From positions 1,260,001 to 1,292,000 of the forward strand of contig CP065004.1 in NCBI GenBank assembly GCA_016700135.1: DNA of 32,000 nucleotides, given 5' to 3'. A program made the translations under genes and the position numbers. Under the pieces are notes generated by a model. That model was not told where the DNA came from, ran no database searches, and saw only the letters and a program-made list of their open reading frames with translations. Of the stretch, positions 1 through 32,000 are shown in pieces. Numbering within the stretch: position 1 is the first letter of the stretch; each line of letters starts with the position of its first letter. This stretch comes from Candidatus Saccharimonadota bacterium. Lineage in GTDB: Bacteria; Patescibacteriota; Microgenomatia; UBA1406; GWC2-37-13.

Positions 1-1555
1 TCTGTGCGATTCGGGTAATCATGTCCTCAACATCATTTGCGGCGTACATCATCAGATCTGCAAGCTCATCAATGACAAATACAATGTAGGGTTTTGGTGT
101 TATTCCTTCCAGTTTATTGTACCCTTCGAGATTCCGGACTCCTTTTGAAGCAAGTTCTTTGTAGCGTGCCTCCATCTCCCCGACCGACCAACGCAGAGCG
201 GAAACAACCTTCGCATTGTCATTGATGACGTCAGTCAGCAAGTGAGGAGAACCGTTGTATTGCACCATCTCTACCTGCTTAGGATCAACAAGGATCATGC
301 GCAGTTCGTCCGGCCGGGTACGCATCATCAAAGTCGTAATCCAGGCATTAAGCATCACTGATTTACCCGATCCGGTCGTACCTGCGACCAAAACGTGCGG
401 CATCTTGGAAATACTGGCTGCTTGCGGGACACCTGCCACATCAAATCCAAGCGGGACAAGAAGAGGATCTCCTCCCCGTTTTGAGAGAGCTTCAGTCTTC
501 ATAAGCTGTCTCAGTGTGACAATTTGAGGAGTAATATTCGGGATTTCAATACCGACCAGAGACCGGCCGGGAATAGGGGCTTCGATACGTACCTGTCCGG
601 TCGGAGCGGCCAGCGCAAGAGCCAAGTCGTTGGCTAGTGCCGTAATCTTTGACAGCTTTGTCCCCATGGTGATTTCAATAGCATACTGTGTGACCGTCGG
701 ACCGAAGTTGATTTCAACAACACGCGTTCGGATTCCGAAACTGTCAAGAGTTTTTTCGATAATATGTGCATTTGATTTCACATCTCCGCGGTCAGCCTCC
801 GACTGTTTCACATCGTTCAAAAGGGTTGTCGGCGGATACACCCAGGTAGAAGAATCGCTCTGCATGACAGGCTTTATTGATAAATTGTTTTGATTGTGCT
901 CACCGTGATGCTGATCTGCAGCTTTCGGAGCAATCGCAGCAGGCGCAATAGGCTTGTTTATCACAACCTGATCTCTGATAAAATTGTCTCCTTCCTTTCC
1001 TTCTTTCCCGAGAGACGGAAGCTTCATATCTTTTGCTTTCGACAGGCTCGAGAAAACGGCACCGATCGGAGAAAAGATCTTCATTACATTGATCATGATC
1101 ACGTCAACTGATGTATCCAAAAATAAAATAAGTCCGATAATAAAAAATACGATAAGAATGGAGAGTGATCCGAGCGGAGTAAAATCAATAGAGAGATTGT
1201 TATAAATGGACTTTCCCCACGCACCCGATCGAAAAAGCCCCATCAGAGAGACGAGCAGCAAAAAGGAGCCTGCGGTGAGATTCAGCCTGACGAACTTCAG
1301 TTTTTTCGAATTAAAAAAGTGTCCTGACAACAGAATGATTGTGAACGGAACAAATATTGCCAGTCCGCCAAAAAGCTCCAAAAGCTGAACATTGATTTCC
1401 TTCAGTACTCTGCCCTCTTCCGATGGAGCAAACAGCTGAGAAAATGATGCCAGCGAGATAATCCCGATAAGCAGTAGAACAAATCCGAAAATATTGAAAA
1501 TAGTTTTACCGTTGATTTTAAGCCGTGGAAACTTAGATTTTTTTCTTCTTCCCAT
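1..1555 (-). CDS. ftsK: DNA translocase FtsK/SpoIIIE, N-terminal membrane region plus start of the ATPase domain; the 3' end runs off the window
   Basis: Manual reverse translation from the ATG at 1555 gives MGRRKKSKFPRLKING..., then several hydrophobic segments, then VAGTTGSGKSV (Walker A) and PYIVFVIDELADLMM. It is absent from the ORF track because there is no stop in the window. The + strand ORFs at 255-1388 are antisense shadows of this gene. Confidence 0.9.
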   Translation of the reverse strand, partial: MGRRKKSKFPRLKINGKTIFNIFGFVLLLIGIISLASFSQLFAPSEEGRVLKEINVQLLELFGGLAIFVPFTIILLSGHFFNSKKLKFVRLNLTAGSFLLLVSLMGLFRSGAWGKSIYNNLSIDFTPLGSLSILIVFFIIGLILFLDTSVDVIMINVMKIFSPIGAVFSSLSKAKDMKLPSLGKEGKEGDNFIRDQVVINKPIAPAAIAPKAADQHHGEHNQNNLSIKPVMQSDSSTWVYPPTTLLNDVKQSEADRGDVKSNAHIIEKTLDSFGIRTRVVEINFGPTVTQYAIEITMGTKLSKITALANDLALALAAPTGQVRIEAPIPGRSLVGIEIPNITPQIVTLRQLMKTEALSKRGGDPLLVPLGFDVAGVPQAASISKMPHVLVAGTTGSGKSVMLNAWITTLMMRTRPDELRMILVDPKQVEMVQYNGSPHLLTDVINDNAKVVSALRWSVGEMEARYKELASKGVRNLEGYNKLEGITPKPYIVFVIDELADLMMYAANDVEDMITRIAQ

Positions 1556-1600
1556 AGATTAAGTATATACCACTAAGTAACGTTTGTGCGTAGTTTTTGC

Positions 1601-1637
1601 AACAAAAAAGAGCTCCCGGGTTAGGCCGGGAGCTCTT
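1601..1637 (-). terminator. Rho-independent terminator downstream of pnp
   Basis: A perfect 12-bp stem (1608-1619 aagagctcccgg pairs with 1626-1637 ccgggagctctt) with a 6-nt loop. On the minus strand it is followed by TTTTTTGTT. It lies 22 nt after the pnp stop. Confidence 0.8.
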
Positions 1638-1659
1638 AAGGTTTCTTGTCTGAAAAAGA

Positions 1660-3915
1660 TCAATATCTTCTGCGGTCATCACGTCGAGGTCCGCGATGAT
1701 CCCGTCGGTCTCCTCCGCGACGATCATCATATCGTCTTCCGCCTCCTCCACCGCGTCTGTCCATGCGGCGCTGATCATGTCGATCAGGAGCTGCACTCAT
1801 ATCAATCTCGACCGGTGTCCCGTCGGGGAGCTGAGTCATCACAAGGTTGATTCTTCCCTGAGAATCAATCTCATGGACTTTTACTTTGACTTTGTCACCG
1901 ACCTGTACGACATCTTCAGGATTTTTAACAAATCCGTTGCTCATTTTTGAGACATGGACTAATCCTTCTTTGCCGGGAAGCACTTCAACGAATGCTCCGA
2001 AAGCCATCAGTCTTTTGACTTCACCGTCAAATTCTTCACCGACTTCTACCTGTCTTATCAAGTTGTTTATCATTTCAAGTGCTTTTGCGACTTTGACCTG
2101 ATCAATACCTGCAACTGTCACAGATCCGTCATCTTCGATATTGATGTCAGTATCCGTAAGTGCGATGATACTCTTGATGGTTTTGCCTCCCGGTCCGATC
2201 ACGGTTCCGATCATATCCTCAGGAAGTTGCAGTGTCTCAATCTTCGGTGCATACTGGGAAATCTCTTTTCGTGGTTCAGAAATTGCTCCGTTCATGACTT
2301 CCAGGATACGAAGTCTTGCTGACTGTGCACGATCAAGTATTTCATCAATCATGGCATCAGTGAGTCCCATGTTCTTCACATCAAGCTGGATCGCAGTCAC
2401 GCCTTCTGTTGTTCCTGTTACTTTGAAGTCCATCTCGCCTGAGAAGTCTTCAATACCCATAATGTCCGTCAGAATGACATATTTATCATCCGATTCTGAC
2501 ATAAGTCCCATCGCAATTCCGGCAACAGGTCTTTTGATCGGTACACCGGCATCCATAAGTGACATAGATGAACCGCAGGTTGATGCCATTGAGGTTGAAC
2601 CGTTTGAAGTCAGAACCTCTGACACGATTCGAATGACATACGGGAACTCTTCTTCTGTCGGGAGAACAGGCAGCAGTGCTTTTTCGGCAAGTGCTCCGTG
2701 TCCGATTTCACGACGATTCGTAAATCCGATTCGTCCGGTTTCACCGACTGAGTATGGCGGGAAGTTATAGTGATGCATGTATCTTTTTTCTTCCTGTCCT
2801 TCAGGTCCGTCAATCAATTGTTCAAGTCCGGGTGCGCCAAGTGTCAATACTGACAGTACCTGGGTAGCGCCTCTTTTGAACAATCCCGTTCCGTGAGTGC
2901 GGGGAAGAATGCCGACTTCTGCTGACAAGGGTCGGATATCATCAATTCCTCGTCCGTCAATACGGACTTTTTCATTGATTGTTTTGCTACGAATTTTATC
3001 CTTTGCAAGATAATCAAAAGCTTCCGCGATTTGTTTGTCGGTGAATTCTTCGCCAGTTTTTTCGACGACTTTCCCGACAAGATCCTTCATCATTGAACCG
3101 TCATCGAATTCACGGTCAGCTTTGTAAGCAACAAGCTTATCAATTTCCTTATCGAAATCATGTTTTAATGTTTCTTTGAGTTTCGGATCAATGAGTGATT
3201 CTGCTGCCTGTTCTTTCGGCATACCGACTTTTTCACGAAGTGTATCCATGAATTCAATCAGCTTCATATTTTCTTTCTTTGCAAGCTGAATTCCTTCCTT
3301 GATAACATCATTAGAAAGTTCTTTTGCCGCAGTTTCGATCATGACGACTTTTTCACGGTTTGACGTGACAAAAAGATCAAGATCAGAGTGCAGTTCTTCT
3401 TCCTGAGTCGGATTAATGATAAAAGATGAATTTCCTTCAGAATCTTTGATCAGTCCGATTTGCGTTGCGGCGACAGGTCCGTTCCACGGAGCGGGTGAAA
3501 GATGTACCCCGACTGCAGATGCGATCGTTGCGAGTACTTCCGGTGCAACGGTATTGTCAACAGACATAAGAGTTGCGACAACCTGCACTTCGCGACGGTA
3601 GGTTTTCGGAAAAAACGGTCGGATTGAGCGGTCAATGATGCGTCCTTTCAGGATTGCTTCATCGGTCGGTTTTCCTTCGCGTTTTACCCAGCGTGAACCT
3701 TTAATAACTCCTCCTGCGTAAAGTTTTTCGACATACTCGACGGAAAGAGGGAAGTAATCAATGTCATTGTTTTCCTTGCCCAGCGTGACCGTGACAAGAA
3801 TACAAGTATCATTCATACGTGCAAACACTGATGTGGTTGCGTTTTGTGCCAGTTTTCCGAACTGGAGTGTTAGTTTATTGCCATCAATTTCGATGGACTC
3901 TTCTAAATATTTCAT
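1660..3915 (-). CDS. pnp: Polynucleotide phosphorylase (PNPase) with an extra Arg/Gly-rich C-terminal tail
   Basis: 751-aa ORF with two RNase PH-like domains, a KH region (GPGGKTIKSI) and an S1 region (GEVKRLMAFGAFVEVLPGKEGLVHVS). It has the classic position downstream of rpsO. Confidence 0.95.
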   Translation of the reverse strand: MKYLEESIEIDGNKLTLQFGKLAQNATTSVFARMNDTCILVTVTLGKENNDIDYFPLSVEYVEKLYAGGVIKGSRWVKREGKPTDEAILKGRIIDRSIRPFFPKTYRREVQVVATLMSVDNTVAPEVLATIASAVGVHLSPAPWNGPVAATQIGLIKDSEGNSSFIINPTQEEELHSDLDLFVTSNREKVVMIETAAKELSNDVIKEGIQLAKKENMKLIEFMDTLREKVGMPKEQAAESLIDPKLKETLKHDFDKEIDKLVAYKADREFDDGSMMKDLVGKVVEKTGEEFTDKQIAEAFDYLAKDKIRSKTINEKVRIDGRGIDDIRPLSAEVGILPRTHGTGLFKRGATQVLSVLTLGAPGLEQLIDGPEGQEEKRYMHHYNFPPYSVGETGRIGFTNRREIGHGALAEKALLPVLPTEEEFPYVIRIVSEVLTSNGSTSMASTCGSSMSLMDAGVPIKRPVAGIAMGLMSESDDKYVILTDIMGIEDFSGEMDFKVTGTTEGVTAIQLDVKNMGLTDAMIDEILDRAQSARLRILEVMNGAISEPRKEISQYAPKIETLQLPEDMIGTVIGPGGKTIKSIIALTDTDINIEDDGSVTVAGIDQVKVAKALEMINNLIRQVEVGEEFDGEVKRLMAFGAFVEVLPGKEGLVHVSKMSNGFVKNPEDVVQVGDKVKVKVHEIDSQGRINLVMTQLPDGTPVEIDMSAAPDRHDQRRMDRRGGGGGRRYDDRRGGDRRDHRGPRRDDRRRY

Positions 3916-4095
3916 ACATAAAATATAGCACGGGAGAAGTTAAATAAGAGAAAGAAGTATGTGAGAGAGACCTCAGGGCAAGCTTGTTTCAGGACAATCT
4001 GCTGAGTAAGTATCCTAAAATAAACCTGTCTGAGTATCCTCTTTGGGGAATAAGTAATAATGACTTTCTCTCTTCTTATCCCGTTCAATTTATAA

Positions 4096-4371
4096 TTATT
4101 TTTTAAGGCCTAGTTTTTTTATCAGCTCTTTGTATCGAGCTTCATCAAGTTTCTGAAGATAATTGAGGATTCTGCGTCTCTTTGCAATGACTTTAAGAAG
4201 TCCGCGTCGTGAGTGATTATCTTTCTTATTTCCTTCAAGATGTCCGGTAAGTCTCTGAATTTTGAATGTCAAAAGAGCAACCTGGACCTCAGGTGACCCG
4301 GTGTCGCCTGACTTTTGGGCGAACATATCAATAATTTCCTGTTTGTTTTCTGGTAGTTGTGCTTGTGCCAT
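4096..4371 (-). CDS. rpsO: 30S ribosomal protein S15
   Basis: 91-aa ORF containing ...[19 protein letters not shown]...KKD.HSRRGLL..., typical of S15. It sits upstream of pnp. Confidence 0.95.
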
Positions 4372-4379
4372 AGTTTGTG

Positions 4380-4387
4380 ATTATAAT
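4380..4387. promoter_or_regulatory. Palindromic -10-like element ATTATAAT in the divergent rpsO / membrane-protein intergenic region
   Basis: ATTATAAT reads TATAAT on both strands. On the minus strand it ends 8 nt upstream of the rpsO ATG (4371). Confidence 0.4.
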
Positions 4388-4418
4388 AAATGTTAACGGA
4401 AGTTTCAAGCGCACATAT

Positions 4419-4769
4419 ATGAAGTCACGAAGACTCTTAAATCATACATTTACCGATCTAAAGCCCTTTATTCTCATCGGACTGTCGGTACTGCTCGGTC
4501 TGTTGCTTTGGAAAATTCCCCCGTCGAATATCATCATTATATCATTTTTCATTGTTATAACAACACTTATTGTATTCCTTATTACCTCCTTCTTTCAATA
4601 CAGGCCGGTACAACTGGTGATGACCCTTTTTACACCCCTCGTGCTTGCTCTAAGTTATTTTGTCGGATTCGATATAATAAATACATTATTGCTCTTATCG
4701 TTTATAATTGCCTTGACGAAACTTATTCTCATGAAAGATCGCAAAGGCAAAAGTTCATCTGAGACATAA
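4419..4769 (+). CDS. Hypothetical small integral membrane protein
   Basis: ORF 4377-4769 begins with GTG. The first ATG is at 4419 (MKSRRLLNH...). It has three or four hydrophobic segments, and its stop is 1 nt before the metG ATG. Confidence 0.55.
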   Translation: MKSRRLLNHTFTDLKPFILIGLSVLLGLLLWKIPPSNIIIISFFIVITTLIVFLITSFFQYRPVQLVMTLFTPLVLALSYFVGFDIINTLLLLSFIIALTKLILMKDRKGKSSSET

Positions 4770-4770
4770 C

Positions 4771-6180
4771 ATGAAAAAAGTACTTATCACAACATCCATT
4801 CCCTATGTAAACGGAGCTCCGCATATCGGACATGCTCTCGAACTTGTGCAAAGCGATACCATGGCACGGGCATATCGGGAAGACGGATATGACACATATT
4901 TTCTGACGGGAACTGATGAGAATGCACAGAAAAATGTTGAATCTGCCGAAAAAGCCGGGATACCTGTACAAACTCTTGTTGATCAAAACTCAGAGCGTTT
5001 CCAGAATCTGAAAAAGCCGCTGAATCTTTCGTTTGATCAATTTATCCGGACAACTTCAGATAAACATATGAAAGGTGCCCAAAAGCTTTGGAAATTGTGT
5101 GAGAAGGATATTTATAAGAAAAAATACAGCGGGTTGTACTGTGTCGGCTGTGAGACCTTTTACAAAGACGGCGAGTTTGAAAATAATATATGCCCGAACC
5201 ACAATCGCAAACTCGAACTGGTGACTGAAGAAAACTATTTCTTTGCACTTTCCAGGTACTCGGAAAAAATACGTGACGTCATCCAATCGGACATGCTGAA
5301 GATCGATCCGGCATTCAGAAAACAGGAAATGTTGAACTTCATAGACAAAGGTCTTGAAGACTTCTCAATCTCACGTCCCGTGGAGCGTATGAAAGGATGG
5401 GGTGTCCCGGTACCGGGCGATGAAAACCAACGGATGTATGTCTGGTATGATGCACTGGCCAACTACATAACGGCACTTGATTTCGCGGAAAACGGACAAC
5501 TGTTCCGGTCCTACTGGACTGAAAATCCCAATAGGATCCATGTCATCGGAAAAGATATCATCAAGTTCCACGCCATTTACTGGGTCGGCATGCTCCTCTC
5601 TGCAGAGATAATGCTTCCGACACGCGAATATGTGCACGGATTTATTTCCGTATCGGGACAAAAAATGAGCAAATCACTGGGGAATGTCATTGATCCGTAT
5701 GAAGTTGTAGAGAAATTCGGTACCGATGCAGTCAGATATTATCTGTTGAAAGAAATTCCTTCTTTGACTGACGGCGATTTCTCGATAGACCGCATGAAAC
5801 AACTGTATGATGCCGATCTGGCAAATGAGCTCGGAAACCTCGTTTCCCGGGTGACTACATTGGCATCAAAAGACGAATTAACCTTTCAGGCAGATACTGA
5901 AGCCGACAAATATATCCTTGATAAAGCAAAGCACTTTCAATTCAATCAGGCGCTTGAAGACATCTGGAAAATCATCAAAGACCTCAACAAAGAAATAAAT
6001 GAAAAAGAACCCTGGAAGCTGAGTGCCGATGACAGAAAAGGACATCTCGAAAACTGGCTCGGAAAACTATATGGGATTTCACTATCATTAAAGCCGTTTA
6101 TGCCTGATACGGCAGACAAAATCGGGCAGGCTACATCGGGAAAAATCGGGAAAACGGTCCCTCTTTTTCCCCGTATCTGA
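4771..6180 (+). CDS. metG: Methionine--tRNA ligase (short form, no C-terminal tRNA-binding domain)
   Basis: Contains the class I motifs PHIGH and KMSKS, a CVGCE...CPNH zinc knuckle, and an anticodon-binding helical C-terminus. Confidence 0.92.
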   Translation: MKKVLITTSIPYVNGAPHIGHALELVQSDTMARAYREDGYDTYFLTGTDENAQKNVESAEKAGIPVQTLVDQNSERFQNLKKPLNLSFDQFIRTTSDKHMKGAQKLWKLCEKDIYKKKYSGLYCVGCETFYKDGEFENNICPNHNRKLELVTEENYFFALSRYSEKIRDVIQSDMLKIDPAFRKQEMLNFIDKGLEDFSISRPVERMKGWGVPVPGDENQRMYVWYDALANYITALDFAENGQLFRSYWTENPNRIHVIGKDIIKFHAIYWVGMLLSAEIMLPTREYVHGFISVSGQKMSKSLGNVIDPYEVVEKFGTDAVRYYLLKEIPSLTDGDFSIDRMKQLYDADLANELGNLVSRVTTLASKDELTFQADTEADKYILDKAKHFQFNQALEDIWKIIKDLNKEINEKEPWKLSADDRKGHLENWLGKLYGISLSLKPFMPDTADKIGQATSGKIGKTVPLFPRI

Positions 6181-6246
6181 AATCCGGCTTTTCAGACACG
6201 CTCAAGCTCTTCAAAACAGGACACGACCTATCCAATATAAGGTATA

Positions 6247-8490
6247 ATGATACATTCTATGAAATTCAAATTGCCGAAGTTCAGAAAATCAAAAAAACTT
6301 TGGATTATTACCTCTGTCGGACTTATTACACTAATCGGATTTATTTCTGCTGCCGTCTTTTTGTACTTCTTTATTTTTGCGGATCTTCCGTCCCCGTATA
6401 CACTGAAGGATTTCAAGGCTATTCCTATTTCCAGCCAGATTTATGACCGGAACGGGAAACTTCTGTATGAGGTGTTTCGTGATGAAAACCGAACACCGGT
6501 CAAACTGAAGGATCTTCCCGACTATATGAAGGAATCAACGATAGCGATCGAAGACAAAGATTTTTATAAGCACGGCGGTATATCAATTGTATCGGGAATG
6601 CTTCGTGCCGTAAGAGATACCGTGAAGACCAGCAATCTTCAGGGAGGATCCACCATTACGCAGCAACTGGTAAAAAGTGCATTGCTGACTCCCGAAAGAA
6701 CCATACAGCGAAAAGCAAAAGAGATCATTCTTGCAGTCTGGGTCGAACAGATTTTTTCGAAAGACGAGATTTTGGAAATGTATCTGAATCAGGTCCCGTA
6801 CGGAGGATCATCTTACGGTATTGCACAGGCATCAAAAACATACTTTAATAAAAAACCGCATGATCTTGAACTCCATGAAGCGGCAATGCTGGCCGGTCTT
6901 CCCCAGGCTCCGACACTGTACTCACCTCATACCAATCCCGATCGTGCAAAAACCCGCCGTGACAGTGTGTTGAGAAATATGTTTGAAGAAGGGTATATCA
7001 CTGAAAAACAAATGAATGAAGCGATGAAAAAGGAAGTAAATGTCCTTCCTCCGAAAACCAATATTAAAGCACCGCATTTTGTGTTCGAGGTCAAAGAACT
7101 TTTGGAAAAAGAGTACGGATTGAAACAGCTGGAAGAAGGAGGACTGAAAGTGACGACCACTCTTGATCTTGACGTGCAGGCTTCGGCTGAAGCTGCTTTA
7201 CGGGAAGAAATTGATGATTTGCAAAGACTGAATGTCACAAACGGTGCAGTTCTTGTCACACGCCCGCCGACCGGTGAAATTCTTGCAATGGTCGGATCAG
7301 TTGATTACTTTGACGGATCGTCAGGAGCTTTTAATGTCACGACCGCCGGAACCAGACAGCCGGGATCATCGATAAAACCGATAAACTATGCAATCGGTAT
7401 CGACCGGGGTTTGGTAACCGCATCATCCATGTTCCTTGATGTTCCCACCTGTTTTTCCAATCCCGGACAACCGAAAGCATTCTGTCCGAAAAACTATGAC
7501 AATTCATTTCACGGACCGGTACAACTGCGATACGCTCTGGCAAATTCTTACAATATTCCTGCAGTAAAGATGCTGGCTTACAACGGGGTGGAAGATTTTA
7601 TTGCATCATCATCAGCATTTCTTATCACGTCTTTCAAGGATCCTGATAATTACGGGTTGTCACTCACACTCGGCGGAGGTGAAGTGGCGATGACTGAAAT
7701 GGCACAGGCATTTTCGGCATTTGCAAATCGTGGAAAGCCACGGGCTCTGAATTATGTTTTGAAAGTTGAAGATAAAGCGGGAAAAGTACTGTATGAATTT
7801 AAGGATCCGAACTTTGAACAGGATGTACACAAACCACTTGAAAGACCGAACAGTCTCGTCATCAAAGGGAAAAATGCCATTTCAGAGGGAACGGCCTTTA
7901 TCATCTCCCATATTCTCCAGGACAACGGAGCCAGAACGTCAGCCTTCGGCCCGAGTTCTGAACTTGTCATAAAAGACCGTACAGTTTCAGTAAAAACGGG
8001 TACGACAAACGACCTGCGGGACAACTGGACGATCGGTTATACGCCGAACTTTCTTGTGGCAGTTTGGGTCGGGAACAATGATTTTACGCCTATGGCACAG
8101 GGAGTTGCTTCAGGACTGACCGGTGCTTCTCCCGTATGGAACCGTGTCATGACCGGACTTCTCGAGGATCAGCCTGATCTTCCCCCCGTCAAACCGTCAT
8201 CCGTTGTCGGCATGCAGGTCTGCAGCGATACCGGCGTAATTGCAGGCAAACAGGGCGAAGGATACAACTGCCCGACCCGATTTGAGTATCTGATCCAGGG
8301 CACCAACTCGACAGCGGACATATCGAAAAAACAGGTACCGGTGAATAAAGATACCGATCAGTACCTCCCCGATCCCAACAATCCGGCAGTTGAAATGAGA
8401 GAAAAGACCGTTTTGAAGGACATGTTCGGTGAGTACTGTATCGATTGTAATCATGAAGGAGAAGCGCGACAGACAGTTACAGTCCAATAA
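6247..8490 (+). CDS. Class A penicillin-binding protein (glycosyltransferase GT51 + transpeptidase)
   Basis: N-terminal TM segment; GT51 motifs EDKDFYKHGG and GGSTITQQL; transpeptidase motifs SSIKP (SxxK) and KTGTT. The alternative start at 6259 (MKFKLPKF) lies 10 nt downstream of a TATAAT at 6243-6248. Confidence 0.9.
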   Translation: MIHSMKFKLPKFRKSKKLWIITSVGLITLIGFISAAVFLYFFIFADLPSPYTLKDFKAIPISSQIYDRNGKLLYEVFRDENRTPVKLKDLPDYMKESTIAIEDKDFYKHGGISIVSGMLRAVRDTVKTSNLQGGSTITQQLVKSALLTPERTIQRKAKEIILAVWVEQIFSKDEILEMYLNQVPYGGSSYGIAQASKTYFNKKPHDLELHEAAMLAGLPQAPTLYSPHTNPDRAKTRRDSVLRNMFEEGYITEKQMNEAMKKEVNVLPPKTNIKAPHFVFEVKELLEKEYGLKQLEEGGLKVTTTLDLDVQASAEAALREEIDDLQRLNVTNGAVLVTRPPTGEILAMVGSVDYFDGSSGAFNVTTAGTRQPGSSIKPINYAIGIDRGLVTASSMFLDVPTCFSNPGQPKAFCPKNYDNSFHGPVQLRYALANSYNIPAVKMLAYNGVEDFIASSSAFLITSFKDPDNYGLSLTLGGGEVAMTEMAQAFSAFANRGKPRALNYVLKVEDKAGKVLYEFKDPNFEQDVHKPLERPNSLVIKGKNAISEGTAFIISHILQDNGARTSAFGPSSELVIKDRTVSVKTGTTNDLRDNWTIGYTPNFLVAVWVGNNDFTPMAQGVASGLTGASPVWNRVMTGLLEDQPDLPPVKPSSVVGMQVCSDTGVIAGKQGEGYNCPTRFEYLIQGTNSTADISKKQVPVNKDTDQYLPDPNNPAVEMREKTVLKDMFGEYCIDCNHEGEARQTVTVQ

Positions 8491-8492
8491 CG

Positions 8493-8939
8493 ATGATATC
8501 TCTTATCCAACGTGTCACACAGGCTGCGGTTTACACCAACTCCGCGTGTTTTTCAGAGATCTCCCATGGATATGCGATCCTTGTAGGTATTTATGAAGAT
8601 GATACCCAAACTGATGTTGAGAAAAGCGTGAACAAAATTCTCAATCTCCGTATAATGTCTGATGAAGCGGATAAAATGAACCGGTCAATTCTTGATACAA
8701 AAGGTGAGGTCCTGCTTGTCTCACAATTTACCCTTTGTGGTGATATTTCAGGTGGGCGAAGACCATCTTTCATCAAAGCTAAGAAGCCTGATGAAGCATA
8801 TAAACTATACAAATATATGATCGAACTATTGAAAAAGCAGGGACTGGCGGTTAAAACAGGGAAATTCGGTAATTATATGGATGTCAGAATCCACAATGAC
8901 GGACCCGTCACAATACTCGTTGACAGTACTAAAATATAA
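8493..8939 (+). CDS. dtd: D-aminoacyl-tRNA deacylase
   Basis: 148 aa with MISLIQRV..., SQFTLCGD, GRRPSF and a C-terminal GPVTI motif, typical of Dtd. Confidence 0.9.
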   Translation: MISLIQRVTQAAVYTNSACFSEISHGYAILVGIYEDDTQTDVEKSVNKILNLRIMSDEADKMNRSILDTKGEVLLVSQFTLCGDISGGRRPSFIKAKKPDEAYKLYKYMIELLKKQGLAVKTGKFGNYMDVRIHNDGPVTILVDSTKI

Positions 8940-8943
8940 CAAT

Positions 8944-9153
8944 ATGAAAACAGAATACGGAGAAATTCGGATATTTCCAACAAGAGACATAGATGCGCGT
9001 ATTGCCGCAGTTGAGGCATTTGAGAACATGGCCGAACGGTATCCGATACAGGGAGCTGAACATATTGTCGGTCAGATCCTCCAAAGCCTGATCGGACTCG
9101 ATCCGGACGGGGCAATCACGGTATATAATACAGCCACAAACCGTATCCTTTAA
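8944..9153 (+). CDS. Hypothetical 69-aa protein
   Basis: The ORF track gives 8881-9153, but that start overlaps dtd. The in-frame ATG at 8944 (MKTEYGEIRIF...) begins 5 nt after the dtd stop. I recognise no family. Confidence 0.4.
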   Translation: MKTEYGEIRIFPTRDIDARIAAVEAFENMAERYPIQGAEHIVGQILQSLIGLDPDGAITVYNTATNRIL

Positions 9154-9441
9154 TTACTTCTTCAATACTGTCTGATATCCCTCACAGCCGTTATTGAGCC
9201 ATTGTGCGACCCGGGTCACAGTGGTTGTAGATACTCCCAATTTTTCCGATATCTCCAGACATGGCAGCTTTCCTTTCTTCAGCAGCCGAGCAATCTCGAG
9301 ACGCTTGCTGAACTCTCTGATTTCTGCCGGCGTCATAAGGTCCCTAAGATAATTCAGAACATCCTGACGGTTCTGCAATTTCAGAAATGATTCAGCTAAT
9401 TGTTTTTGTAAATGATCCTCCGGTTTGTATTTCATAGTCAT
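9154..9441 (-). CDS. YerC/YecD-family TrpR-like DNA-binding protein
   Basis: Contains ...LMTPAEIREFSKRLEIARLL..G....EISEKLGVSTTTVTRV..., a TrpR-like helix-turn-helix. The track start at 9453 is TTG. ATG codons are at 9441 and 9435, and 9435 lies 6 nt downstream of a TATACT at 9442-9447. Confidence 0.8.
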   Translation of the reverse strand: MTMKYKPEDHLQKQLAESFLKLQNRQDVLNYLRDLMTPAEIREFSKRLEIARLLKKGKLPCLEISEKLGVSTTTVTRVAQWLNNGCEGYQTVLKK

Positions 9442-9457
9442 AGTATAAATCAAATGC

Positions 9458-10576
9458 TGAATAAGTTACGAAAGATATGGCACTCATAGGGAACTAACAT
9501 CTATGAGTAAATGGGGAGGAGATCAGCTTCGAGTAATTAGGAGTTATGACTGGCAGTACAATAGAGATCTTATGAAAAAGATACGATCTCTATCAGACTA
9601 CAATCAGTCAGATGTAGCACAAATCAGAAACGATGTTCTGACATTTGCAGAGAAGTACGGGATACAAGCTGCAGTTGATGCATATGGGATATCACGAAGG
9701 ACATTGTTTCGATGGAGGAAGAGACGGCGAGATTCAGAAGGGCAGTTGGATAGCCTGATACCAGAGACAACCAAGCCAAAGACACCCCGACGTATGGAGA
9801 CTCACCCGAAGGTCATATCCTTTATCAAAGAGATTCGAGAACAATACTTTTGTTTGGGAAAGGAGAAGATCAAGCCCTTACTTGATGAGTATTGCCTACA
9901 GGAAGGAATTTCAACTATATCTGAGTCAACCATTGGAAAAGTGATCAAAAGACACAACCTGCAGCGCAAGACCTACCGGATCTATCACAATCCAGCAAGT
10001 GGCTTTGCAAAACGGAAAGTAAAGTACCGACAGAAGGTCAAGCGGTCTCCCAAGGTGGAAGATACCGGATACATTGAGATTGATACCATCACGAAGTTTG
10101 TACACGGAATCAAGCTGTATGTCTTCAATGCAGTGGACATCAAACTCAAATTCCAGTTCTCCTACGGATACTCAAAACTCAACAGCCGAAACGGTGCTGA
10201 TTTTATGAGAAGACTGGAACTAGTATACCCAATACAAGATGGTATAAAAACCATACAAACAGATAACGGCCTCGAGTATCTGGGAAACTTCCATGACTAT
10301 CTGGAAGAAAACAATATCCCACACCTCTTTATCTACCCCAGATGTCCCAAGATCAATGCCTTTATTGAGCGAGCAAACAGAACACTCCAGGAAGAATTTA
10401 TGAACCCCTACATCTATACCAAGTGGACCGGTATCGGATCATTCAATCGTCACCTTATTGAATACCTCGTCTGGTACAATACAAAGCGAGTTCACAAAAG
10501 CCTGAACAATATTTCACCTATGGATTACCTATTATCTATTTTACCTAAAGAGTGCCATATGTATGGAACTCATACA
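9458..10576 (+). mobile_element. IS481-family insertion sequence, copy 1 (1119 bp, apparently intact)
   Basis: Boundaries come from alignment with the inverted copy at 30183-31301. The imperfect terminal inverted repeats are TGAATAAGTTACGAAAGATATGGCACTC (9458-9485) and the reverse complement of 10550-10576 (TGTATGAGTTCCATACATATGGCACTC). No flanking direct repeat was seen. Confidence 0.85.
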
Positions 10577-10633
10577 ACAAGTATATTTTATCATGTTAAC
10601 ATATTAATATGCAATTCATTGAAAATTCTTTAG
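9503..10633 (+). CDS. IS481-family DDE (rve/integrase core) transposase
   Basis: N-terminal HTH (GISRRTLFRWRK) and DDE region (YIEIDTI ... IQTDNGLEY ... FIERANRTLQEE ... YNTKRVHKSL). The ORF reads 57 nt beyond the right IS end before its stop. The real start may be the ATG at 9572 (MKKIRSL). Confidence 0.85.
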   Translation: MSKWGGDQLRVIRSYDWQYNRDLMKKIRSLSDYNQSDVAQIRNDVLTFAEKYGIQAAVDAYGISRRTLFRWRKRRRDSEGQLDSLIPETTKPKTPRRMETHPKVISFIKEIREQYFCLGKEKIKPLLDEYCLQEGISTISESTIGKVIKRHNLQRKTYRIYHNPASGFAKRKVKYRQKVKRSPKVEDTGYIEIDTITKFVHGIKLYVFNAVDIKLKFQFSYGYSKLNSRNGADFMRRLELVYPIQDGIKTIQTDNGLEYLGNFHDYLEENNIPHLFIYPRCPKINAFIERANRTLQEEFMNPYIYTKWTGIGSFNRHLIEYLVWYNTKRVHKSLNNISPMDYLLSILPKECHMYGTHTTSIFYHVNILICNSLKIL

Positions 10634-10719
10634 TCACAATTCATCATACCTCGCTGAGGCGGGGTTGATCGTTTGTGCTTTAAGAACTTTAGAAACCCCG
10701 CTTCCCGCGGGGTTTTTTT
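10609..10719 (+). promoter_or_regulatory. Four-segment attenuator-like leader with a possible 19-codon leader ORF
   Basis: Segment 1 is CCTCGC (10649-10654), segment 2 GCGGGGTT (10659-10666), segment 3 AACCCCGC (10694-10701) and segment 4 GCGGGG (10707-10712) followed by T7. Pairings 1:2 and 3:4, or alternatively 2:3, are all possible. The ORF at 10609-10668 encodes MQFIENSLVTIHHTSLRRG*. Confidence 0.35.
10693..10719 (+). terminator. Rho-independent terminator (orphan; no intact upstream gene)
   Basis: GAAACCCCGC ttccc GCGGGGTTTTTTT: a GC-rich stem followed by a run of 7 T. Confidence 0.75.
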
Positions 10720-10834
10720 ATGGCAATTTTTTACAACTATGTTACAAGAACAATACTCAAACAGTGTCAGTAATACAGAACTGAGTGAATTTCAGAGTAA
10801 TCCTGACTTTCCTGCTTTCTACTCTGACAAGATA

Positions 10835-10841
10835 TTAACAA
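10835..10841. repeat. Left copy of the 7-bp target-site duplication TTAACAA of the IS1595-family element
   Basis: An identical TTAACAA occurs at 11557-11563, each copy immediately outside a terminal inverted repeat. Confidence 0.75.
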
Positions 10842-11556
10842 GGCTCTAGACTAGCACATTAACAATTTGTAATAGTTCATTGTAAAGGATCGATGGGGAT
10901 TTGCTCCATCTCCATTCACACTCTTTCAAGTGTAATGGAAAGTTTTTCTTTACACCATTGAACTTAACGAGACGTCTTTTACAAAAGGACCAGAATGACT
11001 CTATGCCATTGATATGGACCCCTTTTGTATTTGAGAACTCATTTTTCTTGTGATTGATTCTCAAATGTTTGTCATACCCGACATCAACAAGTCCGTTGTA
11101 TCCGCTCCACGAATCTGAATATACAGTACTGTTCAAGTCAATCTTTCCCTTCATAACAGCATGTAGCGTTCTTCTTTTACAGTTTGGAATGATACGAGTA
11201 AATACACGTCCTTGACGCTCATATATCCCAAATACTACCTGCTTAAATGACGTCCCACGACCTCTTTTACTTGACTTGCCTCTCATCCTTCGAGGTCCAA
11301 AGTATGATTCATCAATTTCTATCTCACCACCAACATATCGTTGCATCTGGTGCACTTGGTGATGATATATGAGTTGACGAATATTATTGTAATATTTGTT
11401 GACTGTATTGCGGTTGAGACCCAAAATACCAGAGGTCTGTGTAGCACTCAGATCGTGTGCAAAACACCATAGTATCTTTTTTCTCTTGTATTTTGATATC
11501 GGCCTATTGTTACAAACCATACCTCTAGTTTAGCACTACTCTGCTAGTCTAGAGCC
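10842..11556 (-). mobile_element. IS1595-family (ISXO2-like) insertion sequence, 715 bp
   Basis: Perfect 15-bp terminal inverted repeats: GGCTCTAGACTAGCA at 10842-10856 and its reverse complement at 11542-11556. Flanked by TTAACAA direct repeats, with a single transposase ORF inside. Confidence 0.85.
10846..11520 (-). CDS. IS1595-family DDE transposase
   Basis: 224 aa with IEIDESYFG ... VYSDSWSGY ... INGIESFWSFCKRRL, characteristic of the DDE_Tnp_IS1595 / ISXO2-like family. Its stop codon lies inside the left inverted repeat. Confidence 0.85.
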   Translation of the reverse strand: MVCNNRPISKYKRKKILWCFAHDLSATQTSGILGLNRNTVNKYYNNIRQLIYHHQVHQMQRYVGGEIEIDESYFGPRRMRGKSSKRGRGTSFKQVVFGIYERQGRVFTRIIPNCKRRTLHAVMKGKIDLNSTVYSDSWSGYNGLVDVGYDKHLRINHKKNEFSNTKGVHINGIESFWSFCKRRLVKFNGVKKNFPLHLKECEWRWSKSPSILYNELLQIVNVLV

Positions 11557-11563
11557 TTAACAA
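11557..11563. repeat. Right copy of the 7-bp target-site duplication TTAACAA
   Basis: See 10835-10841. Confidence 0.75.
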
Positions 11564-11580
11564 TTCCTCCAAACGGCAAT

Positions 11581-12273
11581 ATGCTTATTGAGGATATTCC
11601 CGGTTTACCAATTATGGATGGTAGTTACCAGCAATTAGCAGTATTAAATAATCGTGAACTTACCGTTTTTAAGGCAGCTGACTTGACAAGAGAGCTTGCA
11701 GCTCGTCTCGATCAGATCCCTAAAACAGCTGCTTTTATTTTTCCGGGGAATGGTTCACGGATCATACAAGATATTATGCAACTCTCCTATCCTGAGATTT
11801 TGCAGGATAGATTATGTATGGCAGTTAAAACAAAACGCACTCTTGAAGACGGTATTTGGTCAGTATCTGTAGAAGTACCTGAATTGAGTGAGGAACTAAA
11901 ACGGTGTACTGATTGGATAATTGTTGATGATGTTGTCCTCAGCGGACAAACAGCCAGAACAATACAGCAGGAAATAATTACCAATACAGGAAGAGATAAT
12001 GATTCTTGGACAGTGGCATCATGGCTTTCACTTGATCCGAAGCGTCGCAAGAAGATGACAAAAACAAAAAGTCCTTCATCAGTTGAAGGGTTTGATGCCG
12101 TTTCCGCCGTATATACATATAAAGGCGGAAACGGCATTCCTCCCTGCAATAGTCTCTCTACCCTTCTTTTTGCCGATGAGAAAGGCCAGGCAGTGCGTGA
12201 CAAACTGAAGTCTACCTACTTTCCGGAGGGCTTTGACCAGTTTTTACAGAAGCTAACCTATGGAACGGCTTAA
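11581..12273 (+). CDS. Phosphoribosyltransferase-like protein (type I PRT fold, divergent)
   Basis: WIIVDDVVLSGQTARTI matches the PRPP-binding motif (hydrophobic x4, DD, x, x, S/T-G-x-T). I could not assign the rest of the 230-aa protein to a specific PRT subfamily. Confidence 0.55.
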   Translation: MLIEDIPGLPIMDGSYQQLAVLNNRELTVFKAADLTRELAARLDQIPKTAAFIFPGNGSRIIQDIMQLSYPEILQDRLCMAVKTKRTLEDGIWSVSVEVPELSEELKRCTDWIIVDDVVLSGQTARTIQQEIITNTGRDNDSWTVASWLSLDPKRRKKMTKTKSPSSVEGFDAVSAVYTYKGGNGIPPCNSLSTLLFADEKGQAVRDKLKSTYFPEGFDQFLQKLTYGTA

Positions 12274-13117
12274 TAACGGATACACAGAAATGGGAGAAAA
12301 GCTGAAACAGGCAAAAGGCATCATCTTTTCCGATGTTGATGGTGTCTGGCTTGATGAGACAAAAAACTTTGCCTTTCCCGACAATAACAGTCTTGAAGCG
12401 ATTTTAAGGGCACAATCACAAGACTATGTTTTCGTTTTAAATTCAGATACAGGCGGAGAAAGTTTACTGCAGCTTTCACGGGAAATGGGTATCACATCCG
12501 ATCTTTGCATCGCGGAAAACGGCAGTTATATCCAAACAGAAAATGATGTTTGGATGATTCAGGAACCTGATCCGAGAACATTTATGTCCGGACTGAGGAT
12601 ACGGTTTGCAGAGATACTTTCTTCATCTGGAACTGTTTGGCAAGGAGATGCCACAAGAGCCGTTAGAAAACGGGAATTGAAAAACGACTCTCCCCTTTTC
12701 TTGGTAAATACATCAAGACAATGCAGTGTCGGAATTTACGCACGACAAGCCGGGATGACTATTGACAGGGATCTAACAGAAAGTGTTTATCAGACTGTGA
12801 CAAAAGTATGCTCCGATGTGCAAGGTGTCGAAATCTCTCAGTATCCTGAAATAGGCAGCTGTTTGGTCAGGACAACAAACAGACCGTCAAAGGCGGATGC
12901 CGTCTCCCGACTGTTGGAGCTCTCCGGATTTGGCGGACCGTGCTTTATGATCGGAGACAGCATGGCTGATGCTATGAGAAGTCTCGATAAAAGAGTTATC
13001 ACCTGTGCCGTTGGGAATGCATCACCGGAATTGAAAACAAATGCAGATGTTATTAATGAAACGGCAGTTTTGGACAGAAGTACAGCAGAAATTATCAATT
13101 CTATTATTAGTTCATAA
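12260..13117 (+). CDS. HAD-superfamily (subfamily IIB / Cof-like) phosphatase
   Basis: Motif I is IIFSDVDGVWLDE (DxD) and motif IV is MIGDSMADAMR (GDxxxD), with a cap-domain-sized insert between them. It overlaps the upstream gene by 14 nt. Confidence 0.7.
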   Translation: MERLNNGYTEMGEKLKQAKGIIFSDVDGVWLDETKNFAFPDNNSLEAILRAQSQDYVFVLNSDTGGESLLQLSREMGITSDLCIAENGSYIQTENDVWMIQEPDPRTFMSGLRIRFAEILSSSGTVWQGDATRAVRKRELKNDSPLFLVNTSRQCSVGIYARQAGMTIDRDLTESVYQTVTKVCSDVQGVEISQYPEIGSCLVRTTNRPSKADAVSRLLELSGFGGPCFMIGDSMADAMRSLDKRVITCAVGNASPELKTNADVINETAVLDRSTAEIINSIISS

Positions 13118-13121
13118 ACTT

Positions 13122-13913
13122 ATGCGACAGCAACACATTCTTATAACAAAAGGCCAGATAAATAAATATGTCCTATTACCCGGCGATCCGAAACGGATTT
13201 CAGCTTTTAAGCCATTTCTTAAAAACACAAAAATAATTTCCGAAAACCGGGAGTTTGTCCTGATGAACGGGGTATACAATACAGTCCCGATATCGGTTTT
13301 ATCGACCGGGATCGGGTGTCCGTCGACTGCAATTGCCGTGGAGGAAGCAATCAATGCCGGGGCTCAGGTACTGATTCGGACCGGGACCTGCGGCGGTTCT
13401 TGGCGTGGAGACATTAAAGCCGGATCACTCATTATTCCGACAGCAAGTGTGCGTGATGAAGGGACTACAAAAGAATACATTCTGCCGGAGTTTCCTGCCG
13501 TAGCTGATTTTGATGTAGTTTCAGCATTGAGAAAAGCGGCGAGAGATAACAATATCCCTTCTTTTGTCGGAATCAACCGCACCCATGACTCGTTTTACGG
13601 GGCTTCAGAAAGTATTAAAAAATGGGGTTCGTATTTTTCTGACCCTCGTTTTAGAACAAATGAAACTCCGATTCTCAGCTCGGAAATGGAGGCTTCTGCC
13701 CTTTTTGTGATCGCGAGTCTCAGAGGAGTAAAAGCCGGAGCGATACTGGCTGTAGATGCATCACCTGAACCTTTGAAAGATCGACTTAAGGGTACGAAGC
13801 TGGCCGTAAAAACATATGACAATGAAACAATTCGAGACAAAACAGTAAGCACAATGATCAGGACGGCGCTAAATGCTGTAACAATTATGGAAGCTACACC
13901 CGTTTTGACTTGA
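13122..13913 (+). CDS. udp: Uridine phosphorylase-like nucleoside phosphorylase (PNP_UDP_1 family)
   Basis: LLPGDPKRI, STGIGCPSTAIAVEE, IRTGTCGG, ASVRDEGTTKEY..PEFPAVADFD and SSEMEASALF closely parallel the E. coli Udp motifs. The start was chosen at the ATG at 13122, 5 nt after the HAD stop; the track start at 13041 overlaps the HAD gene. Confidence 0.8.
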   Translation: MRQQHILITKGQINKYVLLPGDPKRISAFKPFLKNTKIISENREFVLMNGVYNTVPISVLSTGIGCPSTAIAVEEAINAGAQVLIRTGTCGGSWRGDIKAGSLIIPTASVRDEGTTKEYILPEFPAVADFDVVSALRKAARDNNIPSFVGINRTHDSFYGASESIKKWGSYFSDPRFRTNETPILSSEMEASALFVIASLRGVKAGAILAVDASPEPLKDRLKGTKLAVKTYDNETIRDKTVSTMIRTALNAVTIMEATPVLT

Positions 13914-14196
13914 TATAAATAAAGGTCGAAATGAGAAGAAATATACCCAGACCGTAGGGAGAAAGGAACAGTGAAAAAAATAATCCCAGAATGGCAATCA
14001 TGAAGTATCCTTCATATGTCACACTGCTTTTTAGTGAGCGGGTAATGAGAAGATATACAAATAACGCAACAAGCGACCCGAATTTGAACGGTGCAAGAGG
14101 TATGGAAAAAATATAACTCACGACCAATAATACGCCGAAAATAAATGTGGCGACATCCTTCTCATCGAAAAAGAATCTATCCAGTCGGAAAATCAT
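13894..14196 (-). CDS. Hypothetical membrane protein (about 3 TM segments)
   Basis: 100-aa hydrophobic ORF, convergent with udp and overlapping its end by 20 nt. Confidence 0.45.
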   Translation of the reverse strand: MIFRLDRFFFDEKDVATFIFGVLLVVSYIFSIPLAPFKFGSLVALFVYLLITRSLKSSVTYEGYFMIAILGLFFSLFLSPYGLGIFLLISTFIYIKSKRV

Positions 14197-14206
14197 ACTT
14201 GATTTG

Positions 14207-14353
14207 TCAACTTACTAACTCGAGCAAAAACCACCATCCTTTACCAAAAATATAATACTGATCGATAAAGTATGCAATCAGAAATGCCAGGAAACCGGTC
14301 ACCAGAACAAATAAAATTTTACTTTTCAAATGGCGCGGCATCGGGACTCTCAT
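14207..14353 (-). CDS. Possible 48-aa membrane peptide
   Basis: Manual translation gives MRVPMPRHLKSKILFVLVTGFLAFLIAYFIDQYYIFGKGWWFLLELVS*. It lies directly upstream of, and on the same strand as, 13894-14196, and is below the ORF-track length cut-off. Confidence 0.3.
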   Translation of the reverse strand: MRVPMPRHLKSKILFVLVTGFLAFLIAYFIDQYYIFGKGWWFLLELVS

Positions 14354-14432
14354 ACTTTATTATATGGATAAAAAAAATAAATCACAATGACAATAAAAAT
14401 AGTACAGCTGTACAAAAACATGACATACATGC

Positions 14433-14438
14433 TACAAT
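14433..14438 (+). promoter_or_regulatory. -10-like TACAAT 6 nt upstream of the rarA ATG (leaderless-type arrangement)
   Basis: catgcTACAATgaacatATG. Confidence 0.4.
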
Positions 14439-14444
14439 GAACAT

Positions 14445-15647
14445 ATGGATAAACCTTTAGCAGATCGTCTAAGACCGCACCAGTTGAAGGAATATATCGG
14501 CCAGGAACACCTTCTCGGAGAGGGTAAACCTCTTCGTCGTATGATTGAAAATAAAAAAATATCTTCAATGATCTTATGGGGTCCTCCCGGCTGCGGGAAG
14601 ACAACCATTGCCCGACTTCTGGCCCAATCAGTTGATGCCGTATTTATCCCCTTCTCGGCTGTTACAAGCGGTGTCAAAGAAGTACGGGAAGTCATAGCCG
14701 ATGCCAGACAACGGAAAGAATTTTTCAAACAGGACACGATTCTGTTTGTCGATGAGATTCACCGTTTCAACAAAGGCCAACAGGATGCATTTCTCCCTGC
14801 AGTTGAAGACGGTACGATCACTCTTATCGGCGCCACAACGGAAAATCCCGGATTCGAGGTAAATGCACCGCTGATATCCCGCGCACATGTCTACGTTCTC
14901 AAACAACTCACTGATGATGATATGCGAAAGATTCTGAAACGGGCTGTCAAAGAATTTCCGCAAAACAAATTTGAAAAGAAAGCACTGGAGCATATCATAA
15001 CTTTCGCAAACGGAGATGCCAGATCTGCAATGAACGCGCTGGAACTGGCCGCCTCAATCGCGCAGCGTGTCAATCTTGAAGTCGCAGAAGAAGCTCTCCA
15101 GCAGAAGTCACTGTATTACGACAAAAAGGGTGATTTTCACTATGATACGATTTCGGCTTTTATCAAAAGCATGCGCGGCAGCAAACCTGACGCCGCGCTT
15201 CATTACCTCGCGCGTATGCTAAAGGCCGGAGAAGATCCGATGTTCATCGCCCGCCGCATGGTCATCTTTGCCGCAGAAGACATCTCAAACGCCCAGCCGA
15301 CAGCTCTTGTAGTCGCAACTTCCACAATGCAGGCCGTACATATGGTCGGGTTGCCCGAAGCTCAAATCATACTTGCTCAGTGTGCGACATATCTAGCAAC
15401 AGCAAAAAAATCCATTGCTTCTTATGCCGGACTGATGGAGGCCATGCATGATATTGAAACAATCAAACTCGATCCTGTCCCGATGCATCTCCGGAATCCT
15501 TCAAACAAAGTTATGAAGCAGGAGGGATACGGAAAGGGTCATGTGAGATATCCGTGGATGGAAGAACGTGAAGGAAAGAAAGTGGATCAGGAATATCTGC
15601 CGGCAAACCTAAAAGGAAAGAAATACTACAAACCGGATTGGAAGTAA
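14445..15647 (+). CDS. rarA: Replication-associated recombination protein A (AAA+ ATPase RarA/MgsA)
   Basis: [18 protein letters not shown], Walker [10 protein letters not shown], Walker [12 protein letters not shown], and the MgsA C-terminal domain ([20 protein letters not shown]). Confidence 0.92.
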
Positions 15648-15668
15648 TGAAATTAATAAAAGAGTGAA

Positions 15669-15747
15669 GATATCATTTTTTCGCGACTTGGGAGGTACGC
15701 AGGAGGCTCCATAACGAGCACGCCCACAGAGCTTAAAAAATGATATC
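15669..15747. repeat. 13-bp perfect inverted repeat with a 53-nt spacer between convergent rarA and rmlC
   Basis: GATATCATTTTTT (15669-15681) and AAAAAATGATATC (15735-15747). Confidence 0.6.
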
Positions 15748-15842
15748 GAACGGATTTGAAGGAGTGCCAAAACAAGTCCAGCATGACATTATTTCTCTGA
15801 CAATCTTCCCTAATACATTTCTCGTTATGAGCAAACGAAATG

Positions 15843-16442
15843 TTACACTGCACCGAATTTCTCTTTTACTGTCACAGCATTTTTATCCCTCTCCGAAATA
15901 ATCATATCTTCTCTCGGGATCGGCCATTCAATCGCAAGCTCCGGATCAAAGAGAGACACGGCAACATCTCCCAAAGGATCTCTTTCACTATACAGTTTGT
16001 CAACGAAGTAAATGTAATCAAGCGGCCCTTCCAACACTACAACCGAATTCCCCAAACCCTTCGGAACAAAAAGACCTCCGTGAAGGCTCTCTTCATCAAA
16101 ACCCAGAATAAATGTTTCCACCTTCTTAAATGTCGGTGATTCCGTCCGAAGATCCACAACGGCACAGAATGCTTTGCCTGAGGCAAGAAAAATGCATTTG
16201 TTCCAGTCCTCTGCATGAATACCCCGCACTACATTCTTTTCGGATCTGGCATGGTTTATTTGCTTTATTGAAAAGTCCGTCCCGGTAACTTTCTGGATAG
16301 ACGGAACGTGTGCTACCTCGGAGAAAAAACCACGGTCATCACCCAGGAGCTTTCTGTCAATATACAGAAGACCTTCAATTCCGGTTTTATAAATGGAATC
16401 TTCAATAAGTATTGCATTGTCAAGTGAAAAAGTAGTATTCAT
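15843..16442 (-). CDS. rmlC: dTDP-4-dehydrorhamnose 3,5-epimerase-like cupin
   Basis: 199 aa with ...DDRGFFSE... , ...VRGIHAE... and ...GLFVPKGLGN... , an RmlC-type pattern. A TATAAT (reverse complement of 16451-16456) lies 8 nt upstream of the ATG. Confidence 0.8.
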   Translation of the reverse strand: MNTTFSLDNAILIEDSIYKTGIEGLLYIDRKLLGDDRGFFSEVAHVPSIQKVTGTDFSIKQINHARSEKNVVRGIHAEDWNKCIFLASGKAFCAVVDLRTESPTFKKVETFILGFDEESLHGGLFVPKGLGNSVVVLEGPLDYIYFVDKLYSERDPLGDVAVSLFDPELAIEWPIPREDMIISERDKNAVTVKEKFGAV

Positions 16443-16479
16443 ATGTACAGATTATAACTGAAAACCACGACAAGAGCCA

Positions 16480-16863
16480 TTAGGGAAGGTCTTTGTGTTC
16501 ATTGAAGTATTCCCTGGCATCCCGTTCATCCTGCTGCATCTGAGAAATAAGAGCCTCCTGCGAATCAAATTTCAGGTTTTCCCGGAGTTTTTTCATAACG
16601 GTGACATCAACGTTCATTTCATAAATATCCTGGTCAAAATCAAGAATATATACCTCAGCTTTTTTGTCATTTTCTCCGAATGTCAACGGTCTCCCTACAA
16701 AAACAAGTGCAGGATATGATCTGTCAGTGATTTGAGCATAACCGACATAAATACCTTCTGGAGTTGACGGATCGACATGAATATTTGCCGTCGGATATCC
16801 GAGATCTTTACCCCGGCCGAGGTGGCGAAATACTGTACCTGAGAATGAGAATAAAGAAGTCAT
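16480..16863 (-). CDS. Monofunctional riboflavin kinase (RibF C-terminal-domain type, no FAD synthetase domain)
   Basis: 127 aa with G.V..G.GRGKDLGYPTANI, GIYVGY, KAEVYILDFDQDIY and F.S.EALI.QM..D. Confidence 0.8.
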   Translation of the reverse strand: MTSLFSFSGTVFRHLGRGKDLGYPTANIHVDPSTPEGIYVGYAQITDRSYPALVFVGRPLTFGENDKKAEVYILDFDQDIYEMNVDVTVMKKLRENLKFDSQEALISQMQQDERDAREYFNEHKDLP

Positions 16864-16926
16864 AATGTCTGGAGCGGATTTATCAAGTGTACCAACGACT
16901 AACGTCTATAAACCAACAGTCTCTTT

Positions 16927-17109
16927 TGGTGGCTGGGGAGAGAGTCGAACTCTCGACCTATCGCTTACCTGCCCGCCGAACTGTGGCTAAGGGGAGAATC
17001 GAACTCCCGACCTAACGCTTATGAAACGTTCGCTCTAACCACTGAGCTACTTAGCCTTTCTCAGGCAGGCGCGGTGAAACGATCGCTCTAACCACTGAGC
17101 TACCCAGCC
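16927..17109 (-). tRNA. Interrupted (outer) tRNA gene: 5' half at 17075-17109, 107-nt insertion at 16968-17074, 3' half at 16927-16967 with encoded CCA. The anticodon is CAT if the loop is rejoined as TTCA|TAA
   Basis: Minus strand reads GGCTGGG TA GCTC AGTGGTTA GAGC G ATCGT TTCA [107 nt] TAA GCGAT AGGTC GAGAG TTCGACT CTCTC CCCAGCC A CCA. The acceptor and anticodon stems pair perfectly across the interruption. Confidence 0.6.
16984..17056 (-). tRNA. Complete 73-nt tRNA with anticodon CAT (elongator Met or Ile2-type; not initiator-like), nested inside the outer tRNA
   Basis: GGCTAAG TA GCTC AGTGGTTA GAGC G AACGT TTCATAA GCGTT AGGTC GGGAG TTCGATT CTCCC CTTAGCC A. It forms a full cloverleaf with a G1-C72 pair and has no encoded CCA. 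Confidence 0.85.
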
Positions 17110-17140
17110 ATGCTTCCCATCGACCATCTCGAACTTGTAG

Positions 17141-17148
17141 ATTATAAT
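17141..17148. promoter_or_regulatory. Palindromic -10-like element ATTATAAT between the divergent tRNA locus and the GT2 gene
   Basis: On the + strand, TATAAT (17143-17148) ends 7 nt before the ATG at 17156. On the - strand, TATAAT (reverse complement of 17141-17146) lies about 31 nt upstream of the outer tRNA 5' end. Confidence 0.4.
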
Positions 17149-17155
17149 ATATTCT

Positions 17156-18073
17156 ATGACTGTAAACAAGCCGACTGAAAGGGAGATAGAGCTTTCTATC
17201 ATCATCCTTTCATACAATACTGAAGCTCTGACACGGCAGACAATCGAATCAATTTATGAATCGACGGAACTTGATACAAACAGCTTCGAAATAATTGTGC
17301 TCGACAACGCTTCAACCGATAATTCGTTACAAATGCTCCGGAAACTTGAAAAAAACCATCCTAACCTCCATGTCATAGAAAGTAAAGAAAATACCGGTTT
17401 TTCAAAAGGAAATAACATAGCGTCAAAGCAAGCTAAAGGCACATATTTTCTGTTTCTCAACTCAGATGTCATCGTTCAGGAAAAAGGAATTGATAACCTC
17501 CTGAATTACCTCAAAGATCATGACAAAACTGCCCAATTTGCCGGCGGAAAGCTGCTCAATAAGGATATATCAGATCAGGCTTCTTGCGGTCCGTTTTATA
17601 CCCTTCCGGTTGTTTTCGGTGCACTGTTTTTACGGGGAGATTACTGGGGTTTGACTCGGTATTCGCCTGATGAGGTCAAACGGGTTGATTGGGTATCGGG
17701 AGCCTGTCTGTTGACGAAAAAAGAGTATTTTGAACAAGTCGGAGGATTTGACGAAGGAATATTCATGTATATGGAGGAAATAGACTTGTTGTATCGATCT
17801 AATAAGCTGGGCTATCAGACGTTTTTCGTGCCTCAAGCCCGGTTTATTCATCTCGGCTCTGCCTCAAGCGGCGGCAAAACGTACCCGATATTACAGGTGT
17901 ATAGAGGCTTTTTATACTTCTATAAAAAGCACTACGGTCCCGCTTCTGTTACAGTTCTCAAAGGTATGTTACAATTGAAAGCACGGATAGCTATGATTCT
18001 CGGTAAACTCACCGGAAAGAACTATCTTATAGAAACTTATGGAAAAGCTCAAGAAATCGCTTCAATGGCTTGA
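17156..18073 (+). CDS. Family 2 glycosyltransferase
   Basis: LSIIILSYNT..., IIVLDNASTDNS, ENTGFSKGNN and FLFLNSDV are GT2 (GT-A fold) motifs. Confidence 0.85.
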   Translation: MTVNKPTEREIELSIIILSYNTEALTRQTIESIYESTELDTNSFEIIVLDNASTDNSLQMLRKLEKNHPNLHVIESKENTGFSKGNNIASKQAKGTYFLFLNSDVIVQEKGIDNLLNYLKDHDKTAQFAGGKLLNKDISDQASCGPFYTLPVVFGALFLRGDYWGLTRYSPDEVKRVDWVSGACLLTKKEYFEQVGGFDEGIFMYMEEIDLLYRSNKLGYQTFFVPQARFIHLGSASSGGKTYPILQVYRGFLYFYKKHYGPASVTVLKGMLQLKARIAMILGKLTGKNYLIETYGKAQEIASMA

Positions 18074-19589
18074 CAAGCATCTGCTTAAAATTCTTGTCAT
18101 TGGATTTATTTTTATAATACCGCTATATCCGAAACTTCCCCTTCGGATGATCAACTATACCTTTGTCGCCATTCGTCTCGAAGATATTTATGTGGCATTG
18201 ATGGGACTGGCATTTCTTATCCAGTTTTTCCGGAAGAAAGTAACGGTCCCTTGGAAAATGTTCTGGCTGTTTGTTGTTTTCTGGGTAGCACTTTTTGCAT
18301 CGTTTATCTGGGGTTATTACGTACAAAAAACGGTGATAATTGATCATTTAGGTTTTCTTCACAGCATAAGACGGATTGAGTACATGCTTATCTTCTTTGT
18401 AGCATATACGACAATCCGGTCAAAGAAGGACTTTTTCCTGTATATGAAGCTCATATTTATTACGCTTGCGATCGTATCCGTGTACGGATACGGTCAAAAA
18501 TTCCTGGGTTGGCCGGCTGTGCAGACCATGAACCCTGAATATGCAAAAGGATACCTCCTTGTCCTGGACTCATGGTCAAGAGTTTCATCAACGTTTGCCG
18601 GACATTATGATCTTGCAGCCTACCTCATTTTACTTATGCCGATCGTTATCGGTTTCTATCTTCACAGCGGTAAAAAAATGTACTTAGGACTCTTTTTGCT
18701 TGCTCTGGGAATACTTGTACTCACTGCCTCCAGAGCATCGTATATAGCCTATCTCGGAGCAATTACAATGTACCTTATATATGTCCGACGATTTAAAATA
18801 CTCGTTTTTGTGCTTATAGCTACGGCGGTATTCACGCCTTTGTCGGACAATCTTTCCAACCGTCTTACGCGGACTTTCCAGCAATCAAAAGTATTTGTAG
18901 ACAGTGAAACCGGCGAAACTTTTGTCGCAAGACAGCTGCAACCTGATGATTTGCCGCCGGGTGATTTCGGTGCAAAACCGAATACCATCCCCGCAATCAC
19001 GACAGGTAAAGGGTCTACAACTCTCAAGCCTGAAGAAGAGCTGGCAGCTAAGAAACAAATCCGTGATGCACTGATAGAAGAGGCTAATCAGCAGGGAAAA
19101 CAATACTCTCCTGAGGAAATCAACGCAGCCGTGGACAGTATTTTTTCCAGACAAATACCGATTACAAAGTATCTGCCTGATATCTCAATCTCCACACGTC
19201 TGCAGGTCTCATGGCCGCGTGCATTTGCGGCATTCATGAGGAACATCTGGCTCGGAAGCGGTCCGTCATCCCTCGGAGAAGCAACTGACGGAGACTATCT
19301 GCGTTGGCTTGGGGAGATGGGTCTTATCGGTACATCAGTGCTCCTTGCAATATTCGGAACTATCGGTTGGTATGTTTTTCAGGCTGCCCGGCACATGACC
19401 AGCAAAAACTCTTATCTTTTTCATGCTTTTGTGGCTGCTTTTATCGGAGTTTTTGTGAATGCATCCTATATCGATATTTTTGAAGCATCAAAATTGGCCT
19501 ATACTTTCTGGCTCGTTGCGGGGATATTTTATGCATCCGTTCCGTTATTCCTGAAACGGTCAGTTCAACCCGAAAAACTGAAGATTTAA
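18039..19589 (+). CDS. O-antigen ligase/polymerase-like (Wzy_C family) polytopic membrane protein
   Basis: More than 10 hydrophobic segments, a TASRASYIAYLG motif region, and a hydrophilic loop of roughly 130 aa. It overlaps the GT2 gene by 35 nt. Confidence 0.65.
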   Translation: MEKLKKSLQWLDKHLLKILVIGFIFIIPLYPKLPLRMINYTFVAIRLEDIYVALMGLAFLIQFFRKKVTVPWKMFWLFVVFWVALFASFIWGYYVQKTVIIDHLGFLHSIRRIEYMLIFFVAYTTIRSKKDFFLYMKLIFITLAIVSVYGYGQKFLGWPAVQTMNPEYAKGYLLVLDSWSRVSSTFAGHYDLAAYLILLMPIVIGFYLHSGKKMYLGLFLLALGILVLTASRASYIAYLGAITMYLIYVRRFKILVFVLIATAVFTPLSDNLSNRLTRTFQQSKVFVDSETGETFVARQLQPDDLPPGDFGAKPNTIPAITTGKGSTTLKPEEELAAKKQIRDALIEEANQQGKQYSPEEINAAVDSIFSRQIPITKYLPDISISTRLQVSWPRAFAAFMRNIWLGSGPSSLGEATDGDYLRWLGEMGLIGTSVLLAIFGTIGWYVFQAARHMTSKNSYLFHAFVAAFIGVFVNASYIDIFEASKLAYTFWLVAGIFYASVPLFLKRSVQPEKLKI

Positions 19590-19599
19590 TGAATTTGCT

Positions 19600-21033
19600 A
19601 TGAAAAAAAAGGATTTTATCATTCTCTCAATCATTCTTGTTGTAGCTCTTGCTCTGCGTCTTTATAAGATTGATACTCCCCTTGCCGATCTGCATTCATG
19701 GCGTCAGGTTGACACCGCTGCAGTCGCCCGCAATTTTGCCAGGGACGGGATCAATATGCTGAAACCGACCTACGATGATATCTCAAGTATACAGACAGGG
19801 CATGAAAACCCTGAAGGTCTCCGTATGGTCGAATTTCCAATCTATAATGCATTATTTGCGGCAATGTACCGGTATCTGCCGATTACAAGCCTTGAGATAT
19901 ACGGGAGACTGACATCAATATTCTTTTCTCTTATAACCATTGCAGTTCTGTATTATTTTGCGTTGAAGGAAAAAAATAGGACTGCAGCGATAGCTACAGC
20001 TGTAATTTTTTCCGTATTCCCGTATTTTGTATTCTTTTCTCGTGTTATTCTTCCCGAAACGACTGCTGTTTCATTTATGATGCTGGCACTCTTTTTCCTG
20101 TATCATGCCGTAAAGAAAAAAGGTCATGCAATCTTCCTTTTTACCCTCGGAGGTGTATTTTTTGCCATGTCTATACTTACCAAACCAACGACGATTTTTT
20201 ACGGACTTGCTGCTGCATATCTGTTTATTGATGCTTATAAATTTGACGTATTTAAAAGTTGGAAACCGTATTTCTATTTTATTATTGCGCTCATCCCTTT
20301 TGTAGCCTGGCGCGTGTACATCACTCAGTACCCTGAAGGTATTCCTGCTAGTGCTTGGCTTCTCACGACGGTCAATACCTTTGAAGGTCCGAAAGAAATA
20401 TTTTTCCGGCCGGCGTTTTTCCGCTGGATGTTCATGGAGAGAATCGGACTTGCAGTTCTCGGTATTTACGGTGTGGTCTTTTTTATTGTCGGAATCGTGG
20501 GAAAATACAAAAGATTATTTATCCACTCTGTTTTCTTTTCCGGAATGCTGTATCTTTTTACGTTTCAGGGAGGAAATGTACAGCATGAATATTATCAGAC
20601 CATCCTGCTCCCAGCAGTCGCACTGGTATCAGGCGTTGGCCTTGCACAACTTCTTGAGATGCCGGATAAATTTGTCCACAAGTTTATATTGTATCCGACA
20701 CTTTTTACCGTTTTTGCCTTTTCCGTATTGTTTTCCTATTACAAAGTAAAAGATTATTATGTGTACCCCAATGATCTTCCCCGTATAGCCGAACTTATCA
20801 AAATTTTCACTGAACAAGACGATAAAATCGTCACTGACCGCAGCGGTGACACTACTCTTCTCTACCTCGCGGATCGCAAAGGCGCTCCGGCAATCTATAA
20901 ATCACCGTCAGAATTAAAAGGCGCCGGATATAAATATCTTGTTACGACAAATGAAGGGGAAGCACAAAAACTTAAAGACGAAGGATACAGTGTGGTCGTA
21001 GAAAACGAGATGTTTACTATGATTGCGCTTTAA
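19600..21033 (+). CDS. GT39/ArnT-PMT-like (GT-C fold) membrane glycosyltransferase
   Basis: The N-terminal LRLYKIDTPLADLHSWRQVDTAAVARNF region and the polytopic architecture are typical of undecaprenyl/dolichyl-phosphate-sugar-dependent GT-C enzymes. Confidence 0.7.
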   Translation: MKKKDFIILSIILVVALALRLYKIDTPLADLHSWRQVDTAAVARNFARDGINMLKPTYDDISSIQTGHENPEGLRMVEFPIYNALFAAMYRYLPITSLEIYGRLTSIFFSLITIAVLYYFALKEKNRTAAIATAVIFSVFPYFVFFSRVILPETTAVSFMMLALFFLYHAVKKKGHAIFLFTLGGVFFAMSILTKPTTIFYGLAAAYLFIDAYKFDVFKSWKPYFYFIIALIPFVAWRVYITQYPEGIPASAWLLTTVNTFEGPKEIFFRPAFFRWMFMERIGLAVLGIYGVVFFIVGIVGKYKRLFIHSVFFSGMLYLFTFQGGNVQHEYYQTILLPAVALVSGVGLAQLLEMPDKFVHKFILYPTLFTVFAFSVLFSYYKVKDYYVYPNDLPRIAELIKIFTEQDDKIVTDRSGDTTLLYLADRKGAPAIYKSPSELKGAGYKYLVTTNEGEAQKLKDEGYSVVVENEMFTMIAL

Positions 21034-21052
21034 TAATTTCGATACTCCCACC

Positions 21053-22252
21053 ATGAAAATATTGATGCTGACACCGTATCTTCCGTATCCTCCGGCGTCC
21101 GGCGGACAAATCAGAACCCTATATCTTCTTAAGTATCTCGCTCAAAATCATTCCATAACACTTGTCTCCCTGTACAAAGATGAGAATGAAAAGAAGTATG
21201 CAAAACATCTCAAGTCCTACTGTACTGAAATTCATTTGTGCAAAAGGCCAAAAAAACCCTGGCAGCCGAGCAATATCCTGAAAGCGGTTTTTTCCAATCT
21301 GCCGTTTCTTATTGTCCGAAACTATTCTCAGGAAGCGGTACAAAAAATTCAGGAACTGTTGGAAAACAATACCTTTGACGTGATTCATGCTGAGACCTTT
21401 TACATCATGCCTCACATCCCGAAAACCGATGTCCCGATTATTCTGGTAGAACAGACGATCGAATACAAAGTCTATCAACATTACATTGCATCACTCCCCA
21501 AGCTCCTGCGTTTCCCTCTCAATCTTGACATCCTCAAACTAAAGTGCTGGGAAAAGCATTACTGGGAAAAAGCCGATCTGGTAGCTACGGTGTCTGAGTT
21601 TGATAAAAATGAAATCCAGCAAATACTTCCTTCTATTAAGCCCGTCATCATCCCCAACGGAGCAGGTGACGAAATGTTCGTTGACAAACTGCCGGAGAAT
21701 GCAAGTAAGCATCCTCAGCTTCTATTCATGGGCAATTTTTTTTGGCTGCAGAATGTAGAAGCCGCACAATATCTGATATATCAGGTTTTTCCCGAACTCC
21801 ACAAGAAACTTCCCAATCTCGAACTTATTATTGCGGGTCAAAACGTGGGCGAAAAAATCGTCACATCTCATAAAAAAATAAAAATAGTCAATCTTGACCC
21901 CGGTGATGAAAAAACGGTTAAAGACCTGTATCATTCGGCGACAGTGTTTATCGCCCCGATTTTCGGACCGGGAGGAACACGTCTCAAAATACTGGCAAGT
22001 ATGGCAGCGGGTCTTCCCGTCATATCAACTCCCGTCGGTGTCGAAGGTCTGGGAGTTACGGACGGAGAGCATGTCATGATCGCACGGGACCCGCACGAAT
22101 TTGTTATAAAAACGGTCGAGGTAATCAATAACCGGACGCTGTACCATGATATCCAATCAAAGGCATTCAAACATGCAAAACAGAATTTCAGCTGGAAAGC
22201 AATTGCTAAAAAGCTGGAAAAAGTTTATAAAGATGTCATAGACAAATCATAA
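21053..22252 (+). CDS. Family 4 (GT-B) glycosyltransferase
   Basis: MKILMLTPYLPYPPASGGQIR... N-terminus and a GGTRLKILASMAAGLPVISTPVGVEG C-terminal motif. The track start at 21023 overlaps the GT39 stop, so the ATG at 21053 was preferred. Confidence 0.85.
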   Translation: MKILMLTPYLPYPPASGGQIRTLYLLKYLAQNHSITLVSLYKDENEKKYAKHLKSYCTEIHLCKRPKKPWQPSNILKAVFSNLPFLIVRNYSQEAVQKIQELLENNTFDVIHAETFYIMPHIPKTDVPIILVEQTIEYKVYQHYIASLPKLLRFPLNLDILKLKCWEKHYWEKADLVATVSEFDKNEIQQILPSIKPVIIPNGAGDEMFVDKLPENASKHPQLLFMGNFFWLQNVEAAQYLIYQVFPELHKKLPNLELIIAGQNVGEKIVTSHKKIKIVNLDPGDEKTVKDLYHSATVFIAPIFGPGGTRLKILASMAAGLPVISTPVGVEGLGVTDGEHVMIARDPHEFVIKTVEVINNRTLYHDIQSKAFKHAKQNFSWKAIAKKLEKVYKDVIDKS

Positions 22253-22258
22253 CAATCT

Positions 22259-23365
22259 ATGAAAATCGGAATTGATATATCTCAAATTGTGTATAAAGGA
22301 TCAGGTGTAAGCCGTTTCACGGATGGATTGGTCCACGCAATCCTGTCGTATGAAGAGACGCACCACTGGTCATTTTTCTTTTCATCCTTCAGGCAAAAAC
22401 TTGATCAGGCATTGGTAGAACGCATCAAATCAAAAGGGTTTGATCTGTATACCTACCCTTATCCTCCCACGTTTCTTTCAACATTGTTCAATGACTGGCA
22501 CGGGTTTTCCGGAATGATACTCAAGCATAATAAGCGGTTACAAAAACTGAACTGGTTCATCACTTCAGACTGGACGGAACCGCCCGTGCCGACAAAAAAA
22601 GCAACAATCGTCCATGATCTGGTTTTCAAAAAATTTCCGGAGACTGTCCATCCATCCATTCTCAACACTCAGGAAAAGAGGCTGGGTCATGTCGTCCGGG
22701 AATGTGACCTGATCTTTACTGATTCTCATTCCACGGCACAAGACCTTATCTCAGAATATGCCGTTGAAAAAAACAAAATTACAGTAAACTATCCCGGAGT
22801 TGAGACAAGCGAAAAAACGCTCGGAAACGCTGAAGATATTATTGAGAAGTACGGTATTCACAAACCATACATCCTTGCAGTCGGCAAACTGGAACCAAGA
22901 AAAAATATTGAAAGACTCATCAGAGCATTCGGCCAATCATCGACAACGGCACAACTTGTGATTGCCGGACCGAAAGGATGGGGGGAAACAGATGTGCAGC
23001 AGACCGAACACATTGTATTCCTAGGCTTTGTGCCTGATGAAGATCTGGCACTTCTGTATCACAATGCACTCTTTTTCGTGTATCCGTCACTTTACGAAGG
23101 CTTCGGGTATCCGATCATTGAAGCAATGAGATATCAGTGTCCGGTAGCTTCAAGCAGTTCTTCATCCATGGGCGAAATTGCAAAAGATGCAGCGTTTCTT
23201 TTTGATCCTGAGAATGTTCAGGAGATTACTGGAGCAATACAAACGTTATTTGACGACGAAAAACTTCGTGCCGCACTTATCAAAAAAGGGATGACCCGGG
23301 CTGAAAAATTTACGTGGAAAGAGTACTATAATACACTTATCAAACAGTTATCTTCTCACGTATGA
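22259..23365 (+). CDS. Family 4 (GT-B) glycosyltransferase
   Basis: VGKLEPRKN and PSLYEGFGYPIIEAM (EX7E-type motif). Confidence 0.85.
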   Translation: MKIGIDISQIVYKGSGVSRFTDGLVHAILSYEETHHWSFFFSSFRQKLDQALVERIKSKGFDLYTYPYPPTFLSTLFNDWHGFSGMILKHNKRLQKLNWFITSDWTEPPVPTKKATIVHDLVFKKFPETVHPSILNTQEKRLGHVVRECDLIFTDSHSTAQDLISEYAVEKNKITVNYPGVETSEKTLGNAEDIIEKYGIHKPYILAVGKLEPRKNIERLIRAFGQSSTTAQLVIAGPKGWGETDVQQTEHIVFLGFVPDEDLALLYHNALFFVYPSLYEGFGYPIIEAMRYQCPVASSSSSSMGEIAKDAAFLFDPENVQEITGAIQTLFDDEKLRAALIKKGMTRAEKFTWKEYYNTLIKQLSSHV

Positions 23366-24480
23366 TTATCGGCGTTGACGGAAATGAAGCAAATGTCGAG
23401 CATAAAGTCGGTGTTTCCGTATATACTCTCGAGCTTTTGAAATACTTCGCGAAACATGCTGACAAAACGACACAATTTAAAATATTTCTTCGGAATGAAC
23501 CGAATGATATGATGCCTGATGAAGGACCGTATTTTTCCTATGAGATTGTTCCAGGACAAATGCTGTGGTCACAGATATTTCTTCCTTACCATCTCCGTTT
23601 TAAAACAAGGATCGATATTTTTTTTGCTCCGGCACATTATTCACCCCGCTTTTTATCCGTTCCCTTGGTCTTGACAGTGCATGATCTTTCCTACTTCATG
23701 TACCCCAACGAATTTCTGAAAAAGGACTTGTACAAGCTGACGAACTGGACGAAATACTCGATAGACCATGCAAAAACGATAATCGCAGTTTCCAAGACGA
23801 CCAAAAAGGATATTCTGAAATGGTATAAGCTGAAGGATCGAGATGTCCGAGTCATTTATAACGGATTCCGCAAACGTAAACAAAAGAAAACCGATGTTAA
23901 TATCCTCAAAGAATATGAACTGCAAAAAAAGAAATATATCCTCTATGTCGGTACTTTGCAGCCGAGAAAAAATATTCAGACGTTGATTCAAGCGTATGCA
24001 GCATTCAGGAAGGATCATCCCGATTTTAAGCTTGTTTTAGCCGGCAAAAAAGGATGGCTGTTTGATGCGATCTTCCGGGAAGTGCAGTCTCACAATCTCG
24101 AAGAAGATGTAATATTTACCGGATATACCTCCGATGACGGACTGATCGATTTATACAATAATGCTTTCTGTTTCGTGCTTCCCTCTTTTTATGAAGGCTT
24201 CGGGATTCCGATTCTCGAGGCTATGAGCCACAATATTCCGGTCATAAGCTCACATGCATCCAGTCTCCCCGAAATCGGCAGTGAGGCGTGCTTATATTTT
24301 GACCCGCACAGTGCGGATGATCTTCATGAAAAACTTGATGAGATTTACAACGACAAAAATCTCTATCAAAACCTGATAACAGCGGGTAACGCAAGGGTCA
24401 CGGAGTTTTCATGGAGTAAATGTGCAGAGGAGACACTCCAGGCTATTAAAAATACCATAGCTTCCGAACATGAAGTATAA
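23362..24480 (+). CDS. Family 4 (GT-B) glycosyltransferase
   Basis: VGTLQPRKN and PSFYEGFGIPILEAM. ATGA start/stop overlap with the upstream gene. Confidence 0.85.
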   Translation: MIIGVDGNEANVEHKVGVSVYTLELLKYFAKHADKTTQFKIFLRNEPNDMMPDEGPYFSYEIVPGQMLWSQIFLPYHLRFKTRIDIFFAPAHYSPRFLSVPLVLTVHDLSYFMYPNEFLKKDLYKLTNWTKYSIDHAKTIIAVSKTTKKDILKWYKLKDRDVRVIYNGFRKRKQKKTDVNILKEYELQKKKYILYVGTLQPRKNIQTLIQAYAAFRKDHPDFKLVLAGKKGWLFDAIFREVQSHNLEEDVIFTGYTSDDGLIDLYNNAFCFVLPSFYEGFGIPILEAMSHNIPVISSHASSLPEIGSEACLYFDPHSADDLHEKLDEIYNDKNLYQNLITAGNARVTEFSWSKCAEETLQAIKNTIASEHEV

Positions 24481-25459
24481 CATCATCCCGGACGATTTCG
24501 ATCCGCAGCAATTTAATGAAGCGGCACATCATCCTCTTCAGTCCTGGCAGTGGGGCGAAGCGAGGAAAAGCACAGGGACATCAGTTGTCCGTATCGGCGG
24601 GTTTGAAGAAAACAAACTTGAAGAAGTGTTTACAATGTCCTGTCATCCGCTTCCGAAGCTGCCGTGGAAGGTCGGATATATACCCCGTTCTCCGCTTCCG
24701 GGAGAACAGCTGGTCCAGTTTTTGAAAGAATACGCAAAGCAAAACTCAATTTTTTTTATCAAATTTGAACCTGATGTATGTAAAAATGATGCGAACAAGC
24801 TCCCGTCTGATCTTACAAAAGCTCCGCATCCTCTTTTCCCGGCCTGGACTCAAAAACTTGACCTGACGAAATCTGAGGATGAGCTGATGAAGCAGCTGAA
24901 ATCCAAAACCAGATATAATGTCAGGTACGCAGAGAAAAACGGAGTTACGGTAAGGGAAGACTCAACCGATGAAGGATTTGCGAAATTTTCCAAACTGTAT
25001 TTTGATACCGTTGAAAGGCAAACATATTACGGACATAACCGTTCATATCACCAGAAGGTCTGGCAGGCCATGAAAAACGGAATCGCTCACATCCTGATTG
25101 CCGAATATCAGGGTGAGCCGCTTGCTGCATATGAACTGTTTTTCTTTGATCACAAACTCTATTATCCTTACGGGGGATCATCTGATAGACACCGCAACCT
25201 GATGGCATCAAACCTTCTGATGTGGGAGGCGATCCGTTTCGGAAAACGGATGGGAGCGACCGAGTTTGATATGTGGGGTTCCCTTGCTCCGGATTATGAC
25301 AGAAGCAAATCGTGGGCTGGTTTTACCCGTTTTAAAGAAGGATACGGAACTGAATTTTATCAGTTCCAAGGGAGCTATGATTTAGTCGTAAACCCTGTCA
25401 TATATCCTGCCTACACGGTTGTATATGCCATTCGGGACTTGATTCTGAAGCTCACATAA
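24470..25459 (+). CDS. FemAB-family aminoacyl-tRNA-dependent peptidoglycan peptide-bridge transferase
   Basis: LQSWQWGE, KSKTRYNVRYAEKNGV and YGGSSDRHRNLMASNLLMWEAI..GK..G...FDMWG are FemX/FemAB-like motifs. Confidence 0.75.
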   Translation: MKYNIIPDDFDPQQFNEAAHHPLQSWQWGEARKSTGTSVVRIGGFEENKLEEVFTMSCHPLPKLPWKVGYIPRSPLPGEQLVQFLKEYAKQNSIFFIKFEPDVCKNDANKLPSDLTKAPHPLFPAWTQKLDLTKSEDELMKQLKSKTRYNVRYAEKNGVTVREDSTDEGFAKFSKLYFDTVERQTYYGHNRSYHQKVWQAMKNGIAHILIAEYQGEPLAAYELFFFDHKLYYPYGGSSDRHRNLMASNLLMWEAIRFGKRMGATEFDMWGSLAPDYDRSKSWAGFTRFKEGYGTEFYQFQGSYDLVVNPVIYPAYTVVYAIRDLILKLT

Positions 25460-25481
25460 CCCATAATGAAGATACCCTATC

Positions 25482-27051
25482 ATGAAACGCTTCGTGCAAA
25501 AAAAATATATCATCATTGTCTTATTAATCCTTCTGTTCTTCTCCCTCTTACTAATAAGCAAGTCCGCATACGCATATTCGCTCAGCAACAACAAGGCACT
25601 TTGAACTTTTCTCTTCCGACTGATGAACCTGCCCCTTCATCCTCAATCGTCCAGTATACCGAATCACTTGAAAGCGGTGTCCGGCAGGTAGATTGGGTTT
25701 ATGACAATATGGGCAGATGCTGGAATGCGTGGAGTGCACCGTCATGCGGTCTGCAGCAACATGAAGGAGGCGTCGTCATTCCCGCTATGCAGGATCTTGA
25801 TCATGACGGAGATCCGGACATCTCATGTTCACAGGGGGGGACAGAGCAGGGCACAACGGTCACAAACACTTCAGACAAGCCGATCACCTTGAGTTGCGAA
25901 CGATACGTATGTACAGCCTGTGCGACCGGTGACGGTATTCATGCACAGTGTGACGGCGGTACGGATCCCAATGCCGAACGTATTGTCGAATCGGTTACCC
26001 CACTCCGGGATGTACTGCGACCTGTACAATGAACGGAGTTTACGGAAGCTGTTTACCGGACCGTGCACCTACAGTACCGGCCGAACCTACTTAGACTCCA
26101 ACGGAAGAACCTGATGAACCGACTTCTGCACCGTCACTTACCCTTGCACCCTCTGCCACACTCATGCCGACTGCAACAACCGCTCCCACATCTACAAATG
26201 CACCTTCAGCGACCACTGTCCCGACATCCCGGCCGACAACTGCTTTATCCCCGTCGCCTACCATTGCCGAATCGAGAGGGCTGCATTTGCCTGTTGCAAT
26301 AGATTACAGCAGTTACAACGCTTCATACAATCAGTATCCGCCGACTTACCTGTATGCCATGATGAACCGTTCATACAATGCGCAGCAGACACAGAGAGGC
26401 ATTCAGGGGCTGACCGGAATTCAGGGAAATGTCGTAAAAATGATCATGATTTCAGAGTACAGTGGTCTCGAACAAATTCTGACAAATCACGGCGAGGAGC
26501 TGAGAGCAGCCGGAGTCACGTGGGTAGGATACAATGCCGAGCGGGACGGCAGAACTCCTGAGTCTGAACTGCAGAATATCTTTTCTCCGAATGCTACAGT
26601 CAATGTAATAAACAGAATGGGAAGACTGACGGAACAGCACGGATTTAAGCTGATGCTCGGACCTGTCACGCCTATGTGGAATGAGTTCTTCAACCGTTCC
26701 GATAAAGACCGTGTAGCTGATGCTATGTTCGGTAATAATTGTTATCTTGACGGTGTCGCATTCCAGTAGCAAAAACAAATCAGCCGTACAAACAAAGCGG
26801 AACGGGCAGGCATCATTGCTGAGAGGACGTCTTTTTTCCGCGAACATGCCGAGGGATGTCAGAATTTTGAATCAATGGTGCAGATCATGTCTTCCTGGTG
26901 TCAGCAAAATGCTTCATGGGAAGAATGCAGAGGATATTATCATTTACTGAAGGATTTGGACGGGGCTTCAGAAGTCAATTCCATCGCGATCTGGGCAAGC
27001 GGTGATGAACGGAATGACCTCCCCGAATTCATTGAGTTTTTGCGGCAATAA
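25482..27051 (+). pseudogene. Disrupted gene for a secreted protein: signal peptide, Cys-rich module, Pro/Thr-rich linker and a TIM-barrel-like (glycoside-hydrolase-like) domain. It carries two -1 frame changes and two in-frame TAG codons
   Basis: The signal peptide MKRFVQKKYIIIVLLILLFFSLLLISKSAYA is in the frame of 25482 and stops at a TGA at 25602. The body continues in the frame of 25466-26032, then in the frame of 25954-27051. In that last frame the only stops are TAG at 26092-26094 (inside the P/T linker) and TAG at 26767-26769 (inside DGVAFQ*QKQ). Confidence 0.5.
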
Positions 27052-27052
27052 C

Positions 27053-27637
27053 ATGGATACATATTTAACTATAATTCAGTACCAGTCAGAAGCAGATCAG
27101 GTAATGCTGGTCAAAAACAGCAGTAACATTTTTTTCTATGAAGAAAACCCTGAAACGGGAATTAATGTCATGATAGCAGTTGTCGATTCCAACCAGCTTG
27201 CTGCTCTTCTTGCTAAAGGATACATTGTCCCGACAGTCACACAATCTCCCAATATGAATAATTATGACCTTATTCAGCTCGACTATAAGGGACAGGAATC
27301 CTTTTATGCCAAGGCCGGTGATGTGTTCCTTATTTCGGATACTATTGCCCTTGTCCGGTATGATGAGGGGATTTCTAGACAACAAATAGGAGAAAGTGAG
27401 GATTCGGCAATCATACCTTTTATTGATATAAGAAAGGATCTTGCTGAGAAGAATAATATTACGGAAACTGAACTGGCAAATGAAGTGATAACTCCTTCCG
27501 TTTCTCCGGCTCCCGCTGCGGAAAAAAATCAGTCTAGTGATGTGAGTTACGTGTATATCGGAGCAATAATCATTTTCGTATTACTGATTGTTATTGCTTT
27601 CGTCTATTATCACAAGACGAAAGCAACGGACAATTAG
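27053..27637 (+). CDS. Hypothetical protein with a single C-terminal TM anchor
   Basis: The ATG at 27053 lies 1 nt after the TAA of the upstream reading frame. The C-terminus is ...SPAPAAEKNQSSDVSYVYIGAIIIFVLLIVIAFVYYHKTKATDN, and there is no N-terminal signal peptide. Confidence 0.5.
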   Translation: MDTYLTIIQYQSEADQVMLVKNSSNIFFYEENPETGINVMIAVVDSNQLAALLAKGYIVPTVTQSPNMNNYDLIQLDYKGQESFYAKAGDVFLISDTIALVRYDEGISRQQIGESEDSAIIPFIDIRKDLAEKNNITETELANEVITPSVSPAPAAEKNQSSDVSYVYIGAIIIFVLLIVIAFVYYHKTKATDN

Positions 27638-30096
27638 TTTACTTTTTCTTCTTTCGGAAGCGAAAGATGTGCATGTTCAGGAAACTCTTTCTTCTTGTTC
27701 GGGAATACAAGTGCTTCCTGCAAAACATCGTCAATTTTCTTGGCAAACACGAAGTGAATATCTTTCTTCACCTTTGCCGGAATATCAACAAGGTCTTTCT
27801 TGTTTTCTTCCGGAACAATGACCGTCTTGATCTGTGCACGGTGTGCGGCAATAACCTTTTCTTTCAAACCGCCGATCTCAGTGACACGACCGCGAAGAGT
27901 GATTTCCCCGGTCATTGCAACATCACGTTTGACCGGAATTCCGGTCAGAGCCGAGACGATTGAGGTCACAATTGCGACACCTGCCGACGGACCGTCTTTC
28001 GGGACAGCTCCTTCAGGTACGTGTACATGGACATCCGTTTCCGAAAAGAATTTCCTGTCAACTTTGAATGTGTCCCACCTGGCACGGATATAGGTTAGCG
28101 CCGCTTGACAGGATTCTTTCATCACGTCACCGAGATTCCCGGTGAGAGTAAGGCTTCCTTTTCCGGGCATTGTGGAAACTTCGATAAAGAGAATATCCCC
28201 TCCTGCCTGCGTCCACGCAAGACCTGTTGTAATCCCGACCGTATCTTTCTCTTCAATCATCTGAGAAGAATATTTGTACGGTCCGAGATATTCCTGAATG
28301 TCGTTTTTACCGACTGATACTTTTTTATTATTTGTTTTATTCTCAACGATCTTACGGGCAATCTTCCTGAAAACGGTTGCAATTTGTCTTTCCAACTCAC
28401 GTACTCCTGCTTCCCGTGTGTATCTTCTGACAATCATCTCAAGCCCCGAGTCAGTGACCGCAACCTTCTTTTCAGGAATGTGATGGGCACCTCTCTGTTT
28501 CGGAATCAAATAATTTTTGGCAATACTGAATTTTTCATCTTCTGTGTAGCCTGCAAAATGAATGATCTCCAATCTGTCACGGAGAGCCTCCGGAATGGTA
28601 TCCAGAATATTGGCCGTTGTGATAAAGAAAACATGTGAAAGATCAAACGGCACTTCAAGATAATGATCTGAAAATGAGTGATTCTGTTCAGGATCCAATG
28701 CTTCAAGAAGTGCTGCCGAAGGGTCACCCCGGTAATCACGACCGATCTTATCGATTTCATCAAGCATAAAGACCGGATTGTTCGTCCCTGCCTGTTTGAT
28801 TCCCTGAATCATACGCCCGGGCAATGCGCCGACATACGTCCTTCTGTGACCGCGGATTTCCGCTTCGTCACGAATCCCTCCCAGTGAAATTTTGACAAAC
28901 TCACGTCCCAGTGCACGTGCAATAGAGCGACCGAGAGATGTTTTTCCGACACCCGGCGGTCCGACAAAACAGAGAATTGACGGCTGACTTTCTTTCTTGT
29001 GTACGGTAAGTTTATCTTCTTCCTTTCCTTTTGATTTCGCTTTTTTCTCATCCTCCTCCATTTTCTCAAGCTTCATTACGGCCAAAAACTCCAGAATTCT
29101 CTCTTTTACCTTTTTCAAACCGAAATGATCTTCATCAAGAATTTTTTCCGCAATCTTAAGGTCAATATTCTGTTCTGAAGCCCGTTTCCATGGGATTTCC
29201 ACCAGCCAATCAAGATAAGATCTGATATAGGATGCTTCCGGATTAAATTGAGACATCTGCGAAAGTTTCTTTAATTCTTTCATTGCCTTCTCACGGACTT
29301 CTCTCGGCATTTCCGCTTCTTTGATTTTACGTTTGTATTCATCAACTTCCTGATTGTCGCTCTTGTCACCCAGTTCTTCCTCTATTGTCTTCATTTTTTC
29401 CCGAAGGAAGGTGTCGCGCATATTTTTCTCAAACTTCTTCTGCGTCTTGTTGGAGATATTGTGTTCAAGTTCAAGGACTTTGATTTCTTTATTGATAAAC
29501 TCAACTTCCATTTCAAGTCTTTTTTTCAGTACCGTTTCCTCAAGAAGTTTCTGCCTTTCTGAAGTTTTGATATCAAGTACCATTGCGACCTGATTGGAAA
29601 AATTCAGCGAAGACTGAATATTGAGAATATTCATCAGAAATACGAAATCAATCGTCTTCCCGAGATTGATGGCTTTTTTAATCTGACTTGAAATGTATTT
29701 TACTACCGCAAGTACCTCCTCGCTTTCCGTTGCTTCATCTTCAATGACACTGATATCTCCCATAAAATAAGGCACGGATTGCGTAAATTTCTCGACTTTT
29801 ACTTTTTGCAGACCTTTGACCAAGGCATTGATCTGACCTTTGTCTCCCGTTGCCACTTTGTCAATCTGAGCAATGACTCCGATGTCGTACAAATCTTCAG
29901 TAGAAGGATCATCAATTTCCATCTTTCTCTGCATGACAAGAACGACTTTTTTACTGTCATCCATCGCCTTTTTCATGGCCTCTACGCTCTTGTCGCGGCC
30001 GAAGACAAGGACATTTTCTGCCGAAGGAAACACGATACCGTCACGGATTGCTATGATAGGATAATTTTCTGTTTTTTTCTTTTGTATTTCTAACAT
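27634..30096 (-). CDS. lon: ATP-dependent Lon protease (LonA type)
   Basis: 820 aa with an N-terminal LON domain, Walker A GPPGVGKTS, Walker B FMLDEIDK, and a protease domain with PKDGPSAG (catalytic Ser). Confidence 0.95.
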   Translation of the reverse strand: MLEIQKKKTENYPIIAIRDGIVFPSAENVLVFGRDKSVEAMKKAMDDSKKVVLVMQRKMEIDDPSTEDLYDIGVIAQIDKVATGDKGQINALVKGLQKVKVEKFTQSVPYFMGDISVIEDEATESEEVLAVVKYISSQIKKAINLGKTIDFVFLMNILNIQSSLNFSNQVAMVLDIKTSERQKLLEETVLKKRLEMEVEFINKEIKVLELEHNISNKTQKKFEKNMRDTFLREKMKTIEEELGDKSDNQEVDEYKRKIKEAEMPREVREKAMKELKKLSQMSQFNPEASYIRSYLDWLVEIPWKRASEQNIDLKIAEKILDEDHFGLKKVKERILEFLAVMKLEKMEEDEKKAKSKGKEEDKLTVHKKESQPSILCFVGPPGVGKTSLGRSIARALGREFVKISLGGIRDEAEIRGHRRTYVGALPGRMIQGIKQAGTNNPVFMLDEIDKIGRDYRGDPSAALLEALDPEQNHSFSDHYLEVPFDLSHVFFITTANILDTIPEALRDRLEIIHFAGYTEDEKFSIAKNYLIPKQRGAHHIPEKKVAVTDSGLEMIVRRYTREAGVRELERQIATVFRKIARKIVENKTNNKKVSVGKNDIQEYLGPYKYSSQMIEEKDTVGITTGLAWTQAGGDILFIEVSTMPGKGSLTLTGNLGDVMKESCQAALTYIRARWDTFKVDRKFFSETDVHVHVPEGAVPKDGPSAGVAIVTSIVSALTGIPVKRDVAMTGEITLRGRVTEIGGLKEKVIAAHRAQIKTVIVPEENKKDLVDIPAKVKKDIHFVFAKKIDDVLQEALVFPNKKKEFPEHAHLSLPKEEKVN

Positions 30097-30173
30097 ATTC
30101 GTATGTTTTTTTGCGTATAAAAGTTTGTAATTTTTTCGGAATATTAGCAGTATAGATTATCGATTGCTAAATG

Positions 30174-31256
30174 TCAACTTTCTGTATGAGTTCCATACAT
30201 ATGGCACTCTTTTAGTAAAATAGATAATAGGTAATCCATAGGTGAAATATTGTTCAGGCTTTTGTGAACTCGCTTTGTATTGTACCAGACGAGGTATTCA
30301 ATAAGGTGACGATTGAATGATCCGATACCGGTCCACTTGGTATAGATGTAGGGGTTCATAAATTCTTCCTGGAGTGTTCTGTTTGCTCGCTCAATAAAGG
30401 CATTGATCTTGGGACATCTGGGGTAGATAAAGAGGTGTGGGATATTGTTTTCTTCCAGATAGTCATGGAAGTTTCCCAGATACTCGAGGCCGTTATCTGT
30501 TTGTATGGTTTTATACCATCTTGTATTGGGTATACTAGTTCCAGTCTTCTCATAAAATCAGCACCGTTTCGGCTGTTGAGTTTTGAGTATCCGTAGGAGA
30601 ACTGGAATTTGAGTTTGATGTCCACTGCATTGAAGACATACAGCTTGATTCCGTGTACAAACTTCGTGATGGTATCAATCTCAATGTATCCGGTATCTTC
30701 CACCTTGGGAGACCGCTTGACCTTCTGTCGGTACTTTACTTTCCGTTTTGCAAAGCCACTTGCTGGATTGTGATAGATCCGGTAGGTCTTGCGCTGCAGG
30801 TTGTGTCTTTTGATCACTTTTCCAATGGTTGACTCAGATATAGTTGAAATTCCTTCCTGTAGGCAATACTCATCAAGTAAGGGCTTGATCTTCTCCTTTC
30901 CCAAACAAAAGTATTGTTCTCGAATCTCTTTGATAAAGGATATGACCTTCGGGTGAGTCTCCATACGTCGGGGTGTCTTTGGCTTGGTTGTCTCTGGTAT
31001 CAGGCTATCCAACTGCCCTTCTGAATCTCGCCGTCTCTTCCTCCATCGAAACAATGTCCTTCGTGATATCCCATATGCATCAACTGCAGCTTGTATCCCG
31101 TACTTCTCTGCAAATGTCAGAACATCGTTTCTGATTTGTGCTACATCTGACTGATTGTAGTCTGATAGAGATCGTATCTTTTTTCATAAGATCTCTATTG
31201 TACTGCCAGTCATAACTCCTAATTACTCGAAGCTGATCTCCTCCCCATTTACTCAT
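30174..31256 (-). pseudogene. Frameshifted IS481-family transposase gene
   Basis: Relative to copy 1: A5 becomes A6 just after the MKK codons (+ strand T-run at 31175-31180), and A5 becomes A4 in GGTATAAAAACC (+ strand T-run at 30510-30513). These split the ORF into pieces, including 30356-31054 and 30174-30359. Confidence 0.75.
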
Positions 31257-31301
31257 AGATGTTAGTTCCCTATGAGTGCCATATCTTTCGTAACTTATTC
31301 A
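30183..31301 (-). mobile_element. IS481-family insertion sequence, copy 2 (1119 bp, inverted relative to copy 1), flanked by the 5-bp direct repeat CTTTC
   Basis: Over the parts I compared, it matches copy 1 from end to end. CTTTC occurs at 30178-30182 and at 31302-31306, immediately outside the ends. Confidence 0.85.
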
Positions 31302-31347
31302 CTTTCCTAGAAAATGATACCAGAAAAATGAAGATTTAGAAGGGAGA

Positions 31348-32000
31348 TTACACGAATTCGTTCCCGAATTTTTCAAAATCCGTAAACCGCTTCCGAAGCG
31401 TCAGAGGCTCAGCCAGTTGAGGTATCTGCTCATGGTATGCGGGACGTTCAGATTTGTAGAGAACACCCAGCGGAAACTTCTCCTCTAGAACTTCCATACT
31501 TTTATTCACTGCTTCGACAGCATTTGTCGGATCGTATGTTTCGTCAAGCTTGTATGTCTTCTGCAAATAATACTGATAGGTATTTACTTTGTTAAATGTC
31601 ACACACGGCTGAAGGATATTGACCAGTGAAAATCCTTTGTGTGAAACCGCTTGCTTGATCAGATCAATCACCAGACGTGCATCACCGGCAAACCCTTGTG
31701 AGACGAACGTGGCTCCCTGAGTGATAGCAAGTGCAAGAGGATTGACGCATTGTTCGATGATTCCGTGCGGAGTCGATTTTGACTTGAAACCTTTCTCGGC
31801 TGTAGGTGCGACCTGTCCCGTCGTCAAACCGTATACCATATTGTCATGTACGATGACGGTGATGTCATGATTTCCGCGACAGGCGTGCAGCAAATGGTTT
31901 CCGCCTTCTCCGTACAATCCTCCGTCGCCGCCTATTGCTATGACCGGCATATCGGGTCTGGCGACTTTCATACCGATTGCCGATGCGATCGCCCGTCCGT
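31348..32000 (-). CDS. 2-oxoacid:ferredoxin oxidoreductase beta (TPP-binding) subunit; the 5' end is outside the window
   Basis: IAIGGDGGLYGEGGNHL...NHDITVIVHDNMVYGLTTGQ is the TPP-binding GDG...N motif region of KorB/PorB-type subunits. The reading frame stays open to the window edge. Confidence 0.8.
   Translation of the reverse strand, partial: GRAIASAIGMKVARPDMPVIAIGGDGGLYGEGGNHLLHACRGNHDITVIVHDNMVYGLTTGQVAPTAEKGFKSKSTPHGIIEQCVNPLALAITQGATFVSQGFAGDARLVIDLIKQAVSHKGFSLVNILQPCVTFNKVNTYQYYLQKTYKLDETYDPTNAVEAVNKSMEVLEEKFPLGVLYKSERPAYHEQIPQLAEPLTLRKRFTDFEKFGNEFV

Follow-up and report, generated by a model that had tools for sequence, protein, structure and literature searches.

A 107-bp insert carrying a second tRNA-Met gene splits a resident tRNA-Met gene and points to a family of probable mobile elements in Patescibacteria

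We found that a tRNA-Met(CAU) gene on a 32-kb chromosomal stretch (the window, meaning the whole stretch of DNA analysed here) is interrupted in its anticodon loop by 107 bp that carry another, complete tRNA-Met gene. Judging from sequence comparison, the insert is probably a non-autonomous 107-bp mobile DNA element that invaded the resident tRNA-Met(CAU) gene at position 35/36 and brought a replacement cognate tRNA-Met along. The insertion is precise and free of scars, it is recent, and the element has spread horizontally and site-specifically; across its family the cargo is an obligatory cognate tRNA, and the host genes decay.

Results

Layout of the nested tRNA genes

The window is an ordinary chromosomal stretch of Patescibacteria type, with open reading frames for PNPase, MetRS, a class A PBP, Dtd, RarA, RmlC, a stand-alone riboflavin kinase, glycosyltransferases and Lon as well as some IS copies. 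The original prediction described here a complete tRNA gene nested in the anticodon loop of a paralogous tRNA gene, and every statement that it made on this layout agreed with the sequence. The features are collected in Table 1.

Table 1. Features of the nested tRNA-Met locus in the window
Feature	Position	Strand	Basis or remark
Outer 5′ half, GGCTGGG TA GCTC AGTGGTTA GAGC G ATCGT TTCA, up to anticodon-loop nt 35	17075..17109	-	Equals the 5′ part of the orthologous uninterrupted gene
Left end CCGCGCCTGCC plus spacer TGAGAAA, together CCGCGCCTGCCTGAGAAA, 18 nt	17057..17074	-	End motif CCYGCCYGCC in 44 distinct elements (among the matches listed)
Cargo, complete 73-nt tRNA-Met(CAU) of elongator type, without encoded CCA	16984..17056	-	ARAGORN; Rfam RF00005, 73.3 bits; 21/21 stem pairs
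Spacer CAGTTC plus right end GGCGGGCAGG, together CAGTTCGGCGGGCAGG, 16 nt	16968..16983	-	End motif GGCRGGCRGG; pairs with the left end in the predicted fold
Outer 3′ half from nt 36, TAA GCGAT AGGTC GAGAG TTCGACT CTCTC CCCAGCC A CCA, including the discriminator A and encoded CCA	16927..16967	-	Equals the 3′ part of the orthologous uninterrupted gene
Whole inserted element, 107 bp: left end and spacer, cargo tRNA, spacer and right end	16968..17074	-	Empty versus filled sites
TATAAT hexamer, 31 nt upstream of the outer 5′ end	17141..17146	-	Read directly from the sequence; candidate -10 box of the resident promoter

ARAGORN and Rfam reported the inner tRNA gene and not the outer one. The inner and the rejoined outer tRNA are 88% identical and have the same D arm; 9 of their 73 positions differ, as four compensated pairs (5:68, 6:67, 28:42 and 50:64) and one T-loop base, the outer-specific bases being G5 G6, U28:A42 and C67 C68. 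Only the outer gene encodes CCA. By direct reading, initiator features are absent from both tRNAs, and both resemble elongator tRNA-Met. Joined as RNA, the outer halves read ...CGUUUCA followed directly by UAAGCGAU... across the junction. A 186-nt stretch over the locus was predicted to fold into two nested cloverleaves (-80.5 kcal/mol, z = -5.1), and none of 200 shuffled sequences folded as well.

Only 34 of the 107 nt of the insert are not tRNA. The insert contains no ORF, and no direct repeats flank its junctions. Its left end equals the family consensus CCCGCCTGCC with one extra G, and the same CCGCGCC variant was found in L226. We presume that the cargo tRNA-Met(CAU) is the functional gene of the nest. 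The upstream TATAAT hexamer, which lies in a stretch conserved among all relatives, is likely the -10 box of the promoter of the resident gene, from which the whole nest would now be expressed; a consensus scan called no full minus-strand promoter.

The resident gene is uninterrupted in relatives

Syntenic relatives were gathered through homologues of the riboflavin kinase gene, which lies 64 nt downstream of the tRNA, and their contigs were compared. These homologues are labelled Woesebacteria and Roizmanbacteria; an exact-protein look-up of the window's own riboflavin kinase matched no record. The relatives keep the gene order, in which GT2 is oriented divergently from tRNA-ribK-rmlC, and show hardly any variation in the 48 nt upstream of the tRNA. 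Comparing the same locus in related genomes, which the original prediction had proposed as a check, showed that L107-L113 and L237-L240, with riboflavin kinases 66-89% identical, carry a single uninterrupted tRNA-Met with the loop TTCATAA, while the site is filled in L235. The rejoined outer halves of the window differ from this uninterrupted orthologue at no position in L237 (73/73) and at two positions each in L107 and L110, and these empty sites prove that joining TTCA to TAA recreates the TTCATAA loop, as had been proposed. Other splice points in the outer gene, which would give CAC, CGU or GGU anticodons, were rejected, since the empty sites fix the joint at TTCA/TAA. Comparison of empty with filled sites places an insertion of exactly 107 bp between nt 35 and 36, with no base duplicated or deleted and thus no target-site duplication.

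Because the uninterrupted orthologue matches the joined halves, the outer gene is best described as the resident gene plus a 107-bp insertion. By this comparison the outer halves represent a freshly disrupted gene, the single resident tRNA-Met(CAU) gene, and not a maintained split gene; they look pristine because the insertion is recent. The original prediction had taken the compensated differences between the inner and outer tRNAs as a sign that a structured outer RNA is being maintained. However, the outer sequence is the resident gene, identical to its orthologues, and the inner gene is an orthologue that came in from elsewhere. The compensated differences therefore date from before the insertion, when both were ordinary functional tRNAs, and this argument for a maintained outer RNA falls.

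Recent horizontal spread of the insert

The filled site in L235 comes from another sample and an independent assembly. Its insert is identical to that of the window at 107 of 107 positions and sits at the same bond, whereas the host tRNAs match at 71 of 73 positions, ribK and the adjacent GT2 gene are 74% identical at the DNA level, and the 3′ trailers are only about 45% identical. At 26% divergence, the chance of zero changes over the 34 non-tRNA nt is about 4e-5. The nearest relatives of each locus, as judged by both flanking proteins, are empty (L107 and L110 for the window, L113 and L112 for L235). Of the two differences between the host tRNAs, one is 25 nt upstream of the junction and the other 28 nt downstream, and each shows the state of the empty-site relatives of its own lineage; no co-conversion of the flanks is therefore visible at these -25 and +28 markers between the window and L235. 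An identical insert in diverged genomes, with closer relatives empty, indicates recent, site-specific horizontal spread of the 107-bp sequence. Resident tRNA-Met genes of the same clade share 90% identity with the inner tRNA, which points to a related lineage as the donor. We rejected the idea that the inner tRNA is a copy of the host made during insertion, as it differs from the host at 9 positions, compared with 0-2 between the host and its orthologues.

The same data bear on two other origins. One is a local rearrangement, in which the resident tRNA was duplicated in place by nested or tandem duplication with deletions and nothing was imported. The 88% identity of the inner and outer genes and their identical D arms would fit such an event, but the inner gene is no recent copy, having 9 differences from a host that matches its orthologues, the identical 107 bp lie in a distant genome, and the end motifs beside the cargo are common to dozens of unrelated loci. 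We regard this origin as very improbable, and it is already contradicted by the L235 identity and the inner/host differences. The other is an assembly artefact, a chimeric joining of two tRNA-Met alleles or strains. Near-identical repeats can collapse or form chimeras in metagenome assemblies; nevertheless, the independent assembly of L235 from another sample has the identical structure, the empty alleles lack the 34 non-tRNA bases, and analogous loci number more than 100 across many studies, which leaves an artefact with hardly any probability.

A family of nested tRNA genes in Patescibacteria

We scanned one genome per species for two D arms too close together for tandem genes. This returned 106 loci, of which at least about 55 were nests by reading, nearly all labelled Patescibacteria (Microgenomates, Parcubacteria groups, Saccharibacteria and Berkelbacteria); a few actinobacterial matches were ordinary partial duplications. 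At least 120 loci came from a metagenome scan whose pattern had only the inner D arm and the right end as anchors. All samples were gathered with patterns anchored on one common D-arm sequence, and the census is partial. Nests were found for tRNA-Met, Val (CAC, GAC, UAC), Ile (GAU, UAU), Thr (UGU, CGU, GGU), Arg and Ala.

The elements fall into several end families, and that of the window is type A, with ends CCYGCCYGCC ... GGCRGGCRGG; the named end sequences are CCTGCCCGCC/GGCAGGCGGG. Exact excision of an insert together with its type-A ends leaves a canonical tRNA with the anticodon of the cargo, while in types B and D the host anticodon loop is not restorable. Type-A elements interrupt their hosts at 33/34, 35/36 or 37/38, but some Thr genes are interrupted within the D stem, at 23/24; the left flank differs by host (TTCA, TTTG, CTGA, CTTA, CACA, GACA, (G)GCT or TAGA). 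At least eight anticodon classes have the same end family, which, together with the same spacer, is also found at different sites of one tRNA type, namely in the anticodon loop in L103 and L209 and in the D stem at 23/24 in L161, L200 and L230.

The element ends are imperfect inverted repeats, 8 of 10 positions pairing, with fixed mismatches. Two end pairs dominate, with 15 and 14 cases among the matches listed; they are reverse complements of each other, each occurs with several tRNA types, and both orientations are present for several tRNA types. At the variable end positions we counted T.G 23 times, C.A 19 times, C:G once and T:A never (among the matches listed), that is, no Watson-Crick covariation. 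Because the dominant pairs are mutually reverse-complementary and the variable positions do not covary, the end pairs appear to behave as DNA and not as an RNA signal.

The nests are recursive: two levels were found automatically and three to four were seen by eye in L010, the outer shells being more damaged. Self-nesting, with an element inside a copy of its own cargo, was observed in L120, L106, L188 and L201. The same genomes also contain dispersed copies of a 20-nt palindrome that consists of the same half-sites but has no cargo; within tRNA sequences this palindrome occurs only in already-disrupted shells. We rejected the possibility that these short palindromes are parts of known RNA genes, as Rfam found only tRNAs in ten such loci.

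Cargo tRNAs stay intact while hosts decay

From the metagenome scan we picked 44 distinct type-A elements (among the matches listed) irrespective of the state of the host. All 21 stem pairs were present in 41 of the 44 inner tRNAs and in 11 of the 44 hosts (Fisher p = 3e-11, among the matches listed). Of the remaining hosts in this set, again among the matches listed, six had one or two defects and about 27 were badly damaged by mismatches, deletions and extra hairpin insertions. Host anticodons are also mutated, CAC to TAT in L142 and TGT to TGC in L225. Between loci, the cargo tRNAs are more similar (0.81-0.97) than the host halves (0.5-0.8). These results suggest that selection acts on the cargo and that the host is free to decay. 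Among the observations that the original prediction had named as arguing against a maintained outer gene, uncompensated decay of the outer halves was found in related elements (11 of 44 hosts intact, among the matches listed).

The cargo is an obligatory part of the insert. An intact tRNA lies inside 33 of 33 inserts whose excision restores the host, and wherever the host anticodon is readable it equals the inner one (29/29, among the matches listed). A motif-independent search covering 293 canonical tRNAs and 34 nests found no genuine short cargo-less insert in an anticodon loop. The 29 cognate pairs are what one expects if insertion is tolerated only with the right spare tRNA. On the other hand, host decay would also be expected for a host that is spliced but redundant with the cargo, which counts against reading the insert as a mobile element.

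Tests for an intron

We then considered whether the insert is a true tRNA intron. In such a scheme the precursor RNA would be cleaved where the GC-rich helix begins, and a bacterial pathway independent of a bulge-helix-bulge (BHB) would ligate the outer exons, so that one gene would yield two tRNA-Met molecules and the intron would carry a tRNA as some archaeal introns carry small RNAs. Several features speak for it. The junctions are exact, and excision gives TTCATAA and a perfect cloverleaf in the window and a perfect anticodon loop in type A generally; the minimum-energy fold is a nested double cloverleaf; the ends are in every case complementary enough for a helix, from which an RNA function could follow; about one quarter of the hosts are fully intact (among the matches listed); and the D and T arms of neighbouring tRNA sequences are broken by similar short hairpins, recalling the multi-intron tRNAs of archaea.

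However, no known type of intron was recognized. The original prediction had held that the insert is no group I intron, and this was borne out: Rfam found tRNA only at the gathering threshold and again, between 16880 and 17160, with E up to 10, and gave no catalytic core or ribozyme signal. The group I core, with paired regions P3-P9, takes up about 100 nt or more, compared with 34 non-tRNA nt in the insert. The 5′ exon ends in A (TTCA/) and not in U as in group I introns, and the insert ends in G; across the family the last base of the 5′ exon is A, G, T or C. A formal test for a BHB was negative as well, with the hBHBh′ motif, a 4-bp helix between two 3-nt bulges at the splice sites, in 0 of 44 elements (among the matches listed); in the window the central helix has 2 of 4 pairs, and alternative registers tried by hand also failed. 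No EndA-family splicing endonuclease or RNA ligase was detected by Pfam among the ORFs of the 32-kb window.

The family-wide data also speak against an intron. An RNA-level intron would be expected to show a single orientation and covarying helices, but the end motifs are equally frequent in both orientations relative to transcription (reverse-complement end pairs 15 versus 14, among the matches listed), without Watson-Crick covariation. The intact host at the window is explained by recency, its close relatives being empty, and in the 44 elements (among the matches listed) the cargo stays intact while the hosts decay, 41/44 versus 11/44. Otherwise intact tRNAs contain no cargo-less insert compared with 33-34 inserts with cargo, which is hard to square with working splicing, and the short palindromes within tRNA sequences are confined to already-disrupted shells. 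In addition, types B and D wreck the host anticodon loop, and genomes of about 1 Mb have no need for three to four shells with the same anticodon. Taken together, we infer that the outer gene is not spliced, and we consider a true intron unlikely.

Mobility machinery and route of spread

A search for autonomous, ORF-bearing copies, in which the same ends would be separated by 250-5000 bp, gave none that was convincing, and neither the window ORFs nor recurrence near nests revealed a mobilising enzyme; Pfam found no Y1 transposase in the 32-kb window. A XerC/D-like recombinase was the sole recurrent mobility-type family near nests, at 11 loci, and was rejected as the partner, as 9 of the 11 are tRNA-Ile(UAU) nests and the association looks like synteny. 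A phage vector was set aside as well, viral contigs giving 0 matches with the first pattern and one chance match with the second. By reasoning, integron-like or Campbell-type integration of a circle and a composite of two palindromes both predict junction structures that mismatch those observed. A Helitron/IS91-like A/T target fits the window and several hosts, but G/T, T/T, C/C and A/G junctions occur too. Most likely, an enzyme encoded outside the element recognises the ends at the DNA level.

Alternatively, there may be no dedicated mobility machinery at all, and the insert may spread by DNA uptake and homologous recombination with the tRNA halves as portable homology arms, the conserved ends being needed only for folding or processing of the inner tRNA. 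Patescibacteria commonly encode a DNA-uptake machinery, the tRNA halves are near-identical within the clade, recombination gives insertion without duplication, and an identical insert fills the same site in two diverged genomes. Against this, the host markers 25 nt upstream and 28 nt downstream were not co-converted, and the arms would have to be shorter than 25 nt. Homologous genes cannot yield one end family and spacer at different sites of one tRNA type and in at least eight anticodon classes, and the end sequences, with their fixed mismatches, are conserved far beyond what a clamp helix needs. We think that this route is quite unlikely, slightly more so than an intron.

Discussion

For a mobile element that carries a spare tRNA, we propose the following course of events. 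The insertion has split the resident gene, most likely inactivating it, and the cell would survive through replacement of the resident tRNA by the cargo. The whole nest would probably be transcribed from the resident promoter. In the transcript, the complementary ends would clamp the flanks and the inner cloverleaf would fold on its own; the ends and the outer anticodon stem are predicted to form an imperfect duplex of about 20 bp, which would prevent mispairing of the near-identical outer and inner halves. As established tRNA maturation suggests, RNase P and RNase Z would release the inner tRNA, and CCA would presumably be added enzymatically to the cargo, which has none encoded. The outer fragments would be discarded, and the outer halves, as mere by-products, would decay in the course of evolution. 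Since the cargo is itself a new copy of the target, a further element could invade it, giving rise to Russian-doll tRNA genes.

The cargo tRNA might also be a homing device. Its sequence or cloverleaf, as RNA or single-stranded DNA, would then guide the element to the cognate gene in a kind of self-retargeting transposition, which would explain the cognate pairs, the self-nesting, the at least eight anticodon classes per end family and the use of the same bond in two diverged genomes. We hold this extension to be doubtful. A more modest alternative is that insertion into tRNA genes is random and that only insertions with a matching cargo survive.

Several known systems share features with the nests. 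An archaeal tRNA-Trp intron carries a C/D box RNA. Archaeal BHB introns as a class include those of multi-intron tRNAs and undergo intron transposition in Thermoproteales (PMC4033280). Like the present elements, they are short inserts in the anticodon loop and at non-canonical positions, with related inserts across tRNA species and a functional RNA inside. The elements described here differ in their bacterial hosts, the lack of a BHB (0 of 44, among the matches listed), orientation-independent ends, an invariably cognate tRNA cargo and decaying hosts. Group I introns occupy anticodon loops of bacterial genes such as cyanobacterial tRNA-Leu(UAA) and tRNA-fMet, Azoarcus tRNA-Ile and Agrobacterium tRNA-Arg (PMC4033280). 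They are likewise bacterial, patchy and inserted in the anticodon loop without duplication, but the window insert has only 34 non-tRNA nt, no catalytic core and a 5′ exon ending in A instead of U.

MITEs, REP/BIME elements (RAYT), Rickettsia palindromic elements and IS200/IS605-derived PATEs are comparable in being tiny, non-coding, bounded by imperfect inverted repeats, present in many copies and presumably mobilised in trans. However, DDE-type MITEs make target duplications and the window element makes none. IS200/IS605 elements also make no duplication, but they insert beside a fixed 4-5-nt target, whereas the flanks of the window's family vary, and they have a separate subterminal hairpin at each end, whereas the two ends of the window element pair together. 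To our knowledge, none of these small palindromic families carries a copy of its own target gene.

The insert also behaves in a homing-like way, with the same site used in diverged genomes, a patchy distribution and near-identical copies. Homing introns and inteins similarly reuse one site in homologous genes of diverged genomes, have patchy near-identical copies and neutralise their insertion into an essential gene. They do so by splicing and usually need a homing endonuclease, while the window element would do so with a spare gene, encodes no such enzyme and shows no co-conversion. Twintrons and nested transposons resemble the nests in that an element lies inside a copy of itself.

According to a 2014 review, bacterial tRNA genes lack structural diversity except for group I and II introns (PMC4033280). 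A full-text literature search, with subscription-only literature outside its reach, found no published description of nested bacterial tRNA genes, in line with the original prediction, whose author was aware of no described bacterial tRNA-within-tRNA; the review lists group I and II introns only (PMC4033280). The nests appear to represent an abundant, undescribed class of mobile element in Patescibacteria. If so, they conflict with the textbook uniformity of bacterial tRNA gene structure (PMC4033280). They would also be a widespread driver of horizontal tRNA-gene replacement in this very large and poorly understood bacterial group. Annotation pipelines would silently give the innermost gene only, and a shell might be taken in error for an intron, a split tRNA or a pseudogene. 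Stacked shells would represent dated layers of neutrally decaying DNA, usable for mutation spectra, and an enzyme that inserts about 100 bp without a scar and site-specifically into structured DNA may be of practical interest. Should the inserts turn out to be spliced instead, tRNA splicing without a BHB in bacteria would be of at least equal importance.

Selfish elements are known to persist within essential genes in two ways, by splicing themselves out, as introns and inteins do, and by duplicating part of the target, as integrative elements do. A mobile element of the present kind would add a third: it would carry a complete working copy of the target and thereby recreate it, allowing endless re-invasion. 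Temperate phages, ICEs and genomic islands are likewise mobile and site-specific, target tRNA genes, often in the anticodon or T loop, and make their insertion harmless through sequence brought along, an element-borne 3′ part restoring the gene. They differ in measuring kilobases, in using a tyrosine or serine integrase and in duplicating only the 3′ segment as attL/attR direct repeats, whereas the window element has 107 bp, no protein gene, no direct repeats and a complete tRNA nested in a split host. Ordinary partial tRNA duplication is exemplified by the actinobacterial loci L012, L025 and L081.

End families and sites of insertion

Besides the nests with type-A ends, tRNA-in-tRNA arrangements with unlike ends were found, and these fell into three further families, B, C and D (see the table; L-numbers denote other loci from the genome and metagenome scans, mostly from Patescibacteria). 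Type B nests end in TTCACCCCG...CGGGGCA(A/G)G, and the anticodon loop of the host, that is, the outer tRNA, usually cannot be restored. In type D nests no loop is left, and the host anticodon stem continues directly into the flank helix.

The insert of three loci (L161, L200 and L230) lies in the D stem, at AGA|GC (position 23/24), leaving the host's anticodon loop intact, while the same end family and spacer elsewhere occupy the anticodon loop of tRNA-Thr(UGU). Therefore, site choice is not restricted to the anticodon loop. Moreover, self-nesting was observed at L120, and also at L106, L188 and L201, where the host is a near-identical copy of the cargo, the inner tRNA, and the spacer and right end of the element appear once more behind it, indicating repeated insertion into the element's own cargo type.

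Four actinobacterial loci from Micromonospora and Mycobacterium (L012, L025, L081 and L057) do not represent nests. In them, a truncated tRNA 5′ part with the anticodon arm directly precedes a full tRNA, and they resemble ordinary partial duplications left behind by integrative elements.

The inner tRNAs of L016, L071, L076, L082 and L097 look intact and carry the T loop TCCGAxx, so that position 55, which is normally invariant, is a C.

A dispersed palindrome with the half-sites of the element

A perfect or near-perfect 20-nt palindrome, CCTGCCTGCCGG(C/T)AGGCAGG, whose half-sites are those of the element ends, is scattered through Patescibacteria DNA. It was located in D stems and T arms of tRNA shells that are already disrupted, and also away from any recognised RNA gene. 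This palindrome may represent a cargo-less form of the element's mobile family.

Genes and insertion sequences near the nests

A divergent gene for an XerC/D-like tyrosine recombinase of about 290 aa recurs near the tRNA sites of 11 loci, nine of which hold tRNA-Ile(UAU) nests. This recurrence probably reflects conserved synteny, and a connection of the gene with the mobility of the nests is conceivable. In the window, the closeness of a methionyl-tRNA synthetase gene to the invaded tRNA-Met is probably coincidental. The two rve-type insertion sequence (IS) copies, which share identical 97-nt stretches at 9782 and near 30975 (opposite strand), flank the entire region with the nested tRNA.

Features of the window and of the other loci
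Feature	Location	Strand	Remark
Methionyl-tRNA synthetase gene	window 4771-6180	+	11 kb from invaded tRNA-Met gene
IS copy 1, rve-type integrase	window 9503-10633	+	inverted IS pair
IS copy 2, rve-type integrase	window about 30356-31054	-	inverted IS pair
IS1595-family transposase	window 10846-11520	-	adjoins IS copy 1
20-nt palindrome	L040:523-543; L103:2243-2263; L045:3159-3179; L010:2900-2940; L082:5946-5966 and 6210-6230; L097:541 and 717		
Self-nest	L120: about 3990-4190		
Type B nests	L037, L046, L077, L092, L098, L102		
Type C nests	L010, L016, L061, L075, L083		tRNA-Ile genes; long AT-rich complementary flanks
Type D nests	L002, L029, L033, L080		Saccharibacteria form
XerC/D-like gene	L005, L010, L030, L083, L087, L093, L146, L165, L174, L196, L206

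Follow-up and report, generated by a model that had tools for sequence, protein, structure and literature searches.

Nested tRNA genes in Patescibacteria suggest an undescribed, self-replacing mobile element

The window analyzed here, a stretch of 32,000 nucleotides, contains a tRNA gene that is interrupted by a second, complete tRNA gene. Its genes are of bacterial type (PNPase, MetRS, PBP1, Lon, MgsA, RfbC and riboflavin kinase), and the nearest relatives of the encoded proteins are labelled Woesebacteria or Roizmanbacteria (Patescibacteria/CPR). Read on the minus strand from 17109 to 16927, the locus comprises, in this order, the 5' half of an outer tRNA, an 18-nt arm, an intact tRNA(CAT), a 16-nt arm and the 3' half of the outer tRNA. 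The coordinates and sequences of the two complementary arms that clamp the inner tRNA were those given in the preliminary description. The following features were distinguished:

17141..17146, minus strand: TATAAT hexamer, located 32 nt upstream of where the outer tRNA starts; candidate -10 element of the resident promoter
17075..17109, minus strand: 5' half of the outer (resident) tRNA-Met(CAT), tRNA positions 1-35
16968..17074, minus strand: entire inserted cassette, 107 bp, between tRNA positions 35 and 36
17057..17074, minus strand: cassette 5' arm CCGCGCCTGCCTGAGAAA, which opens with the end motif of family A, CC(C)GCCTGCC
17062..17069, minus strand: previously proposed helix strand CCTGCCTG, with its partner CGGGCAGG at 16968-16975
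16984..17056, minus strand: inner (cargo) tRNA(CAT), 73 nt, without an encoded CCA, a fully canonical cloverleaf
16968..16983, minus strand: cassette 3' arm CAGTTCGGCGGGCAGG, whose final bases are the family A motif (G)CGGGCAGG
16927..16967, minus strand: 3' half of the outer tRNA, complementary to the 5' half on the other side of the insert

The outer 5' half contains the acceptor strand GGCTGGG, the D arm, the anticodon-stem strand ATCGT and the loop nucleotides TTCA. The 3' half provides the remaining loop bases TAA, the stem strand GCGAT, the variable loop, the T arm and the acceptor strand CCCAGCC, followed by the discriminator A and an encoded CCA. Across the insert, the acceptor stem is paired at 7/7 positions and the anticodon stem at 5/5, and the joined outer tRNA would read GGCUGGG...UUCAUAA...CCCAGCCACCA. 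Both ARAGORN, which returned tRNA-Met(CAT), and Rfam RF00005 (tRNA), with a score of 73.3 bits, called the inner tRNA only, and the outer tRNA went uncalled. The two tRNAs form direct repeats, with 5' halves 88% identical and a span of 85-88% for both half-pairs, and they differ by four compensatory stem-pair changes and one T-loop base. Since these differences are compensated, the inner tRNA is not a copy error.

Within the insert, RF00005 was the sole Rfam match at the gathering and E<=1 thresholds, with no ribozyme and no other RNA family being detected. With 107 nt, it is too short for any ORF coding for a homing endonuclease or a mobility protein; the nearest integrase or transposase ORFs lie more than 5 kb from the cassette and are of ordinary IS types, and no further copy of the arm motif was present anywhere in the window. 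The TATAAT hexamer at 17141..17146, which is also found in the leaders of relatives, belongs to a candidate promoter that would drive both tRNAs. A promoter scan returned no two-hexamer site on the minus strand and none within the cassette.

Homologues of the adjacent riboflavin kinase were used to reach seven contigs with the same gene order (GT2 - tRNA - flavokinase - RfbC - MgsA), the riboflavin kinases of these syntenic relatives being 82-90% identical. Six of them (L184-L189) harbor a single uninterrupted tRNA-Met(CAT) with the loop TTCATAA. The contig of the seventh, L190, ends inside the tRNA gene, and the anticodon loop there is likewise uninterrupted. In L184, L186, L187 and L188, the intergenic spacer falls short of that of the window by 107-109 nt; the spacers of L185 and L189 carry other indels. 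The 46-nt leader is identical between the window and L184/L186, the joined outer halves are identical at 74/76 positions to the uninterrupted tRNA of L184-L186, and both cassette arms are missing from the relatives. Because the uninterrupted gene of the relatives corresponds to the joined outer halves, the 107 nt represent a recent insertion, and the outer gene is the resident one. The inner tRNA is identical to the resident tRNA of the relatives at 66/73 positions, and the cargo looks like a tRNA of the same kind that came from a somewhat more distant relative.

It had previously been held that the exon junction could not be fixed. This view had to be abandoned, since comparison with the uninterrupted relatives places the insert exactly between A35 and T36 (TTCA|TAA), with CAT as the anticodon. 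No target-site duplication accompanies the insert, and no host base was lost. Thus, the locus displays a hallmark of homing-type elements, namely a presence/absence polymorphism at an identical site without target duplication.

With regard to the arms, an 8-bp helix between CCTGCCTG (17069..17062) and CGGGCAGG (16975..16968) had been proposed. The complementarity is real (7 Watson-Crick pairs and one G-U pair), it ends at the 3' junction and its core is conserved in family A; however, this register is not the one favored in this RNA, where it had a probability of about 0.001 and a cost of +5 kcal/mol, the favored register being shifted by four bases. The minimum-energy fold of 16927-17109 (-80.5 kcal/mol, z = -4.9) reproduced the nested double cloverleaf that had been predicted, with the outer cloverleaf, an extended anticodon arm and the inner cloverleaf. 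The thermodynamic support anticipated for an arm helix was also obtained, as the arms paired in the ensemble with a probability of about 1, in the other register (CC/GG plus GCCUGCC/GGCGGGC). Neither arm is a hairpin individually; each pairs with the other arm. The (CCYG)n/(CRGG)n-like character of the ends is what allows two pairing registers. Across 13 family A loci, the core CCTGCC/GGCAGG was paired in 97.4% of cells and the alternative register in 82%; the sequence of this core is mostly invariant, with one compensatory change.

The energy of the arm-arm duplex was -19.4 kcal/mol, compared with -10.8 kcal/mol for shuffled arms (z = -2.8, p about 0.013), and the window's own z-score is modest evidence against chance. 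Complementarity is nonetheless decisive, because nested loci as a class are strongly complementary and ordinary tRNAs are not. As foreseen for homologous loci, complementary arms with z < -2 were found at 48/59 nested loci (median z -3.4), while the flanks of ordinary tRNAs on the same contigs (n=110) had a median z of 0. Ordinary CPR leader/trailer pairing was rejected as an explanation of the arms, being absent from these 110 tRNAs. The flanks of outer tRNAs also showed a median z of about 0, and on that basis outers were generally not arm-flanked cassettes in the past, multi-level nests being the exceptions.

The cassette ends are GC-rich and conserved (CC(C)GCCTGCC ... GGCGGGCAGG). The window cassette is a member of family A, exon|CC(C)GCCTGCC ... 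(G)CGGGCAGG|exon, whose end motif is common to at least 13 loci. Its hosts are Thr, Met and Val tRNAs interrupted at positions 30/31, 35/36 and 37/38, and its 5' flanks vary (TTCA, TTCG, TTTG, TACA, CACA, ACTC). In family B, the ends are TTCA-CCCC...GGGG-CAAG. Members of either family can be turned around with respect to the tRNA, their ends then being the exact reverse complement, as at L004 and L171 for family A and at L147, L121 and L207 for family B. Such exactly flipped end sequences point to the recognition of DNA, either duplex or single-stranded, since a DNA site would retain its sequence on being turned around and an RNA processing signal would not; with end motifs in both orientations, the RNA sequences necessarily differ between loci. 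In the arm helices, 22 G-U mismatches were counted versus 40 A-C mismatches, and a sense-strand RNA signature in the arms was rejected, as the G-U excess is absent. As regards the earlier suggestion that the arms point to a processing route, both of these observations speak against an evolved RNA-processing signal, and the arms have first of all the appearance of terminal inverted repeats belonging to an inserted DNA element.

At L085, the T stem of a different interrupted tRNA contains a 20-nt palindrome of family A ends, devoid of cargo. Short extra inserts were seen only in L085 and L042, within outers that were already interrupted, and no cargo-less hairpin insert was found in otherwise intact tRNAs in the 1.3 Mb scanned. 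On our reading, cassette ends joined to each other would fold into a hairpin whose loop has four or five bases and the junction at its edge. The hypothetical end-joined hairpins would be GGCAGG|CCGCG.CCTGCC for the window, GGCAGG|CCCG.CCTGCC for family A and ...GGGG.CAAG|CCCC... for family B, and a circle junction of the cassette ends would read GGCAGG|CCCGCCTGCC. Family B inserts add two bases with respect to the empty site (the host CA is replaced by TTCA...CAAG), and family D inserts leave no loop remnant. Serine-recombinase, target-duplication and HUH models were tried on the family B junction, and none of them fits.

In order to define how widespread the arrangement is, we scanned GTDB, with one genome per species, for a pattern of two D arms 20-50 nt apart. 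This yielded at least nine candidate nested loci, at least eight of them of the window's type and mostly labelled Patescibacteria. The labels of these at least eight loci were Kerfeldbacteria, Paceibacterota, Parcubacteria, Saccharibacteria (two), a 'Patescibacteria group' MAG, 'bacterium' and Pseudomonadales (the submitter's label); the ninth among the matches listed, L039, was a plain duplication. Further matches that were inspected included interrupted or decayed cases in Woesebacteria, Patescibacteria and MAGs labelled Pseudomonadales or Gammaproteobacteria. Unrelated partial tRNA duplications were encountered in other phyla (L016, L039, L114). A strict pattern returned 63 nested loci from metagenomes. 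Distinct nested loci number more than 50, most of them from Patescibacteria where the source genome is labelled, and their isotypes include Thr (CGT, GGT, TGT), Met-type CAT, Val (TAC, CAC, GAC) and Ile (TAT). Ga0209431_10000007 and JACPSJ010000001.1 are examples of contigs with nested loci.

The intron mode of ARAGORN misses the outer tRNA and its calls are unreliable; therefore, a splice-out scan and fixed-frame parsing were used. Inserts were located at positions 30/31, 35/36, 37/38 and 26/27 across loci. At 31/53 distinct loci, one excision rebuilds a 7-nt outer loop, and at those loci the inner anticodon equals the outer anticodon. At the remaining 22/53, no single excision rebuilds a 7-nt loop bearing the inner anticodon. 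Phage delivery was also considered, and scans of viral contigs gave tRNA arrays and a doubtful flanked tRNA (L200), nothing convincing. A search of the full-text literature, of incomplete coverage, found no prior account of tRNA genes nested in bacterial tRNA genes, and neither the tRNAscan-SE 2.0 paper nor the CPR rRNA-insertion paper describes such genes.

Nesting can go beyond two levels. L172 and L173 contain three tRNA-Ile(TAT) genes, one inside another, as confirmed by peeling, and all three levels of L172 are intact. L166 reads as a further three-level nest, and L004 carries an additional decayed 3' half. A second locus, initiator tRNA ... PheS, was compared across lineages. Here, the 'outer' type stands alone and uninterrupted in L205 and L206, the 'inner' type stands alone in L202, and the nested state is found in L170, L203 and L204. 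In L207 the roles are reversed, and the former resident has been reduced to a 10-nt stump plus arm.

Loss or decay of the outers was observed in L202, L207, L085, L074 and L048. Locus pairs at least 95% identical showed 13 substitutions in outers and 0 in inners, and related loci showed 17 disruptive stem changes in outers and one in inners. Most outers can still be folded, with a 7/7 acceptor stem in 46/52 and an intact T stem in 48/52, these counts coming from search patterns that required conserved outer D arms and T loops and hence under-sampled decayed outers and over-sampled intact ones. Between loci, 45 compensatory events were counted in the outer stems. Taken together, the outer copies appear dispensable; intact outers with clean inserts fit a recent insertion and would equally fit a spliced intron.

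Dozens of tRNA-in-tRNA loci, up to three levels deep, suggest an undescribed self-replacing mobile element. We regard the locus as probably a small mobile DNA cassette, in which a complete and, on this view, functional tRNA(CAT) gene is carried between imperfect inverted repeats of 16-18 bp. It was inserted recently, in a base-exact manner and, on the same view, at the DNA level, between nucleotides 35 and 36 of a tRNA gene in a Microgenomates-like member of the Patescibacteria (CPR). By doing so, it would break the resident tRNA-Met(CAT) and at the same time supply its own replacement. The composite gene would be transcribed from the resident promoter. The outer halves would then pair with each other and the arms with each other, so that the inner sequence, thus closed off, would adopt the ordinary cloverleaf fold. 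RNase P and a 3' enzyme, presumably of the RNase Z type because CCA is not encoded, would release the inner tRNA, as can reasonably be inferred from the recognition of tRNA shape by these enzymes. The outer halves with their arm tails would be by-products, and the outer gene, by then a relic, would eventually decay or be deleted. From then on the resident gene would be that of the cargo, open to a new invasion, and nested 'Russian dolls' would arise.

As for the route of insertion, homing-like copying into empty alleles and a hairpin-end recombinase or transposase acting in trans are both candidates. The match between cargo and target anticodons may reflect homology-guided targeting. Alternatively, it may be the result of a survival filter, as genomes with single-copy tRNAs would be viable only with a matching replacement. 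Some observations weigh against a mobile cassette. We identified neither a mobilizing enzyme nor a transposition intermediate. A mobile cassette would also have to account for end families that are shared by Thr, Met, Val and Ile cargo, each in agreement with its host. No single insertion model, be it an inverted-repeat transposon with target duplication, a fixed-target HUH element or a serine-recombinase crossover, fits all junctions. Furthermore, some CAT pairs with GGC.. and GCC.. acceptor stems and an identical body might be Met and Ile2, in which case the inner tRNA could not replace the outer.

The alternative that fares best against these data is a bacterial tRNA intron of a new, protein-dependent type that itself contains a tRNA, with both tRNAs being matured so that one transcript gives two tRNA-Met; we consider it unlikely, if still worth weighing. 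According to this explanation, RNase P/Z or a nuclease acting on the terminal helix would cut the insert out, with A35 and U36 then being sealed by an RNA ligase; mobility of the element would still be possible, as it is for group I introns. Insertion in the window is exact, excision would restore a perfect tRNA with the loop UUCAUAA, and 31/53 loci are equally clean, but the inserts of families B and D cannot be removed to leave a 7-nt loop. Outer stems that are mostly intact, with their 45 compensatory events between loci, and the integrity of L172 at all three levels would also be expected from functional exons. Against this, the recent substitutions in outers are disruptive, and outers have been lost or have decayed in the five cases cited above. 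The terminal helix is conserved as well; in one register it starts exactly at the 5' junction and the insert extends 4 nt beyond it, in the manner of an acceptor stem followed by an NCCA tail, and RNase P could be guided by such a structure. However, the end motifs of this helix occur in both orientations, with RNA sequences that differ among loci, and the arms show no bias of G-U over A-C. Moreover, the insert has neither a bulge-helix-bulge motif nor a ribozyme, and no gene for a splicing endonuclease or ligase was seen in the window.

The preliminary description had envisaged end trimming and ligation of the halves, in the manner of split tRNAs. Such processing is unsupported, given that there is no bulge-helix-bulge (BHB) motif, that 22/53 loci cannot be restored and that outers are damaged or lost. 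For the clean insertion of the window in particular, joining of the outer halves, and hence splicing of the outer tRNA, has a low probability in our estimation. It is similarly doubtful that Patescibacteria possess a protein-based tRNA splicing system, operating with neither a ribozyme nor a BHB motif, that religates outer halves.

Far less probable is an archaeal-style disrupted tRNA, in which a BHB intron or split-tRNA logic would be served by an EndA-like endonuclease and RtcB acquired by the CPR host. Inserts at several non-canonical positions and the second short insert of L042 and L085 recall the multi-intron tRNAs of Thermoproteales, and the complementarity of the arms is reminiscent of how the leaders of split tRNAs pair. 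Here, however, the surrounding genes are bacterial, and the two halves are encoded contiguously instead of at separate loci. The exon bases 30-33 (GTTT), from which the central helix would have to be built, are unable to pair with the intron bases n-5..n-2 (GGCA), and in a hand test of the window, L101 and L085 no 3-nt bulges spaced by 4 bp could be drawn. This agrees with the earlier statement that no canonical BHB motif could be found, which still holds now that the junction is fixed. Relaxed BHB motifs, also drawn by hand for these three loci, were rejected too; in the structures predicted for the window's nested gene, a 2x1 internal loop and a bulge of 1 nt are present instead. An EndA-type splicing endonuclease or a ligase was not among the products of the 20 ORFs that were scanned in the 32-kb window.

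A non-mobile local duplication, a recombination scar or an assembly artefact, in which two tRNA-Met paralogues were fused by chance or mis-assembly, could account for the 85-88% identical direct repeats of the 5' and 3' halves and has precedents in the unrelated partial tRNA duplications of other phyla mentioned above (L016, L039, L114), but an assembly artefact or simple duplication is excluded by the recurrence of the architecture, the non-tRNA complementary arms and the end motifs in dozens of independent assemblies from different projects and by an insert boundary that is base-exact against seven related contigs, and we give this explanation as a whole hardly any credence.

If the cassette reading is correct, the loci represent a new selfish or self-compensating mobile element that breaks an essential gene while supplying the replacement. 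Because the replacement comes with the damage, such an element could spread cheaply, with horizontal turnover of tRNA genes in the smallest bacterial genomes as the outcome. It would also account for cases in which standard finders list one tRNA gene and overlook a second, interrupted one. In addition, it would predict waves of tRNA allele replacement in Patescibacteria and would point to an enzyme responsible for insertions into the anticodon region of tRNA genes. If, instead, the inserts are spliced, they would constitute a class of bacterial introns and a splicing route new to the domain; one gene would give two (or three) tRNAs, and nested genes would be functional 'polycistronic' tRNAs and not relics. 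In either case, a 183-nt transcript and a defined empty site are available as concrete substrates.

Several known systems share features with the nested loci. In accounts attributed to Campbell and to Williams in 2002, phages and other integrative elements reportedly enter tRNA genes by means of tyrosine integrases, carrying a copy of the displaced tRNA segment. Like the cassette, these elements target the anticodon or T-loop region, compensate the damage with tRNA sequence and need a match between element and target. They differ in that they are kilobases long, encode an integrase and replace the 3' part only, leaving a hybrid intact tRNA and a distant 3' fragment, whereas the cassette nests a whole tRNA and the resident stays broken. 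A 107-bp element with a complete tRNA, and with the nearest integrase or transposase ORFs more than 5 kb away, does not correspond to integrase-type integration, in which a large element brings an integrase gene and the 3' segment of the tRNA is directly repeated at both ends.

Mobile introns spread by a homing cycle. In bacteria, group I introns are known from tRNA anticodon loops, such as those of cyanobacterial tRNA-Leu(UAA) and tRNA-fMet and of Azoarcus tRNA-Ile (PMC8450103). The nested loci resemble group I introns and homing in their insertion in the anticodon loop, their presence or absence at the same site in relatives and their lack of target duplication, and their patchy, group I-like distribution suggests repeated gain, decay and loss. 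Unlike group I introns, the cassette is 107 nt long, has neither a ribozyme core nor a homing endonuclease gene, carries a complete tRNA of the same anticodon and sits inside the anticodon (35/36). A group I or group II core typically exceeds 200 nt; 73 of the 107 nt of the insert are tRNA, and self-splicing of the cassette is not plausible.

Disrupted tRNA genes are also known from archaeal BHB introns, the split tRNAs of Nanoarchaeum and the permuted tRNAs of Cyanidioschyzon (PMC4033280, PMC3978253). As in the archaeal genes, interruptions are found at canonical and non-canonical positions and complementary sequences draw the halves together, and similar inserts occur in different tRNA genes, which in archaea suggests intron transposition. 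The nested loci differ in their bacterial host, the lack of a BHB motif, their contiguous halves, the presence of a full tRNA inside and outers that are apparently dispensable. Unlike the split tRNAs of Nanoarchaeum, the halves lie 107 nt apart on the same strand in a single transcription unit.

Among mobile DNAs, MITE/REP-like elements are similar in being very short and non-coding, in having terminal inverted repeats and end families, and in existing as cargo-less versions (cf. L085), and the cassette would presumably be mobilized in trans, as they are. It shares terminal inverted repeats with MITEs and lacks their target-site duplication; it further differs from MITE/REP-like elements in carrying a tRNA gene as cargo, in a target that is homologous to this cargo and in a copy number per genome that appears low. 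The absence of a target-site duplication is unusual for inverted-repeat transposons in general. IS200/IS605 (HUH) elements, for which a fixed target tetranucleotide on the 5' side is characteristic, do not fit either, as the 5' flanks of family A vary and the arms pair mutually, with no sub-terminal hairpin at each end.

CPR genomes are known to contain insertion sequences in their rRNA genes, which are long and of group I/II type or protein-encoding; the study that describes them never mentions tRNA (PMC11270868). Finally, the nested loci are like twintrons in that nesting comes about through repeated invasion of one type of site.

Nests of three tRNA genes sharing one anticodon were found among the compared genome and metagenome loci (L numbers), for Ile and, apparently, for Thr (L166), and further short inserts were present in outer (resident interrupted) tRNAs:

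L172, about 3060-3520, minus strand: triple tRNA nest, Ile(TAT); also in L173
L154, upstream of 5309, plus strand: at least four tandem copies of a unit made of a tRNA 5′ half and the 5′ arm, ahead of an intact tRNA-Thr
L042 (Woesebacteria), locus about 3060-3330, minus strand: outer tRNA with a second insert (T loop, about 21 nt)
L085, locus 6895-7100: second insert, the 20-nt palindrome CCTGCCTGCCGGCGGGCAGG, in the T stem of the outer tRNA

All nest levels of L172 remain foldable. In L154, only a single 3′ half follows the intact tRNA-Thr, as opposed to the multiple 5′ units, which could reflect either repeat expansion or an assembly problem. The L085 palindrome is composed solely of family A ends, i.e., the CC(C)GCCTGCC type also found in the window. 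With regard to the tRNA-Ile(TAT) nests (family C: L035, L129/L144, L137, L148, L168, L172, L175 and L181), an extra short hairpin with a stem of 5-8 bp was observed in every case. This hairpin follows the 3′ arm and precedes a second, approximate anticodon-loop copy (..ATAA); its structure is kept, while its sequence is variable.

The inserts of family B, with TTCA-CCCC...GGGG-CAAG ends, are not clean (L170 4303-4490; L203, L204, L124, L127, L155, L161 and L178). Here, a host loop X-CA-Y becomes X-TTCA[CCCC...GGGG]CAAG-Y, which leaves a loop two bases longer than the uninterrupted TTCATAA of L205 and L206, and flipped copies show these four-base ends as CTTG...TGAA. None of the transposition or recombination models tried accounted for this junction.

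L205 and L206 carry the outer type alone at the initiator tRNA/PheS locus, which is nested in L170. In L206, the tRNA cluster adjoins a recombinase gene:

L206, 1-912 and 871-1186: large serine recombinase gene, its end adjoining a tRNA-Asp/initiator tRNA/tRNA(CAT) cluster

The T loop TCCAATT (C at position 55) is shared by the uninterrupted resident tRNA(CAT) of L206 and the outer tRNAs of L170 and L126. Two elongator-like tRNA(CAT) kinds, identical in the body (nt 8-65) and differing in four acceptor pairs (GGCTGCA vs. GCCGATA), occur in L170/L202/L205/L207 and in L007, L124 and L178, where they substitute for or surround one another at one locus. These two kinds might be tRNA-Met and tRNA-Ile2, in which case the cost of insertion would have to be judged differently.

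Motifs resembling family A were also found away from nested loci:

L130, 6187-6224: intergenic perfect palindrome GTGCCGCCTGCCTGC...GCAGGCAGGCGGCAC, including the family A motif
L200 (viral contig IMGVR_UViG_3300033412_000006), about 12630-12730, minus strand: stand-alone tRNA-Lys(CTT) flanked by CCTGCCCG and CGGGCAGG

No tRNA adjoins the L130 palindrome. The viral tRNA-Lys could represent a free cassette similar to those of family A; alternatively, the resemblance may be due to chance, the DNA being GC-rich.

Outside Patescibacteria (L016, L075, L114, L039/L142), we observed partial internal tandem duplications inside tRNA-Ala genes and, in Bryobacteraceae, a tRNA-Thr with identical half copies on its flanks (direct repeats GATTTATAGTCGTT), in both cases without complementary arms. 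These duplications appear to be a phenomenon distinct from the nested tRNA loci.

In the window itself, the following neighbouring genes were noted:

9503-10633, plus strand: rve-type integrase gene with HTH domains
10846-11520, minus strand: IS1595-type DDE transposase gene, adjacent to the former
24470-25459, plus strand: FemAB-family ORF, terminating the glycosyltransferase gene run at 19600-24480

The two transposase genes are flanked by genes for a D-Tyr-tRNA deacylase and a purine phosphorylase. This pair seems to be IS DNA acquired recently by the lineage that also took up the tRNA cassette, because in L189, a syntenic relative with an uninterrupted tRNA, the deacylase gene lies near MgsA without the pair. 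The FemAB family comprises aminoacyl-tRNA-dependent peptidyl transferases.
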